A stretch of DNA of 64,000 nt. It comes from an uncultured Candidatus Saccharibacteria bacterium. GTDB taxonomy: Bacteria; Patescibacteriota; Minisyncoccia; UBA6257. The stretch lies in NCBI GenBank assembly GCA_964479005.1, contig CAYZJA010000001.1, forward strand, positions 250,225 through 314,224. Direction: 5' to 3'. A program made the position numbers and the translations under genes. Shown here in pieces: positions 1 through 64,000 of this stretch. How positions within the stretch are numbered: position 1 is the stretch's first letter; every line of letters starts with the position of its first letter. The notes under the pieces are model-generated. The model saw only the letters and a program-made list of their open reading frames with translations. It had not been told where the DNA came from and ran no database searches.

Positions 1-628
1 ACGGCATATAGAAAAGCTGAAAAACAGAACCTAATAAATTATTAACCGAGTCTAAAATAAAAAATATAAGACTAAAAACAATATTTAGTGAGATTAATCT
101 ACCAAATACTTTCCACCAATTACCTTCTACTAATTTCCAACTATGTTTTAATGCTTTCATGCCCCTTTTCCCTTCAACAATAAAAATATAAGAATAAAGG
201 GTTAAATAGGTTCCCACTATAATACCTGGAATAACGAAAAAAAGACTGGATAAAACAACAAAAAAACCTACTAATATTACAAGCCAAAGATACTGGCCAA
301 ATTTTTTCCAGGCCTCCTGAAAAATCTCTTTTAATTTAGTTCCAACAGGTTTTACTGTCAATATTATAAAGGTAAGTCCGATAAATATTGTCCACAATAC
401 TATAGCTGAGAACATTCCAATAACTAATGGTGAGAAAAATAAAGCTTTCGCAGTTTCTGTAGCAGCGACGTCTTTTAATTTCAAAACCGAAAACATCATA
501 CTTCCTCCTAAGGACACTCCAAGAATTGTCATTACGACTCCAGAGATAAGCAAGATAAGTAAAATTGGTATTATCTTTTGCTTATAAACTCCAAAACTTT
601 CTTTTATTAACGTAGTAAAATTTTTCAT
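1..628 (-). CDS. hypothetical polytopic membrane protein (partial, continues beyond window start)
   Basis: Manual minus-strand translation from ATG at 628 gives MKNFTTLIKESFGVYKQKIIPILLILLISGVVMTILGVSLGG..., hydrophobic throughout; not in ORF track because it runs off the window edge. Confidence 0.4.
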   Translation of the reverse strand, partial: MKNFTTLIKESFGVYKQKIIPILLILLISGVVMTILGVSLGGSMMFSVLKLKDVAATETAKALFFSPLVIGMFSAIVLWTIFIGLTFIILTVKPVGTKLKEIFQEAWKKFGQYLWLVILVGFFVVLSSLFFVIPGIIVGTYLTLYSYIFIVEGKRGMKALKHSWKLVEGNWWKVFGRLISLNIVFSLIFFILDSVNNLLGSVFQLFYMP

Positions 629-707
629 TATTTTATTATTTTTAATCTTTTTTGTATTCTCTTGACCTTGTTTAGAGAATAATTACTAATTACTTATTAT
701 AACAAAA

Positions 708-2450
708 TTATGATTCATTTTGAAGAGCAGATTGTAATTCCCAAAATTCCCTATATACTCCATTCGGTTTTTTAATTAGCTCTTCGTGTTTTCCCATTTC
801 AACTATTCTCCCTTTTTTCAAAACCAAAATCTTATCTGCATTTTTAATAGTACTAAGACGATGAGCAATAATAAAACATGTTCTATCTTTCATTAAATTA
901 TTTAATCCTCCCTGAATCAACTTTTCTGAAACTGAATCTAAAGCTGATGTAGCCTCATCTAAAATTAAAATTTTTGGATTTCTCAACAAAGCCCTAGCAA
1001 TAGCTACTCTTTGTTTTTGACCAGTGGAAAGTTTAATCCCTCTTTCCCCTACTAGTTGATTATATTTTCCAGGAAATTTTTCTATAAACTCTGACGCATT
1101 AGCTATTTCTGCAGCTTTTTTAATTTCTTCATCAGTAGCATTAAATTTACCATAACGAATATTCTGTTTAATAGTATTATTAAATAAAACCACTTCTTGA
1201 GGAACAATTGATATCTGGCTACGTAAACTCTTTAATTTTATCTTTTTAATATTTACTCCGTTAATAAAAATCCCGCCCCGTCGAGGTAGATAGAATCGCT
1301 CTATTAAATCAATCAAGGTAGTCTTTCCTACCCCACTCTCACCAACAAGGGCAATCTTTTCTCCATCCTTAGCCTCAAACGAAATGTCTTTTAATATTGG
1401 CGTGGTTTTTTTGTAATAAAAATCAACATTACGAAATTCTACATTTCCTTTGATATCTAAATCTTTAGCTCCAAAAAAATCTTTCTCCTCCCCTATTTTA
1501 TAGTAACCTATAGCCCTCCGAAAAGCAGTTAAAGATGTACGCAATTGACGGTATTGAGATGCAAGCCTATTAAGAGGCCTTGAAAGAAGTGAAATATACC
1601 CTATAAACATTACTAATTTACCTGGTGATAATTGTCCATTTCTTAACATTATTATTCCTAATCCTAAAACAGAACTAAAACTTAATACATTAATAACTTT
1701 TTGCCAAAAACCCATTCTAATCCAAATAGAACGCCAGTTTTTATCAATACGACCAGCTGAATTAAACCTTCTCGTATTATCCTTCCTTTCTAAGTCTTCA
1801 CTGGTATTTGATTTAATTGTATGAGCATTAACTATTGAATCATATAAATAACCATACGCTCGTTCATAAGCTTGATGAACTGATATTTGAGCTTTAATAA
1901 TCTTTTTTGTATAAGCAATGGTTACTATGATGAAAATTACCATAGCAACTAATAAAATTGTACTTAACCGCCATTCTGCCCAGAAAAGAATTGATAGAGC
2001 AAGAAAAAAGGAAATGATAGTAGGGGCAAAAGAAAACAAAACATTCTCAATTAAGTTGTAAAGGCTTGAAACACCTCTGTTAATTTTCCGTAAAACCTTT
2101 CCTGTCTTTTGTTCTTTATGAAAAGAGATTGGTAAATTAATAATGTAAGCATAAAGATCAGTAGTCAAATAATTAGCTAAATCAACAGTGATTTCATAGC
2201 TATTTTTTGTACTATACCTTTCTAAAACATTTGCTATTAAATTAATGCCTGTCCAAAGAAAAATTAATTGTATTATAAAAACAAGTGAAGAATTAGGATC
2301 AATTGCCAAGTCAACCAAACTTCCATAAATATAAGGAACAATTGTAATTAAAATACTTGATATTAAGATAGCAAAAATTCCCCAATAAAATTTTGAAGGA
2401 TGTTTTATTCGGCTTAAAATAAATTTTAAATCCTGTTTAATTTGAGTCAT
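708..2450 (-). CDS. ABC exporter, fused permease/ATP-binding protein (MsbA-like)
   Basis: N-terminal 6-TM region; Walker A GESGVGKTT; ABC signature LSTGQKQRVAIARALL; Walker B ILILDEATSALD. Confidence 0.85.
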   Translation of the reverse strand: MTQIKQDLKFILSRIKHPSKFYWGIFAILISSILITIVPYIYGSLVDLAIDPNSSLVFIIQLIFLWTGINLIANVLERYSTKNSYEITVDLANYLTTDLYAYIINLPISFHKEQKTGKVLRKINRGVSSLYNLIENVLFSFAPTIISFFLALSILFWAEWRLSTILLVAMVIFIIVTIAYTKKIIKAQISVHQAYERAYGYLYDSIVNAHTIKSNTSEDLERKDNTRRFNSAGRIDKNWRSIWIRMGFWQKVINVLSFSSVLGLGIIMLRNGQLSPGKLVMFIGYISLLSRPLNRLASQYRQLRTSLTAFRRAIGYYKIGEEKDFFGAKDLDIKGNVEFRNVDFYYKKTTPILKDISFEAKDGEKIALVGESGVGKTTLIDLIERFYLPRRGGIFINGVNIKKIKLKSLRSQISIVPQEVVLFNNTIKQNIRYGKFNATDEEIKKAAEIANASEFIEKFPGKYNQLVGERGIKLSTGQKQRVAIARALLRNPKILILDEATSALDSVSEKLIQGGLNNLMKDRTCFIIAHRLSTIKNADKILVLKKGRIVEMGKHEELIKKPNGVYREFWELQSALQNES

Positions 2451-2456
2451 TAAAAA

Positions 2457-3584
2457 TTACTCCTCGATTTCCTTTTGCAGTTTTTCCAAAAGTTCTTTTG
2501 CCTGCGCAGAAACTTTCTTAGGAGTCCTAATCCTTATTTTAACATATAAATCCCCTTGGCCTGGAGCGTCAAAATGTTTAACCCCGTTTCCTCTGATACG
2601 AAAGATTTCTCCAGATTCTGTTCCAGAAGGAATTTTTAAAAGAATCTTTTTCTCTCTATCTTTTAATGAACTAAGAATTTTTACCTCTTTTTTAGTTCCA
2701 AGCACTGCCTCGGTAAAACTTATGTACAAAGTCGTATGCAAATCATCGCCCTTTCTTTCAAATGCCAAGTGTCGCCTAATTATTATTCTAATGTATAAAT
2801 CCCCGCTTAATCCATCCAATATCCCAACTTCCCCTTCTTTTCTTATCCTGATTGTTTCTCCATCTCTTATTCCAACAGGAATATCCACTTTGATCTCTTT
2901 GTTGCCATAATAACGGCCATCACCTCCGCAAGTTTTACATGGCTTTTCTGGAATTTTTCCTCTTCCTTTACATTTTGGGCATTCAATTATTTGAGTAAAC
3001 TCTCCTAAAAAGGTCCTGCGTAATTCTCTAATCACCCCTTCTCCTTTACAATTTGAACATTCTTTTAACTTGGAATTTGGTTCATATCCTTTGCCATTAC
3101 AATGTTCGCAAACAAGATAAGTTTTAAAGGAAATATCCTGTCTTGCTCCAAAAGCCGCTTCTTCTAAATCTATTTCTAGATTAACCTCAATGTCTCTCCC
3201 CTTATTTTGATATGCGCTTTTCCTTTTTCTTGTAGAAGTAGCTGCTTCTTTGAAAAAATCAGAAAAAATGTCCCCAATATCAAAGTTTCCAGAAAAACCA
3301 AATGGCGATTGGGATCCGCCTTCTTGCCATTCAAATCCGGGAAATCCCTGTTGAAATCCAGCTCCTGCTCCCTCAAATACACGGCCAAATTTATCATACT
3401 GGGTTCTTTTCTCTTTATTAGATAAAACCTGATATGCTTCGTTTATCTCTTTAAATTTTTCTGAACTACCTCCTTTATCTGGATGATGCTTATGAGCTAA
3501 TTTATAAAAAGCTTTTTTGATTTCTTCTGGAGAAGCTGAGCGCGAAACACCTAAAATATCATAATAATCTTTCATATTTATCAA
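2457..3584 (-). CDS. dnaJ: molecular chaperone DnaJ
   Basis: J domain with HPD (YYDILGV...HHPDKGG); Gly/Phe-rich linker; four CxxCxGxG zinc-finger repeats; C-terminal substrate domain. Confidence 0.9.
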
Positions 3585-4552
3585 CTAATAATAATTTCTT
3601 GTTTTTCTACTCCAATACGTTTAATTTTTAAGTATTTAAGAGATAAAAGAATTTGAAGAAAAATCCAACTAACTGCAATTAAAATAATAGAGAATATAAT
3701 ATTAAAAAATCTTAAGAAACTTATCATAAATAAAAATACCAAAGCGCCAACTCCAATTTTTAATAAAGGAGAAAAAGTTTGCCAACGGGATTTTAATACT
3801 TCTATTATCAAAGACGACAATTTTTCCTTACCAGAGACAGGATATTTTAAAAATTCAGAAAGCTTTGATTTCGTTTGTTGTAAAAGAGGTTGATTAACTA
3901 TTGAATTAAAAACTCCTAAATCTGGCGTTTGTTGTTCAATATATTTTCCTAAGATATCATCAATTGTTCCAGATAGCTGTAAATTAGAAAAAGGTTGTAT
4001 AGCTCCTGCTTGAGAAAACATAGAATCCAAAGCTTTAGTTCCTTCTTGTTCTATTAATGTCGTATTTTTCTGAAAATAAGCCAAACTAGATAAAGATATT
4101 ACCAAAACTAAAAGAATATAAAAAGAACTTTTACCAACTATACGCATCCATTGAAGATTTATTAAGGAGTTATATTCAGTTTTTATTCTTATTCTTGATA
4201 ATAAAAAGAGGACAAAAATACCTCCCCAAATAAGCCAGATAATTTTACCAAATTGATGGCTAAGAAATAATGGAATGAATGCGCTTGCGCTAATAATTAA
4301 ATTCCAAAACAGAAAATCTTTAATCGGAAGTATTAAAAAGAATATTGGAAGTATACCTAACCCCATAATCCAAAAAACACAAAATCCAATTAAATTAGCG
4401 TTGCTAACCCCTTGTAATAATCCAATAAAAAAAAGAGACCCTAAAGCAAAACAAGCTACAATTAAAATACCTATGATAGAATTTTTAAAGAAAATTGTTC
4501 TATCTTGATAAGCTAATTTGTAACTGTTTAAAAAATTAGGGTTCTTAGCCAT
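3581..4552 (-). CDS. hypothetical polytopic membrane protein embedded in the dnaK operon
   Basis: Long ORF, multiple hydrophobic helices; start overlaps dnaJ by 4 nt; no recognizable motif. Confidence 0.45.
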
Positions 4553-4587
4553 TGAAATTAAAATTTTCTTGCTTCAATCATACCATA

Positions 4588-6501
4588 TCATTGTTTCTCC
4601 TCAAAATCAGCATCTTTAGCATCTTTATCTTCCTTATCATCCTTGTCATTCTTATCTGTTTCTTTTTCTTCTGATTTAGTTTTTTCCTCTTCTTGCTTTT
4701 GTTGTTGGTAAAGATGAGTTCCTACTTCTTGTAATGATTGCGACAATTCTTCGGTTTTTGTCTTTATAACATCAAAGTCATCATTTTTCAGCACTTCTTT
4801 TAATTCTTTGGCTTTATCTTCTATTTTAGCTTTTAAATCTGCTGGAACTTTTTTACCTGCGTCTTTTAAGGTTTTTTCTGTAGTATAAACCAATGATTCT
4901 GCATTATTTCTTATTTCAATATTTCCCTTTTTCTTTTCATCTTCTTCTCTATGTAATTCTGCTTCTTTTTTTAGTTTTTCTACTTCTTCTTTTGACAAAC
5001 CTGAAGATCCCTCAATGTGAATGGATTGCTCTTTTCCAGTAGCTTTATCTTTAGCAGTAACATTTAAAATACCATTAGCATCAATATCAAAAGTTACTTC
5101 AATTTGAGGAATACCGCGAGGAGCAGGAGGAATGCCATCTAATATAAATCGCCCAAGAGATTTGTTATCAGCAGACATTGGTCTTTCTCCTTGAAGCACG
5201 TGGATTTCTACTGATGTTTGATTTTCTGCTGCAGTGGAAAATATCTGGCTTTTAGCAACCGGAACAGTAGTATTTTTGGAAATTAAAACAGTATTCACTC
5301 CACCCAACGTTTCTATGCCCAAAGAAAGAGGAGTAACATCTAAAAGTAAAACGTCCTTCATTTCGCCACCTATAATGCCGGCTTGAACAGCTGCCCCAAT
5401 TGCAACTACTTCATCTGGATTAATTTCTTTATTTGGTTCTTTGTCAAATAATTTTTTCACTTCTTCTTGAATTTTAGGCATTCTTGTTTGCCCACCAACT
5501 AAAACTATCTCTTCTATATCAGAAACCTTCAGTTTACACTCTTTCATCGTTTTTTTAGTTAAATCAATTGATTTTTTAATATAATCATCAACTAATTCTT
5601 CTAATTTGGAACGGCTTAGACTATAAGAGAGGTGCTTTGGACCAGAAACGCCAGAAGTGATAAACGGCAAGTTAATTTCCACTTGCATTGTTGAAGATAA
5701 TTCTTTCTTTGCTTTTTCAGCCGCTTCTTTAATTCTTTGTAAAGCCAAAGGGTCTTTATGTAAATCTATATTTTCATCACGTTTAAAACTTTCTATAACC
5801 CAATCCATTATTTTTTGGTCAAAATCATCTCCCCCTAAATGCGTATCTCCACCCGTTCCTTTAACTTCAATGGTCTCAGGAGTAACATCAAGAATAGAGA
5901 TATCAAAAGTTCCTCCTCCAAAGTCATAAACAACTATCTGATGATCTTTCTTTTTATCCAAGCCATAAGCTAAAGCAGCTGCTGTTGGCTCATTTATTAC
6001 TCTCTTTACATTAAAACCAGCTATTTCTCCAGCGTCCTTTGTCGCTTTTCTTTGGCTATCATCAAAATAAGCGGGACATGTTATTACTGCGTCTGTAATT
6101 TTTTCTCCTAATTTTGCTTCAGCGTCTGTCTTTAATTTCTGTAAAATCATAGCTGAAATTTCCTGAGGTTTATACCAACGTTCGCCCATTTTTATTTCTA
6201 CTCCGTTATTGGCACCTTCTTTAATTTCGTAGGAAAGAAGATCCTTGTCTTTTTGAACAATTGAATCAGAAAACTTCCTTCCAATTAATCTTTTAACAGA
6301 ATAAACCGTATTTTGAGGATTTGTAATAGCTTGGCGGCGAGCCAATATCCCAGTTAATCTTTCACCTGTCTTAGAAAAAGCTGCTACTGATGGAGTAGTT
6401 CTTTCACCTTCAGCATTTTCAATAATTTTGGGTTGGCCACCTTCTATAGTAGCCATTGCTGAAAAAGTTGTTCCTAAGTCTATACCTAATACTTTTGCCA
6501 T
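4588..6501 (-). CDS. dnaK: molecular chaperone DnaK (Hsp70)
   Basis: N-terminus [14 protein letters not shown]; DxGGGTFD; acidic K/E/D-rich C-terminal tail. Confidence 0.95.
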
Positions 6502-6544
6502 AATATTTGTTTATTATTTATTATTAATTATTAATTGTTACTTA

Positions 6545-7039
6545 TTATTTATTCTTTGCCTTTGCCACTATCACCCGACAAGGGCGAATTACTTTACCAT
6601 TAAGAATGTATCCTTTTTCTAAAATTTCTGTAATTGTATCAGGAGAAAATTTCTTATTTTCTGTTACTGCTACCACTTCGTGAAAAGCTGGATTTAATGA
6701 ATCGCCTAATTTAACTTTAATTTTCTCAATACCCTCCTTATCTAAAATATCCTCTAATTGACTTTTTATTAAATAAATTCCTTTAAGATAATGTTCATTT
6801 TCTTTTTTATCTTTTTTTTGTTTTAAAAAACTTTCAATGGCTAAATCAAATCCATCCAAGACAGCAATTAATGATTTGATAATTCTCTCATTAGAGAACC
6901 TTACAATCTCTTTAAATCTTTCTTTTTCGTCTTTCTTATAATTAATAAAATTAGCTCTTTCTTTTTGCCATCCTTTTAAATACTCGCCTTTTTCTTTTTT
7001 TAATTTTTCAAATTCTTTTTGTTTTTTGTCATCAGTCAT
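6545..7039 (-). CDS. grpE: nucleotide exchange factor GrpE
   Basis: Coiled-coil N-terminus; RxxAEFENYKKR-like motif (ERANFINYKKDEKER); C-terminal GKVIRPCRVIV; sits between hrcA and dnaK. Confidence 0.8.
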   Translation of the reverse strand: MTDDKKQKEFEKLKKEKGEYLKGWQKERANFINYKKDEKERFKEIVRFSNERIIKSLIAVLDGFDLAIESFLKQKKDKKENEHYLKGIYLIKSQLEDILDKEGIEKIKVKLGDSLNPAFHEVVAVTENKKFSPDTITEILEKGYILNGKVIRPCRVIVAKAKNK

Positions 7040-7050
7040 ATTTTTTAAAA

Positions 7051-7815
7051 TTATGATGTTAAATTAGTAATTGCCCTTAAAATAGCTATATTTCTTTTAT
7101 AAGGCATCCTTTTAGGGCCTAATATTCCTAAAATCGCCCTTGGTCTGGAAACAACGCTAAGTAAAGAACTGAATTGATCAGACCGCACAAAAGGATTCTC
7201 TTTCCCTATTAGGATAAGCGGATTTTCATCAATCTTTATGTTTTTTAACTTTTCATCCAATTTTTCCAAAGATTCGGCTATCTGTTGAAAAAATCTACAA
7301 GTTAATAATTCTTCTTCAAGCATTTCCGCAAACATATACTTAAACCCTTGTTTGATTATTTCATCTTCTTCAAATAAATAACAAAAACAAAACGAATGGC
7401 TCTCTTCTGATATCACATCTAATAATTTCTTTATTTCTTTTATAAAATCGATATGCTCTTTTGGCTTAGGTTTAATTTTTAATACCTGACTCTTTAATTT
7501 TTCTTCCCATTCTTCTAAAGAATCGTTTTCGTCCTCAAAGACATTATCAATAAAAAATTTCCAGGCCTTGTCTGTTGGTATACGCCCGCTTGAAATATAA
7601 GGTTTATATAAATAACCTTCTTGAGTAAGTATTACAAAATCATTTCTAATTGTTGCTGAACTTACGCCGAGACGATATTTAGCATTCAAAATTTCAGAAG
7701 CAACAGGTTCACCAGTACGGGTATATTCTTTAATTAAAACTTTTAGAATATAACTGTTTCTATCTTTTAATTTTATTACCATATTATTTTCATTCTCTAT
7801 TTTACTCATTAGCAA
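7051..7815 (-). CDS. hrcA: heat-inducible transcriptional repressor HrcA
   Basis: N-terminal winged HTH (RNSYILKVLIKEYTRTGEPVASEIL...SSATIRNDFVILTQEGYLYKPYISSGRIPTD); first gene of hrcA-grpE-dnaK-dnaJ; true start may be the internal Met (MVIKLK...) at ~7782. Confidence 0.8.
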   Translation of the reverse strand: MLMSKIENENNMVIKLKDRNSYILKVLIKEYTRTGEPVASEILNAKYRLGVSSATIRNDFVILTQEGYLYKPYISSGRIPTDKAWKFFIDNVFEDENDSLEEWEEKLKSQVLKIKPKPKEHIDFIKEIKKLLDVISEESHSFCFCYLFEEDEIIKQGFKYMFAEMLEEELLTCRFFQQIAESLEKLDEKLKNIKIDENPLILIGKENPFVRSDQFSSLLSVVSRPRAILGILGPKRMPYKRNIAILRAITNLTS

Positions 7816-7835
7816 TCAAATGTCAAGAGTGCTAA
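7809..7835 (-). promoter_or_regulatory. CIRCE operator (HrcA binding site)
   Basis: TTAGCAATC-N9-GAGTGCTAA versus consensus TTAGCACTC-N9-GAGTGCTAA (1 mismatch); immediately at/upstream of the hrcA start. Confidence 0.85.
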
Positions 7836-7846
7836 GCGAGATAAAG

Positions 7847-7913
7847 GTTCGGAATATTGTTTCAAAAACACGCTAATCGCTATCGTTTTTTTCCACAACA
7901 TTCCGAACCTTCT
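7847..7913. repeat. 17-bp inverted repeat (AAGGTTCGGAATATTGT ... ACAACATTCCGAACCTT, 1 mismatch) with 33-nt spacer in the divergent hrcA/corA intergenic region
   Basis: Read directly from sequence; function unknown (large hairpin or dimeric regulator site). Confidence 0.6.
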
Positions 7914-8188
7914 TTTATATTTATTAAGAAGCAAGTATTTGTTCCTGAACGACATTAATGGAAGCAGAAGTACAAACAAATGAAACGAACGAAAAGGAAA
8001 GCCGGAACGAGCGAAGCCACGTTAGAAGTAAACTTCTAACGTGGCGAAGCGGATTCCGGAAGGCTTCCAGAGTGAGTGAATATTGTTTGTCTCTGTTGGA
8101 ATGTAGGAGTGAAGGAAAAATACTTGCTGAATTGTTGTCCCCTGTTTTTCCACGATTGAGTTTGCCTGACTTTATACGTCATGATAAA

Positions 8189-9124
8189 ATGAAGCTGTTG
8201 AATAATTTAAAACATATGAGACAAATATTTAAAGGAAAAATTACTTGGGTAGATATTACCTGCCCTGTTCAAGAAGACATTGAATATCTTCGCAAAAACT
8301 ATCGTTTTCACCCTATTATCTTGGAGGAGCTTAAAACGCCTTCCCAGAGAAATAAAACCGAAGCGCACGATGGCTATATTTTTTTAGTAACTCATTTCCC
8401 ATGTTGGAACGCTGTTGAAAAAAAATCTTCCCCATGGGAACTGGATATTATATTAGATAAAAATACTCTTATTACGATTTGTTATGAAAAAAGCACGACG
8501 ATGCGTGAAGAACTTATGGAAAAAGTTTATACAAAAGATTTTGAGAATTTATATCTTAGCGACACTATAAAACTTCTTTATTTTATTATTGAATATTTTT
8601 TGGATTTTGCCATACGGCAAATTTATCACATTCAGAAAAAGATTAATGATGTGGAAAAAGACATATTCCAAGGAAAAGCAGAAGACGCAATTCCTAATAT
8701 CTCCTTCGTAAAAAGAGATGTTCTGAATTTTCAAAGAATATTTAGGTATTTAAAAGAAACTCTATGTTCTTTATCCAGGCAAGGACCACGAATTTTTGGA
8801 GAAAATAAACGTATTTATTTTGACGATTTAGTCGGTGATAGCACTAAAGTAGAAAATCTTATTGATAATTTCAAGGACACTATAGAATCATTGGAAAATA
8901 CAAATAATTCCTTGATGGAACATAAAATCAATCTCTTAACCAGAATTTATACAATTCTTTCTCTTGTAACCTGGCCTACTATATTAGTCACTAGTATTTA
9001 TCAAATGAATACTAGTTATTTACCTTTTACGGGTTATCCTTATGATTTTTGGCTTATCCTATTAATTGCTTTTATACCATCAATATTAATCTTTTCTTAC
9101 CTTAAAAAAAGAAAGTTTCTATAA
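8189..9124 (+). CDS. corA: CorA-family divalent cation (Mg2+/Co2+) transporter
   Basis: Two C-terminal TM helices preceded by YQMNTSYLPF (variant of CorA YGMNF motif); acidic soluble N-domain. ORF-track start 7958 gives a 77-aa R/S-rich N-extension with atypical composition, so start is placed at Met 8189 (MKLLNNLKHMRQIF). Confidence 0.7.
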   Translation: MKLLNNLKHMRQIFKGKITWVDITCPVQEDIEYLRKNYRFHPIILEELKTPSQRNKTEAHDGYIFLVTHFPCWNAVEKKSSPWELDIILDKNTLITICYEKSTTMREELMEKVYTKDFENLYLSDTIKLLYFIIEYFLDFAIRQIYHIQKKINDVEKDIFQGKAEDAIPNISFVKRDVLNFQRIFRYLKETLCSLSRQGPRIFGENKRIYFDDLVGDSTKVENLIDNFKDTIESLENTNNSLMEHKINLLTRIYTILSLVTWPTILVTSIYQMNTSYLPFTGYPYDFWLILLIAFIPSILIFSYLKKRKFL

Positions 9125-9178
9125 GAACCTGCCTTGTTTCACTCGGCAGAACCTTGTTTTTCACTACACTCAAAATAA

Positions 9179-10642
9179 ATGATTTATTTTTACAATACCC
9201 TCACTAAAAAGAAGCAGGTTTTTAAACCAATAAAAAATAAGCAAGTTGGGCTTTATACTTGCGGTCCCACTGTTTATTCAACAGCGCATATTGGGAATTT
9301 AAGAACATACATCTTTGGGGATATTTTAAAAAGAGTTTTATTGTATCAAGGGTACAAAGTTAAACACGTAATGAACATTACTGATGTCGGACATTTAACT
9401 TCTGACGCTGATACAGGTGAAGACAAAATAGAAAAAGCGGCAAAAAAAACAAAAAAATCCGCTTTTGAAATAGCCGAATTTTATACTAAATCTTTCTTTG
9501 TTGATTGTAAAAAATTAAACATTCTCACTCCAGATATAATAGCCAAGGCAACAGATCATATTAAAGAAGACATTGAGCTCATTAAATCTTTAGAAAAAAA
9601 TAACTTCACTTATCAAACTAGTGACGGAATCTATTTTGATACTTCTAAATTGAAAGATTATGGAAAGTTAACCGGAATGAATTTTAAAAAACTTAATAAA
9701 ACATTAAAGGCTGGCGCAAGAATAGAATTATCTCCAGAGAAAAAGAATATTACTGATTTTTCCCTTTGGAAATTCTCTCCTAAAAATTCCAAAAGACAAA
9801 TGGAATGGGAATCACCTTGGGGACGTGGTTTTCCAGGATGGCATATTGAATGCTCTGTCATTAATTTAAAATATTTAGGCAAAGCTTTTAAAGGAAAAAA
9901 ACTTTTTCCAAAAAAAGCACAAACAATTGATATACATACTGGAGGAACAGATTTAATACCAATTCATCATACAAATGAAATAGCCCAAGTAGAGGCTGTA
10001 ACAAATAAAAAATTTGTAAATTTCTGGCTTCATGGAGAATTCCTTGTTTTAAAAGACGCACGAATGGGAAAATCTGAAAGTAATGCAATTTTAATTAAAA
10101 ACATTGAAGAATCCGTTTTTTCTCCCCTAGCATTTCGTTATTTAGCTCTAAATAGCCATTACAGAACATTATTGGAATTTTCTCAAAAAGCATTGGAAAA
10201 TGCCCAAGAAAGTCTGAATAATATTCATAATTTTATTCTAGATTGCTTAATTGATAAGAAAAGAATTCAAAAAAAGAAAACGCCAACTTTTTCATTAAAT
10301 CAAATCAAAAAAGAATTTGAAAAATCAATTAATGACGATCTTAATACTCCAAGGGCTTTGGCTGCTTTCTGGAAACTAATAAAAGATTATTATCAAATTA
10401 GAAGCAATCCAAAAGAAATCTACCAAATAGCCCTGAGTTTTGATAAAGTATTAGGGTTAGGATTAGATAAAATCAAACTCGTTATTCCGCCAAAAAAGAT
10501 AAAAGAATTAGCAAAAAAAAGGGAACAATTAAGAGAAATGAGAAAATGGGCAGAAGCCGATAAAATAAGAAAAATTATAGAAAAAGCTGGATTTTTGCTA
10601 GAAGACACAAAAAAAGGTACAATTATAAAACCAAAACTTTAA
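9179..10642 (+). CDS. cysS: cysteinyl-tRNA synthetase
   Basis: [17 protein letters not shown] (HIGH region), PGWHIECS zinc-binding motif, RMGKS (KMSKS-like). Confidence 0.85.
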
Positions 10643-10652
10643 TATCTAATAT

Positions 10653-12029
10653 ATGGCCGAGAAAAATATTACTGAAGGAAAACTTCCACCTCAAAATATA
10701 GAGGCAGAAGAATCAACATTAGGATCTCTTATGATAGATAAGGACGCGATTGTTAAAATTGCTGATGTTTTATTCCCTGAAGACTTTTATCAACCCCAAC
10801 ATCGCATTATCTATAAAGCCATTTTAAACTTATACCAACAAAATGCCCCAATTGATGTTCTTTCATTGTCTAATCGCCTAAAAGAAAAAAAACAATTGGG
10901 TGAAATAGGAGGAGCAAGTTTTTTAACGTCTTTGGTCAATAAAACGCCTACAAGCGCCCATGTGGTTCATTATGCAAATATTGTTCACGAAAAAAGAGTA
11001 TTGCGTGATTTAATCGCCGCTTCTTATAAAATTGCTGAGTTAGGATGGCAAGAATCAGAAAATATAAATGAGGTTTTAGACAACGCAGAACAAATCATTT
11101 TCTCTATTTCTGAAAAATCTATAGCGCATGAATTTGTGGCTTTAAAAGGAGAACTGGTTAAAGCTTTTGAGAGAATAGACCAATTGCATAAAGGTGGTGA
11201 TAAATTACGGGGAATAGCTACAGGATTTCATGATTTAGATCATTATCTTGGAGGTTTACAAAAATCTGATTTAATTATTTTGGGAGGAAGACCTTCTTTA
11301 GGAAAAACATCTCTCGCTTTAGATATTGCGCGTCATGTAGCTTTAAAAGAAAAAGTTCCCGTAGGAATATTCAGTATAGAAATGTCAAAAGATCAAGTAG
11401 TTGACAGATTAATAGCAGCTGAATCTACAGTTGGTTTATGGAAAATAAGGACGGGGCGCCTTTCTACTGATGAAGATATTAATGATTTTACCCTTATTCA
11501 GGATTCTTTATCTCGCTTGTCCGAAGCCCCAATATTTATTGATGACGCTGCTTCACCCACAGTAATGCAAATTCGAACAATGGCGCGTCGACTACAGGCA
11601 GAAACAAATTTAGGATTAATCATTGTGGACTATATCCAACTAATTAGCCCTTCACTTTCTCGTGAAAGCACCGTCCAGCAATATTCTGAAATTTCGCGTT
11701 CCTTAAAAGCTTTATCAAGGGAATTAAAAATACCTGTATTAGCCATTTCACAGCTTAATCGTGCTGTTGAAGCAAGGCCATTATGTATTCCCAAACTCTC
11801 TGACTTAAGGGAAACTGGTAGTTTAGAACAAGATGCTGATGTAGTCCTTTTTGTCTACCGTGAAGACCGTTATAAAGAAGATTCTGAGAATAAAAATATT
11901 GCTAAAATTATAATTGCAAAACATCGTAATGGTCCTTTAGGTCATGCAAATCTGTTCTTTAATGAACAATTGGCAAGTTTCCGCAACCTGGAAAAAGATG
12001 AAAAGTTTCCTGGCCTAGAAGGAGAATAA
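10653..12029 (+). CDS. dnaB: replicative DNA helicase DnaB
   Basis: Walker A GGRPSLGKTSLALDIA; full-length DnaB N- and C-domains (LSDLRETGSLEQDADVVLF). Confidence 0.9.
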   Translation: MAEKNITEGKLPPQNIEAEESTLGSLMIDKDAIVKIADVLFPEDFYQPQHRIIYKAILNLYQQNAPIDVLSLSNRLKEKKQLGEIGGASFLTSLVNKTPTSAHVVHYANIVHEKRVLRDLIAASYKIAELGWQESENINEVLDNAEQIIFSISEKSIAHEFVALKGELVKAFERIDQLHKGGDKLRGIATGFHDLDHYLGGLQKSDLIILGGRPSLGKTSLALDIARHVALKEKVPVGIFSIEMSKDQVVDRLIAAESTVGLWKIRTGRLSTDEDINDFTLIQDSLSRLSEAPIFIDDAASPTVMQIRTMARRLQAETNLGLIIVDYIQLISPSLSRESTVQQYSEISRSLKALSRELKIPVLAISQLNRAVEARPLCIPKLSDLRETGSLEQDADVVLFVYREDRYKEDSENKNIAKIIIAKHRNGPLGHANLFFNEQLASFRNLEKDEKFPGLEGE

Positions 12030-12034
12030 CAAAA

Positions 12035-12673
12035 ATGGATTTACCAAAACCAATAAAAGATTTTGTAAATATATTTTCAAAACTCCCGGGCATGGGACCA
12101 CGCCAGACTGCGCGTTTGGCTTTTTGGTTATTGCATCAAAAAAAAGAATCGCAAAATAATTTTTATCATGCATTTATTGATTTATTTTCTAAAACGCAGG
12201 TATGCCCAAATTGTTTTTTCATCACAGAAATAGAACAAGGAAAAAAATCTTTAAGTAATAAATTATGTAAAATTTGTAATAATCCACGAAGAGACAAATC
12301 AGTTATATGTGTTGTGGAGAAAGAAACTGATCTTTTGTCTATAGAAAAAACAAACAAATATCATGGCCTTTATCACGTCTTGGGAAGATTGTTATCAGAA
12401 ATTGATGAAAATAAAAAACTGAGGATAACTATTCCTCAGCTTTTACTTCGTATTAAAAACGCTCAATCCTCGAATAATCCAGTAAAAGAAATAATCCTAG
12501 CCCTCAGCCCCACATCAGAAGGTAATTTAACCACCTACTCTTTGGAAAAATCTATTAAAGATTTGGATGACAAAATTAAAATAACAAGATTGGCTCGCGG
12601 ACTTCCACAGGGAGGGGAAGTGGAATTTGCCGATGCAGAAACTTTAATAAATGCTTTGGAAGGAAGAAAATAA
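12035..12673 (+). CDS. recR: recombination protein RecR
   Basis: HhH (KLPGMGPRQTARLAFWLL), C4 zinc finger (CPNC...CKIC), Toprim, C-terminal TRLARGLPQGGEVEFAD. Confidence 0.85.
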   Translation: MDLPKPIKDFVNIFSKLPGMGPRQTARLAFWLLHQKKESQNNFYHAFIDLFSKTQVCPNCFFITEIEQGKKSLSNKLCKICNNPRRDKSVICVVEKETDLLSIEKTNKYHGLYHVLGRLLSEIDENKKLRITIPQLLLRIKNAQSSNNPVKEIILALSPTSEGNLTTYSLEKSIKDLDDKIKITRLARGLPQGGEVEFADAETLINALEGRK

Positions 12674-12675
12674 AA

Positions 12676-12990
12676 CTATTTAGTTTTTTTAATCAATACT
12701 TTCATAAAGGGCTGTCTATGTCCTTTTTTCTTTTTGTAGCGGGTTTTATGGCGATAGCGGAAAACAATAATCTTTTTAGACCTTCCTGATTCTTCACATT
12801 TTGCAATAATTTTTGTGCCTGAAATATAGGGCTGACCTATTTTTACATTGCCTTTATCATCAATCATAAGAAGAACTTTATCAAAAATTATTTCATCTCC
12901 TTCTTTTACGTCTTTTATTTTTTCTATTTTAATTTTTTGTTTCGGAGAAATTAAATATTGTTTTCCTCCTGTCTCAATAACTGCCAACAT
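12676..12990 (-). CDS. rplU: 50S ribosomal protein L21
   Basis: MLAVIETGGKQYLISPKQ..., GHRQPF motif, size 104 aa. Confidence 0.85.
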   Translation of the reverse strand: MLAVIETGGKQYLISPKQKIKIEKIKDVKEGDEIIFDKVLLMIDDKGNVKIGQPYISGTKIIAKCEESGRSKKIIVFRYRHKTRYKKKKGHRQPFMKVLIKKTK

Positions 12991-13009
12991 AATAATATGA
13001 TTTTAGATT

Positions 13010-13339
13010 TTATCGGTTTAAAAAATAAATTTGCGCGCTAATTAAAAATACTAGAACAGCAACTCCTATATTAGCAAAAAAAAGTAATTTACTCAAGTTT
13101 TTATGAGAACTTTGGAATAGTTGTGAAAGCCAATAATTTATATAAACAAAAATGATACCCAAAACCGGAATTTGCCAAAGCAGATTTCTATTACCTAAAA
13201 AATTAATGCCAAAATCATTAGAACGAAAAATTACTGGAAAATTAGGTCCGGTTTTCCTATAGACCAGCCAATTTAAAAAGATTGATATAATAAAGCCCGT
13301 ACCCAATAATAGCCAACTTTTTTGCGATATCTTTTTCAT
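13010..13339 (-). CDS. hypothetical small membrane protein
   Basis: Hydrophobic ORF; upstream portion of ORF-track entry overlaps the tRNA so start placed at internal Met (MKKISQKSW...). Confidence 0.35.
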   Translation of the reverse strand: MKKISQKSWLLLGTGFIISIFLNWLVYRKTGPNFPVIFRSNDFGINFLGNRNLLWQIPVLGIIFVYINYWLSQLFQSSHKNLSKLLFFANIGVAVLVFLISAQIYFLNR

Positions 13340-13342
13340 ATG

Positions 13343-13417
13343 TGCCGTCACCGGGATTTGAACCCGGGTTACATGGATGAGAACCATGCGTCCTAAGCCG
13401 AACTAGACGATGACGGC
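13343..13417 (-). tRNA. tRNA-Glu (anticodon CUC), CCA not encoded
   Basis: Minus strand GCCGTCATCGTCTAGTTCGGCTTAGGACGCATGGTTCTCATCCATGTAACCCGGGTTCAAATCCCGGTGACGGCA: 7-bp acceptor, anticodon stem CATGG/CCATG with loop TTCTCAT, T-arm CCGGG-TTCAAAT-CCCGG. Confidence 0.8.
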
Positions 13418-13458
13418 AAGTAGAAAAAATATAACATAAAGCCAAATTTTGGGCAAAT

Positions 13459-14682
13459 CTACTTTCTTAATTCCTCGGTAATCTTCTCCATTTCCATTGA
13501 ATGAGAACCTTTAATCAATACCAAATCACCTTTTTTTATTATTTTTTTAATTGATGTTTTTGCTTCTTGGCTATCTTTAAACCAAAAAGTTTCTATATTA
13601 GAATATTCATCATCAATTATTTGCTTTGCAAAAACCATTTCTTCCCCAACAGCAATAAAAACTTGAGCTATATTTGCTATGTCTTTTCCAATTTCTATAT
13701 GAGCCTGATTTGAATTTACTCCTAATTCTTTCATATCCCCTAAAATAACGATTTTTCTTTTTGCAGGAACTTCTTTAAGTAAATCAAGCGCAACACGAAC
13801 TGAATCTGGACAAGCGTTATAAGAATCATCTAATAGCCAGCTGTTATTTATCCCACGCATAAATTTTGTTCTGCCTTTCATTATTTTATAATTTTTCATT
13901 GCTTCGCTAATCTCTACCAAATTCATGTCTAAAGATAGCCCCACAGTAGCGGCGGCGGCTAAAGCATAAATTTGTCCTTTTCCAAAAACACCTTCAATCC
14001 TCACTGGCACAAAACTACCACTAGATTCTAAGCGAAAATTCATTCCTATATTTTCTAAATCCTCTGTGTTAATTAATTTATATTCTGTTATTTTAACATC
14101 AGAATTTTCAGAAAAACCGTAAGAAAAAACTTTAGCAACGGTTTTGTCTTTTAAATTTAAAACTAACGGGTTATCGGCGTTTAAAACAATCGCATCATCC
14201 AAAGATAAACTTTGGGGCAAATAACTTATTTCTTCAATCAACTGATTAATATTTCTATAATACTCTAAATGAACAGGCGGATCTCCAATACTAGTAACTA
14301 CACCTATTTTAGGCTGAGCTAAATTAACTAAATATTTTATCATGCCAGGAGCATCTTCAGACATCTCAAGAATTAATATTTCTGGATATGTTTTTGTTTT
14401 AAAAATAAACAGCCAAAAAGTATGAAAAAAATTATAAAACCAAAGCAAAATATTTCGTTTAGCATCTTTGCCCCTAATTATAGTAAGAGGCATTCCTATC
14501 TCTGTATTTAAATTAAAAATATTTCTTTCGACTCTAAATCTTTTTCTCAGAACAGTATAAATTGTTTCTTTTGTGGAAGTTTTTCCAACGCTTCCTGTTA
14601 CGCCAATAATAAGAGGCTTATAGCGCCACAAAATAAGCTTTGCAAGATATTTAAGTATGTATTGAATAAATTTTCTTTTCAT
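13459..14682 (-). CDS. murF: Mur ligase family protein, most likely MurF
   Basis: ATP-binding GVTGSVGKTSTKE; middle and C-terminal Mur ligase domains; located after ftsI in dcw cluster; MurE cannot be excluded. Confidence 0.65.
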   Translation of the reverse strand: MKRKFIQYILKYLAKLILWRYKPLIIGVTGSVGKTSTKETIYTVLRKRFRVERNIFNLNTEIGMPLTIIRGKDAKRNILLWFYNFFHTFWLFIFKTKTYPEILILEMSEDAPGMIKYLVNLAQPKIGVVTSIGDPPVHLEYYRNINQLIEEISYLPQSLSLDDAIVLNADNPLVLNLKDKTVAKVFSYGFSENSDVKITEYKLINTEDLENIGMNFRLESSGSFVPVRIEGVFGKGQIYALAAAATVGLSLDMNLVEISEAMKNYKIMKGRTKFMRGINNSWLLDDSYNACPDSVRVALDLLKEVPAKRKIVILGDMKELGVNSNQAHIEIGKDIANIAQVFIAVGEEMVFAKQIIDDEYSNIETFWFKDSQEAKTSIKKIIKKGDLVLIKGSHSMEMEKITEELRK

Positions 14683-14777
14683 AATCTATAGCTCGTCTGA
14701 TGGAATATTATATTAATTTATTGTTCCTCATCTGGAGGAACATTATATTAATTTATCAAAATTTGATAAATTAATTA

Positions 14778-16556
14778 TTATTCCTCGTCCGGAGGAATAT
14801 TATAATAATTTATTAAAAATTGTTCAACTTCTCTAAAAGCTAAAGTTACTGTATAACTAGCAGCTTCTTTGCCCCATTGTGGTCTATCCATTTTTACTAA
14901 AACAATATATTTGGGATTTGAAGCTGGAAAGAACCCCACAAAGGTGTGAATAACATCATCAGAATACCCTTTTTTATCTTTTAGAGCCACAAAAGAAGTC
15001 CCTGTCTTGCCAGCAAGGCTATAGCCTTTAACTTTAGCATTCCCACCAAAACCATTTTCAATTACTCCGATTAACATTGAGGTTAAGGTTTCTGCGGTTT
15101 CCTGTTTTATTACTTGAGGAAAATCTGATAAAGATTCAGTTAACATTAGAGTAGTGCGATTACCGGCTTTGTCTCTTGTACTTTCCACTAAATATGGAGT
15201 AACTAAATGTCCTTTATTCGCTATTGCCGTATAAGCTTTAAGTAATTCCATAGGCGTAACAGATATTCCAACTCCATAAGAAGCAGTTGCAGAATATGTG
15301 GGATTGGATTTTGGATATTCTAAATTAGATAAATCACCACTGACTTCTAAAGGTAAATCTATTCCCGTTGTATCTGCAAAACCAAATTTTTTAAAATATT
15401 TTCTTAAATTCTCACTTCCTACTTTCTCAGATACAAAAATTGCTCCGGTATTTATAGAACGCTCTAAAACATCGCGCATTGTAGACTTTCCATGAACTTC
15501 ATTTCGATAATTAGTCAAATGAAAACCACCCACTTCATAATACCCTTTATCAATATAAGTAGTATCTGGAGTAACTTTATCAATATCAAGACCAACTGCC
15601 ATAGTAAAAGGTTTTATCACTGAGCCAGGTTCGTATCTTTCTTCTGTAGCAAAATTTCTAAAAATTGAATAATTCTCTATATCAGAAAAATCATTAAGAT
15701 TAAATGTTGGTATATTGGCTAACGCTAAAATTCTTCCTGTTTTTACTTCCATTACAATAATTGTACCTTTACTTGCTTCCCTGTACTTTATCAAATCCTC
15801 CAAAATTCTGTCAGTAGCAAATTGAATATTTTTATCTATAGTGGTTTCAATTGAAAGTCCTTGAATAGTTTTTTCTTCTTCAGAAAAGTTGGAACGAACT
15901 AAACGCCCCAAGGCATCTTTAATGCCCATAAAAATGCCTTTCTTGCCAGAAAGAATAGTATCATAATAAGATTCCAATCCATAACGCCCTTTAATTAATC
16001 CGTCGTCCGTCTCTCCTACAAATCCAATTACTTGGGCAGCAGAAGAACCTAATGGATAATAGCGATAACTCTCCTCTTCAAGATAAATACCTTTTATCTG
16101 CGCGTTCTGAATATTATCAATCAAATCATCGTCTTCAATTTTTTTAAGAAGTGGCTCATATGGATCATCTGCTTTATTTAAACGTGAAAATATCTGCTCA
16201 TAAGACAAAGGAATTATTTTTGATAAAAGCTCACTTGCTTCTTCTGGGTTTTCTATTTCTTTTGGAATGGCGTAAAGAGAATCATATTTTTTATTAATGG
16301 CAACAGGAATATATTCCTTATTTTTATCCTGAAAATAAATTAAACCCCTATTAGGGGGTAAAATTGTAGTTGTATCATGAAGAGCTTCTGCCTGATTTAC
16401 AAACTTTAAATTCTCTTTTACCTGAATGTTATAAAGCCGATAACCTAAAAATAGAAAAAGAATAATAAATAAAAAATGAATAACGGAAATTTTTCCTTGA
16501 AAAGATTGGCTATTTCTACGAGTCCTTTTAAAAAAATTCTTATTTTTTCTTCTCAT
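14778..16556 (-). CDS. ftsI: peptidoglycan D,D-transpeptidase FtsI (PBP3-type class B PBP)
   Basis: N-terminal TM anchor; SxxK (GSVIKPF), SxN (RSINTG), KTG (AGKTGTS); dcw-cluster position. Confidence 0.8.
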   Translation of the reverse strand: MRRKNKNFFKRTRRNSQSFQGKISVIHFLFIILFLFLGYRLYNIQVKENLKFVNQAEALHDTTTILPPNRGLIYFQDKNKEYIPVAINKKYDSLYAIPKEIENPEEASELLSKIIPLSYEQIFSRLNKADDPYEPLLKKIEDDDLIDNIQNAQIKGIYLEEESYRYYPLGSSAAQVIGFVGETDDGLIKGRYGLESYYDTILSGKKGIFMGIKDALGRLVRSNFSEEEKTIQGLSIETTIDKNIQFATDRILEDLIKYREASKGTIIVMEVKTGRILALANIPTFNLNDFSDIENYSIFRNFATEERYEPGSVIKPFTMAVGLDIDKVTPDTTYIDKGYYEVGGFHLTNYRNEVHGKSTMRDVLERSINTGAIFVSEKVGSENLRKYFKKFGFADTTGIDLPLEVSGDLSNLEYPKSNPTYSATASYGVGISVTPMELLKAYTAIANKGHLVTPYLVESTRDKAGNRTTLMLTESLSDFPQVIKQETAETLTSMLIGVIENGFGGNAKVKGYSLAGKTGTSFVALKDKKGYSDDVIHTFVGFFPASNPKYIVLVKMDRPQWGKEAASYTVTLAFREVEQFLINYYNIPPDEE

Positions 16557-16615
16557 AGAAAACTTATTATGAGTAAAACGAATAACAAGGTTCTGCGAGC
16601 AAAGCGAGTAGGTTC

Positions 16616-17083
16616 TTATTTTTGGGCTAAATTATCATTCATCAGATTTAAGTAAGAAATATGCCCTACTTTTATAAAACCATTGTCTTTAGCCCATTCT
16701 TCTATTTCTTGAGAAGAAGTGATAAATGCAGATTTTTCTGTTAAATAATCAAGTTCTTCTTGATTCTGGCTGATCTCATTTTTTAAATTATGAATCATGT
16801 AATTAAGAGAGATATTTTTCCCAAAAAGCACTAGCCAACAACTTCCAATCATTAAAAATGGAATTAAAAGAAGAATAACTAATTTAATATGTCCTATATA
16901 CTCCCCTGCTTCATTTATAAAACATTGCAATTTTCTTTTTTTGCGAGAGCTATACTTTCTAGCAGAGCGCAAAACAATTGCATGTTTTCTATTATTTTTG
17001 TTGCAATTATAGATAGTTGTCATGAATGAGATTAAATAATTAATAGTAATTAAGTAATTTTGTAACTCATAATTTACAATCAT
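16616..17083 (-). CDS. FtsL-like cell division protein (single TM + coiled coil)
   Basis: Position between rsmH and ftsI; one TM helix followed by heptad-like region (NLKNEISQNQEELDYLTEK); sequence itself not diagnostic. Confidence 0.4.
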   Translation of the reverse strand: MIVNYELQNYLITINYLISFMTTIYNCNKNNRKHAIVLRSARKYSSRKKRKLQCFINEAGEYIGHIKLVILLLIPFLMIGSCWLVLFGKNISLNYMIHNLKNEISQNQEELDYLTEKSAFITSSQEIEEWAKDNGFIKVGHISYLNLMNDNLAQK

Positions 17084-17977
17084 TCATAATCTTTCAGCAA
17101 CGCGCAGTTTAGCAGAACGAGAACGTGGATTATTTCTAATTTCTTCTGGGCAAGGATTTATTGGTTTTTTAGTGAGTATACTCAATTCTCCAATTTTAGC
17201 TTTTTCTCTAAAGATATTTTTTATAATTCTATCTTCTAAAGAATGAAATGAAATTACTGCAATTCTTCCTCCTGGTTCTAATATTTTAATAGCCTGCTTA
17301 ATTCCACTTTCTATTATTTGCAATTCATTATTTACAGCAATACGCAAAGCTTGAAATGTACGTGTGGCAAAATGTATTCTTTTCTTGTCATAATTCTTTG
17401 GGAGGGTTCTTTTTAAAATATCTACCAACTGTTGAGTTCCAACAATCCTTTCTTTTTTCCTCACTTCTTTAATCGCTAAAGAAATACGACGCGCATACCT
17501 TTCTTCTCCAAATTCTTTTAAAATTTCTTCTATTTTCTCTATATCCCAAAAATTTATAATCTCTGCAGCTGTTAAATCATTCTTAGGATTAAAGCGCATA
17601 TCCAATGGTTCATCTTTCAAATAAGAAAATCCCTTTCCTGATGCTTCTAAGTGCCATGAACACATTCCTAAATCAAATAAAATTCCGTGAACTGGCTTAA
17701 AATCATTTTCCTTAACAATCTTTTCCAAATTAGCGTAAGAATCATTTACTAAAATCAATCTATCTTTTAATTTTTCATTTTTACTTTTTATTTCAGCGAT
17801 TTTTCCTATAACTTCTTTTGATAAATCTATGCCTAATAATTTTCCATCTGGTTCGATCAATTTAAGAATAGTTAACGCATGCCCTCCTTGACCTACTGTC
17901 GTATCAATAAAATTTTCGTTTGCTTGCGGGTCCAGATAATCAATTACTTCTTTTAGAAGGACTGGAACATGCGCCAT
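17084..17977 (-). CDS. rsmH: 16S rRNA (cytosine1402-N4)-methyltransferase RsmH (MraW)
   Basis: MAHVPVLLKEVIDYL...DTTVGQGGHA SAM-binding motif; follows mraZ. Confidence 0.9.
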   Translation of the reverse strand: MAHVPVLLKEVIDYLDPQANENFIDTTVGQGGHALTILKLIEPDGKLLGIDLSKEVIGKIAEIKSKNEKLKDRLILVNDSYANLEKIVKENDFKPVHGILFDLGMCSWHLEASGKGFSYLKDEPLDMRFNPKNDLTAAEIINFWDIEKIEEILKEFGEERYARRISLAIKEVRKKERIVGTQQLVDILKRTLPKNYDKKRIHFATRTFQALRIAVNNELQIIESGIKQAIKILEPGGRIAVISFHSLEDRIIKNIFREKAKIGELSILTKKPINPCPEEIRNNPRSRSAKLRVAERL

Positions 17978-17981
17978 AATT

Positions 17982-18413
17982 TTATATTCCTAAATCTCCT
18001 AATTTTTCCGCTATATCACCAGATTCTTTTTCTGTTCTCTTTTTGTATTTTTCCCATTCTTTTTCATCCCAAACTTCTAAACGATTATAAACACCTGCCA
18101 AAACAATTTTCTTTTTTAACCCCACATATCTTCTTAAATAATCTGGAACAAGAATCCTCCCTTGGCTGTCTAACTTAATACCCATTGCACCAGCAAGCAT
18201 TAGCCTGGAAAAAGCCCGAGAATTAGATTGGCTCAAAGGTAATCCTTTAATTTTTTCTGCCATTTGTTGCCAATCTTTTGAAGAGAAAATAAAAAGACAA
18301 TTATCTAATCCTTTTGTAATAACTCCCCCTCTAGAAAGAACCTTCCTCAGCTTAGAGGGAATAGCTATTCTTCCTTTTGGATCTATTGTGTAATAATATT
18401 CTCCAATAAACAT
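17982..18413 (-). CDS. mraZ: transcriptional regulator MraZ
   Basis: MFIGEYYYTIDPKGRIAIPSKLR and second DxxGRxxxP repeat (LDSQGRILVPDYLR); ORF-track N-extension (to 18470) covers DnaA boxes and is considered spurious. Confidence 0.85.
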   Translation of the reverse strand: MFIGEYYYTIDPKGRIAIPSKLRKVLSRGGVITKGLDNCLFIFSSKDWQQMAEKIKGLPLSQSNSRAFSRLMLAGAMGIKLDSQGRILVPDYLRRYVGLKKKIVLAGVYNRLEVWDEKEWEKYKKRTEKESGDIAEKLGDLGI

Positions 18414-18431
18414 AATAAATAAATTCAAAAG

Positions 18432-18481
18432 TTTTCCACAAAAAACATATTTATCCCCACACTTATCCACATCTATCCACT
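18432..18481 (+). promoter_or_regulatory. cluster of four DnaA-box-like 9-mers (TTTTCCACA, TTATCCCCA, TTATCCACA, CTATCCACT) in direct orientation upstream of mraZ
   Basis: Matches to TTATCCACA consensus (0-2 mismatches) at ~18432, 18451, 18463, 18473. Confidence 0.55.
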
Positions 18482-18609
18482 TTCTTCCATTTTACTCCCC
18501 ATTGACCCATAAAGTCAAGGAGGAAAAATAAAAAATCCTCTATTTTTAATAGAAGATTTTTCCGCTTAAATAAAGCAAAAGCTACAATATATTAATTAAA
18601 ACCTAAAAA

Positions 18610-18629
18610 CTATCCCCATATTATCCACA
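18610..18629 (+). promoter_or_regulatory. two further DnaA-box-like 9-mers (CTATCCCCA, TTATCCACA) flanking an AT-rich stretch
   Basis: Read from sequence; second box overlaps stop of DUF134 gene. Confidence 0.45.
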
Positions 18630-18899
18630 AATTATTTTTATAGCTTTACCATTTATCAAAGCATCTGATATTTTCTTATATGCTGATAATAATATTCTTT
18701 GAAAAGTGCTTTGTGATGTATTCATCTTTTTAGCTGCTCCATGTTGGTCTAGATCTTTTATATTTTTCAATCTTAAAGCTTCTACTTCTTCAGCAGTTAA
18801 TTCTACGATTTCTAAAAACCTCATTGGTATACCTTGGGGTTTAAAATAAGTTATATTTGTATTAAATCTAATTCTTCGACAAAGTCTTGGTCTTGGCAT
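18621..18899 (-). CDS. DUF134/UPF0251-family putative DNA-binding protein
   Basis: MPRPRLCRRIRF...YFKPQGIPMR...ELTAEEVEALRLKNI...AAKKMNTSQSTFQRILLSAYKKISDALINGKAIKI matches the remembered UPF0251 pattern (MPRPRK.R.V...FKP.G.P...L.LDE.EA.RL.D......AA..M.VSR.TF.R....AR.KVADALV.GKA); start moved to internal Met. Confidence 0.7.
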   Translation of the reverse strand: MPRPRLCRRIRFNTNITYFKPQGIPMRFLEIVELTAEEVEALRLKNIKDLDQHGAAKKMNTSQSTFQRILLSAYKKISDALINGKAIKIICG

Positions 18900-18979
18900 A
18901 GTTAAATTATTAAAATAATTGAGTAAGGCTATTCCAGCCCTTTTCAGTAAAAAGGGCTGGATCATAACCTTTTTTGTCC

Positions 18980-19243
18980 TTATTTTTGGCTCTTTAGTTC
19001 AGCGAGGCGTTCTTTAATAGCCTTTAATTCATCTTCTAAAGCTTCGGTTTCATCAATCAACATCTCAGTTTCTTCTTTTTTTGTAATACGGGTTGAATAT
19101 GGTGAATTATAGCCCCAGGATCTACCAAATCCACGTCCAAATCCGCGACCTCTTCCCCATCCCATTCCAGCGCCACATGGACCCATACCCCAGCCAGTTC
19201 CAGGACCGAAGCCTGAAGGACCAGTTCCATCAAATCTTGGCAT
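18980..19243 (-). CDS. DUF5320-family protein (Gly-rich N-terminus, C-terminal coiled coil)
   Basis: MPRFDGTGPSGFGPGTGWGMGPCGAG...RGRGFGRGFG then acidic coiled coil; this family commonly neighbours DUF134. Confidence 0.6.
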   Translation of the reverse strand: MPRFDGTGPSGFGPGTGWGMGPCGAGMGWGRGRGFGRGFGRSWGYNSPYSTRITKKEETEMLIDETEALEDELKAIKERLAELKSQK

Positions 19244-19406
19244 ATTTTTATCTTTTAATTTTAATTTATCGTTATAAGATAGTCCGACCTTTGTACTAAC
19301 TATCTGTTATGAGTATATACCCATAATTATCAAAAGTCAAGGGCTAATCTCTATAATAAAAATACAAGGAATTACTCCCTGTATTTTTAACTTTTTATAA
19401 TTGATT

Positions 19407-19718
19407 CTAAAATTTTACTGCTGTTCCATAAACAAGAAGTTCAGCTGACCCTGCCATAATTGCAGAAGTTGTAAAACGCACACCAATAATTGCATCAGCG
19501 CCTATTTCCTCAGCGCTTTTTACCATCCGCCTTAAAGCTTCTTCTCTCGCTTCATTAAGCGCTTCGGTATATTCTTTTATCTCTCCGCCAACAATGTTTC
19601 TTAAACCAGCAAGAATGTCTTTACCTATATGTTTAGCTCTAATAGTATTACCTTTTACTAAACCAAGAGTTTCTTTAATCTCTTGGCCAAAAATTTGATC
19701 AGAAGTAACAATAATCAT
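19407..19718 (-). CDS. YbjQ/UPF0145 family protein
   Basis: ...AGLRNIVGGEIKEYTEALNEAREEALRRMVKSAEEIGADAIIGVRF...YGTAVKF matches YbjQ pattern. Confidence 0.8.
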   Translation of the reverse strand: MIIVTSDQIFGQEIKETLGLVKGNTIRAKHIGKDILAGLRNIVGGEIKEYTEALNEAREEALRRMVKSAEEIGADAIIGVRFTTSAIMAGSAELLVYGTAVKF

Positions 19719-19725
19719 GCTTTTA

Positions 19726-19932
19726 TTATATTTTATTATTTTTATTATCTTTAACCTTTTCTATAATTAAAGAAACTATCATCATAACCATTCCTAAAAT
19801 TAAACCAATTATCCCCCATTTTATTAAAAAAGGAACAGTAGAATCTTCTATAAATTTATACATACCAAATCCTATTAATACTAAGAAGCATAAACAAAAA
19901 ATTGATAATCCTAAAATTTTTAATATTTTCAT
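19726..19932 (-). CDS. hypothetical small 2-TM membrane protein
   Basis: 68-aa hydrophobic ORF. Confidence 0.3.
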   Translation of the reverse strand: MKILKILGLSIFCLCFLVLIGFGMYKFIEDSTVPFLIKWGIIGLILGMVMMIVSLIIEKVKDNKNNKI

Positions 19933-19996
19933 TCTTATACAGTTTTATTTTTACTGTAATAATTATAACACATAAATAATTATAACGCATAGCAGT

Positions 19997-20038
19997 CTGA
20001 ATACAAAAAGAGCCTTTTCGGGCTCTTTTCGTATTCAG
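19997..20038. terminator. bidirectional rho-independent terminator (18-bp near-perfect palindrome CTGAATACAAAAAGAGCC-TTTTCG-GGCTCTTTTCGTATTCAG)
   Basis: GC-containing stem with T-runs on both strands; downstream of the RRM gene on minus strand. Confidence 0.8.
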
Positions 20039-20050
20039 AAGAAAATTTAA

Positions 20051-20311
20051 TTAAAAACTTTTCTTCATTGGCTTTGCTTCATCAACTATGATAGTTCTTC
20101 CGTCTAATTCTTTACCATTGAACATTTCAACGGCTTTTTTTGCATCTGCTTCAGATGACATTTCTACAAAACCAAAACCTTTTGATCTTCCAGAAAATTT
20201 ATCTGTGATAACAGCTGCGGATTCTACTTTTCCAGCTTCAGAAAATAATTTCTCTAAGCTCTCTTGAGTAGTATCATAGGAAAGACTGCCTACATAAAGT
20301 TTGTTACTCAT
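20051..20311 (-). CDS. RNA-binding protein (single RRM domain)
   Basis: RNP-2 KLYVGSL and RNP-1 KGFGFVEM motifs. Confidence 0.85.
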   Translation of the reverse strand: MSNKLYVGSLSYDTTQESLEKLFSEAGKVESAAVITDKFSGRSKGFGFVEMSSEADAKKAVEMFNGKELDGRTIIVDEAKPMKKSF

Positions 20312-20485
20312 CTTTTGAACTTTTACTTAGCTTAACTTAATTTACGACCTCTTAAAGTATACATCCAATATCCTAATATGTCAAATCAATGCCAAATAAA
20401 AGAGATGCCATTATCCCTGAAAATTAGTAATATTTTCGAATAACAGCACCCCCATTATAAAACATCTGGTTCTTTATTTCACACT

Positions 20486-20725
20486 CTAACCCTTATGCTC
20501 CCTTGGGTCATCTCCATAGGTATATTCTGTTTGAATCTGACCGTCTTCCCGATGAATTATTATCTGACTGGGTTCATTTGCTTTCGCTATTTCCTTTGCT
20601 CTCTCAATTGCTTCTTCTTTATTGCTAAATAAGCCCACGGGTTCGTCTATATTTTCTTCTTTGATTTTCCAATCCTTTTCTTGTCCAGGATTGGGAACTA
20701 TGTGATAGACTTTTCTTGCAGCCAT
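20486..20725 (-). CDS. DUF2188-family protein
   Basis: YHIVP...WKIK...EAIERAKEIAK...IIIHREDGQIQTEYTYGDDP fits remembered DUF2188 pattern. Confidence 0.55.
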   Translation of the reverse strand: MAARKVYHIVPNPGQEKDWKIKEENIDEPVGLFSNKEEAIERAKEIAKANEPSQIIIHREDGQIQTEYTYGDDPREHKG

Positions 20726-20816
20726 AAATAATATTTAAATTATTAAGATTTTTAATTTAATTAATTAGCTCTCAGTCGACCTATTGAAAGAAATAAGAGC
20801 TCTTGGTCTATTTTTA

Positions 20817-21311
20817 TTATAACATATCAAGCCCCTCTCTGACACCAAAACGGAGTAATTGAGAAAAAATAGTCGGATCTAAGGCGTATACAACGGCAAG
20901 AGCGGTAACAAAGATAATTATTGCTAACCATTTAGTATAGCGACCCCTGGTGCGAACAAATAATATTAACGCCAAAACAGCCATAAGACCCGAGCCAACG
21001 ACTTTAATATCGCCAAGTGGAATAGTATACCCAGCCACACTCTCTTGTGTAGTCCCTAAAAATGCTGCCAAATCAAAATTAATGTTAAAAGCAATAAAAA
21101 TTACCTCAGCAATAAAAACGATTAAAAGCCCCCAAGAAGCCCATTTGGTTGACTTCCCCTCTGTTCGATAAACCTCATAAATCACTGCGGGTAATAAGAA
21201 TAGAATTGTTATAAGGGGATTTGATTTAATAATCCCAATTATAATCCCTAATAAAGCAAAAGCGCTAAGGATAAGACAAATTAAGGTAGCATGTTTGTAA
21301 GCTTTAGCCAT
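20817..21311 (-). CDS. hypothetical membrane protein
   Basis: Multiple predicted TM helices; no motif. Confidence 0.4.
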   Translation of the reverse strand: MAKAYKHATLICLILSAFALLGIIIGIIKSNPLITILFLLPAVIYEVYRTEGKSTKWASWGLLIVFIAEVIFIAFNINFDLAAFLGTTQESVAGYTIPLGDIKVVGSGLMAVLALILFVRTRGRYTKWLAIIIFVTALAVVYALDPTIFSQLLRFGVREGLDML

Positions 21312-21437
21312 TTTATTGATATTTTAAAAAATTAATTTATCTCGACCTTTCAATTATTCTAATTATAGCAAATTTTTAATCAATAAGAAAACAAAAGAGA
21401 GATCCAATTTGAACCTCTCTTCTCTTATATGCCTGAA

Positions 21438-21821
21438 TTAAATATCTAATCTAAATTCAATTCCATGATCTTCGAAACCAAGGTATTTATACAATCTATG
21501 GACTTCGGGCCTGGAATGTCTACTTGTTGCAATTATTTTATAACATCCCTTTTTCTTTGCCTCATTAATCACTTCATTAAGTAATTGAGTGCCTATACCT
21601 TGCCTTCTTAAACTTTCATTAATATACACATCTTCCAAAAAACCAAATGGTTCTTCATGAAGATTGTTTGAAAGAATGAATAAAGAAGCCCTTCCTATTT
21701 CCTTACCATCAACTTCTGTAGAAAATCTTATGCCTTTAACCTTAATTTCTTTCTTTCTAACTTTCGTATTAACTTTCATAATCTCACCTTCTTTCTTCAG
21801 TATTTTATACAATGTTTTCAA
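21438..21821 (-). CDS. GNAT family N-acetyltransferase
   Basis: Acetyl-CoA binding motif RRQGIGTQLLNEVINEAKKKG. Confidence 0.75.
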   Translation of the reverse strand: MKTLYKILKKEGEIMKVNTKVRKKEIKVKGIRFSTEVDGKEIGRASLFILSNNLHEEPFGFLEDVYINESLRRQGIGTQLLNEVINEAKKKGCYKIIATSRHSRPEVHRLYKYLGFEDHGIEFRLDI

Positions 21822-22258
21822 AGAACAAAATCTCCTTTTTTCTTTTTAATAAATATTACAATAGTCCCTATGATACCAATTACAAACCCTAAAGGACAAA
21901 CAAAAATTGCAATAATGAAAAATGCTATATGAAGAATTTCCATAAGCAAACTTAAAACACTAATTTGGCTAGTTATGATAGCTAAAGCATAAAAAACATT
22001 ATGTAAAAAAACAAAAACAAAAAACCCTGTCGCTGAAATTCCTGTTAGCATTAAAAACCTTTTAAGCACTCCGCCTACCTTTTGTTTTAAGGTCAAAAAT
22101 ATCAAAGCAATACCCAACAAAGAAAAGATAATAAACGGCAATAAAAAAATAATGGAACCACTAATTAATTCTCCAACTACTGGAATAAAAAATTGACTTA
22201 CTATTAAAAGGAAAACTCCTATTAATGCCCAAAATGTTAATACTATAGATTTTTTCAT
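21818..22258 (-). CDS. hypothetical membrane protein
   Basis: 4 predicted TM helices. Confidence 0.4.
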   Translation of the reverse strand: MKKSIVLTFWALIGVFLLIVSQFFIPVVGELISGSIIFLLPFIIFSLLGIALIFLTLKQKVGGVLKRFLMLTGISATGFFVFVFLHNVFYALAIITSQISVLSLLMEILHIAFFIIAIFVCPLGFVIGIIGTIVIFIKKKKGDFVL

Positions 22259-22272
22259 TCTGTATTCTGTTT

Positions 22273-22776
22273 TTATAATTTTTCTTTTATTAGCTTATTT
22301 ATTATAACACCTTGGCTAATAGATGCCATAATCATAATTAAAGCCAAGATTAAAATATATTTCCAGCCAAAATAATAAATAGCAGCCGGCAAAATAGGTA
22401 ATTTGATAGCCCGGTTATATAAAAAACAAGCAACAAAACCATAATCAAACCCTTTCTTCCTTAAATCTGCCAATAAAGGATACCATATATAAATTGGGCC
22501 CTCTGATAGAATTCCCCCTATAACAGCAAAAAACCATTTGTTTACACCCCTTTTATCAAAATACTTAAAAACAAATTTTGGAGTAATAAAATAATTTGTT
22601 AGCACCATTAAAATCCAAACAAGGAAAAATATAGGAATAATCTTTATTAAAATCTGGCGAAAGAAAATTAAGCTGGAAATATATAGGTTTGGATTAACAA
22701 AAAATAAAAGGAGATAAAGCATCACCATAAACATAAAGAAAAACCAAGTTCCTGAAATCTTTTTAAATTGCAACAT
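22273..22776 (-). CDS. putative two-component membrane permease, subunit B (DUF318/ArsP-like half)
   Basis: Polytopic half-size permease whose start overlaps (1 nt) the upstream half; architecture like split DUF318 permeases (e.g. SMU_746c/747c). Confidence 0.5.
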   Translation of the reverse strand: MLQFKKISGTWFFFMFMVMLYLLLFFVNPNLYISSLIFFRQILIKIIPIFFLVWILMVLTNYFITPKFVFKYFDKRGVNKWFFAVIGGILSEGPIYIWYPLLADLRKKGFDYGFVACFLYNRAIKLPILPAAIYYFGWKYILILALIMIMASISQGVIINKLIKEKL

Positions 22777-23186
22777 CAGACCAGATTTAATATTAAAACC
22801 GTAGTAAAAGCTACAATTATTGATAAAACAAAAGCGCTAAGATTGCGCCAAATAGCGAATCTTCTTCCTAAAATTATAGATTCAGCAGGAATTTGAATAA
22901 AACCGACAGTTACCCATGCAACTAAGAAAGCAGTAACTGCAATTAAACTAATCCCCTGTTTAAGCATTTCCCCTCCTAAAATATAGCTAATAATAGGAGT
23001 GCCAGCAGAAATACTACCAATAATACTGCCGATAAAAGAATCAAAAATAATATTTTTGTTAAAAAATTTTGTATAAAATGATTCAGGCACAACTGTTGTT
23101 AATAGGCTAACAAGTAAAATTGTCCCTAAAATTAAGGGTAAAACTTTTCCTAATGATTCAGTTGCTTTAATAATAGATTTTTTCAT
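22776..23186 (-). CDS. putative two-component membrane permease, subunit A (DUF318/ArsP-like half)
   Basis: 136-aa polytopic protein; translationally coupled to downstream half; adjacent to thioredoxin-fold redox protein as is typical for DUF318. Confidence 0.5.
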   Translation of the reverse strand: MKKSIIKATESLGKVLPLILGTILLVSLLTTVVPESFYTKFFNKNIIFDSFIGSIIGSISAGTPIISYILGGEMLKQGISLIAVTAFLVAWVTVGFIQIPAESIILGRRFAIWRNLSAFVLSIIVAFTTVLILNLV

Positions 23187-23208
23187 TTTACCTAAATTAT
23201 ACTTTAAT

Positions 23209-24651
23209 CTATACCCATCCTAACACCATTGCCAATCCCAAAACAAATATAATTAAACCAGTAATTAAGTGCAAATACCTTATGTTTTTATCTTTCCACC
23301 CACTAACATCTTCAATTTTTGCAAAACCAACATATATTATTAATGTTATCAGAATCATAGGTAAGATAAAAATCAAATTATACAAAAGTAAGAAAGGTAT
23401 TGTTTTAATTAACTCTAAAGTAGATAAAATACCACCTGCTATAACATAAGGACCTATTGTGCAAGGCAAAAGAAAAACAGTTACGAAAAGACCAGTAATA
23501 AAAGCTCCCTTGGGACTAGTTATACCTGAAATTATTTTTTTAACTTTTGGTCTTATGCTAAGAGGCATTTCTGTTAAAAAACTACCAGCCTTGTATCTTA
23601 TAGCATCTTTTATGTTTAAAATTCCTAAAATAATAGCGGCATAACCAAGAATCTTGTACAACAATACCCTAACATTAGTTAACGCTTCAATAAGTTGAAA
23701 AGATTTTATAATAACTAATCCATAAAATAAATACATAATAAAAACTGAACAAGCAAAGGCAAATCCAGCAAGTAGTACATCTCTTTTTTTCTTTGGATTA
23801 TAGGTTAAAATCGCTACTAACATTAAAGCCAAAACAGCCAAAGCGCAAGGATTTATCGCATCAACAACCGCAAGAGAAAGAATTTTTGTTAATGTGAGCT
23901 TTTTCCCCGGGACACTTTTGGAAGATATATCTATAACTGTAGATGTAGTATCTTTTTGTATATTCGCTTGTTGCACATCTCTATCTATCTCTTCTCCATT
24001 CCATTGAAAAATCCAACCATCTAATTGAATAGCATTATCAAAATATATCTTTTTTCCAGAAAGAAGAACTGGCCTTGGTTCTATAATCTCATAATTAATC
24101 TCTTCTGTATCTATAACAGAAGTAATATCGTCTATCGTTAATAATTCTTTTAATATCTCACTATCACCTTTTCCACTAATCTTTATCAAAATCTTCTGAT
24201 TTTTCCATATTTTTGGTTGGCCCTCCAAAGAAGTTATATCAAGATTATTAAAATCAACCGAAGAACCGTCTATTAAAGGACAGTTATTATTATCAAATTT
24301 ATTAATTGTTCCGTTTATATTTTCAATAATTGGAGCGCCTCCAATAAGATAGTTGTCCTGATTAAATATTATTAAAGGTATACCTAGCCCAGAATGATAT
24401 TCAGAATCGTATTCAAAAAGTAAAGGCGCATTTACTTGTTGCTGATAAATTTCATATTCTATTATAACTAAGTCAGGATATTCCCTTAATAAATCAATAA
24501 GAACAACTGGATCTGTTTTAGCGCAATACGAGCATCCAATCCCTGTAAAATAAACAGCGCAAATAGCGTTTTGCTCATCTTTTGCTAAAGCAACTGGCAA
24601 TAAGCTGCCAATAAATAATAACGTAAATACAATAAATAATAACTTCCTCAT
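23209..24651 (-). CDS. thioredoxin-like domain fused to CcdA/DsbD-family membrane thiol-disulfide transporter
   Basis: Signal peptide; CxxC (GIGCSYCAK) in N-terminal domain; C-terminal polytopic domain with conserved TM cysteines (INPCALAVL, LLPCTIGPYV) typical of CcdA/DsbD-beta. Confidence 0.7.
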   Translation of the reverse strand: MRKLLFIVFTLLFIGSLLPVALAKDEQNAICAVYFTGIGCSYCAKTDPVVLIDLLREYPDLVIIEYEIYQQQVNAPLLFEYDSEYHSGLGIPLIIFNQDNYLIGGAPIIENINGTINKFDNNNCPLIDGSSVDFNNLDITSLEGQPKIWKNQKILIKISGKGDSEILKELLTIDDITSVIDTEEINYEIIEPRPVLLSGKKIYFDNAIQLDGWIFQWNGEEIDRDVQQANIQKDTTSTVIDISSKSVPGKKLTLTKILSLAVVDAINPCALAVLALMLVAILTYNPKKKRDVLLAGFAFACSVFIMYLFYGLVIIKSFQLIEALTNVRVLLYKILGYAAIILGILNIKDAIRYKAGSFLTEMPLSIRPKVKKIISGITSPKGAFITGLFVTVFLLPCTIGPYVIAGGILSTLELIKTIPFLLLYNLIFILPMILITLIIYVGFAKIEDVSGWKDKNIRYLHLITGLIIFVLGLAMVLGWV

Positions 24652-24655
24652 TTTT

Positions 24656-24898
24656 TTAATTTCTTCTGTTAGAAAATATTAATTTATAAACTGCAAAAGA
24701 TATCCAAATAGCTTGAAGAATTAAAAAAGGAATACTGTTTAAAGCATAAGCATAATAAGCTAAAAGCCCTGCGCCAATAATATTAAAGATGTTATAAATC
24801 AACGAATCTTGCGTAACTTTCTTAAATAAGTTTAGGGCAAAAGCAGTTAACAAAAATATCATTCCAATGGCTCCAACTATGACAGCAAAATTAATCAT
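24656..24898 (-). CDS. hypothetical small membrane protein
   Basis: 80-aa, 2-3 TM. Confidence 0.3.
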   Translation of the reverse strand: MINFAVIVGAIGMIFLLTAFALNLFKKVTQDSLIYNIFNIIGAGLLAYYAYALNSIPFLILQAIWISFAVYKLIFSNRRN

Positions 24899-24903
24899 CC
24901 AAA

Positions 24904-25362
24904 TTAATCTTCATCTTCATTAACTTTTTCTTTTTCCTTTTCCTCGGTTTCCTTCTTTATAATCCGCCAGTGAAAAAGGTACAATGGTAAACCAATTAAA
25001 ATCAGGGATAAGTTCAAAGACGCATCTCGATGTCTTCGTGCCGTAATTGGATCAACTTTTGATCTACTTTCCTTCCAAGTATTATAATCAGCTAACCAAC
25101 TTTCAATACCAGTCTTCTCTTCCTCAGAAAGACAGATATCTTTTCCTTCTTCTATATCCTGTTGTATATTTTCAATTTTTAGAACTGAAAAAGGAGCTGG
25201 CATTTGTTTACTAAGAATTCTACTTTCTTCATCGGCTTGAGTAAAAATAAAAGCCTTAAGGCCCATGTTAAGAAAATTAACACTACCAATAATCAAAAGG
25301 ACTAAACCCAATAAAGCAAAAATATAAAGATAAATTGTTCTAACCAAGGTATATTTTTTCAT
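24904..25362 (-). CDS. hypothetical membrane protein with acidic C-terminal tail
   Basis: ORF with TM helices, EEKEKEKVNEDED tail. Confidence 0.35.
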   Translation of the reverse strand: MKKYTLVRTIYLYIFALLGLVLLIIGSVNFLNMGLKAFIFTQADEESRILSKQMPAPFSVLKIENIQQDIEEGKDICLSEEEKTGIESWLADYNTWKESRSKVDPITARRHRDASLNLSLILIGLPLYLFHWRIIKKETEEKEKEKVNEDED

Positions 25363-25366
25363 ATAT

Positions 25367-25858
25367 TTAATCTATCGCCCCCATGCATCTCCAATTTATT
25401 GATGCTTCTTTTGTTATAACATCAATAACACACGCAGGATTACAACCTTCTTTTTCAATATCCAAATCTATCCACCAAGTCCCAGTATCTTGATTACATA
25501 TACTAGGTTCTTTAAGCCTATCGCCGCATTCACTATTTATAGCAATTTGTTTGGCATCAGCCAAAGTTAATAATTCTTGTGTGTCTTTTTTGCTGCAAAA
25601 TTCTTCTATGAATGTCCTGCCGCCAGATGTTTCACATTGGCGAGGATAAGATTCAAGAATAGGATTACCGGCCTCTACACATTCTTTAAAAGTAATTAAT
25701 TCGTCCACAGTATGATCATCATTAATAACAGAATCATTATTTCCTTCTGGTACTGTCCCAACATCAGGTGTTGATGTTGAATTATAAACCCAATAACCTA
25801 ATATTGCGATTATTATTATGGCAAGAACCATGATTATTGTTTTATATGTTTTAGGCAT
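25367..25858 (-). CDS. hypothetical membrane-anchored Cys-rich extracytoplasmic protein
   Basis: N-terminal TM anchor, 10 Cys in soluble part. Confidence 0.4.
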   Translation of the reverse strand: MPKTYKTIIMVLAIIIIAILGYWVYNSTSTPDVGTVPEGNNDSVINDDHTVDELITFKECVEAGNPILESYPRQCETSGGRTFIEEFCSKKDTQELLTLADAKQIAINSECGDRLKEPSICNQDTGTWWIDLDIEKEGCNPACVIDVITKEASINWRCMGAID

Positions 25859-25893
25859 AGTATTTTAGTTTATTAATTTTAACCCTTTATCTA

Positions 25894-26658
25894 TTATTTA
25901 TCTTTTTCTCCTCTTAGTAAACTTTTACCAAATCCCTCAAAAGATCTCAAAATTTCTAAAGGTACGGCAAAAATAATGGTATTTGACTGATCAGAGCTCA
26001 AATCATTAATTGATTGAAGGGTTCTTAAATGAAGAGCGCCATTAGCTGATGATAATACGCCAGCAGCTTTAGCCATATTGTTTGCGGCAATTACCTCCCC
26101 TTCTGCTTTAATAATTATCGCCCTTTTCTCTCTTTCTGCTTCAGCTTGTTTACCAATTACTCTCTTCATTTCTTCTGGTAAGGTTATGTCTTTTAACTCA
26201 ACGTTATTAACTTGAATCCCCCAAGGATCAGAAGCTTTATCAATAATACTTCTTATGTTTTCTGAAACTCTATCTCTTTGAGAAAGAAGTCCGTCTAAAT
26301 CCACTTGACCTACAGCATCCCGCATTGTTGTTTGAGCTAATTGAGAAATAGCATAGTAAAAATTCTCTACCTCTAAAATTGCTTTATCAGCTTCTCTAAC
26401 TTTATAATAAATAACTGCGTTTACACTAACTGAAATATTGTCTTTTGTAATCGCCTCTTGATTTGGCACATCCACTGCTTTTACTCTTAAATCTACTTTC
26501 TTGTAAGACTGAACAATTGGCCAAACCAATCTCCAACCAGGATTCATTAAACCAGCATATTTTCCGAACATAAACCTAATCCCTCTTTCATATTGGTTTA
26601 TCTGCCTAATTGAAGATAAAAAGATAATAACGATTGCTACAATAATTATATTTGCCAT
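25894..26658 (-). CDS. SPFH/band-7 (stomatin-like) membrane protein
   Basis: N-terminal TM then SPFH core (YERGIRFMFGKYAG...VDLRVKAVDVPNQEAITKDNISV...). Confidence 0.85.
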   Translation of the reverse strand: MANIIIVAIVIIFLSSIRQINQYERGIRFMFGKYAGLMNPGWRLVWPIVQSYKKVDLRVKAVDVPNQEAITKDNISVSVNAVIYYKVREADKAILEVENFYYAISQLAQTTMRDAVGQVDLDGLLSQRDRVSENIRSIIDKASDPWGIQVNNVELKDITLPEEMKRVIGKQAEAEREKRAIIIKAEGEVIAANNMAKAAGVLSSANGALHLRTLQSINDLSSDQSNTIIFAVPLEILRSFEGFGKSLLRGEKDK

Positions 26659-26867
26659 ATTTTTTAAATTAATTTAATGTTTAGACCTTTCATATATTCT
26701 ACCCCTTCGGCAGGCTCAGGGCAAGCAAAAAATCTATGTTTATGGAAATTAAAAATCTTAAATAGTATTAGTCCTATCCAAGAACTCGGTCCCCAATGGA
26801 ATGGTGTAAATGGCATACTTTTTCCTTTATTTTATTAAATGCTACCAAAAAAAAACTGGTAGATAAT

Positions 26868-27548
26868 TTAATCTGTGTATCGTTTTTTAATATAACTTAA
26901 AATCTCTAAAGCCCCATGACGATTGCCTCTCCCAACTGGAAAGTAACAAGGCAAAACTTTGTATATCTTACCTAAAACATTAACTGATTGAATGGGCTGA
27001 TAAGAATTACCTCTGATTCTTTCCAAACAATCTTTTAGACGAATGTCTTTGCCTGCTATCATCCTTACAGGAAGCTTTCCAAAGGCAATAATATATTTTG
27101 GCAGAACTATATTTATTTCTTTTTGTAATAAGAGAAAATCTTGCTTCATTATATCTTTACTGGGGCTATCTGGATTATATTTAGTACATTTAACTAAATT
27201 AGTGATATAGACATTATTATTTATCAAACTTTGCTCAATCCTACTTTCATCATGAATCTGCCATCCTTTTTTGTAAATATCATCTATTATTTTTTTATCT
27301 AAAAAACCTGCTTCTGATAAAAAACGGTAGAAATAACGAACTCCTATAAAAGGATATCTTCTCTTTCCTTTATAATCTTTATGACTTGATAGATTAAGAT
27401 GGGTTGGATTAATAAAAAGAAAAAGAAATTGGGGATTTTGGAATTTACCACCACCTAAAATATGTAAAAGTGGATTATTTTCCTTTTTACACCTCTTACA
27501 ATTATCAAATTCCTTATAAATCTTTGATAACTTTTGTGGAATTTTCAT
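26868..27548 (-). CDS. divergent UDG-superfamily protein (family-4-like fold with altered motif A)
   Basis: Collinear with the canonical family-4 UDG at 28187: CKRCKK Cys pair, FLFLFINPT in place of GEAPG, VYITNLVKC, AFGKLP. Confidence 0.5.
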   Translation of the reverse strand: MKIPQKLSKIYKEFDNCKRCKKENNPLLHILGGGKFQNPQFLFLFINPTHLNLSSHKDYKGKRRYPFIGVRYFYRFLSEAGFLDKKIIDDIYKKGWQIHDESRIEQSLINNNVYITNLVKCTKYNPDSPSKDIMKQDFLLLQKEINIVLPKYIIAFGKLPVRMIAGKDIRLKDCLERIRGNSYQPIQSVNVLGKIYKVLPCYFPVGRGNRHGALEILSYIKKRYTD

Positions 27549-27564
27549 ATTATTTGTATTCTAT

Positions 27565-27592
27565 CAAAAAATCGCCTTTAAGGCGATTTTTG
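27565..27592. terminator. bidirectional rho-independent terminator AAAAAATCGCCTTTAAGGCGATTTTTG
   Basis: 8-bp GC-containing stem flanked by A/T runs. Confidence 0.8.
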
Positions 27593-27609
27593 TTAACTTG
27601 AGTTACTAT

Positions 27610-27852
27610 CTATCTCTTTTTATAAATTTTACTGCTTCTATGTTCTATGCTTAAAATCTTTATAGAGTCATCTGTTTTGTAAATAATAATACGCATATCG
27701 CCTTTACGAATACGAAAAATATCCTTTCTTCCTTTTAATTTTTTCAAGTCTAAATTGCGAAAGTTATTTCTTTCTATCCGAAGAAGAATACTCTTGAGTT
27801 TTTGTCTTTCTTTAAACCCTAATTTATTTAATGCTTTCTCAATCTTATCCAT
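27610..27852 (-). CDS. RelE/ParE-family type II toxin
   Basis: 80 aa; ...KKLKGRKDIFRIRKGDMRIIIYKTDDSIKILSIEHRSSKIY matches RelE/ParE C-terminal pattern (yRiRvGdyRiiY...i..i.hRkdvY). Confidence 0.6.
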   Translation of the reverse strand: MDKIEKALNKLGFKERQKLKSILLRIERNNFRNLDLKKLKGRKDIFRIRKGDMRIIIYKTDDSIKILSIEHRSSKIYKKR

Positions 27853-27861
27853 GAAGTATAG

Positions 27862-28074
27862 TTATAGGCGTTGAAGCAATTCTTTCAGACTAATTCCTCC
27901 TTTTTTAATTTTAGTAAAGTCTATCACTTCTTCCCAATACTCTTCGTCAATTGGAGAAATTTTAAATAATGGTTTTGACTTTTTAAAAACCATAAAAGAG
28001 TGCCCTCTTTTAACTTTTTGGGCATATTCTTGCATATTTTCTCTCAAACTTTTAAGATTAATGATATTTTCCAT
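27862..28074 (-). CDS. Phd/YefM-like antitoxin (partner of the RelE/ParE toxin)
   Basis: 70-aa protein immediately upstream with 9-nt gap; size, position and pattern (...RGHSFMVFKKSKPLFKISPIDEEYWEE) consistent. Confidence 0.5.
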   Translation of the reverse strand: MENIINLKSLRENMQEYAQKVKRGHSFMVFKKSKPLFKISPIDEEYWEEVIDFTKIKKGGISLKELLQRL

Positions 28075-28186
28075 AATTATAAGTTAAACTTAAACTTACC
28101 TTAAGTTTACCTTATTAAAATGCTTTGTCAAGTTTTTATTATTAAGTGTATTGAACTATAAAATGTACAAATTAAATTGTCTGGCA

Positions 28187-28783
28187 TTATTTAAATTTTT
28201 TTAAAATTTGAAAATCCTTTTGTAAAACTTCTTTCATATTTGGATTGTAAGTTGCTACAGCTGGATGGTAGAATGGAATAATTTTTATACTTTGGAAAAG
28301 AATTTTTGCTTCAAAAACTTTTCCGTGAATTTTGCTAATTGGTTCAATTACATCCTTCAAGCCAAACTTCTCCATTAAAAATTCCATTGAATATCTACCC
28401 AAAGAACAAATAACTTTTGGCTTAATCATTTCAATTTGTCTTTCTATATAAGGAACACAAGCTTCAATTTCTTCTTTCTGAGGGTCACGATTTTCAGGAG
28501 GTCTGTCTTTTAAAATATTGGTAATGTAAACATTTCCTCTTTTGATACTGACTGAATCCAAAAGGTCATCCAAAATTCTTCCTGCTGCTCCACAGAAAGG
28601 TCGGCCAGTTTTAGCCTCCTGGAGTCCTGGCGCTTCACCAATAAATATTATTTTTGCTTGATGATTTCCTTCCCCAATTACTGGATAGAATCCACTTTTA
28701 ATCCGTTCTTCATAAAGAGAGCATTTTTTGCAATTTATAACCTCGTCCCTAATTTTTCTAAGCTCTGTTTCTAAATCTTTCAT
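28187..28783 (-). CDS. uracil-DNA glycosylase, family 4
   Basis: CKKCSLYE + GEAPG (FIGEAPGLQEAKTGRPFCGAAGRILD), VYITNILKDRPPENRDP, HP motif near C-terminus. Confidence 0.85.
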   Translation of the reverse strand: MKDLETELRKIRDEVINCKKCSLYEERIKSGFYPVIGEGNHQAKIIFIGEAPGLQEAKTGRPFCGAAGRILDDLLDSVSIKRGNVYITNILKDRPPENRDPQKEEIEACVPYIERQIEMIKPKVICSLGRYSMEFLMEKFGLKDVIEPISKIHGKVFEAKILFQSIKIIPFYHPAVATYNPNMKEVLQKDFQILKKFK

Positions 28784-28818
28784 AATTTAATTAAACTTTA
28801 ATTGTTTCTCCTGCTTTT

Positions 28819-29007
28819 TTATTGACTCCTCTTTTTGCCAATAGAAATGCCTAACCAGATACCAAGACCAAATAGTTCAATACCACCTAATATGGCATCG
28901 ATTGTTGGTGAAAAAAAGTAACCTGTGTCGGACATTAAAAATCCAATTAATTGGACAATAACTATAACCACTATAATTGCTATTATGATGCATGTTTGTT
29001 TTTTCAT
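28819..29007 (-). CDS. hypothetical small 2-TM protein
   Basis: 62-aa hydrophobic ORF preceded by the island repeat motif. Confidence 0.35.
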   Translation of the reverse strand: MKKQTCIIIAIIVVIVIVQLIGFLMSDTGYFFSPTIDAILGGIELFGLGIWLGISIGKKRSQ

Positions 29008-29057
29008 AACTAAATTATATCACAAATTTGGGTCGGCGACCGAATTAGATAGCTCCG

Positions 29058-29086
29058 GGAACTGGACGATGTTAGAACCTGTTTTA
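29058..29086 (-). repeat. island repeat motif copy 1 (GGGAACTGGACGATGTTAGAACCTGTTTT)
   Basis: Identical 29-mer also at 31399-31427; partial copies at 30777-30794 and 32250-32265; ~50 nt upstream of start of ORF 28819..29007. Confidence 0.85.
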
Positions 29087-29151
29087 TGTAGAAAAACGGG
29101 ACCACCAAATTTCGTGCCAGCGAAACTAGCACGCTGCAGTTCCCCACTAAA

Positions 29152-29928
29152 TCACTTAATTATAAGAGGACCAATTTCTTCAGTAATGAACGGCGTTGAC
29201 TCACTGAAATTATCTCTATTTATTAAAAGGAATGAGTTAGCAACTCTTTTACTTTCTCTGTCAAACTCAATTACTATCAAATTTTGACTGTAAATTCTGA
29301 TAACAGTTTTATTTGAGTTTAGTCCCAATAAAACGAAGGATTTCTGATTTAATGCTTCGCTCCTCCCCATATTGAACGCAATTGAAAGTAAAACAAGAGA
29401 TAGAAATAAGAATTGAAAAATTGAACGACCTATTTTTTCAATTATTCTACTGAACAAATCATTGGATATAACTTCTCTTTCAATTTTTTCTTGTGCTAAA
29501 AATTTTTCTTCCAATGTTTTTTTATCTTTTTGGAAAATAAATGGCCACAAAAACTCAATCATTAAAAGAACTGCTGCCACAATTAAAAGCCATAACGATT
29601 GTTTCCATGCTGTTTTGTAGATTAAAACCATAATAACTGCGTACGCCGTATACATTAAAGCAAAATTTCTACTTCTGCCAAGAGCCGTTTTAGTATTTAA
29701 TAATCCCATTTGTGAAAAGATATTAAGCACAGTCAATAATAAAAACATCATTCCTAAGGTTGCTACCGCAGCAATTAAGATATTTGTTAAATTTAACTCT
29801 ATTAATTGTGTAGGAATATGAAAATAACTTAAATATCCATACTCATAAAAGAAGGCCATCAAATAACCAAGTAATGAAGAGATTGCGACTAAGACAGCAC
29901 CTGAAATAAAATTATAATTTTTATTCAT
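29152..29928 (-). CDS. hypothetical membrane protein (N-terminal TM domain, C-terminal soluble domain)
   Basis: ORF only. Confidence 0.4.
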   Translation of the reverse strand: MNKNYNFISGAVLVAISSLLGYLMAFFYEYGYLSYFHIPTQLIELNLTNILIAAVATLGMMFLLLTVLNIFSQMGLLNTKTALGRSRNFALMYTAYAVIMVLIYKTAWKQSLWLLIVAAVLLMIEFLWPFIFQKDKKTLEEKFLAQEKIEREVISNDLFSRIIEKIGRSIFQFLFLSLVLLSIAFNMGRSEALNQKSFVLLGLNSNKTVIRIYSQNLIVIEFDRESKRVANSFLLINRDNFSESTPFITEEIGPLIIK

Positions 29929-30016
29929 TGTCTAAGATTGAATATTGGATAATTTTTTAACTAGCCTATCATTTAATAAAAATCTTCAAATTATAGTTAT
30001 GTATTTAACCAATTAA

Positions 30017-30721
30017 CTATATAAATAGAATTCCGGATAAATATTGAGCTAGCATGAACAATAAACAAGAGATCAAAATCATTATATTTAATACCTTAAT
30101 CGTTTTTATTATATTCAGACTAAATAATATACTAAGAAAAGTATAATAAGACATGTAAAGCATGACTAATAGAGAATAAAAAGGTTTACCGAGTATAAGG
30201 ATTGTAAATATGTAGCCTAAGACGCCAGCCATTATGTCTAAAAGTATCAAAATTAGTTTTTTCTTTTGTGGATACGCTAGTTGTAATTTAAGAGCGAAGT
30301 ATACAAGAAAATAAACAGTTATAATAGCTATAGCAACTGAATTATAAAGGAAAATTAATCTTAATTCATTAGCAAAAACACTCTTTATAAATGAAAACAA
30401 ACTACCTAAGAATATAATAATTCCAATACTTAATATTATGCCACCGATTGCATTCTCAAAAAGATTATCGACTGAGGTTTTGGCATATCTAATCCAGAAA
30501 TCAATAATGCAGTAGCCAATAAGTAACCCAAAAATTAACAGCAACAGGCATTGCAACATTCTCAGCGATTCAGTTTGATACTGATTTATTTGTAGAAATA
30601 AACTAGCTATGATGCCTGTAAATCCAATTATATCTATTAGCCATTTTCTATCAGAATAATATAATTTGAAGATTTCTTTTGGTCTAGATATTATTTCTCC
30701 CATTTTCTCATCACGTCTCAT
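30017..30721 (-). CDS. hypothetical polytopic membrane protein
   Basis: ORF only; preceded by island repeat. Confidence 0.4.
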   Translation of the reverse strand: MRRDEKMGEIISRPKEIFKLYYSDRKWLIDIIGFTGIIASLFLQINQYQTESLRMLQCLLLLIFGLLIGYCIIDFWIRYAKTSVDNLFENAIGGIILSIGIIIFLGSLFSFIKSVFANELRLIFLYNSVAIAIITVYFLVYFALKLQLAYPQKKKLILILLDIMAGVLGYIFTILILGKPFYSLLVMLYMSYYTFLSILFSLNIIKTIKVLNIMILISCLLFMLAQYLSGILFI

Positions 30722-30776
30722 ATAATTTATATTAATTGATTAAAATCATTCTAATTTCTTATTTATAATCACCTAT

Positions 30777-30794
30777 TGGAATAAACAATGTTAG
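30777..30794 (-). repeat. island repeat motif copy 2 (partial: AATGTTAGAACCTGTTTA)
   Basis: Shares core GTTAGAACCTGTTT with copies 1 and 3; ~58 nt upstream of ORF 30017..30721 start. Confidence 0.7.
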
Positions 30795-30810
30795 AACCTG
30801 TTTAGTGGAT

Positions 30811-31341
30811 TCAATTTAAAATTTGTCCTAAACCTTTCCAGGCTTTCAGTAAAAAATTAATTAATCCTAAATAATATTCACTCAAAAGAAAACCAAAAAG
30901 AACACTGAGAATTGCGACTTTAATTATTAAGTGAATATTCTTAAGTTCTTGCTCTTGTTTTTCTGTCTTATATCCTCTTTTTTTATAATCAAATAACTCC
31001 GGCTTCACTTTTAACATTAGTCCGTAAATTTTTTCAAATTCTTCTTCTATCCAGTTAAACCTATCAATATCTTTCTGCACTTCTCCAAAATCAGGTATAG
31101 CTACTGAATGTTTAGTTATTTTTTCCACTAATTCCTGGTCAATAAGAAACTTAACTGTATAAACAACATCCTCTAATGGCTCTAACGAATTTTTATTATA
31201 TTTGTGAAGAGGAAGTCCCTCTTTTAATTCTTTTTCTACAAAATAATTTAAACCTTCTTCATTCAATAAACGATAAACAAGGGCTTCTCTTTTTTCTAAT
31301 AATAAATTAATAAAATCTTCGTTTATCTTCATATTATCCAT
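30811..31341 (-). CDS. hypothetical protein with C-terminal TM anchor
   Basis: ORF only; preceded by island repeat. Confidence 0.4.
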   Translation of the reverse strand: MDNMKINEDFINLLLEKREALVYRLLNEEGLNYFVEKELKEGLPLHKYNKNSLEPLEDVVYTVKFLIDQELVEKITKHSVAIPDFGEVQKDIDRFNWIEEEFEKIYGLMLKVKPELFDYKKRGYKTEKQEQELKNIHLIIKVAILSVLFGFLLSEYYLGLINFLLKAWKGLGQILN

Positions 31342-31398
31342 ATTCTACCAAAAAACCGCCTCTTTTACGAGACGATTCTTCTTAAAAAAATCCGCTCT

Positions 31399-31427
31399 GG
31401 GAACTGGACGATGTTAGAACCTGTTTT
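31399..31427 (-). repeat. island repeat motif copy 3 (GGGAACTGGACGATGTTAGAACCTGTTTT)
   Basis: Identical to copy 1; ~57 nt upstream of ORF 30811..31341 start. Confidence 0.85.
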
Positions 31428-31460
31428 GGATAATAAAAATCTACAACATATAGTAAATCT

Positions 31461-31778
31461 TCAATTATCTTTGGGAATTTTTATTGTCTTTTTCCCTCTT
31501 TCCTTTCTCTTTTTTTTTGACTTTCTTCCACTCAATGCCCATTCAAGCCATTCTTTTTTCTCTATTCCAGACTGCCTGATCATTGTTCTAAGAGTTAATT
31601 CTGGATAAGACTTCGCATTTGTATTAAAATTTATTTCTACTATTTTATCATCTCCACTACTAATCCAAACCTTCCAATCATCATGAGAACCATCTTTAGA
31701 TTTAAAAAAACTAAAACCGTGAGATTTTAGAAAATTAATAACATCTTTATATGACCAATTACGAAATCTTCTTGGCAT
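31461..31778 (-). CDS. HicA-family toxin (YcfA-like mRNA interferase) with K-rich C-terminal tail
   Basis: ...FLKSHGFSFFKSKDGSHDDWKV... (GSH motif) and ...TLRTMIRQSGI match HicA pattern. Confidence 0.6.
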   Translation of the reverse strand: MPRRFRNWSYKDVINFLKSHGFSFFKSKDGSHDDWKVWISSGDDKIVEINFNTNAKSYPELTLRTMIRQSGIEKKEWLEWALSGRKSKKKRKERGKKTIKIPKDN

Positions 31779-31787
31779 AACTTAAAA

Positions 31788-32150
31788 TTAAGCCAAACAA
31801 CCAACCAAAGCAGGAATGGAGTTAGGGTTGTATTTAAGTTGCTTAGCCGATTCCAACCTGACTCGTGTAAGCTTTTGTTCTTTAATCTTTTTCTGAAATT
31901 CAAAATATTTATCCCAAAACTCTTGGGGTGCATAACGATTTAGTAAATCATCAGAAAGTTGTTTTCTGCAAACAGTTTTAAGATGAAGAATAGCTGCCTC
32001 TTCTACACTTTTCATTACTTCAATTGAGTTGTCACCTTCTTCAATAATATCAAAAGTAAGACAGACTCCAACGAATTTATCTCCACTTGAATAACCAAAA
32101 AATTCCATTAAACCTCTTCGTTTAGTGTTTTTAGGTCTCAATATTTTCAT
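31788..32150 (-). CDS. HicB-like antitoxin candidate
   Basis: Adjacent upstream of HicA; FVGVCLTFDIIEEGDNSIEVMKSVEEAAILHLK resembles HicB N-terminal (RNase H-like) pattern; weak. Confidence 0.4.
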   Translation of the reverse strand: MKILRPKNTKRRGLMEFFGYSSGDKFVGVCLTFDIIEEGDNSIEVMKSVEEAAILHLKTVCRKQLSDDLLNRYAPQEFWDKYFEFQKKIKEQKLTRVRLESAKQLKYNPNSIPALVGCLA

Positions 32151-32249
32151 TTTTAAAAATTAATTAAAATAGATTGTTTAAAGTATAACAATACAAGTCA
32201 ATAAGTCAATATCTGATAAATCGTCAGAAAATGTCCTTAAGAAGGTATG

Positions 32250-32265
32250 GCTGGACGAAGTTAGA
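32250..32265 (-). repeat. island repeat motif copy 4 (partial: CTGGACGAAGTTAGAA)
   Basis: Partial match to copies 1/3; ~97 nt upstream of HicB-like ORF start. Confidence 0.5.
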
Positions 32266-32323
32266 ATTCATATTTCTTTAGGATTCCAATTTCCATCTTT
32301 ATCGAAATCACTTGTTCAAATAT

Positions 32324-33565
32324 TTACAAAATGGGATTTTTCTTTTCTAGTAAATCCTTAACTGTGATTAGCCTTATTTCTAACTCCTTCTTATTTTTAA
32401 TCCTTGCTACTTCCTCGTAAGCACCCTTAGTAAAACTAAAAGCTACAATATAACCCTTTTTATAATTTGCCCTTTTTAGGGCAGTCTCAAAATTATCTAT
32501 AACATTACGCCCTACTTTATCAGACTGCTTTACCTGTATTCCTGCTTCTTCAGTTAAAACACTCCTTGGGTAATAACCATCTAGCCCCATATCCCCAACT
32601 TTCTTTCTGCTCGCATTAGCCCTCATTTTGTCTATCACTACCCAGTTTTGAAACTCAAAAGGTTCTAATTTTTTTACTTCCTCTATTGTAGTCGGCATAC
32701 CAATCACTTCATAATCAATACCCTCTATCGTTCCTAAAGTTTTTCCTAATCTTCGTTGCATTATCTTGATTGCTGTTGGTGAAATATCTATTCCTATCCA
32801 CCTTCTACCCAATCGTTGAGCTACAGCTACTGTTGTTCCGCAACCACAAAAAGCGTCTAAAACTATATCATTTTTGTTTGAGGACGCCTCTATTATTCTT
32901 TTTAAAAGTGCTTCTGGTTTTTGGGTGGGATAACCTACTCGCTCTTCTGCCATTGGATTTATTACGGGTATATTCCATACATCTTCCACCATTTTCCCTA
33001 ACGGATTACCTTCCCACTTATAGACTTTCTTTTTTCCACCTGGTCTTCTAATAGCGACTTCGTCTTTTAGTTCTCGGCAGTATTCTTCCTTAAGACTCGG
33101 TTCATTATAATTAAAAGTCCAATTATCTCCTTTTGTATAAAAATAAATTGTATCGTGTTTTCTTGGAAACCTTGTTTTACTTTGTCCGCCGCCCTTATAA
33201 GCCCAAATAATCTCATTTCTAAAATTTTCTACCCCAAATATCTCATCTAACATAATTCTTATATGAGCGTTGGCATGCCAATCGCAATGTATGTAAAAAG
33301 AGCCTGTAGATTTCAATATCTCATACAATGCTTGAACTCTTGGTTTAAGCCAACTAATATAATTTTCTGTTCCGCCCTCCCATCTATCTTTAAAACTTCT
33401 AATCTCCGCCTCATCGCCAAATACAACTTCATACTGTTTATGAGTAAAAAATGGCGGGTCAATATAAATCAGATCTATACTCTCTTTAGGAAGTTTAGCT
33501 AACTCTTCTAAATTATCGCCGCAAATAAGTTTGTTAATCTGCCAAAGTTTATTCTGATTAGACAT
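32324..33565 (-). CDS. beta-class N6-adenine/N4-cytosine DNA methyltransferase (orphan, no adjacent restriction enzyme)
   Basis: Motif IV IYIDPPFF near N-terminus; motif I VLDAFCGCGTTVAVAQRLGRRWIGIDIS near C-terminal half. Confidence 0.85.
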   Translation of the reverse strand: MSNQNKLWQINKLICGDNLEELAKLPKESIDLIYIDPPFFTHKQYEVVFGDEAEIRSFKDRWEGGTENYISWLKPRVQALYEILKSTGSFYIHCDWHANAHIRIMLDEIFGVENFRNEIIWAYKGGGQSKTRFPRKHDTIYFYTKGDNWTFNYNEPSLKEEYCRELKDEVAIRRPGGKKKVYKWEGNPLGKMVEDVWNIPVINPMAEERVGYPTQKPEALLKRIIEASSNKNDIVLDAFCGCGTTVAVAQRLGRRWIGIDISPTAIKIMQRRLGKTLGTIEGIDYEVIGMPTTIEEVKKLEPFEFQNWVVIDKMRANASRKKVGDMGLDGYYPRSVLTEEAGIQVKQSDKVGRNVIDNFETALKRANYKKGYIVAFSFTKGAYEEVARIKNKKELEIRLITVKDLLEKKNPIL

Positions 33566-33568
33566 AGT

Positions 33569-33718
33569 AGGGATGGGTTTTAATTTTTATGCTTATATTT
33601 ACTGGCTGGAAACACAAAGCTCCCCGCCAACGACAACCTTTCGGTCGCCCTATACCTTTCGGTATAGACCCATCCCTGAGCTCTGACGAGGAGCTTAATA
33701 TCAGGGATGGGTTTTTTA
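33569..33718. other. GC-rich structured element: AGGGATGGGT (x2, direct) with intervening ACCCATCCCT, nested hairpin CTATACC-TTTC-GGTATAG, ending in stem + T6
   Basis: 12-bp perfect stem ACCCATCCCTGA/TCAGGGATGGGT (33668-33712) followed by TTTTTT; upstream copy at 33569-33578 could pair alternatively. Confidence 0.55.
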
Positions 33719-33910
33719 TGCCATATCCTATATTAGAACTTAGGCAACTTTGATTATTTAGTTTTTACAATTAAAGAATAACATAAATTGATAAAAAGGG
33801 AAGCAGAATTGTACCCTCGTTAATTATATTAATCAATCACCATTTTAGCTTTATTTAGTCATATTTTATTGCTAAAATAGGGTTGAATAAGACATAATTA
33901 TATTATTTAT

Positions 33911-34744
33911 ATGACTGACAAAAAAATGCAAGGATGGCTCTCAGAGGCTAAAAATCCTAAAATAGAGCAAACAATAAGACTTCTAAAAATTAATAAAGAA
34001 TTTTTAAAGGATGTAGCTGTTTTACGAAAAAAATGGCCTAGTTTTATAGAAAAACATAAAACAGCAATAGATAAAATTATAATAGAACTAATAAAAATGG
34101 CTTATCAAGGATTCTTGAAGAAAGAAAAACCTTCCGATGTCGTTGAAAAAGCAAAAAAAAAGAATTTATTTCGCTCTGAAGAGCCAACTAAAGAAAATCT
34201 CTTTACCGCCAACACTAAATTTAATCAAGATATATTAGATCTATGTGAAAAATACAAACTCTATCCTATTAGTCTTTGGCGATATAGGGTAGCTATTTTT
34301 ATTGTAACTAATGATTTTTCTATTTCTAATAAATTAGCAGGAATGGATTTAGCAAAATATTTATCTCCAGAAGAAATAAGCCAAATTCCTGAAGATATGA
34401 ATTTTAGTCTTAAAATCGAAAAAAATAAAGATACCAAGGAACTAGAGTTATTCATTCAAGTATATGAAACTACATCTTTACGAGATTTGAAAAAATATTG
34501 GCATATGGTAAAACATTCTCAAGATAAGCTAAAAAAGGCCAAAAAGATAGACAAAAGATACTATCCTAAAAAAGGTCTAGAAACTGCAGAAAAGTTATTC
34601 ACATTAGATAAAACTAAATCAAAGTCTGATTGGGAAAAACATGATGCTATATATGGAGAACCTACTTCTTCTAGTAAAAAAGACGGGGAAAAAGAAACCA
34701 AAAAAACTAAAAATTTAAAAAGAATTAGGTATCGATATAAATAG
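33911..34744 (+). CDS. hypothetical Lys-rich protein
   Basis: ORF only; terminated by hairpin at 34808-34832. Confidence 0.4.
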   Translation: MTDKKMQGWLSEAKNPKIEQTIRLLKINKEFLKDVAVLRKKWPSFIEKHKTAIDKIIIELIKMAYQGFLKKEKPSDVVEKAKKKNLFRSEEPTKENLFTANTKFNQDILDLCEKYKLYPISLWRYRVAIFIVTNDFSISNKLAGMDLAKYLSPEEISQIPEDMNFSLKIEKNKDTKELELFIQVYETTSLRDLKKYWHMVKHSQDKLKKAKKIDKRYYPKKGLETAEKLFTLDKTKSKSDWEKHDAIYGEPTSSSKKDGEKETKKTKNLKRIRYRYK

Positions 34745-34807
34745 ATTTTTAAATTCGTAATTTGGGCTCATATCTTGAGACCAGTTTAAATTAGCAATTT
34801 TGTATAA

Positions 34808-34837
34808 TAACTCCAGAGATAATCTGGAGTTTTATGT
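34808..34837 (+). terminator. rho-independent terminator AACTCCAGA-GATAA-TCTGGAGTTTTAT
   Basis: 9-bp stem + T-run downstream of ORF 33911..34744. Confidence 0.7.
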
Positions 34838-35001
34838 TATTAAGCAAAAAAGCAATTAAGGAATTTAAAACGATCTATACCCGAAAATTTCATCAGGATA
34901 TAGATGACAAAACTGCTCAGGAAATGGCTAAAAGGCTCCTCCTGCTCTTTAAAATTGTCTATAAGCCCCCAACTAATAAACAATCAACTAAATATGACTA
35001 A
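34834..35001 (+). CDS. hypothetical 55-aa protein (MLLSKKAIKEFKTIYTRKFHQDIDDKTAQEMAKRLLLLFKIVYKPPTNKQSTKYD)
   Basis: Manual translation; below ORF-track cutoff; stop overlaps ATG of next ORF in ATGACTAA arrangement. Confidence 0.25.
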   Translation: MLLSKKAIKEFKTIYTRKFHQDIDDKTAQEMAKRLLLLFKIVYKPPTNKQSTKYD

Positions 35002-35290
35002 CGATAAATCTTATAATAATCTTAAAAAATGCCCTCGTTTTGATAGGTGCAATCAAAATTTATGTCCTCTTGATATAAGGCTTTCATTAAGAATCGGAGG
35101 ATCTGCTGAAAAATGTCGCTGGATGAGACCCCCTTCGAAGAAAACTATTCATGGTAAGGTCTTTATATCAGGAGGGCAGGTTATGCCAGATGGTTTATTG
35201 AATTTTGTGCCTGAGAGCAATTTAGAGTGGCTTAATACCCCCTCTAAAAAAAGATGGTTAGAAATTAAAAAAAATGAAACAAAATCCTAA
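34994..35290 (+). CDS. hypothetical Cys-rich small protein (CPRFDRCNQNLCPLD...)
   Basis: ORF-track entry 34904..35290 trimmed to internal Met that overlaps the preceding stop. Confidence 0.35.
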   Translation: MTNDKSYNNLKKCPRFDRCNQNLCPLDIRLSLRIGGSAEKCRWMRPPSKKTIHGKVFISGGQVMPDGLLNFVPESNLEWLNTPSKKRWLEIKKNETKS

Positions 35291-35795
35291 TACTAAATTG
35301 AAGCTTAGACCTTTACGTCTCAGGGGTGTCCCTTTTGCTTGGCAGGATACTAGATTAATCCCAAAAATCCGAGAGCATTTTCATAAAGAAAAGCTTACAA
35401 CTGCCCTTGCTTTATACTTTGTTTTAACAGAACTTGCTAGTATTGAAGGAAAAGGACAAGGAAAACATATAAATTGTTTAAAGGCATATCTAAAAACAAT
35501 AGCAGATCGTTGTGGTAAATCGGTATCAACAACCAAAAGATATCTCAAGGATTTTAAAAAATACAAAATTATATCCTGGAACAATCGTCGTAAAGGATTG
35601 ATGAATTTATCAAATGAATGGTTATTACTTCATTATTACCAGCCCACTAATGAACGTACCTCTATTCATAATGATAAACCTGTTATAAAGAATTATATAA
35701 AAAGAAGTTTTATTAATAATAAAAGGAATTATAAAAATGATAAAGATAAAGGGTTCGTTCCTATTAAGGAAATCATTGGCCGGAAGTATAAATAA
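35274..35795 (+). CDS. hypothetical basic protein with probable winged-helix DNA-binding region
   Basis: ORF only; ...TTALALYFVLTELAS...KSVSTTKRYLKDFKKYKII looks HTH-like. Confidence 0.35.
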   Translation: MKQNPNTKLKLRPLRLRGVPFAWQDTRLIPKIREHFHKEKLTTALALYFVLTELASIEGKGQGKHINCLKAYLKTIADRCGKSVSTTKRYLKDFKKYKIISWNNRRKGLMNLSNEWLLLHYYQPTNERTSIHNDKPVIKNYIKRSFINNKRNYKNDKDKGFVPIKEIIGRKYK

Positions 35796-35805
35796 GCTTG
35801 TAAAT

Positions 35806-36030
35806 TTAAGGGGGGGTATAGGGGGGTTCGCGCGCGCGAGGAATAATAAAAGATTTGCATAACAGTTGCAGTTGATTTTCATAAAGCAAAAGAGATATAA
35901 TAAAATATTGACCCAGATACCTCACAGGGAATCAATCTAGCGATAATGTCCTTAAAGGGGCGGTCTATACCAGTATTGCTGGATCCTTGTGAAACAGTGG
36001 GGCTGGGTCAATTATAGGCCGTCCCTTTAA
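35806..36030. other. GC-rich non-coding region upstream of recombinase: G7-TATA-G6, (CG)5 tract, and interleaved inverted repeats (TTAAAGGGGCGGTCTATA/TATAGGCCGTCCCTTTAA; TTGACCCAG/CTGGGTCAA)
   Basis: Read from sequence; right arm of the 18-bp imperfect dyad ends 10 nt before the recombinase ATG. Confidence 0.5.
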
Positions 36031-36040
36031 TTCTAAATTT

Positions 36041-37636
36041 ATGGAACAAATAACATCAAAAATTAAATATTTTCTTTATGCAAGAAAATCATCTGAATCT
36101 GAAGATAGACAGGTAGCTTCAATTGATTCACAAATAAAAGAATTAACTGGGGTAGCTAAGAAAGAAAAGCTAAAAATCATTGATGTTCTCACTGAATCTC
36201 AGTCAGCAAAGGCACCAGGAAGAAGCCAGTTTAATGATATGATCCAGAGAATCTCCAAAGGAGAAGCCCAGGGAATTTTATGTTGGAAGCTGGATAGATT
36301 AGCCAGAAACCCTATCGATGGCGGAAATATCATGTGGTTACTTCAGAGTAATACAATAAAACATATCAAAACATACAATAGGGATTATTATCCTACTGAT
36401 AATGTTTTGATGATGAGTGTAGAATTTGGCATGGCAAATCAGTTTATAAGAGATCTGAGTGAAAATACAAAGAGAGGGCTAAGAGCAAAGGCAGAAAAAG
36501 GATGGTATCCTACCTATGCCTCTTTAGGTTATATGCATAATCCTTTAAAAAGAAAAGGAGAAAAAGAAATTATTAAAGACCCGGAAAGGTTTGATCTTAT
36601 AAGAAAGATATTTGATTTAATGCTTACTGGTTGCTATACACCGCCTAAAATTTTAAAAATCGCTACTGAGAAATGGGGATTAAAAAATAAGCAAGGAGGA
36701 AAAGTTGCCAGAAGTACTGTTTATAGAATACTAACTGATCCATTTTATTATGGTCAATTTGAATATCCAAAAGAAAGTGGAAATTGGTATAAGGGCAAAC
36801 ATAAACTTATGATAACTCTAGAAGAATATGACAAAATTCAAATTTTACTTGGGAGAAAAGGTAAACCTCGATCTAAAACGCATACTTTCGCTTTTACCGG
36901 AATGATTAGATGTAGCGAATGCGAAGCAATGATTACAGCCGAAGAAAAAATTAAAATACAAAAAAACGGAAATATTCATAAATATATTTATTATCATTGC
37001 ACCAAGAAAAAAGATTCTCATTGCTCCCAAAAATCTATAGAACAAAAAGAATTAGAAAAACAAATCCTGGATATTTTGGGTGGAATTGAAATTCCTCCAG
37101 AATTTCATCAATGGGCAATGAAGTGGATACAAATTGAAAATAAAAAAGAAAGTAAAGCAAGGAACCAAATTATAGTAAACCATCAAGAAAGCTATAAAAA
37201 ATGTTTAAAGAGAATTGATAATCTTATTGATATGAGATCTGCTGAGGATATAACGAAAAAAGAATTTCTGAGAAAAAAATCGGAGTTAAGTCAGGAAAAG
37301 ATTCGATTAGAAGAATTACTCGCGGATACAGGAAACAGAATTAATAAACAATTAGAGAAAGCTGAGGAAGCATTTTTATTTGCTGAAAAAGCTAAAGAAA
37401 GATTTGAAAATGGAGACATCAAAGACAAAAAAGAAATTCTAACAGCCCTAGGTTCGAACCTCATTTTAAAAGATAAAAAGCTAAGTATAACAATACAAAA
37501 ACCACTTTTCCTTATTGAAAAAGTGGCCAAACAGGTTAAAGCAATTAATCAAAGGTTAGAACCTCTGAAAAACCGCATAACAAATAACGAATTGGAGGAA
37601 ATCTATCTTCAAAATCCTACGTTGCTCCGCGGGTAG
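36041..37636 (+). CDS. large serine recombinase (integrase-type)
   Basis: Resolvase catalytic domain with active-site Ser (YARKSSESEDRQVASIDSQ), recombinase domain, zinc ribbon (CSEC...YYHCTKK), C-terminal coiled coil; 3' end overlaps tRNA-Asn. Confidence 0.9.
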   Translation: MEQITSKIKYFLYARKSSESEDRQVASIDSQIKELTGVAKKEKLKIIDVLTESQSAKAPGRSQFNDMIQRISKGEAQGILCWKLDRLARNPIDGGNIMWLLQSNTIKHIKTYNRDYYPTDNVLMMSVEFGMANQFIRDLSENTKRGLRAKAEKGWYPTYASLGYMHNPLKRKGEKEIIKDPERFDLIRKIFDLMLTGCYTPPKILKIATEKWGLKNKQGGKVARSTVYRILTDPFYYGQFEYPKESGNWYKGKHKLMITLEEYDKIQILLGRKGKPRSKTHTFAFTGMIRCSECEAMITAEEKIKIQKNGNIHKYIYYHCTKKKDSHCSQKSIEQKELEKQILDILGGIEIPPEFHQWAMKWIQIENKKESKARNQIIVNHQESYKKCLKRIDNLIDMRSAEDITKKEFLRKKSELSQEKIRLEELLADTGNRINKQLEKAEEAFLFAEKAKERFENGDIKDKKEILTALGSNLILKDKKLSITIQKPLFLIEKVAKQVKAINQRLEPLKNRITNNELEEIYLQNPTLLRG

Positions 37637-37920
37637 GATTCGAACCTACAACCTACTGGTTACACCTAATCTCTAAGTTTCCTTAAAGGGTGGACTATAT
37701 CTTCACCTTGTCTGTTTAAAACAGATTTAGGTGTCTCGGTATCTAGTCTCTACGGCGCCCCCGTGTTATAACACAAGGTTCCCACGGTATTAGCATAGTT
37801 TGATATTATCAAACTTTAGCCTTCACCGTTATCCCGAGATGTTCATTCCAAGGTTTCCCCTGAAAGCTGCGAAATAGGAATCATCCACAGCCAGACGCTC
37901 TACCATTGAGCTACCGCGGA
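37625..37920 (-). tRNA. tRNA-Asn (anticodon GUU) interrupted by a ~224-nt group I-like intron in the anticodon loop; CCA not encoded
   Basis: 5' exon TCCGCGGTAGCTCAATGGTAGAGCGTCTGGCTGT (37887-37920) + 3' exon TAACCAGTAGGTTGTAGGTTCGAATCCTACCCGCGGAG (37625-37662) give cloverleaf with U1-A72, G73, loop CUGUUAA, T-loop GGTTCGAATCC. Confidence 0.7.
37663..37886 (-). other. group I (IC3-like) intron within tRNA-Asn
   Basis: Begins after exon U and ends with G; internal guide GCAGCU 17 nt in can pair exon GGCUGU (U.G at splice site); contains GUAGAGACUAGA...CACCUAA matching the J8/7-P7-P9.0 segment of Azoarcus/cyanobacterial tRNA group I introns; GGGGAAACC near 5' end. Confidence 0.6.
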
Positions 37921-37937
37921 ATGTTTTGATTATACTA

Positions 37938-38555
37938 TTATTTTTTTGATTTATCAAATAGATTATTGGTTTTGGCAACTATTGGGCCTTTTGATTTGGA
38001 ATAAAGTGATTTTTTCCGTTTATTATATGGAACTTCTGCTGGCGAAGATAAAAATTCTACTGCTATCTGACAAATATGCATATCAGGGTATAAAGCCACT
38101 GGCAAATTAGATTGATTGCTAATTTCCAATGTCAAAGTCCCCTCAAATCCTGGATCTACAAAACCAGCTGTATGCACTAAAATTCCCATTCTGGCTAAAG
38201 TGCTTTTGCCTTCTATCTTTAAAACCATATCATCTGGCACTTTTACATATTCTTTAGTGCTAACTAAAATAAAATCATTGGGATGTAAAATAAAAGATTC
38301 CCCTATCTTTACTTTTTTAGTAATAATAAAATCTTCGTCTGGCAACCTTTTTTTAGTATCTAAAAGGCATTGCTTGGTAACATTAAATTTTTTAAAAATC
38401 GGCCCTAATTTCAAATCAATAGAAGCAGGGCCTATTTGACCCTTACTTAAACTCGGTTTAAAAATTAACTTTTTACTTTTTATTACCTTTTTTATATCTC
38501 TGTCTGAAAGAATCATATTATTTTTAATTTTACCTTTATATTTAGAAATTATCAA
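37938..38555 (-). CDS. dcd: dCTP deaminase
   Basis: MILSDRDIKK...GQIGPASIDLKLG... trimeric dUTPase-fold Dcd signature. Confidence 0.85.
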   Translation of the reverse strand: MIISKYKGKIKNNMILSDRDIKKVIKSKKLIFKPSLSKGQIGPASIDLKLGPIFKKFNVTKQCLLDTKKRLPDEDFIITKKVKIGESFILHPNDFILVSTKEYVKVPDDMVLKIEGKSTLARMGILVHTAGFVDPGFEGTLTLEISNQSNLPVALYPDMHICQIAVEFLSSPAEVPYNKRKKSLYSKSKGPIVAKTNNLFDKSKK

Positions 38556-38562
38556 CCTATAT

Positions 38563-38628
38563 AAATAAAGACAGCGCAGATAGATATTATCTTTATTGAT
38601 TGATAATTCTATCTGCGCCCTTAGTCTT
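38563..38628 (-). terminator. hairpin GCGCAGATAGA..TCTATCTGCGC followed (minus strand) by T-rich tract
   Basis: 11+6 bp inverted repeat; lies between tRNA-Gln and dcd. Confidence 0.5.
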
Positions 38629-38949
38629 AGGTAGATATAGGTATGGGTATTACTTTTAAATTTCCTGAAAATACTCCCCTTTTTGCTGTTCTCATATTTC
38701 TTATTATTACCCTATTTTCACAATCACCATATTTAGTTCCTGTTTTGTATACATCATTATATTTACTTATACCACCAAAAACCCTAAACATTGTTCCCTG
38801 TTTTAATTCAAGCAGTTTCATTTTCATTTCCTCCTTTATATTTATTTAATATACCTAAATCTTCTATTTTTTAAGATAAATTTCAATGTGCAATCTTTCA
38901 CTAATCCTAGTATCATTAGGATAGCACATTGGTAATACATTGTCAATAG

Positions 38950-39020
38950 CTGCGGGACCTGGATTCGAACCAGGATATCATTCTCCAGAGGAATGCGTCC
39001 TACCATTAGACGATCCCGCA
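38950..39020 (-). tRNA. tRNA-Gln (anticodon CUG), CCA not encoded
   Basis: Minus strand TGCGGGATCGTCTAATGGTAGGACGCATTCCTCTGGAGAATGATATCCTGGTTCGAATCCAGGTCCCGCAG: U1-A72 and G73 as in bacterial tRNA-Gln, anticodon loop CUCUGGA, T-arm CCTGG-TTCGAAT-CCAGG. Confidence 0.8.
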
Positions 39021-39028
39021 ATAATTTC

Positions 39029-40120
39029 TTAAAGCTCTTGGCTAATGCATATTTCAAAAGGCAATGTTGGGATTGGTGTTCGCCTAAGTTGTACCTGAAT
39101 TTCAATAAATCTTCCTAATAATTTCTCAAGATAAGGAGTATTAAAAAACTCTGCCTGCTTAAATAAAGTTGTCATTTCCTCAGAAGTTGTATCCTTTTCC
39201 AATAATTTCCCCAGTGTTGGAGAAATTTTAAGCAATAAAACTTTTCTTAAATAATTCAACACTTCTTTGTTAAAAACCTCCAAATCATAGCCTTCATCGT
39301 AAATCTTGCTAATAAATTCCAATGCTTTTTCTTTATTCTTCTTTGCCAAGCAATCAATAAATCTTTTTATTTTTTCAAAATTAATAGCCCCTACTAATTC
39401 CTCTACCGCTTTTTTTGTAATATTTTTTTCTGTTACTAAAGATATTTGTCCTAATAATGATTCTGCATCACGTAGATCCCCTTCAGAATAAAGAGTTATT
39501 AATCTTAATGCTTCCTCTTCAAATTTTATTTTTTCCTGTTTGCAGATATAAATGAGACGTTTAATCGTATCATTTAAATTTAATTTTTTAAAATCATAGC
39601 GTTGAACTCGAGAAAGAATAGTCGCAAGTAGTTTATCTGGTTCTGTCGTAGCTAAGATGAAAATTACGTACTCTGGCGGTTCTTCCAGGGTTTTTAACAA
39701 AGCATTAAAACCTTCTTTGGTTATTTGATGCGCTTCATCTATTATAAAAATTTTATATTTGGAATTAATTGGTGGAAATTTGATATTTTCCCTTAAAGAA
39801 CGAGCATCTTCAATCCCACGATTAGAAGCAGCATCTATTTCTATCAAGTCCAAAGAATGTCCAGCATTAATCGCTTGACAGGACTCACATTTATTACAAG
39901 GCTCAAATTCATTGGATTTTCGGTTTTGGCAATTTAAGGCCTTAGCTAATAAACGAGCTACTGTTGTCTTTCCTACTCCACGGGGTCCGGAAAAAAGATA
40001 GGCATGAGCAATTTGCCCTTGTATAAGGGCATTAGATAAGGTCTTGATCGTATTTTTTTGATTGATTACTTCAGCAAAAACCTTGGGACGATATTTGCGA
40101 GAAAAAACAAGTTGAGCCAT
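39029..40120 (-). CDS. dnaX: DNA polymerase III subunit gamma/tau (short form)
   Basis: Walker A GPRGVGKTT, zinc module CQNRKSNEFEPCNKCESC, DEAH (IIDEAHQIT), SRVQ sensor. Confidence 0.85.
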   Translation of the reverse strand: MAQLVFSRKYRPKVFAEVINQKNTIKTLSNALIQGQIAHAYLFSGPRGVGKTTVARLLAKALNCQNRKSNEFEPCNKCESCQAINAGHSLDLIEIDAASNRGIEDARSLRENIKFPPINSKYKIFIIDEAHQITKEGFNALLKTLEEPPEYVIFILATTEPDKLLATILSRVQRYDFKKLNLNDTIKRLIYICKQEKIKFEEEALRLITLYSEGDLRDAESLLGQISLVTEKNITKKAVEELVGAINFEKIKRFIDCLAKKNKEKALEFISKIYDEGYDLEVFNKEVLNYLRKVLLLKISPTLGKLLEKDTTSEEMTTLFKQAEFFNTPYLEKLLGRFIEIQVQLRRTPIPTLPFEICISQEL

Positions 40121-40169
40121 AATTTGTATATTGTAGCAGAAAATAGAGGAGTTTAAAAGAGATCCTTCG

Positions 40170-40595
40170 CTAATGCTCAGGATGACGGGAGAAAACCAAG
40201 TATTTATAACCGAAAAAGTTGATTAAAGTAGTAAAGCTAGCAGCAGCTAATGCGCTGATATTAGCCCAAATATAAGAAGAAATTCCGCAAATTGGTCCAA
40301 CAAGATTCACTAATGCAGAAGCCAAAACTATATTAAGACCAAAGGTGATTAAAGTAATTGTAAAAAACTTGGAAAATTCTTTTTTTTCAAGTTTGTTTCC
40401 TCTCTTAAAAGTCCATCTTTTATTCCAGATATAACTATTTATAACGGCACAGGCAAAGGAAATCGCTATAAATATTGAATAATAAAAACCAGAGGTAATT
40501 CCTGTTAAAAACATTAATAAATTTAGAATACCGAAGGCAATGACAAAATTAGAGAGTCCAACTAAAATAAATTTTATAAATTGGATAGAAAACAC
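40170..40595 (-). CDS. GtrA-family membrane protein
   Basis: 4-TM 141-aa protein; FIKFILVGLSNFVIAFGILNLLMF pattern typical of GtrA. Confidence 0.65.
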   Translation of the reverse strand: MFSIQFIKFILVGLSNFVIAFGILNLLMFLTGITSGFYYSIFIAISFACAVINSYIWNKRWTFKRGNKLEKKEFSKFFTITLITFGLNIVLASALVNLVGPICGISSYIWANISALAAASFTTLINFFGYKYLVFSRHPEH

Positions 40596-40601
40596 AATAA
40601 A

Positions 40602-42965
40602 TTATTTATATCCTTTGCGGATTTCTTCTTCAATTTCATTACGAGGACGAGCATATTTGGAAGAAGAAAGTTGTTTTAATGATTCTTGTTTCTTTGTATC
40701 AGAATCTATTGGTTTATTTATTTTTACATTAAATGCCCGTGAAACCTGACCTTGAATTGTTAATTTAATATAAGCATCAAAATTATCAAGATTGATTAAA
40801 TCATAAGCACTGAAGACCGGAGCAAAATATTTAGCCAAAAACTCAGAATCTTCATTTCCTATCCGAAAAGAAATAATCGTTCCCACATTACCAAAAACAG
40901 ATTTAAGAATTGGCTCTTTTAATTGTCCCAAAAACTGATTGGCAACCGTTAAGTTAAGGCGATATTTTCTAGCTTCTGAAAAAATTGTGGAAATTGTATC
41001 AGTAGTAATATTCTGAAATTCATCAATGTAGAGATAAAAATCTTTCCTCTGTTCTTCTGGAATGTCAACGCGGGAAAATGATGCCATCATTAATTTTCCT
41101 ACAATTATCATTCCTAAAAGATAACTATTTATATCCCCTAATAATCCCTTGGAAAGATTAATAATTAAAATCTTTTGTTCATCCATAGCTTTTCGAAAAT
41201 CAATGGATGATTTCTTCTGGCTGATAATAGGCCTGACTAAATCATTAGCCAAAAAAGGATTAAGTTTGGAATTGATATAAGGCGCAACATTAGCCAAAGC
41301 TAATTCCCCACCGGCTTTTTCCGCTTCTTTTTCCCAAAATTCCTTTACCATTGGATTGGGTGTTTTTTCTAATAATGATTTGCGAAAATCAGGATTTATT
41401 AGAATACGCGGAACATCATTCAAAGTATGAGTTTGTTCAGTGTCATCAAGTAGAAGAAGCAACGCATTACGAAAATACTGTTCAAAAACAGGGCCCCCTA
41501 CTGTTTTTAAATCATAGAGTTTATCTAAAATCTCAAGAAGTTCATTAGTCACAAAAGATTTTTGAAAAGGATATTGCCTATCCCATTCAAGCATATTTAA
41601 ACCAAATGATCTTTCAAAATCCCCAGGATTAAAATATATAACATCTTTGTGCCTGGATTCTGGTATCAATCCCATTAAATACTCAGCAGTATCACCGTGA
41701 GGATCAATATAACAGGCACCCTTTCCAGCAACAATATCCTGAATAAACATATTCCTCATTAAAGAAGTTTTACCTGTTCCTGTTTGACCTATTATGTAAA
41801 TATGGCGTTGTCTGTCTTCGTCTAGAATTTTAACTTCTTTTTCTTCCCTCTGAAAGATATTTTTTCCTAAGATTGTCCCCTCTTTTGGTAAATTCAAAGG
41901 CACTGGAGCACTACGAGCGCTTAACCATTTTAAGCGGGAATTTTCCAAAAAAGGATGCGGAAAATGAAATAAAGTAGCAATTTCTAAAGAATTCAATAAA
42001 ACCGCTTTTTTCCTCCTAAAAAGCCGAAAAGAAAAATCATAAACTAATTTCTTTAATCCTTGTTTTGTCTTTATTTTTCTAATTGTCAAACTATTACCAG
42101 TAGGATTAGAGAGAGAGCTAAACGAAGCCTCTAAATGGGATAATAGTTCTTCAGCGCGTTCTTTAGTAGGCGCTGACGCCAACAAACGAACATTAAGAAA
42201 GAAAAGTGGATATTGAGATTTTTCATCTATTAACTTGATTAGATTTTCATCAACGGGTTTGGGTTTTTGTTCTTCAGATGATTCCTTTTTTAATGACCCT
42301 TTTATTAATGAAGAAGATTTTAATATTGCTTCGTCTAAGCTCTTGCCTTCTAAAAGAGCCTTTTTAATTCCAGTAAATTTCTTTTTCGTTCCAATAGTAT
42401 CTGGTTTTATTACTATCTGGAAAGCCGCTCCCTCGCCCCGTGGAATTATTTTAGTAAAGGCGTTAACAACAGTTGATAATGGGTCCTGGTCAAAAGACTT
42501 AAAAGTTTTAATTGGTAAAACAAATGGTTCTTTCAAAGTAAAATCTGACCCGACAACTTTCCCCTCAGGAGAAAAGATTGTATAGTCGTCTACCGGTTCG
42601 ATTTTCGCCGTTGGGAACAGGGACGAAAGAGTTTTTTCAAAAAATTGCGTGTCTTTTTTCAAACAAGCCGCGTAAAAACAAATTTCTTGGGAACTATTAT
42701 GAACTGCTATTTCAAAAATAAATTCTTTTTTATATTTGCTTAAGCTTTCCAATGCTTGCTCGAAAACAGAAACAAAATCAACAAAAGTTTTTTGTTTCCC
42801 CTGTTCTGCTCCGCCAGCTGGAGGAGGAAAATCTCGTGGAATCATTATTAAAAACAATTGGTAATTCAAGCTTTTTTTAATCTCCAAATGAAAAAATCTT
42901 TTTCTGATAAAGAAAAACAAGAAAATTGATAAAACTAAAACAAATAATATCCAAAACAAAAACAT
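40602..42965 (-). CDS. TraG/TraD/VirD4-family (AAA_10-type) P-loop ATPase with N-terminal TM anchor
   Basis: N-terminal TM; Walker A IIGQTGTGKTS followed by ...YIDPHGD; Walker B-like LYIDEFQNI in C-terminal half; overall size and layout like type IV coupling proteins. Confidence 0.5.
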   Translation of the reverse strand: MFLFWILFVLVLSIFLFFFIRKRFFHLEIKKSLNYQLFLIMIPRDFPPPAGGAEQGKQKTFVDFVSVFEQALESLSKYKKEFIFEIAVHNSSQEICFYAACLKKDTQFFEKTLSSLFPTAKIEPVDDYTIFSPEGKVVGSDFTLKEPFVLPIKTFKSFDQDPLSTVVNAFTKIIPRGEGAAFQIVIKPDTIGTKKKFTGIKKALLEGKSLDEAILKSSSLIKGSLKKESSEEQKPKPVDENLIKLIDEKSQYPLFFLNVRLLASAPTKERAEELLSHLEASFSSLSNPTGNSLTIRKIKTKQGLKKLVYDFSFRLFRRKKAVLLNSLEIATLFHFPHPFLENSRLKWLSARSAPVPLNLPKEGTILGKNIFQREEKEVKILDEDRQRHIYIIGQTGTGKTSLMRNMFIQDIVAGKGACYIDPHGDTAEYLMGLIPESRHKDVIYFNPGDFERSFGLNMLEWDRQYPFQKSFVTNELLEILDKLYDLKTVGGPVFEQYFRNALLLLLDDTEQTHTLNDVPRILINPDFRKSLLEKTPNPMVKEFWEKEAEKAGGELALANVAPYINSKLNPFLANDLVRPIISQKKSSIDFRKAMDEQKILIINLSKGLLGDINSYLLGMIIVGKLMMASFSRVDIPEEQRKDFYLYIDEFQNITTDTISTIFSEARKYRLNLTVANQFLGQLKEPILKSVFGNVGTIISFRIGNEDSEFLAKYFAPVFSAYDLINLDNFDAYIKLTIQGQVSRAFNVKINKPIDSDTKKQESLKQLSSSKYARPRNEIEEEIRKGYK

Positions 42966-42968
42966 TTT

Positions 42969-43394
42969 TTAAATTAACTTTTTAGCTTTTAATACTTGGT
43001 AATATCTATCTGCCAAAGAATCGCGTAATTTATCAATTAAAAAAGCATTTCCGCTTTTTAAGGCAGTGCTAACAGCTTTACCAATACTTTCTTCTACTGC
43101 TATGCCTATAAGCTCAGAAAGCTTAATATTGGCTTCTTCTATAACCGAATCAGAAGATTCATCAGATTCATCAGTCTGAGAAACAATTTTAGAAGGAAAA
43201 GGTACCTTCATTTCTGTATCAGGCTTTAAAACATCCATACCAGGAGGCATTTCTTTTAAAGAATCTTCCATTATTTCTTCAATGGTTTCAGCAACTAATT
43301 CTTTTTCCTCGGGAATAGGCAACTCTTGCCGAGTTAATTGCTCTTTTTTAACTTGTATTCGCTTTTTAATTAAATCTATTTCTGTTTTTTCCAT
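42969..43394 (-). CDS. hypothetical acidic protein
   Basis: ORF only, translationally adjacent to the ATPase. Confidence 0.35.
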   Translation of the reverse strand: MEKTEIDLIKKRIQVKKEQLTRQELPIPEEKELVAETIEEIMEDSLKEMPPGMDVLKPDTEMKVPFPSKIVSQTDESDESSDSVIEEANIKLSELIGIAVEESIGKAVSTALKSGNAFLIDKLRDSLADRYYQVLKAKKLI

Positions 43395-43494
43395 TGAATA
43401 TATTATAACAAACTTTCGTTATCACTCAAGAATGTTGAAATTAAAATGTAACCATTTTAATTATAGCAAAAGAACTGAATAATTTCACTGCGTC

Positions 43495-44364
43495 TCACTG
43501 CATTTGAAGGTAGACTTTTGGAAGGTATCGGCAATCTATGTATTCTAAATTACTAAAATCATCCTTCAGCTTTTGCTTTTTTATTTCCATTACTATCTTA
43601 AGCACTTCTGAAAAATCATCGGTTAAGCTATAAAGGACATGAAAACCCTCGTTAACAACTATCTTTATGCTTGAAAAATTCTCTTCTTTAATTTCCAAAA
43701 AATCAATTGAGATTGGACTTTCTTTATCCCCGGCAAGAATAAATATTTTATCAATCTTTTCTAATTTATCTTGAGAAATAACTTTATCGCCCAAAAATCT
43801 TTTTTTTGTATCAAGAATTACTATTTTTTTTAGAAAAGAACCCTGTATTTCCAGAGCTTTTTCAAAAATCACCCCGTTTTTATCCATATAATAACAATTA
43901 TCCTTAATACACCATAAAAAATCGATTGTTCTTTGTTGAATATCAACAGCCAAAGTCGCTTTTCTAATATCTGGCCTTATATCTATTTTTTCTATTTCTG
44001 GATATTGCTTTAAAAGAAGGCCTTCTAAATCAGAGAAAAAGAAGGCTGCATAGCTTTTGTTGTTTTCAAGATATTGCGGAAAAATCTCATAAACCAAAAA
44101 GGGCGTAAAATATCGATTATTTTGTTGAAGAATTAATTCGATTCTTCTGGAAAATGACTGATTAAATCCCTCAATAATTATCTTCTTTATCTGAAAATAC
44201 GGAGAAAGAAAAATAAACCAATAAACAAGGCTAAAAAAAGAAATAGTAAAAAGGATAATAAAAAATATTTTAATTCTCAACCAGTAAATTCTTGAAGCGC
44301 GGCGATTCTTCCTCATAAAATTTGTTATTAAGAAATAACTTTTATTCTGTTCATGTAGGGCCAA
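43495..44364 (-). CDS. FtsQ/DivIB-like cell division protein (TM + POTRA)
   Basis: Cytoplasmic basic N-terminus, single TM, then IKKIIIEGFNQSFSRRIELIL reminiscent of POTRA start of FtsQ; weak. Confidence 0.4.
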   Translation of the reverse strand: MALHEQNKSYFLITNFMRKNRRASRIYWLRIKIFFIILFTISFFSLVYWFIFLSPYFQIKKIIIEGFNQSFSRRIELILQQNNRYFTPFLVYEIFPQYLENNKSYAAFFFSDLEGLLLKQYPEIEKIDIRPDIRKATLAVDIQQRTIDFLWCIKDNCYYMDKNGVIFEKALEIQGSFLKKIVILDTKKRFLGDKVISQDKLEKIDKIFILAGDKESPISIDFLEIKEENFSSIKIVVNEGFHVLYSLTDDFSEVLKIVMEIKKQKLKDDFSNLEYIDCRYLPKVYLQMQ

Positions 44365-45596
44365 AGAACTTTAGGAATCTTTATCTTTCCTTCTTTGGTT
44401 TGATAATTCTCAATAATTGCTATTATTGGTCTTCCAGATAAAGCAGTACCGTTTATAGTATGGACTAATTCATTTTTACCTGTATTTTTATTTTTAAACT
44501 TAATATTCAATCGTCTAGCCTGAAAATCAGTGCAGTTGGAAGTGGAATGAGTTTCTCGATATTGGCCCTTGCCATCATTCTGCCCTGGAAGCCATGCTTC
44601 TATATCATATTTAGCTACAGCAGGATCACCTAAATCACCAGAGCAAATTTGTAATACCTGATAAGGAATTTTTAAATCTTTCATTATTTCCTCTTCTATA
44701 GAAAGCAAAAAATCATGTTCTTTTCTTGAATTCTCTGGTTTAGAAAAAACAAACATTTCTGTTTTATCAAATTGATGAACTCGTAAAATTCCTTTTGTAT
44801 CTTTGCCATAAGAACCAGCCTCCCTTCTAAAGCAAGAAGAAAAAGCTACGTAGCGACGAGGTAAATCTTCTTCTTTAAAAACCTCGTCCATATGCATCGG
44901 TCCAATCATCTGTTCTGATGTACCTACTAAATAAAGATCGTCTTTAGGCAGATAATAGACTTCCTCTGCTCCCCTGTCCAAATAACCCATCCCCCAAAAA
45001 GGACGAGGCTTTATTAAAACAGGAGGAATTATTGGAATGAACCCTTTTTTAGTTAATTTATCAAAAACAAATCTAATTAAAGCAATCTCCAAAATAGCTG
45101 CTCCCCCTTTTAAAATACCAAAACGAGAGCCTGATATTTTTGAAGCTCTTTTTGTATCTATAATATCTAATTTTTCCCCTAATGAAAGATAGTCTTGCGG
45201 AGTAAAGTTAAATTTTGGCTTTTTTCCTATTTGTCTGATAACTACATTTCCTCCCTCGTCTTTTCCTTCAGGAACATAATCTAAAGGGGGGTTAGGAATA
45301 AGAGCCATTGTTTTTTTATATTCTTCTTCTACCTGCTCAAATTCTTTTTCTTTGCCAGTTAAAAAAATTTTTGCTTCTTTTAAAACTTTCATTATCGCAT
45401 CCCTGTCTTTTTCTTTCATAATCTTTTTTTCAGCAGTATTCTTTTTTGCTCTGACTGTTTCTATTTCTTGTAATAAATCTCTCTTTTTTTTATCTAAGTC
45501 AAGAACTTTATCCACTAAAGAAACATCAGCACCTTTTTTTCTGATGCCCTCTTTAATTTTTTCTGGCTGCTCTCTGATGAATTTGATATCTAACAT
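44328..45596 (-). CDS. serS: seryl-tRNA synthetase
   Basis: N-terminal coiled-coil arm (MLDIKFIREQPEKIKEGIRKKG), class II motifs (FRRE..., GSGxxxxR-like GTALSGRPIIAIIEN). Confidence 0.9.
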   Translation of the reverse strand: MLDIKFIREQPEKIKEGIRKKGADVSLVDKVLDLDKKKRDLLQEIETVRAKKNTAEKKIMKEKDRDAIMKVLKEAKIFLTGKEKEFEQVEEEYKKTMALIPNPPLDYVPEGKDEGGNVVIRQIGKKPKFNFTPQDYLSLGEKLDIIDTKRASKISGSRFGILKGGAAILEIALIRFVFDKLTKKGFIPIIPPVLIKPRPFWGMGYLDRGAEEVYYLPKDDLYLVGTSEQMIGPMHMDEVFKEEDLPRRYVAFSSCFRREAGSYGKDTKGILRVHQFDKTEMFVFSKPENSRKEHDFLLSIEEEIMKDLKIPYQVLQICSGDLGDPAVAKYDIEAWLPGQNDGKGQYRETHSTSNCTDFQARRLNIKFKNKNTGKNELVHTINGTALSGRPIIAIIENYQTKEGKIKIPKVLWPYMNRIKVIS

Positions 45597-45620
45597 ATTT
45601 AAAATTTACTTTTTGGTTTC

Positions 45621-45745
45621 ACCCCGTTAGAAATTCTTGGCAAAAATAATTTTTAAAATTATTTTTGCAATCATCTAAATATCTCTAAATATTATATCTT
45701 TTACTATAGATTACTTTTACTTATAAGACTAATTTCTAACGGGGT
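45621..45745. repeat. 15-bp perfect inverted repeat ACCCCGTTAGAAATT/AATTTCTAACGGGGT separated by 95 nt, enclosing a 14-bp AT palindrome (45640-45668)
   Basis: Right arm encodes the last codons and stop of lysS; left arm is ~20 nt upstream of serS start. Confidence 0.7.
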
Positions 45746-47175
45746 TTCATAAATGGAAAAAGAATTACTTCTTTTAATGAAGATGAGCGGGTTAGAACTG
45801 CTATTAATCTGTCAATGCCTATGCCCAAGCCAGCTGTTGGCGGCATACCATATTCTAATGCCTCAATATAATCTATATCCTGTGGATGAGCTTCAATATC
45901 CCCTTTTTTCTTCATTCCTGTCTGCTTTTTAAACCTCTCTTTTTGATCTATTGGATCATTTAATTCAGAAAAACCATTTACTATCTCAGAGCCAAAAACA
46001 ATAAATTGGAAACGCGCTGTTTTTTCAAGATCATCAATCTTTTTCTTTGCCAAAGGAGATATTTCTAAAGGATGATCAATGATAAAAGTTGGTTTAATAA
46101 TCTTCCCGCGTAATTTTTTAAAAATAATGTCTGCTATTTTTTCTTTTGAATCTATCCTATCTACAAAAACACCCAATGATTTTGCTTTCTTTAACCATTT
46201 ATCTTTATTATCACGAAGATTTAATCCTATTTCTTTCTCTAAAAATTCTTCAAAACCAACCTTTCTCCATATTTTTTTAAGAAAAACTTTTGCATCAGGA
46301 ATATCTTTTTTAAATTTCTTCACCAAAAATTTAAATAATTCTTCGATTAATTTCATTAAATCTTCTCTGGTCTTATAGGCGCTATATAATTCCAACATAG
46401 TAAACTCAGGATTATGTTCCCTATCAATGCCCTCATTTCTAAAGCATTTTCCAATCTCATAGACGTTTTCAAATCCACCGACAATGAGACGTTTTAAATA
46501 AAGTTCTGGCGCTATCCTTAAATAGATTTTCATTTTTAAAGTTTCCAAGTGTGTAACAAAAGGATTGGCAAATGCGCCACCATATAAAGGCTGTAAAATT
46601 GGTGTTTCTACTTCTTGATATTCTTTTTTATTCAAAAATTCCCTTATTGAAGAAATAATTTGACTACGAAGAATAAATCTTTTCTTCACCTCCTCATTTT
46701 CCAATAAATCAAGATAACGCCTGCGAAAACGTTCCTCTGCGTTCTCTAATCCATACCACTCCTTTGGTAGCGCCCTCAAGCTTTTAGATAATAATTTAAA
46801 ATTTTTTACTTCTAAGGTTTTTTCTCCCCTTTTTGTTTTAAAAAGAATGCCTTGCGCTTCTAAAAAATCGCCTAAATCAAAAAAATCCTGAAAGAATTTC
46901 ATCTTGTCCTGACCTATCTTGTCTTGTTTAAATAAAAGCTGAATTTTTTCAGTTTGGTCTTTAATATCTACAAAAACAGCGCCACCATGTCCCCTAATTC
47001 CCCAAATTCTTCCTGCTAAAATAATTTTCTTTTTATTGCGAGACCAAATAGAAAAATTATCTAATGCCTGAATAATAGAAAATTGACGATGAGTTTTTTC
47101 AGGGTAAGGATCAATACCTAATTTCCTCAGCTTTTTTATCTTTTTTATTCGTTCTTTTATTAAATCAGATAACAT
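45736..47175 (-). CDS. lysS: lysyl-tRNA synthetase (class II)
   Basis: N-terminal OB anticodon-binding domain, class II motifs (FRNEG, GLGIGIDRL). Confidence 0.9.
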   Translation of the reverse strand: MLSDLIKERIKKIKKLRKLGIDPYPEKTHRQFSIIQALDNFSIWSRNKKKIILAGRIWGIRGHGGAVFVDIKDQTEKIQLLFKQDKIGQDKMKFFQDFFDLGDFLEAQGILFKTKRGEKTLEVKNFKLLSKSLRALPKEWYGLENAEERFRRRYLDLLENEEVKKRFILRSQIISSIREFLNKKEYQEVETPILQPLYGGAFANPFVTHLETLKMKIYLRIAPELYLKRLIVGGFENVYEIGKCFRNEGIDREHNPEFTMLELYSAYKTREDLMKLIEELFKFLVKKFKKDIPDAKVFLKKIWRKVGFEEFLEKEIGLNLRDNKDKWLKKAKSLGVFVDRIDSKEKIADIIFKKLRGKIIKPTFIIDHPLEISPLAKKKIDDLEKTARFQFIVFGSEIVNGFSELNDPIDQKERFKKQTGMKKKGDIEAHPQDIDYIEALEYGMPPTAGLGIGIDRLIAVLTRSSSLKEVILFPFMKPR

Positions 47176-47259
47176 AAATTCAAGATACCTTTAGTATCTT
47201 ATATTTTACCGCATGAAAGGAGGTAAAATTCAAGATACCTTTAGTATCTTATATTTTAC
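47176..47259. repeat. tandem direct repeat: 35-bp unit AAATTCAAGATACCTTTAGTATCTTATATTTTACC x2 (period 49), each with hairpin AGATAC-CTTTAG-GTATCT + T-run
   Basis: Perfect duplication read from sequence; copy 1 abuts lysS start codon, copy 2 overlaps greA stop; act as terminators. Confidence 0.85.
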
Positions 47260-47706
47260 CTCACCTTGAGGGGTATTTACAAGTACTATCTCTCCTTTTT
47301 TACAACTTAAAAACGCCCTGCCTAAAGGTGATTCATTAGAAATTTTACCTTCAATTGGCTTAGCTTCATGGGACCCAACAATAGTGAGCACCTTTTTATT
47401 TCTAGGTTTGGTTAAACTTTTTACCTCGATTGTTGAACCTAATTCTATAATAGAATTATTAGAAGCATGACGAATAATTGAAACATTTTTAAGAAACATC
47501 TCTAATTGCAAAATTCGCGTCTCTAAAACCGATTGCGCGTCTTTTGCCTCCTGATAGGCTGCGTTCTCTGACAAATCTCCAAGCTCTTTTGCATCCTGAA
47601 TTATTTCAGCTATTTCCTTTCTTTTTTTAGTTTTTAATTCTTCCAATTCTTTCTTGAGAACTTTATATGCCTGAGACGTAACATAGTTCTTACTCATATT
47701 CTTCAT
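47230..47706 (-). CDS. greA: transcription elongation factor GreA
   Basis: N-terminal coiled coil with acidic tip (ELGDLSENAAYQEAKD), C-terminal FKBP-like domain. Confidence 0.85.
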   Translation of the reverse strand: MKNMSKNYVTSQAYKVLKKELEELKTKKRKEIAEIIQDAKELGDLSENAAYQEAKDAQSVLETRILQLEMFLKNVSIIRHASNNSIIELGSTIEVKSLTKPRNKKVLTIVGSHEAKPIEGKISNESPLGRAFLSCKKGEIVLVNTPQGEVKYKILKVS

Positions 47707-49621
47707 TATTTATTATTGTCTGCTTGTTTATTCTATTGTCCCAGTACCACTGCAAAACATCTTCAATTATCGGCAAAGTGGCAACTACTTGACTTGGTGG
47801 GCTTTCTATTAAGACAAAAACGGTAATTTCAGGATCTTCATAAGGAGCATATGCTCCAAAAAGAGCGTGATATTTTTCTTCCCCTTTAGAAATAAATTTA
47901 GGAGATCCACTCTTCCCTGCTACCTGAAAAGGAAGATATTTTAAAGACATAGCCGTTCCTGAGTTTATAACTTCTTTCATCCCCTCTTGGACCACTTTTA
48001 GATTTTCTTGGGAAACATTTAATTTTGCTAATTCAAAATTGTTTGTTTCCTTTACTAAATGCGGTTGCATTAAAATACCGTCATTGGCAATAGTAGATAT
48101 ATAAGCAGCCATTTGTAATGGTGTCAAGGCAACACCACCTTCTCCAATTGAGATATTGTAAGTATCCCCTAATTTCCAAGACGGATCATTGGGTCGATGT
48201 TTTTTTAACCATTCAATATCAGGCAATACTGATTTGGCCTCTCCAAATAAATCAATCCCTAATTCTTTATTAAGATTAAATGCTAACCAATATTTTTTAA
48301 TTTTTGCCAAACCTAAACCGGAAATCTCTTCCCAACCACCTCCTACTGCCCAAAAATAAACATTACAGGATACAGCGATTGCTTTTCTCATATCCACCCA
48401 TCCATGATTCTTCCAATCATTAAAAACATATTTTTGTTGCGGGTCATAAGGACTTGTGACAACAATTTTGCCATCAGTAAATATTTCTCTATCAGGGTCA
48501 ATAATATTTTCCTCTAAGGCGGCCAAAGCCATAAGTGGTTTAATTACAGACCCAGGAGGATAAAGACCGCTAATAGCGCGATTGAAAAGCGGGAGTGAGG
48601 AACTTTGAAGATATCGGTTTATTAACTCACTAGGCGAACCTTTTGTAAAAATATTTGGATCAAAGCTTGGCACACTTACTAAAGATAAAATTTCCCCTGT
48701 TTTAGTATCTAAAATAATACCGGCAGCGCCTTGAACACCTAACGTTTCAACCCTTTCTTTTAAAGTATTGTAAAATACTATTTGTAAATCTTTATCTATG
48801 GTGGTTATAATGTCCTCACCTTTTTTAGGCTCAATAGAACCCAAATCTTTTTGGATATTAAAATTAGCGTCAACCTCAATTATTCTCTTTCCTGCTTTGC
48901 CCTGTAAAGTTCTTTCATAATAAGCTTCCAAACCATCCTTGCCAACCATACTGGCTAAAGGATAATCTTTGTATTTAAAAATATCTTTCGGAGAAATCTT
49001 ACCAATATACCCCAAGATATGGGCAAATGCATCTTTAAACGGATAATGTCGGCTATAATCAGAAATAACACTAAACCCTAAATTACTTTTTATTGTTGTT
49101 TCAAAGCGCCGCACTTCTTCTATATCCAAATTTGATTTAATCAAAATGGGTTGAAAAGAATAAATTGTTTGATAATCCTTGAGCAATACATCAATTTCCG
49201 CTTTTTCTATATTAAAAACGTCAATAACCTTTTCTATAATATCTACCCTTTCTTGTTCTTTTTTTGGTAAATTTAATGGAATCATTACTAAACTAAAAGA
49301 TGGGCTATTAAAAACTAATGGTTCTCCATACCTGTCATAAATTATTCCGCGAGGAGCGCTAATAATATAATAATGGGTACGATTATTTTCCGCTCTTCGC
49401 TGATAATTTTCTCCTTCAACTATTTGGAGATAAAAAAGCCGCAAAAGAATAATTGAAAAAAGAACCAGGCATATTCCAAAAACTGCCTTTATTAAAAAGG
49501 AGGAAATTGGAAACTCTAACCTCTCTAAGTTTTTTTCTCTCGCTTCTTCGGCTTTTCTATCTAAGAGGACTTCTTCGGGGTCAAGGAGGTGTTTTTCTCT
49601 TTTTATGTAAAAATCTTTCAT
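47690..49621 (-). CDS. mrdA: peptidoglycan D,D-transpeptidase MrdA (PBP2)
   Basis: SxxK (GSVIKPL), SxN (SCNVYF), KSG (AGKSGSP); follows mreBCD. Confidence 0.8.
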   Translation of the reverse strand: MKDFYIKREKHLLDPEEVLLDRKAEEAREKNLERLEFPISSFLIKAVFGICLVLFSIILLRLFYLQIVEGENYQRRAENNRTHYYIISAPRGIIYDRYGEPLVFNSPSFSLVMIPLNLPKKEQERVDIIEKVIDVFNIEKAEIDVLLKDYQTIYSFQPILIKSNLDIEEVRRFETTIKSNLGFSVISDYSRHYPFKDAFAHILGYIGKISPKDIFKYKDYPLASMVGKDGLEAYYERTLQGKAGKRIIEVDANFNIQKDLGSIEPKKGEDIITTIDKDLQIVFYNTLKERVETLGVQGAAGIILDTKTGEILSLVSVPSFDPNIFTKGSPSELINRYLQSSSLPLFNRAISGLYPPGSVIKPLMALAALEENIIDPDREIFTDGKIVVTSPYDPQQKYVFNDWKNHGWVDMRKAIAVSCNVYFWAVGGGWEEISGLGLAKIKKYWLAFNLNKELGIDLFGEAKSVLPDIEWLKKHRPNDPSWKLGDTYNISIGEGGVALTPLQMAAYISTIANDGILMQPHLVKETNNFELAKLNVSQENLKVVQEGMKEVINSGTAMSLKYLPFQVAGKSGSPKFISKGEEKYHALFGAYAPYEDPEITVFVLIESPPSQVVATLPIIEDVLQWYWDNRINKQTIINNEEYE

Positions 49622-50076
49622 TTAATTTTTTTAAACAAAAAGGATAAAAGAAAGTAAAATGTTGATGTGATTAGAAACTGTTGGAAAATAATAAAGCTAA
49701 TATACGGAGTTTTTAAAACTAAATTTGTTATTAAAAGACATAAAAAATATATAAAGATTATTGATTCACCAATAATTAATCGTGAGAAGAAATGAGATTT
49801 TTCCAAAAATCGAGTTAATAATACGCCTGCGCCCAAAGAAATCAAGAGAACAATAAGATTCATTCCCCAAAACAATCCAGAGAGGGTATCAAGAACCATT
49901 GCGGTTAAAAAGATTAGAAAAAATAGATAAAGTAATGGAAAATAAAAAAGAAAAAAAATTAAAAAAATTAAAGCAATATTTAAAACCGGGGAAAGGAAAA
50001 GAACCATTCCAAAATATACTTGAACAAAGATAACAATGAGGAATAAGAGAAAATTTAATAGATAACGCTGAATCAT
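49618..50076 (-). CDS. mreD: rod shape-determining protein MreD (by position)
   Basis: Small polytopic membrane protein between mreC and mrdA. Confidence 0.5.
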   Translation of the reverse strand: MIQRYLLNFLLFLIVIFVQVYFGMVLFLSPVLNIALIFLIFFLFYFPLLYLFFLIFLTAMVLDTLSGLFWGMNLIVLLISLGAGVLLTRFLEKSHFFSRLIIGESIIFIYFLCLLITNLVLKTPYISFIIFQQFLITSTFYFLLSFLFKKIK

Positions 50077-50146
50077 TGTGATAAAGGAATAATATTGGTA
50101 ATAATTAAAATATGTTTATTTTAAAACAAGTAAACATATTTTAATT

Positions 50147-50971
50147 TCAACGTTCTTGAGCGAAGGGAAAGGTTGTTATAATTAAAATTGAAGATATTTG
50201 GGAAAAATTTAATAAAGGCTCCAAAATAAACTCTTTCAAAGAACTGACATCAGAAGACGAGCCGAATTCTTTAACTTTAGCCACTAAAAGGCCTTTAAAA
50301 AAATTAGCATTTTCAGAAGATGTGATTAAAATATCCCCAATTTTAATATCTGATTCATATGGAACTAATTTTAAACGAAAATTTCCTTTTATATCTTTTT
50401 CTGCTATCGCCAATGTAGACGAACGCAAGTCTTCCACACTAATTTTCGTTTCAGGACTAAATATTGATTCCCCGCGACAATAATTATTAAAACATTCAAT
50501 TAGTCTCCCGATTAGAATTTTATCTTCCAGAATCACGTTCATCCCCTCTTTCAATCCTGTTTCAGTTCCTTTGTTTATCCAAAAAGAACCGGTCAATCCA
50601 GAGGGATCCATTAAAATAATTTTGGCTGACACTAATGACCAGCCTGTTTCATCTTTAATTTTTAAGGCGTTTTTTAAAAGAATGTTCTCTTCCTCTGTCT
50701 CCTTAAAATTTTGCAGTTGATTAATAAGTTTAATATTTTGATATTCAAGCCCTGATAATTGTTTTCTTAAACTATTAAAATGTAAAAGGTCATTCGTCCA
50801 ATTTTTAAAATTAAAAAGATAATTTCCAATTAATCCTCCCCTTTCCAAGCCATACACTAATTGAGGTTTTAAAGTTTTTTCCTGAGAAAAATAGAATTTG
50901 AACAACAAAATACTAGTGATTATTAAAATCACTAGTAAAAGTAGAAAATGAAAATTATTCTTTTGTTTCAT
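50147..50971 (-). CDS. mreC: rod shape-determining protein MreC
   Basis: N-terminal TM, coiled coil, beta-rich C-domain; position after mreB. Confidence 0.6.
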   Translation of the reverse strand: MKQKNNFHFLLLLVILIITSILLFKFYFSQEKTLKPQLVYGLERGGLIGNYLFNFKNWTNDLLHFNSLRKQLSGLEYQNIKLINQLQNFKETEEENILLKNALKIKDETGWSLVSAKIILMDPSGLTGSFWINKGTETGLKEGMNVILEDKILIGRLIECFNNYCRGESIFSPETKISVEDLRSSTLAIAEKDIKGNFRLKLVPYESDIKIGDILITSSENANFFKGLLVAKVKEFGSSSDVSSLKEFILEPLLNFSQISSILIITTFPFAQER

Positions 50972-50975
50972 AATA

Positions 50976-52034
50976 TCACAAAGGCGGTTTTTCTCTGCTA
51001 ATCGTAGTTAAAATATCTTTTGACCCTTCTAAATCTTCCAAAATTATTCCAATACCTCTGATTACTGAAGTTATAGGGTCATCAATGATTTTTACCGGTA
51101 AATCAATGGATTCTTCAATTAATTTATCAATTCCGCGGAGCAAACTCGTTCCTCCTGACAAAATAATACCAGTCTCCATAATATCACCGATTAATTCTGG
51201 AGGAGTAATTTCTACCGTGCTTTTAATCGCATCAATGATTTTAATCAAAGACGGGGTAATGGCTTCCCGAATATCATCTTCTTTAACCTTAATTTCTTTT
51301 GGCAAACCGCGAGTAAGATCACGTCCTTTTATTTTCATTTCCTGATTACTGCCTAAATCCAAAGCAGAACCTATAAAAATTTTAATCCTTTCAGCGGTTT
51401 TCTCTCCAATAGATAATTTAAATTTATCCCTAAAATAATGAATGATATCATCGTCTAATTTATTTCCTGCTATGCGCAAGCTTTTTGATACAACTATACC
51501 ACCCAAAGAAATAACTGCCACTTCTGTTGTTCCACCACCAATATCCACAACAAAAATACCTTGTGATTCTTTAACTGATAATTGGGCGCCCAAGGCAACG
51601 GCAATCGGTTCTTCAATCAAATAAACTTCTTTACCTCCAGCGCTTCTGACAACATCTTCCACTGCCCGTTTTTCTACCTCAGTACCGCCTGTAGGAACTC
51701 CTACCACCAAACGAGGCCAATCTAAAAACTGCCCAAAGAATCCTTTTTTCTTAGATTTATCCAAAAAATAATTAAGCATCTTTTCCGCTACTTCAAAATC
51801 AGAAATTACTCCATTATTAAGAGGCTTGATGGCGCTAATATGCGAAGGGGTTTTTCCAATCATTTCTTCTGCTTCGTGGCCAACAGCTAAAATTTGATTA
51901 GTCTTATTATTCATAGCCACTACTGTCGGTTCATTAATTACAATACCCTTCCCTTTTACATAAATTAAAGTTTTGGAAGTCCCTAAATCAACCCCAATAT
52001 TGCGAAAAAAATTTTCTTTAAAACCTTTAGCCAT
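50976..52034 (-). CDS. mreB: rod shape-determining protein MreB
   Basis: IGVDLGTSKTLIYVKGKGIVINEPTVVA, actin-fold phosphate motifs (DIGGGTTEVAV); start set at ATG 52034 (MAKGFKENFF), ORF-track start is TTG extension. Confidence 0.9.
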   Translation of the reverse strand: MAKGFKENFFRNIGVDLGTSKTLIYVKGKGIVINEPTVVAMNNKTNQILAVGHEAEEMIGKTPSHISAIKPLNNGVISDFEVAEKMLNYFLDKSKKKGFFGQFLDWPRLVVGVPTGGTEVEKRAVEDVVRSAGGKEVYLIEEPIAVALGAQLSVKESQGIFVVDIGGGTTEVAVISLGGIVVSKSLRIAGNKLDDDIIHYFRDKFKLSIGEKTAERIKIFIGSALDLGSNQEMKIKGRDLTRGLPKEIKVKEDDIREAITPSLIKIIDAIKSTVEITPPELIGDIMETGIILSGGTSLLRGIDKLIEESIDLPVKIIDDPITSVIRGIGIILEDLEGSKDILTTISREKPPL

Positions 52035-52083
52035 AATAAATAACAATTAGCAATAAACAATTAACAAAAGCATTTATTATTAC

Positions 52084-52120
52084 TAATAGTTAGTTGTTAG
52101 TTGTTAGTTGTTAGTTGTTT
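52084..52120. repeat. heptanucleotide tandem repeat (TAGTTGT)x~5
   Basis: tagttagttgttagttgttagttgttagttgtttt between proS stop and mreB start. Confidence 0.85.
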
Positions 52121-52127
52121 TATCAGT

Positions 52128-53381
52128 TTACTTTCTTTTAATTATTTTGTCAAAATCATTTAATTTTAATAATTTCACTTTACAATTTCTTCTTTCTCTC
52201 AATTCAAACTTGCGATTCTTCATTGTTTTTTCGCTAATTACTACCCTGTAAGGCAAACCTAATAAATCTGCATCAACTAATTTTTCTCCACTTGAAACAC
52301 CATCCCTGTCATCATAAAGCACCTCAATTCCTCTATCTATCATCTTCTTATAAAATAAATCCGCCTGTTTTTTAACTATCCTATCTGTTCTTGCATTTCC
52401 ACTGGATAAACTTAATAAATGATAAACAAATGGGGATACTTCTTTAGGCCAAATAATTCCATTTTTATCATAATTTTCCTCAACTATTACTCCTAATAAA
52501 CGGCTAATTCCAATACCGTAACAACCCATCATAACATTTTTATTTTTTCCATCCTTATCCCTGAATTTTAAATCAAATGCCTGAGAATATTTATCTTTTA
52601 ACTTAAATATATTACCTACTTCAGAACCTTTAAACATTTTTAGAACATTACCACATTCAGGGCATTTTTTAATATTTTCTGCAATTTCTTTATTGCGGCA
52701 AAATTTGCAGGAAGAGCAATAATAAAATTGGTCTTCGCCTGCCGGTGTTATAACCTGAAATTCATGGGAAAAACGTGAAAAAGTCCCTCCTGACGCTTCT
52801 ACAACAAAAGTCTTTAACCCACATCTTTTAAAAATCCGCTGGTATGCTTTTTTGACTTTTTCATAATACTTTTCTAAATCTTTCTCATTAGTATGAAAAC
52901 TATACAAATCTTTCATTATAAACTCTTTCCCTCTTAATATTCCCGATTTGGAACGTGGTTCATCGCGAAATTTATCAGAGATATGAAACAAATATAATGG
53001 CAAGTCTTTGTAAGAAAAGATAAAATTCTTTACCATTGGCGTTATTATTTCTTCATGAGTAGGAGCAAGAGCAAACCATTGTCCATATTTGGATTGCGTT
53101 TTAAATAAAGCCTTGAATGTATCCCAACGCCCAGTTTGTTCCCAATTTCTTTTTGGATTTAAAAGCGCCATCAATATTTCTTGGCCTCCAATAACTTCCA
53201 TTTCCTCTCTAACAATTCCCTCTATTTTTTTTATTGTCCGCAAACCTAAAGGTAAAAAATTATAAATACCACTTGTTAATTTTTCTATGAAATTAGTTCT
53301 TATTAACAAGGAAGCACTGATTGCTATTTCCTCTTTAGAAATCTCTTTTCTTGTTTTAAAATAAAATTGTGATTGCTTCAT
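52128..53381 (-). CDS. proS: prolyl-tRNA synthetase (compact form lacking INS editing domain, with C4 zinc ribbon insertion)
   Basis: SGIYNFLPLG motif, class II core, CSSCKFC...CPECG, C-terminal anticodon-binding domain. Confidence 0.85.
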   Translation of the reverse strand: MKQSQFYFKTRKEISKEEIAISASLLIRTNFIEKLTSGIYNFLPLGLRTIKKIEGIVREEMEVIGGQEILMALLNPKRNWEQTGRWDTFKALFKTQSKYGQWFALAPTHEEIITPMVKNFIFSYKDLPLYLFHISDKFRDEPRSKSGILRGKEFIMKDLYSFHTNEKDLEKYYEKVKKAYQRIFKRCGLKTFVVEASGGTFSRFSHEFQVITPAGEDQFYYCSSCKFCRNKEIAENIKKCPECGNVLKMFKGSEVGNIFKLKDKYSQAFDLKFRDKDGKNKNVMMGCYGIGISRLLGVIVEENYDKNGIIWPKEVSPFVYHLLSLSSGNARTDRIVKKQADLFYKKMIDRGIEVLYDDRDGVSSGEKLVDADLLGLPYRVVISEKTMKNRKFELRERRNCKVKLLKLNDFDKIIKRK

Positions 53382-53384
53382 GAT

Positions 53385-54509
53385 TTACCTATTTAAAATA
53401 AAGAAATTAATATCTTTAATAGTAACAATAAAAAGAAGAACAATTAACAAAGAAAAACAAATATTATTTACTATGATCTCCGTACGCTGGGCTATAGGTC
53501 TTCGTCTTATTTTTTCTATTATTAAGAATAAAATTCTTCCACCATCCACAGCAGGAATAGGAAAAAGATTAAAAATCGCAAAAGCGTAAGAAATAAGCCC
53601 TAGAATATACAAGCCATATTTCCATCCCCATTGAAATCCTCTGGTGGTTATTGCCATAATTCCAACAGGCCCTGTGAGTTCTTCTATATTACCATGTTTA
53701 AATAAATTAACAAAAACCCTGCCAAGACCAGTAAATGTTTCCTGAGTAATAAATCCCATAAAACGAATAGCCTGCCATGGGGCCTCAAATAAAGAATATT
53801 TTAGAATTCCATCATCAGTAAGGATTACGCCTAAATAACCTTTTCCTTCTGGGGGAGATTCTCTTGGTATAATCCCTATTTGCATGGTTTCCACGCCTCT
53901 TTTAATAATCAACTGAATCTCTTGTCCGTGAAACTCTTTTGTCCTATTCTGCACGTCTTCGATGCCTTCAACTTCATAATAAGAACCTTCGCTTCGCTCA
54001 GAACCTTGTTTCTCACTTTGCTCGAAATAATCGTCTAAATGCTCAATTCCTAAAATAATATCGCCAGACTCTAATCCAGCTAAAAATGCCGGGGAATCTT
54101 TCTCTATTTCCCTTATGGTTATCATTGAAGGAACATCCTGTTTATAGGTTTTTGGTAAAGCAAATGTTGGCATTCCAATAGAAAAAAGAATCGTAAAAAG
54201 TAAAAAAGCTATCAAAATATTATTAATCACTCCTGCTAAAAGTATCAGTGATCTCTTGCTTAAACTTTTTGATGAAAAACTATCAGGGCCATTATGCTCT
54301 ACAATTTTTACAAATCCACCAAATGGAATAGAATTAATGGAATAAACCACCTCATTCTTTTTAAAACTAAAAATTCGTGGAGGATAACCAAGGCCAAATT
54401 CTTCTACTTTAACGCCAAAACGCCTTGCTAATAAAAAATGCCCCACTTCATGCAATATGATTATGATGCTTAAACTAAATAAACTAATGAGAAAATAAAA
54501 CATTGCCAA
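53385..54509 (-). CDS. rseP: RIP metalloprotease RseP (site-2 protease)
   Basis: HEVGHFLLARRFGV (HExxH in TM1), PDZ domain, C-terminal TM with DGG-like motif. Confidence 0.85.
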   Translation of the reverse strand: MAMFYFLISLFSLSIIIILHEVGHFLLARRFGVKVEEFGLGYPPRIFSFKKNEVVYSINSIPFGGFVKIVEHNGPDSFSSKSLSKRSLILLAGVINNILIAFLLFTILFSIGMPTFALPKTYKQDVPSMITIREIEKDSPAFLAGLESGDIILGIEHLDDYFEQSEKQGSERSEGSYYEVEGIEDVQNRTKEFHGQEIQLIIKRGVETMQIGIIPRESPPEGKGYLGVILTDDGILKYSLFEAPWQAIRFMGFITQETFTGLGRVFVNLFKHGNIEELTGPVGIMAITTRGFQWGWKYGLYILGLISYAFAIFNLFPIPAVDGGRILFLIIEKIRRRPIAQRTEIIVNNICFSLLIVLLFIVTIKDINFFILNR

Positions 54510-54539
54510 TTAATTTTATACGCGATACGCAATACGGAT

Positions 54540-55094
54540 TTAAGAGTTGAGAATTTCGTCTGTTTTCTGTTTTTCTTGATTATCTAAAATTTTATTAGTC
54601 TGCTCAATAACTTTTTCTATTTCTTCTTTCAAACGGAACTTTTCATCTTCTGATATTTCTTTTTTATCAAATCCTTCCTTAATCTCCCCAAGCAATTTAT
54701 CCCTTATCTCCCTTAATTTAACCCGGAATTCTTCTTTTTTTGCGCCAATAAGCTTTACTAATTCGTCTTTTCTTTCCCTGCTTAAAGGTGGCAAAAATAA
54801 CTTTATCTGTTTTCCATCTTGAGACGGCGTAAGTCCTAAATTTGAGGTTTCTAATGCTTTTTTAACAGAAACCATTAATCCTTCATCCCAAGGCTCAATA
54901 ATAATAACATTAGGAAGTTTAATTGATACTGAAGCAATATGCTTTAATGGGGATAATGAACCATAACAATCAACTTTAATATCATCCACTAAAGCGGTGG
55001 TGGGACGGGAAGTGCGAAAACACAAAATTTCGCTAAAGAAATCCTCTGATAATTTTTTAGTTTGTTCTTTAAATTTTTCTATTAGCATTTTCAC
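54540..55094 (-). CDS. frr: ribosome recycling factor
   Basis: 184 aa, typical RRF arm/body pattern (LGLTPSQDGKQIKLFLPPLSRERKDELVK). Confidence 0.9.
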   Translation of the reverse strand: MKMLIEKFKEQTKKLSEDFFSEILCFRTSRPTTALVDDIKVDCYGSLSPLKHIASVSIKLPNVIIIEPWDEGLMVSVKKALETSNLGLTPSQDGKQIKLFLPPLSRERKDELVKLIGAKKEEFRVKLREIRDKLLGEIKEGFDKKEISEDEKFRLKEEIEKVIEQTNKILDNQEKQKTDEILNS

Positions 55095-56020
55095 AATTGG
55101 AGAAAAATATTCTCCATTAAAAGTTGCTTATTAATATTGGTATCTGTTATTAAATAAATAGCTTTTAAAATACTGCTCATTAATTTTATTTTCTTCTCAG
55201 GTGTTATATCTAATTCCTTTGAATACTTATCAGACCTCAATACTCTTAGCCATTCTTCCAAAGTACTCCTTAATTTTCCGTTATTTTCCGTTATTTTTTG
55301 GAAATAAACCGATTGTTTGGCAAAATCCTGATTAAGGATCTCTATTAAATCTTTTCTCTTTTGATCTAATTCCTTTTTATAATCTTTATCTAACAGCTTT
55401 ATAACTTTTCCAATTTTTCCATCAGCTCTTTCTGTAATTTCTTCTGCTTCGGTTATGGATAAAGAATAATGTTTTTGTAAAAAATCAACAATTTCTTTAT
55501 TTGCCGCCATTGTAAATCTTAAAGGTAAAACCCTGGATCGTATTGTTTCCAAAAGCCTCTTTGGAGCGCTTGAAACTAAAATAATAATATTATTATCTCG
55601 TGGCTCTTCTAGTGTTTTTAAAAGAGCATTTTGGCAATCTTCTGTCATTTTATCAGCCTCGTTGATAATAAGAATTTTCAAAGAAGAAATTTGTGGATGA
55701 TAAAATAAGAATTTTAAACCATCACGAATCTGCTCTATCTTTACGCTATTCTCTTCGGGCTCAATAACCATTAAATCAGGATGATATCCTTTTTTAACCA
55801 TCTCACAACTGCTACATTTTTCACATCTTTCCCAACCATTTCTATTGCTACAAAGCAATGTTTTACTAAACACTTCAGCTGTTGTCATTTTCCCAACTGA
55901 TTCTTCCCCCCAAAAAAGAAGATTCTGAACCAATCTTTTGTCAGAATCAAAAAATCTCTCCAAAAAAGTTATCACACCATCATTCCTAAAAAAAACCATA
56001 AAACAAATAACAATTAGCAA
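55091..56020 (-). CDS. holB: DNA polymerase III delta' subunit-like clamp-loader protein
   Basis: Degenerate Walker A (WGEESVGKMTTA), zinc module CEKCSSCEMV, SRV sensor (RSRVLPL). Confidence 0.7.
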   Translation of the reverse strand: MLIVICFMVFFRNDGVITFLERFFDSDKRLVQNLLFWGEESVGKMTTAEVFSKTLLCSNRNGWERCEKCSSCEMVKKGYHPDLMVIEPEENSVKIEQIRDGLKFLFYHPQISSLKILIINEADKMTEDCQNALLKTLEEPRDNNIIILVSSAPKRLLETIRSRVLPLRFTMAANKEIVDFLQKHYSLSITEAEEITERADGKIGKVIKLLDKDYKKELDQKRKDLIEILNQDFAKQSVYFQKITENNGKLRSTLEEWLRVLRSDKYSKELDITPEKKIKLMSSILKAIYLITDTNINKQLLMENIFLQL

Positions 56021-56074
56021 TTAGCAAATAACAAAACACGTAAAAGCTTAAAGGTTCGGGAATGTTTGCGAACC

Positions 56075-57082
56075 TTATCTGTAGGTAGTAATACTTTTTT
56101 TGTAAAGATCTAAATTATCCAAAATAACTCCTGTACCTTTAGCCACAGAATAAAGAGGCTCATCAGCAGTATAACTTGGTACCCCTGTTATTTTTGTAAT
56201 TAATTCATTAATATTATTTAATAATGCCCCTCCGCCAGCTACAATCATTCCCCTTTCCATAATATCAGCAGCTAATTCTGGCGGGGTTTCTGATAAAACA
56301 GACCTTATGGTTTGAACTATTTCTTTCAAGGGACTATCTATTGCCTCGGCAATTTCATTGGAATTAATTATAATATTCTTTGGTAATCCTTCTGTCAAAT
56401 CCAATCCTCTAATTTCCAGCTCGTTTTTATTTTTTGTGGATAAAGCTGATCCAATTTTAATTTTTATTTCCTCTGCTGTTCTTTCTCCAATTGCTAAATT
56501 ATATTTTTTCTTTATATAATCAGCAATAGCTTCATCCATTTTATTCCCAGCCACTCTTACCGATGACCAAGCTACTATACCGCCCAAAGAAATCACTGCA
56601 ACTTCTGTAGTGCCTCCTCCAATATTTACCAACATATTACCTCCTGCAGAATTTATCGGAACCCCTGTTCCTAAAGCCGCTAAAATAGGTTCTCTGGCAA
56701 CATACGCTTCTTTGGCGCCAGCTTGCCTTGCCGCTCCAATAACAGCTCGCCTTTCTGTGGATGTAATACCTACTGGAACAGAAATAATAAGATCTGGCTT
56801 AAATAATTTCCAAGGCCCTATAACTTTATCCATAAAATATTTTAACATCGCCGCTGTAACCTGATAATCAGCAATTACCCCGTCTTTTAATGGCTTGTAT
56901 ATTTTAATAACACCTGGCGTTCTTCCCAGCATTTCACGGGCTTCTGCGCCTATAGCTAATATCTTATTATCATCAACAGCAATAGCCACCACTGATGGCT
57001 CATCTATCACTATTCCTTTTTGTGGAATAAATACTAAAGTATTTGCTGTTCCTAAATCTATTCCTATTTTACGAATAACCAT
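56075..57082 (-). CDS. mreB: MreB/Mbl-family actin homolog (second paralog)
   Basis: IGIDLGTANTLVFIPQKGIVIDEPSVVA, NIGGGTTEVAVISLGG. Confidence 0.85.
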   Translation of the reverse strand: MVIRKIGIDLGTANTLVFIPQKGIVIDEPSVVAIAVDDNKILAIGAEAREMLGRTPGVIKIYKPLKDGVIADYQVTAAMLKYFMDKVIGPWKLFKPDLIISVPVGITSTERRAVIGAARQAGAKEAYVAREPILAALGTGVPINSAGGNMLVNIGGGTTEVAVISLGGIVAWSSVRVAGNKMDEAIADYIKKKYNLAIGERTAEEIKIKIGSALSTKNKNELEIRGLDLTEGLPKNIIINSNEIAEAIDSPLKEIVQTIRSVLSETPPELAADIMERGMIVAGGGALLNNINELITKITGVPSYTADEPLYSVAKGTGVILDNLDLYKKSITTYR

Positions 57083-57091
57083 ATTATTAAA

Positions 57092-58366
57092 TTATTGTTC
57101 TATTCTTTTTATTGCTGCCCCTAATCTTTTTAATCTTTCATCAATCCTTTCATACCCCCTGTCAATTTGGTAAGCATCTTTAATTACTGTTTTTCCTTTG
57201 GCTAAAAGCGCGGCTATAACTAAACTGATGCCTGACCTAATATCCAAAGAATTAATATCCTGCGCATATAATGGAGTTGGTCCGGTAATCAATGCTCTGT
57301 GTGGATCTGCTATAATAGCATTTGCGCCCATTTTAATCAACTCGTCAATATATTTTAACCTACCATCAAACATTGTATCAAATATTAAACTTGTGCCATT
57401 GAGCTGAGTTGCCAAAACTCCAAAAGGAGACTGCAAATCTGTAGGAATACCAGGATATGGCTGTGTTTGAATCCTTATCCCATTCAAATTATATGAGGGA
57501 AGCATTAATATATCAAAATATAATCCCCTGCTAAAGCGTATATTTATTCTCACTCCAATCTCCTCTAATTTCTTAATTACTAAATCCAAGTGATCTAAGC
57601 GAACATTTTTAATTAAAATCTTACTTCGTAGAGCAGCTGCTAAAATCATAAATGTTCCAGCTTCAATAGGATCTGGAATGATTTTATGAGAGACACCGGA
57701 AAGTTTCTTTTTTCCTGTTATTTTATAAACATGTGGTGAAATAACTTTAATCTTAGCGCCCATTTTTTTCAAAAAAACAACTAAATCTTCTACGTGAGGC
57801 TCTAAAGCCCCAACTTTTAATATAGTTTTTCCAGGTGTTAAAGATGCTAACATCAATATATTTTCGGTGGCAGTAACGCTAAATTCTTTTAAAATAACTT
57901 CGGCATTATGAATATTCGCGCCATTGTAATAATAAAATGTTGAAGTTTTTCTTACTTTTACTCCTAACTGTGAAAGAGCGTCCAAATGAGCGTCAATAGA
58001 ACGGACTCCAATCAAACAACCTCCTGGTTGGGCTAATTTAAATTTTTTAAAACGATGCAATAAAGAAGGAATTAAAAGAACAGAAGCCCTTAGTTTTTTT
58101 ACTGAAGATTGGTCAATTTTCTTTAAATTTAAATTTTTCGGATTTATCCTCACCTTCCTTTTTGCTAACCATTCTACTTTACACCCTAAACTTTGAATAA
58201 TTTCCAAAAACCTTTTCACGTCTTCTATCAAAGGAATATTATTAATAACAGAGGATTCTTTAGTTAAAAGAGCAGCTGCTAAAATAGGCAATGCTGCATT
58301 TTTTGAACCCCTAACTTCTATCTCACCTTTTAATGATTTGCCTCCTTGTATAACAAAACACTCCAT
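57092..58366 (-). CDS. murA: UDP-N-acetylglucosamine 1-carboxyvinyltransferase
   Basis: EVRGSKNAALPILAAALL N-terminus, EPT fold throughout. Confidence 0.9.
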   Translation of the reverse strand: MECFVIQGGKSLKGEIEVRGSKNAALPILAAALLTKESSVINNIPLIEDVKRFLEIIQSLGCKVEWLAKRKVRINPKNLNLKKIDQSSVKKLRASVLLIPSLLHRFKKFKLAQPGGCLIGVRSIDAHLDALSQLGVKVRKTSTFYYYNGANIHNAEVILKEFSVTATENILMLASLTPGKTILKVGALEPHVEDLVVFLKKMGAKIKVISPHVYKITGKKKLSGVSHKIIPDPIEAGTFMILAAALRSKILIKNVRLDHLDLVIKKLEEIGVRINIRFSRGLYFDILMLPSYNLNGIRIQTQPYPGIPTDLQSPFGVLATQLNGTSLIFDTMFDGRLKYIDELIKMGANAIIADPHRALITGPTPLYAQDINSLDIRSGISLVIAALLAKGKTVIKDAYQIDRGYERIDERLKRLGAAIKRIEQ

Positions 58367-58375
58367 AAGATTAAG

Positions 58376-59944
58376 TTATTTTCTTATTGTTTTTCCATAT
58401 CTCTCTTCTGTCAATATTCCTTTATGATAAGCTAATCCTCCATTAATGATCACTGTCTCTATGCCATCAGGATACTGAAAAGGATTTTTTAATGTGGATT
58501 TATCATTAATCTTTTCAGGATTGAAAACAACAACATCAGCCCAAAAATCTTTTTTTAATAACCCTCTATTATTCAATCCTACTTTTTTTGCTACCTTTCC
58601 AGTAATTTTATGAATTCCTTCTTCCCAAGATAAAAGCTCTTTTTCTCTCACATAGTACCCAAGAAACTTAGGAAAAGTACCAAAAGTCCGTGGATGAACC
58701 CAAATTCCCCTTTTTCCACTCTCTATATCACTAAAACCGCTACTAGAAGAAACTAAAGAATATGAAGATTTTAATCCATGTTCAATATTCTTTTCTAAAA
58801 GATTTTTTGTAAAAATAACTATTCTATCCTCGCATATCTCAATAACTTTTAACAAAGATTCTTCCAAGGCCGTATTGAACCCATTAGCGATTTCTTCCAA
58901 TGTCTTGCCAGAAAACCACCAACGCTTACCACTATCAGCTATAAGAATATCTTTATAAAGATATTTTTTTCTTTTAATATCCTGAATAATTTTTTTTCTC
59001 ATAACTTCGTCATTAATGTTTTTCAAAAGAACCTCTCTGCCCCCTATTGCTGCCCATTCTGGAAGAATTAAATAAAGTATTTTAGTATTACTATCATAAG
59101 GGAATAAATCAAAATTAATTAACTCAGTTCCTTTATTTGCTTTTTTTATTATTTTCAAAGCCTCTGCAAAATGCTCAAAATTAGGCTTGCCTTCAGCAAA
59201 GAAGTGGGATATCTCTACTGGCAATTGCCCTTTTTCTGCAACCTCAACTATTTCTTGAACGCTAATTAAAAAATCTTCGGCTTGATTGCGAAGATGAAAA
59301 GCTAAATATCCATTTTTGTCTTTTACTGCTTTTGCTACTTCTAAAATCTCGCTAATGCCAACCATCTGTTCTGATGCATACCCCAAACCAAAAGACACAC
59401 CCAAAGCGCCTTGTTCAATACCCTGACTAACTACTAATTTTAGTTGTTCTAATTCTTCTTTAGTTAAATTTCTAAATTCCCCCTGAGTAAATTCTGAACG
59501 TAAAGTCCCCCATCCTATTAAAGTGGCAAAATTAACTGCCAACTTTTTTTCATCTAAAAAACTTAGAAAATCTTTGATTTCTCTCCAGTTTATATTTATA
59601 CGATTTGGATCAGCCCATCTTCGTATAGAAGCCAAAGAACCAGAAATTAAAGGCGCTAACGATGCTCCGCTGTTTCCACATATAATTGTACATATGCCCT
59701 GACGAATTAAATTGTCTGCGCTAGGCAAAGTAAAAATATCTAAATAATGATCCGCCTCATTATCAATATCTATAAAACCTGGGCAGACGAATCTATCTTC
59801 TGCATTAATTTCAGTTTTTGCTATTTCATTTTTTAAATCGCCAAATTCTACAATCTTTCCATTTTTAATTCCAATATCAACGCTTTTGGCAGTCGCCCCA
59901 CTCCCGTCAAACACTTTTCCATTTTTAATTAAAATATCAAACAT
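58376..59944 (-). CDS. amidohydrolase-superfamily protein (D-aminoacylase-like) with non-canonical metal site
   Basis: N-terminal beta-sandwich (ILIKNGKVFDGSG...) and PGFIDID where HxH is normally found (PGFIDxHxH); TIM-barrel body. Confidence 0.65.
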   Translation of the reverse strand: MFDILIKNGKVFDGSGATAKSVDIGIKNGKIVEFGDLKNEIAKTEINAEDRFVCPGFIDIDNEADHYLDIFTLPSADNLIRQGICTIICGNSGASLAPLISGSLASIRRWADPNRININWREIKDFLSFLDEKKLAVNFATLIGWGTLRSEFTQGEFRNLTKEELEQLKLVVSQGIEQGALGVSFGLGYASEQMVGISEILEVAKAVKDKNGYLAFHLRNQAEDFLISVQEIVEVAEKGQLPVEISHFFAEGKPNFEHFAEALKIIKKANKGTELINFDLFPYDSNTKILYLILPEWAAIGGREVLLKNINDEVMRKKIIQDIKRKKYLYKDILIADSGKRWWFSGKTLEEIANGFNTALEESLLKVIEICEDRIVIFTKNLLEKNIEHGLKSSYSLVSSSSGFSDIESGKRGIWVHPRTFGTFPKFLGYYVREKELLSWEEGIHKITGKVAKKVGLNNRGLLKKDFWADVVVFNPEKINDKSTLKNPFQYPDGIETVIINGGLAYHKGILTEERYGKTIRK

Positions 59945-59987
59945 AAATATATTTTACAATAAAGTAACCTTAAAGTCCATTTAGTGC

Positions 59988-60815
59988 TTAATCTTGATTT
60001 TTTACTAATTCCAAAAGATTTTTAAATAAAAAGGCCACGCATAAAGGCCCTATTCCACCAGGAACAGGAGTAATAAATCCTGCTTTGTCTTTTACTGAAT
60101 TAAAATCACAATCGCCTTTTAATTTACCATTTTCAGAAACAACTGCAGCATCAAAAATAACCGCTCCCTTTTTTATCAAATCGCCAGTTATTAACCCCGG
60201 TTTTCCAGCGCTGGAAACAATAATATCTGCTTTACTTATAAATTCTTCTAAATCTTTTGTTTTGCTATTAGCCATTATTACTGTTGCCCTTTGGCTGATA
60301 AACCATAAATTGACTGGCTTTCCAACCAAACGCCCTCGCCCAATAATCAAAACGTTTTTGCCTTCTATTTCAATTTGATATTTTTCCAATAGAAATTTAA
60401 TACTAGCAAGTACTGGCGGCAATATTTCTAATCTTCCAGTATAAAAAGTTCCTAAATTTCTTTCACATAAAACATCTGGGTCTTTTTGGGACAAAACCGC
60501 ATTTAAAACAACTTGCGTGTTGATTGAAGATGGTAAAGGTAACTGTATTACTACTCCCCGGTTAAAAGTAACACGACAAATTTCCCCAACTTTTTTTCTT
60601 AAATCTTTTGTTTTAATAGAATCCTCATATTGATACATCCTCGTATCAATGCCTATTTCTTTAGCTACTCTTTCTTTTTGTTTGATAAAAGATAAAGAAG
60701 CAGGATTATCCCCTACTAAAACAACAGCTAAGCGGATTTTTTTAGGAATCTTTTTCCGCTCCTCCTTTAATTCCTCTATCATCTCTTGAGCTAATTTCTT
60801 ACCATCAATAACCAT
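59988..60815 (-). CDS. folD: bifunctional methylenetetrahydrofolate dehydrogenase/cyclohydrolase
   Basis: IDGKKLAQE..., VVLVGDNPASLSFIKQKERVAKEIGI, GRGRLVGKPV, PVPGGIGPL. Confidence 0.9.
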   Translation of the reverse strand: MVIDGKKLAQEMIEELKEERKKIPKKIRLAVVLVGDNPASLSFIKQKERVAKEIGIDTRMYQYEDSIKTKDLRKKVGEICRVTFNRGVVIQLPLPSSINTQVVLNAVLSQKDPDVLCERNLGTFYTGRLEILPPVLASIKFLLEKYQIEIEGKNVLIIGRGRLVGKPVNLWFISQRATVIMANSKTKDLEEFISKADIIVSSAGKPGLITGDLIKKGAVIFDAAVVSENGKLKGDCDFNSVKDKAGFITPVPGGIGPLCVAFLFKNLLELVKNQD

Positions 60816-60820
60816 AAAAA

Positions 60821-62275
60821 TTAAAAAATTAAAGTTTCTCCTTTCTCTACAATTTTCACCTTTTTATGTATTTTTTTAAATTCTTCTGGGAATTCAACAT
60901 GAATAGGAATTACTATTTCTGCTTGAATTTCTTTTATAAATTCAGCTAATTCTTTCCCGCTAATATGGCCTGAAATATGAGCTCTTTCAAAAACTTTTTT
61001 TATTATACCATTTTCATCTTCTTCATTTTTCAATCCTTGCATATTAAAATGCTTAATCCAATTAACAAATCTTTCTTCTGAAATCTCCATTTCCTCATTA
61101 TGAGGCTCTGTAATAGCCCTTAAATAATAGCTTTCTTTGCCTGGTTTAATATCAATTAATTCCTGGACCTGATAAAAATTTAAAACAAGCATAAACTTTT
61201 TTTTATTCTTCTTTATGTCCTCGCTATTGCAAGTTTTATAATTCTTTAACAAATCTCTTTCCCATTTCTTAAAAGTGATTTTTCTTTTAGCATAAAGCAT
61301 AACATTCTGTAAATCTGCTTTTTTTATACCCTTTTCTCTTAATACTCCTTCTTTTTCTAACACAGCAAGGTAATTAAAGTAATTATAAGGAAGAGCGATT
61401 ATACGTTTAGTTTTTTTTGCTATTTTTAATAAAGTTTTAAAACGAATAACGTCTCCTATTGAATAATCAACGACTACCAATCCTTTTATTTTCTTAATAT
61501 TTTCCAATGCCTTTTTATACACTTCTTTTTCCCTTAAGATTGATTGTTCTTTAATTCTTGTACCTTCACAGATAAACGCTTTTATTTTACATTTTTTAAG
61601 AAAAGAATAAATCTTTTTCTTCTCATTTTGTTTAATCTCTGATAAACGAAAATCACCTGAATATAAAATATTACCTTTGGAAGTTTTTATTAGAAACATA
61701 CAAGCTCCTGGCACTGAATGGTCAATTTCTATAGGAATAATTTCCAGATTTTTAATAAAAAATGATTCTTGATTAATAATAATTTTAAACTTTCTTCTTC
61801 TTTTTTTTCTTTTTCTTGGGTTTTCTACATCGCGTAAAGATAATTCTAATATCTCATTTTCCAAGCTTTTGGGACGGGAAATATAAAATGCCTTTAAAAC
61901 AGCCATTGTATCTTTACTAGTATAAACAGGAATTTGAGGATCTAAAAAAGAAATATATCCAGCATGGTCTAAATGCCCATGCGATAAAAGAACTCCATCA
62001 ACTTTTGGCTTTGAATAATAAATTTGATTTTCTCCCTCTTTCTTTAAAATTCTGATTAAATCCTCACGATAAATGCCTTGTTTCCTAGGCAATAGACCTA
62101 ATTCCAAATAATCTTTTAAACCATGAACAACGCGGGGATTTAAAAATTCCTCAAAGTATTTTGAAGATTCATGATAGCTTTTCCCAAAATCTAAAAAAAT
62201 AGCGGTATTTTTGTCTTGTAAAAGAACTTTGCTACCGCCAATTTCTCTTATCCCGCCATAAAAGGTTAACTTCAT
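60821..62275 (-). CDS. beta-CASP/MBL-fold ribonuclease (RNase J-like)
   Basis: LTFYGGIREIGGSKVLL...FLDFG, HxHxDH (LSHGHLDHAG), beta-CASP region, C-terminal His. Confidence 0.6.
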   Translation of the reverse strand: MKLTFYGGIREIGGSKVLLQDKNTAIFLDFGKSYHESSKYFEEFLNPRVVHGLKDYLELGLLPRKQGIYREDLIRILKKEGENQIYYSKPKVDGVLLSHGHLDHAGYISFLDPQIPVYTSKDTMAVLKAFYISRPKSLENEILELSLRDVENPRKRKKRRRKFKIIINQESFFIKNLEIIPIEIDHSVPGACMFLIKTSKGNILYSGDFRLSEIKQNEKKKIYSFLKKCKIKAFICEGTRIKEQSILREKEVYKKALENIKKIKGLVVVDYSIGDVIRFKTLLKIAKKTKRIIALPYNYFNYLAVLEKEGVLREKGIKKADLQNVMLYAKRKITFKKWERDLLKNYKTCNSEDIKKNKKKFMLVLNFYQVQELIDIKPGKESYYLRAITEPHNEEMEISEERFVNWIKHFNMQGLKNEEDENGIIKKVFERAHISGHISGKELAEFIKEIQAEIVIPIHVEFPEEFKKIHKKVKIVEKGETLIF

Positions 62276-63786
62276 ATCTTAATGCTTAAATTAAATGTTA
62301 CTCCTTGTGGTGTATCTATTAACGCGGAAAGAGGCAAAGAAATATCTGTAAAAAGTTGAGATTTATCCAGCACATTTTTAAAATCTACTATGAGAGCTTT
62401 CTTACTAGCCCCCCCCTGAATAGTAATATTGTTTGCCGGAGCTGCGCTTACTAAAATTCTTTTGATATTAACTGATAAAAGACCAGCTTCTTTAAAAATA
62501 ACCTCTAATTTTTCTTTCCAATCCACTTCATATTTTTGAATTTGAATAAATTTGGTAATAAGATTGTTAAATTCATTTGCCCCTTGAACCAAATTTGATT
62601 CTTTTCCTCTGATTTTTGGATCCAAAGGACTAGCTGTGGATTGATAATATTGCTCTTGGATATCTCGAAAAAAAGTATTGTTTAATAACCCAAGTAAAAA
62701 AACCATAACCAATCCAACAGTTATTATAATTTTACTCCATAAAGAAATAATACTTAAAAGATGGTTTTGTTGATATTCTCTTTCTGTACCAACTGGAGCT
62801 AAACTTACTATAGTATCCTCATTACGGGAAATAAGCCCCCTAAGGGCAGCCCCTATTACTCCAAACCAATCCCGGCTTGCCTTGGAAAGATATGAAGGTA
62901 ATTTAATCTGTTTTGAATTAAGTTGATACTGAACCTGAATCCATTTAATTAAAACATTCACCAACTGAGTATTAAAACCAAGGAAAACAAATTGTTGAAT
63001 TATCTTCTTCCTTTTAAGAGAATAGAAATTCAATAGCATTGGTATTTCAACACCCATATGTTTTTTCAATAAATCTGTAGTAATTTTAGAAGGAATATCT
63101 TTTCCAAAAATCTCATGCCAAGAATCAAAATCAAAAAAGATTAATTTCTTGCCTTCAGCAATAATAAACTCTATTCCTTCTCTCCTTAAATCTATTATTA
63201 ATGTTGGCTTTTCTTTTTCTACAAATTCATAATTAAATCGCGCCAATGATAAAGCTAATGGTTCTATTGCCACTATATTAAATCCAACTTCCTTTAAAAT
63301 TTCTAAATATGGATCAATCTGTTTTTTAATGCCCAACGCAATAAAGATCTCTTTTTCTCCTTCTTTGCCTGATACACCCCAATCTTCCCAATCAAAATAT
63401 GACTCTTCCATTGGTAAAGGCGCTATCATTTGAGTATTAAAAACAATCGCCTCATAAAAACGATCCCTATCTAACTCGGGTAAACTAAGAATATTTGTAA
63501 AAAAATTAACTGAAGGAAGAGATAAAACAATCCAAACATTTTTTTCTTTTGGCCAAAGTTTGTTTTTTAGAGAATTAAAAAATGATTTTAATTGTTCTGG
63601 TTTTTTTAAAATCCCCTCTTCTATAATGCCTTTTGGTAAAGCGTATTTTCCTGCTTTTGTAATTCTATTAATTTTTTTATCAAAACAAAAAACCCGCACC
63701 ATTCTATCTTCTATACAAATAGCGCTAATAGTAAATTCAGGAACCAACAACTTCTGCCAATCTTTTAGATTAAACTTCGTCCTCAT
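62272..63786 (-). CDS. type IV pilus assembly PilM-like (actin-fold) protein fused to a TM + PilN-like C-terminal region
   Basis: N-terminal region follows PilM pattern (…LSLPSVNFFTNILSLPELDRDRFYEAIVFNTQMIAPLPMEESYFDWEDW), central TM helix, C-terminal periplasmic part. Confidence 0.45.
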   Translation of the reverse strand: MRTKFNLKDWQKLLVPEFTISAICIEDRMVRVFCFDKKINRITKAGKYALPKGIIEEGILKKPEQLKSFFNSLKNKLWPKEKNVWIVLSLPSVNFFTNILSLPELDRDRFYEAIVFNTQMIAPLPMEESYFDWEDWGVSGKEGEKEIFIALGIKKQIDPYLEILKEVGFNIVAIEPLALSLARFNYEFVEKEKPTLIIDLRREGIEFIIAEGKKLIFFDFDSWHEIFGKDIPSKITTDLLKKHMGVEIPMLLNFYSLKRKKIIQQFVFLGFNTQLVNVLIKWIQVQYQLNSKQIKLPSYLSKASRDWFGVIGAALRGLISRNEDTIVSLAPVGTEREYQQNHLLSIISLWSKIIITVGLVMVFLLGLLNNTFFRDIQEQYYQSTASPLDPKIRGKESNLVQGANEFNNLITKFIQIQKYEVDWKEKLEVIFKEAGLLSVNIKRILVSAAPANNITIQGGASKKALIVDFKNVLDKSQLFTDISLPLSALIDTPQGVTFNLSIKI

Positions 63787-63910
63787 ATTTTTTATTATAT
63801 CATCTACTAAAATCTAAAACAATATAATAGAAAATCAAAATTCAAAAACCAAAAATCAAAATTTCAAGTTAAAAATCAAAAATAACTATTTTCCGAGCTT
63901 ATCAAAAAAC

Positions 63911-64000
63911 TTAATATATATCTTTCTGATTCCAACTTCTCAGTTCTAATCTTCCTGCGCCAATAAATGCGGGCATTGATCCACAAACAAAAGAAGGGAA
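63911..64000 (-). CDS. hypothetical protein, C-terminal fragment (gene continues beyond window end)
   Basis: Open minus-strand frame ending ...FPSFVCGSMPAFIGAGRLELRSWNQKDIY* with stop at 63911-63913. Confidence 0.3.
   Translation of the reverse strand, partial: FPSFVCGSMPAFIGAGRLELRSWNQKDIY

Follow-up and report, generated by a model that had tools for sequence, protein, structure and literature searches.

A 64-kb window (the whole stretch of DNA that was analysed) very probably carries a chromosomal tRNA-Asn(GUU) gene that is interrupted between U35 and U36 by a 224-nt group I intron, which lacks an open reading frame (ORF) and derives from a mobile intron. The locus is a new example of an intron class that has already been published and experimentally validated. 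The host is probably a small-genome member of the Patescibacteria (CPR), judging from the size of the contig (551,616 bp, its last 64 kb being the window), a GC content of 31%, and the closest introns and best protein matches, which are those of CPR genomes.

The tRNA gene lies on the minus strand. Its 5' exon (37920-37887, 34 nt, TCCGCGGTAGCTCAATGGTAGAGCGTCTGGCTGT) comprises tRNA positions 1-35 and ends in CUGU, with U35 at 37887, and its 3' exon (37662-37625, 38 nt, TAACCAG...CCGCGGAG) comprises positions 36-73, starting with UAA and ending with G73; on reading of the sequence, CCA is not encoded at the 3' end. When the exons are joined, ARAGORN folds them into a 72-nt cloverleaf identified as tRNA-Asn(GTT), with a U1-A72 pair, G73 and the anticodon loop CUGUUAA. 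An intron-less orthologue with three mismatches scores 74.4 bits as a tRNA (RF00005), and four relatives with the intron (L124, L125, L128 and L129) have the same 5' exon or one with a single mismatch. The sequence TTGATA-17-TATAAT (37929-37957, minus strand), which matches the sigma-70 consensus at 11 of 12 positions, ends 8 nt 5' of the tRNA and is a putative promoter for the gene. LysRS is the one class IIb synthetase encoded in the 64-kb window; the class II synthetase encoded at 45736-47175 was considered as an AsnRS or AspRS and rejected, as it is LysRS.

The position of the intron and the identity of the tRNA are settled by comparison with alleles that lack the intron. Thirteen syntenic alleles without the intron, each following the same dCTP-deaminase gene, carry CTGT|TAA here, exactly the junction predicted after ligation, and fall into two types at that point, CACGCTGT|TAACGTG and CTGGCTGT|TAACCAG. 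These alleles fix both the splice site at 35/36 and the Asn(GUU) identity that the first-pass annotation of this DNA had proposed.

The intron occupies 37886-37663 (minus strand, as are all its elements described below), starts with GGAUGA and ends with UUAGGUG, the omega-G being at 37663. In a scan of 451 nt, the Rfam model Intron_gpI (RF00028, gathering score 50) matched 37896-37671 with 64.4 bits and an E value of 3.5e-16 over its whole length (1-253 of 253). Rfam scans of the whole 64-kb window missed the intron, whether run in gathering or in E-value mode, and we take this miss to be a loss in the speed filters rather than the sign of a weak match. All helices from P1 to P9 can be drawn in the insert, and each of the 74 pairs proposed is canonical in this copy. 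The internal guide GCAGCU (37870-37865) forms P1 with exon GGCUGU (37892-37887) through a U35.G wobble at the 5' splice site, and the final base of the intron is G, both as previously described for this insert. P2 (37847-37864) is a hairpin with a GAAA tetraloop at 37857-37854 and compensatory changes at 7/7 pairs across the family. The 5' strand of P3 (UCUCGG, 37834-37839) pairs with CCGAGA at 37739-37734, and structure mapping and the Rfam alignment together place a P4-P5-P5a-P6-P6a domain at 37754-37829. The internal loop of P5 (GCUAAAG/CUAUGC) resembles a tetraloop receptor. P7, predicted to be the guanosine-binding helix, has the 5' strand G-A(bulge)-GACUA (37744-37750), pairing with UAGUCC at 37697-37692; J8/7 and the 3' strand of P7 together form AAGAUAUAGUCC (37703-37692), as placed by the Rfam alignment and structure mapping. 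P8/P8a is a hairpin at 37704-37733. P9.0 (ACC at 37691-37689 with GGU at 37666-37664) encloses P9 with its GAAA loop at 37681-37678, the whole spanning 37664-37691, and P10 is weak, with at most 2 bp on reading of the sequence. One earlier assignment has to be corrected: the segment GUAGAGACUAGA...CACCUAA, taken to be J8/7-P7-P9.0, actually runs from J6/7 through the P7 5' strand and J7/3 to the P3 3' strand and the P8 5' strand.

Covariation supports this fold and, with the full-length Rfam match, bears out the initial reading of the insert as a group I intron. In an alignment of 82 homologues, collected with a search pattern that itself selected for the conservation of P7 and some of the core, pairing holds in 85.4% of cells; shuffles reach 71.3%, and sliding the partners by 1-3 columns gives about 41%. 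Covariation scores 0.386 in the alignment and 0.153 after shuffling. P3 is paired in 100% of cells, with changes on both sides at 5/6 pairs, P4 switches from A-U to U-A (47 vs 35 sequences) and the closing pair of P8 switches from C-G to U-A (45 vs 34 sequences). P5a, P6a, P8a, P9.0 and P9 also covary. P7 is invariant in 82/82 homologues, and because it never varies it speaks neither for nor against the fold. The exon part of P1 is likewise invariant in 82/82, with the pairs C32-G, U33-A, G34-C and U35.G, such that U33 is Watson-Crick-paired and U35 wobble-paired. Among the five closest relatives, 99.1% of cells are paired, with double changes at four pairs.

The 3' end of the tRNA is also the junction of a mobile element, as had been suggested from the sequence. 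A gene for a large serine recombinase/integrase (36041-37636, plus strand), identified by both Pfam and PHROG, is convergent with the tRNA gene and ends in the 12-nt sequence CTCCGCGGGTAG, which is complementary to the 3' end of the tRNA. The protein carries Resolvase (PF00239), Recombinase (PF07508) and Zn_ribbon_recom (PF13408) domains and matches the integrase family phrog_95 with an E value of 2.4e-67. The integrated element is about 3.8 kb long (33806-37624, with the distal boundary approximate) and contains the integrase gene and four small ORFs, one of which is weakly similar to a replication initiator in PHROG. Its proximal junction directly follows tRNA G73+1, as all loci diverge after ...CCGCGGAG-C, and homology to L125, a relative whose site is occupied, stops near 33806. 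The integrase is present at this junction in the window, L125 and L149, the latter two copies being 89-90% identical with the same junction, and absent from L124, L126-L128 and others. Homologous integrases are found at the 3' ends of intron-containing tRNA-Asn or tRNA-Asp genes in L065, L102 and L103. Loss of the element would be predicted to leave the empty site ...CCGCGGAGC|GGATATTTT.... Neither a repeat of the tRNA 3' end nor long direct repeats marking the ends of the element were found within the window, and such a lack is expected for a serine integrase. The locus had no BLAST matches in a phage collection, and the integrase had no relative in a viral contig collection. Targeting of tRNA genes is typical of tyrosine rather than serine integrases. 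The element resembles integrative elements attached at tRNA 3' ends, and large serine integrases of the phiC31/CcrAB/XisF type, in its Resolvase, Recombinase and Zn-ribbon domains, its match to a phage integrase PHROG, its junction at the tRNA end and its occupied and unoccupied alleles.

Given this junction, the split tRNA could be thought of as cargo of the serine-integrase element rather than a host gene, since 12 nt at the tRNA 3' end are shared with the integrase gene and exon sequence tracks the presence of the intron rather than the flanking gene. However, conservation with relatives lacking the element extends from the dCTP-deaminase gene over the entire tRNA and is lost only past G73+1, the element stands beside an intron-less allele in L149, and the intron occurs without the element in L124 and L128, which together make cargo status highly improbable. 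The first-pass annotation, which set the intron inside the attachment tRNA of a mobile element, needs a correction on this point: judging from these alleles, the intron is not part of the integrase element, and the two occur independently. Decay of the locus, with the endonuclease gene lost, splicing dead and another tRNA-Asn in use, is somewhat less improbable but still very unlikely. It would agree with the lack of a homing endonuclease ORF in the intron and of a homologue of one within the 64-kb window. On the other hand, the covariance model is matched at full length, all helices are intact, variation at paired positions among the closest relatives preserves pairing at the level given above, exon sequence does not differ from that of other intron-bearing alleles and a near-consensus promoter is kept. 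Moreover, the same locus is a tRNA-Asn in all syntenic relatives, and identical contigs are found in several metagenomes.

The gene could alternatively be read as tRNA-Thr(UGU) with an intron of the same length at 33/34 (CU|GU...GG|UGUAA). Default ARAGORN does not find the gene, and with introns allowed it reports tRNA-Thr(tgt) i(33,224), so that the ARAGORN analysis suggested in the first-pass annotation yields Asn(GTT) from the joined exons but Thr from the intact locus. With the 33/34 boundaries, too, a U precedes the 5' splice site and the intron ends in G. This solution, however, would put the splice site after U33, which is Watson-Crick-paired with A, while the U35.G wobble is the pair kept in every homologue, and it needs as terminal G the residue G222, which lies within the covarying P9.0. 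The U1-A72 pair and G73 are also against it, U1 being present in 32/32 Asn-type homologues among the matches listed, and an identical miscall shifted by 2 nt was refuted by sequencing of spliced products (PMC13011429). As the intron-less alleles, which read CTGTTAA (anticodon GTT), fix the splice site and the identity, the Thr(UGU) call with an intron at 33/34 is wrong, and we consider it the least credible of the readings weighed here.

For the favoured tRNA-Asn(GUU) gene with an intron at 35/36, expression would begin with transcription from the gene's own sigma-70-like promoter, followed by folding of the intron into the compact P1-P9 core that the comparative data support. Nucleotides 30-35 of the tRNA (GGCUGU) would pair with the guide GCAGCU so that the U35.G wobble marks the 5' splice site, where exogenous guanosine would cleave after U35. 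With the 3-bp P9.0 setting its position, the terminal G (37663) would then enter the guanosine-binding site in P7, and exon ligation would create the loop CUGUUAA. As no CCA is encoded, CCA addition would be needed, together with end trimming, to complete the tRNA-Asn. Both self-splicing of this copy and its essentiality are predicted from conservation and from the splicing reported in vitro for related tRNA-Asn introns of Patescibacteria. The intron would have originated as a mobile intron that lost its endonuclease gene, close relatives keeping an HNH-like ORF in L1.

Introns at position 35/36 of tRNA-Asn have been described in Patescibacteria, where they self-splice precisely in vitro (Nakagawa et al. 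2026, mSystems, PMC13011429), and the same class was listed earlier as “Asn.4Ug” (Williams 2020, bioRxiv 10.1101/2020.01.27.920355). The window intron shares with this class the tRNA, the insertion site, the U that precedes the 5' splice site and the G at the end of the intron, and its host is probably of Patescibacteria type as well. Its length of 224 nt falls within the class range of 184-894 nt, the same ARAGORN miscall, Thr(UGU) at 33/34, has been recorded for the class, and some members contain HNH endonuclease ORFs (PMC13011429), relatives of the window intron having HNH-like ones. One strict pattern, searched in species-representative genomes, gave at least 119 related loci, of which at least 87 have an intron at 35/36 with the form CUGU|...G|N, in tRNAs with GUN anticodons (Asn, Asp, Tyr and His); the window intron is inserted at the same site of a GUN-anticodon tRNA. 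Among the matches listed, 45 are in tRNA-Asp, 32 in tRNA-Asn, 9 in tRNA-Tyr and 1 in tRNA-His, and the hosts are mostly Patescibacteria. Group I introns occur in about 40% of Patescibacteria genomes (PMC13011429). Thus, the initial remark that tRNA group I introns are rare in bacteria fails for this lineage.

The subgroup of the intron is less clear-cut. IC3 introns have P2 without P2.1, no P5abc or P7.1/7.2, a P9.0, GNRA loops L2 and L9, and receptor-like loops in P8 and P5. Structure mapping of the window intron shows this minimal architecture: P2.1, P5abc and P7.1/7.2 are absent, P9.0 is present, L2 and L9 are both GAAA, there are receptor-like internal loops in P5 and P8, and zero nucleotides separate the 3' strand of P3 from P8. 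In the literature the IC3 label is given to four classical types of tRNA intron, examples of which have core strings in common with the window intron. The window intron shares its compact P1-P9 core (about 200-250 nt) with the Azoarcus tRNA-Ile(CAU) and the cyanobacterial tRNA-Leu(UAA) and tRNA-fMet introns, and likewise the GAAA tetraloops capping P2 and P9, the receptor-like loops of P5 and P8 and the P9.0 that adjoins the terminal G. Unlike the classical tRNA introns, which are inserted at 34/35, 33/34 or 36/37, it lies at 35/36 and in another host tRNA. The same 21-nt core strings are found by the same pattern in introns of Leu(UAA), CAU and Phe tRNAs that are 64-74% identical to the window intron, and also in more than 120 phage-contig introns. 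Identity to the Azoarcus intron is presumably about 67%, a figure to be taken as a lead only. The J8/7 of the window intron, AAGAUAUAGUC, matches that of Tetrahymena and of many phage introns and differs from the Azoarcus form. The initial label “IC3-like” is thus apt for the architecture but conflicts with the published covariance-model classification, in which 25 of 28 Patescibacteria introns at 35/36 are IA (PMC13011429).

Among relatives that are 85-90% identical in the flanking gene, the one syntenic locus exists in three states: intron-less, with an intron carrying an HNH-like ORF in L1, and with an ORF-less intron. The introns of L125, L128 and L129 are 520-524 nt long, with a ribozyme part about 90-95% identical to the window intron and a 105-aa ORF in L1 with the motif CxxC..HH..CxxCH, which scores 16.9 bits against Pfam HNH, below the threshold of 21.4. 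Homologous ORFs are found in 6/6 long tRNA-Asn introns from other genomes, and some genomes have a free-standing endonuclease gene beside an ORF-less intron; no homologue of the HNH-like ORF was found within the 64-kb window. The states are interleaved on a neighbour-joining tree of a single gene (dCTP deaminase), in which L136, being mis-extracted, was disregarded, and exon sequence goes with the presence of the intron and not with the flanking gene.

This allele pattern fits a homing cycle. The model of Goddard and Burt reportedly runs from intron invasion to loss of the endonuclease gene and then of the intron. As in the homing cycle of HNH group I introns, intron-less, ORF-containing and ORF-less alleles coexist here; the endonuclease ORF is in this case only HNH-like, with putative activity and target. 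Exon sequence travelling with the intron would be co-conversion, and a free-standing endonuclease gene paired with an ORF-less intron would be an instance of “collaborative homing”. Recognition limited to C32-U35, through the 4-bp exon part of P1, could allow spread among GUN (Asn, Asp, Tyr and His) tRNAs. From the interleaved alleles, co-conversion, GUN range and collaborative homing, we tentatively suggest, at slightly less than even confidence, that the tRNA-Asn intron may still be cycling as a mobile element in this Patescibacteria lineage. Limited mobility of tRNA introns has been inferred previously (PMC13011429); unlike in that study, three states are seen here at a syntenic locus and the exon tracks the intron. 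Ongoing cycling, if true, would contradict the published inference for bacterial tRNA introns.

Taken alone, this copy would hold no surprise for a specialist, as the phenomenon is already published and validated. Standard tools, however, fail on the gene: ARAGORN misses it by default and calls it Thr when made intron-aware, and a 64-kb Rfam scan drops a 64-bit match. A genome like this one would therefore be scored as lacking tRNA-Asn, and a tRNA-Asn missed in this way affects completeness estimates of small-genome bacteria. What the comparison newly provides is a natural allele series at one locus, in which the site is empty or holds an intron that has or lacks the endonuclease ORF, usable for studying intron homing in uncultured CPR bacteria. 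For the organism itself, the locus adds one more apparently single-copy decoding tRNA that probably depends on the self-splicing of a ribozyme.

On the minus strand, a 34-nt 5′ exon (37920-37887, TCCGCGGTAGCTCAATGGTAGAGCGTCTGGCTGT) and a 38-nt 3′ exon (37662-37625, TAACCAGTAGGTTGTAGGTTCGAATCCTACCCGCGGAG) flank a 224-nt insert (37886-37663, GGATGATT...GATTAGGTG), in exact agreement with the first-pass annotation. The joined exons form a 72-nt cloverleaf that ARAGORN calls as tRNA-Asn(GTT), the identity claimed there, with U1-A72, G73 and the loop CUGUUAA. The split gene is absent from default ARAGORN output on the whole window, where only tRNA-Glu and tRNA-Gln are called, and whole-window Rfam scans (gathering and E-value modes) give only tRNA-Glu, tRNA-Gln and LOOT RNA, leaving the intron unreported. 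When 37550-38000 was searched alone, the full Intron_gpI model (RF00028, gathering score 50) matched 37896-37671 with 64.4 bits (E 3.5e-16), which is no chance match, and the whole-window misses can therefore be ascribed to speed-filter losses. The ORF-bearing intron of L128, a locus syntenic with the window, is likewise missing from the Rfam output of a 20-kb scan; group I introns of this kind are probably under-called in routine annotation.

The full secondary structure was drawn with the RF00028 alignment as starting point, and the insert folds as a group I intron, all 74 drawn pairs being canonical in the window sequence. On the minus strand, P1 joins exon nucleotides 37892-37887 to the guide 37870-37865 (GGCUGU:GCAGCU) through a U.G wobble at U35, as had been proposed, and is followed by P2 (37864-37847, GAAA loop), P3 (37839-37834 with 37739-37734), P4-P6 (37829-37754, the P5 internal loop GCUAAAG/CUAUGC being tetraloop-receptor-like), P7 (37750-37744 with 37697-37692, a single bulged A), P8 (37733-37704), J8/7 (37703-37698), a 3-bp P9.0 (ACC with GGU), P9 with a GAAA loop, and the anticipated terminal G at 37663. 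P2.1, P5abc and P7.1/7.2 are all absent from the drawn structure. The core segment GUAGAGACUAGA...CACCUAA exists as noted earlier, with its label J8/7-P7-P9.0 in need of correction: it corresponds to J6/7, the P7 5′ strand, J7/3, the P3 3′ strand and the P8 5′ strand, and the actual J8/7 and P7 3′ strand (AAGAUAUAGUCC) lie downstream of it.

When a single genome of each species was scanned for the core pattern AGAGACTAGA-N30-60-AAGATATAGTC, at least 119 loci were obtained, nearly all of the matches listed being from Patescibacteria/CPR genomes. With boundaries re-mapped, at least 87 loci fit CUGU/intron...G/N (slashes marking splice sites), comprising 45 tRNA-Asp(GUC), 32 tRNA-Asn(GUU), nine tRNA-Tyr(GUA) and one tRNA-His(GUG) among the matches listed; in that same set ARAGORN concurs on 87/87 spliced products, and U1 is the first base in 32/32 Asn genes. 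An alignment (A1) of 81 of these 87 listed loci plus the window sequence has 85.4% of cells paired, versus 71.3% after shuffling and about 41% when the partners are displaced by 1-3 columns, and a covariation score of 0.386 versus 0.153 in shuffles. Across the 82 sequences pairing in P3 is 100%, five of its six pairs showing compensatory changes, P4 switches from A-U to U-A (47 versus 35 sequences) and P8 from C-G to U-A (45 versus 34), and covariation is also seen in P2, P5a, P6a, P9.0 and P9. P7 is invariant, which is no evidence either way because its invariance was built into the search pattern.

In an intron-aware run, ARAGORN did find an intron within a tRNA, as claimed, and identified the gene as a tRNA-Thr(UGU) interrupted at 33/34 rather than as tRNA-Asn. 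This ambiguity is real because the 33/34 boundaries, too, have U as the last base of the 5′ exon and G as the last base of the intron. In 82/82 sequences, however, the exon bases of P1 pair as C32-G, U33-A, G34-C and U35.G, with the wobble at U35 and not at U33, and tRNA-Thr(UGU) would need G222 as the terminal G, but G222 is part of P9.0, a helix that covaries. Searching metagenomes with the dCTP-deaminase protein encoded next to the tRNA gene yielded 30 syntenic loci, 13 of them with an uninterrupted tRNA gene; one such allele, three mismatches away from the window exons, reaches 74.4 bits as a tRNA, and all 13 give ...CTGTTAA... precisely at the predicted junction. At the level of sequence, these three lines (the U35 wobble, G222 in P9.0 and the intron-less alleles) settle tRNA-Asn over tRNA-Thr. 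The same 2-nt-shift miscall has been reported, and was refuted there via sequenced spliced products (PMC13011429).

Where the dCTP-deaminase gene is 85-90% identical (DNA) to that of the window, three states of the tRNA-Asn gene can be distinguished. Ten intron-less loci have the anticodon stem CACG/CGTG and differ from the window exons at 7-8 positions, and three more distant intron-less loci have CTGG/CCAG and three exon differences; a short ORF-less intron is present in the window (224 nt) and in L124 (227 nt), and a long one of 520-524 nt in L125, L128 and L129. In these long introns the ribozyme part shares ~90-95% identity with the window intron, and loop L1 contains an insertion of ~300 nt coding for a 105-aa protein (motif CxxC...HH...CxxCH), the 3′ end of this ORF overlapping the guide sequence and P2. 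The protein covers the whole Pfam HNH model at sub-threshold score (E 0.0074, 16.9 bits versus 21.4), and homologues (56-67% identical) occupy the same position in 6/6 of the tRNA-Asn introns of over 500 nt listed from other CPR groups. The 64-kb window holds no homologue of the ORF. Free-standing copies adjoin tRNA genes with ORF-less introns in five further loci from other genomes (L053:3261-3539, L108:3010-3315, L061:3025-3273, L033:2615-2848 and L103:3000-3257), and could be endonucleases aiding intron homing. Pairing extends to 99.1% of cells across the five alleles that bear the intron, with double changes at four pairs, so the ribozyme is under selection. The exons of these alleles are near-identical (0-1 mismatch) despite 10-15% flank divergence, and a neighbour-joining tree of the flanking gene shows the three states intermingled (a single gene, and weak evidence); this combination would fit a cycle of homing in which exon sequence is co-converted.

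The first-pass annotation had also placed the intron inside the attachment tRNA of a mobile element. An integrase element does lie at the tRNA 3′ end, and the intron is not tied to it. The ORF at 36041-37636 (plus strand) encodes a large serine recombinase (Resolvase, Recombinase and Zn ribbon; phage integrase PHROG, E 2.4e-67), and ends in 12 nt complementary to the tRNA 3′ end. Because all syntenic loci match through ...CCGCGGAG-C and diverge immediately beyond, the tRNA 3′ end is an insertion hot spot. The same integrase (89-90% identical) is at the same junction in L125, with its ORF-bearing intron, and in the intron-less L149, and is absent at the intron-bearing L124 and L128; element and intron are thus mutually independent. 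Homology between the window and L125 stops near 33806, giving an element of ~3.8 kb that contains the integrase and four small ORFs, one of which (35274-35795, plus) has a weak PHROG match resembling a DnaD-like loader or a replication initiator (E about 1e-4). A search of the window for att repeats was negative. Distant integrase homologues (roughly 27-45% identical) also border tRNA-Asn/Asp genes with introns in three loci from other genomes, L065, L102 and L103. The homologue frames L102:2194-4080 (minus) and L103:1876-2592 (plus) read in antisense orientation across the tRNA 3′ exon and the intron P9-P7 region, their peptide GVDYIF being the antisense reading of GAAGATATAGTCC; the L103 integrase is split into two frames. 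At L129:6610-7201 the entire tRNA-Asn gene, ORF-bearing intron included, lies inverted with respect to the dCTP-deaminase gene, and a 62-nt copy of the element's distal end (L129:7262-7323) adjoins it, the integrase gene being absent; the arrangement may reflect a recombinase-mediated inversion, or a scar.

Just past the distal end of the element in the window, within a ~28.8-33.8 kb stretch varying among relatives, is a LOOT RNA (RF03000; 33632-33746, minus; 72.1 bits versus a threshold of 46.4). Beside it in this variable region is an N6/N4 DNA methyltransferase fused to an Mrr-type restriction nuclease domain (32324-33565, minus), and the region also contains, at 31461-31778 (minus), an ORF with a weak, toxin-like PHROG match (phrog_353, E 1.9e-6). 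A 45-nt direct repeat (GCTCYGGGAACTGGACGATGTTAGAACCTGTTTT, 87% identical) is found at 29052-29096, where homology to L129 starts, and at 31394-31438, where the surroundings match sequence downstream of tRNA-Asn in L128 and L153. Three 36-nt units at 14687-14814 (78-83% identical, spaced by 35 and 57 nt) lie between two minus-strand ORFs and extend into the 3′ end of ORF 14778-16556. Over 120 IMG/VR viral contigs (L154-L273) share the 21-nt core strings, the P8 spacer being longer in most of them; only about eight fall within ARAGORN intron-containing tRNA calls (e.g. Leu UAA, Gln UUG), and none is a tRNA-Asn 35/36 case.

In its compact architecture the window intron is alike to the IC3-labelled Azoarcus/Anabaena type, so that this part of the earlier description "IC3-like" stands, and what we take to be the Azoarcus intron sequence aligns with it through the whole 3′ core, as a lead only. 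Introns of tRNA-Leu(UAA), CAU and Phe from the same core pattern are 64-74% identical to it among the matches listed. The label IC3 is carried by the four classical tRNA intron classes (bioRxiv 10.1101/2020.01.27.920355), whereas the published subgroup of 35/36 introns is mostly IA, 25/28 being so assigned by the best-scoring subgroup model (PMC13011429); the same core strings in over 120 phage contigs also count against IC3. The choice of IA or IC3 leaves the proposed mechanism unaffected.

A predicted promoter, TTGATA-17-TATAAT (11/12 match), ends 8 nt upstream of the tRNA-Asn gene, and the 64-kb window contains no second tRNA-Asn. Splicing of the intron is probably essential, since all relatives have their syntenic tRNA-Asn gene at this locus and one gene per anticodon is usual in such small genomes (PMC13011429).

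Bacterial tRNA group I introns were expanded from 4 to 21 classes by Williams (bioRxiv 10.1101/2020.01.27.920355), whom Nakagawa et al. cite for the class name Asn.4Ug (PMC13011429). Nakagawa et al. reported precise, GTP-dependent self-splicing in vitro, four tRNA-Asn introns with HNH endonuclease genes, and group I introns in ~40% of Patescibacteria genomes (PMC13011429), so that the earlier remark that such introns are rare in bacteria is not valid for this lineage. The window's intron belongs to their Patescibacteria tRNA-Asn intron class. The first-pass observation is thus confirmed, and its reading is supported once corrected as above. The split gene is a new member of a published, experimentally validated class, and the allele series and the independent integrase element add usefully to it without being surprising.
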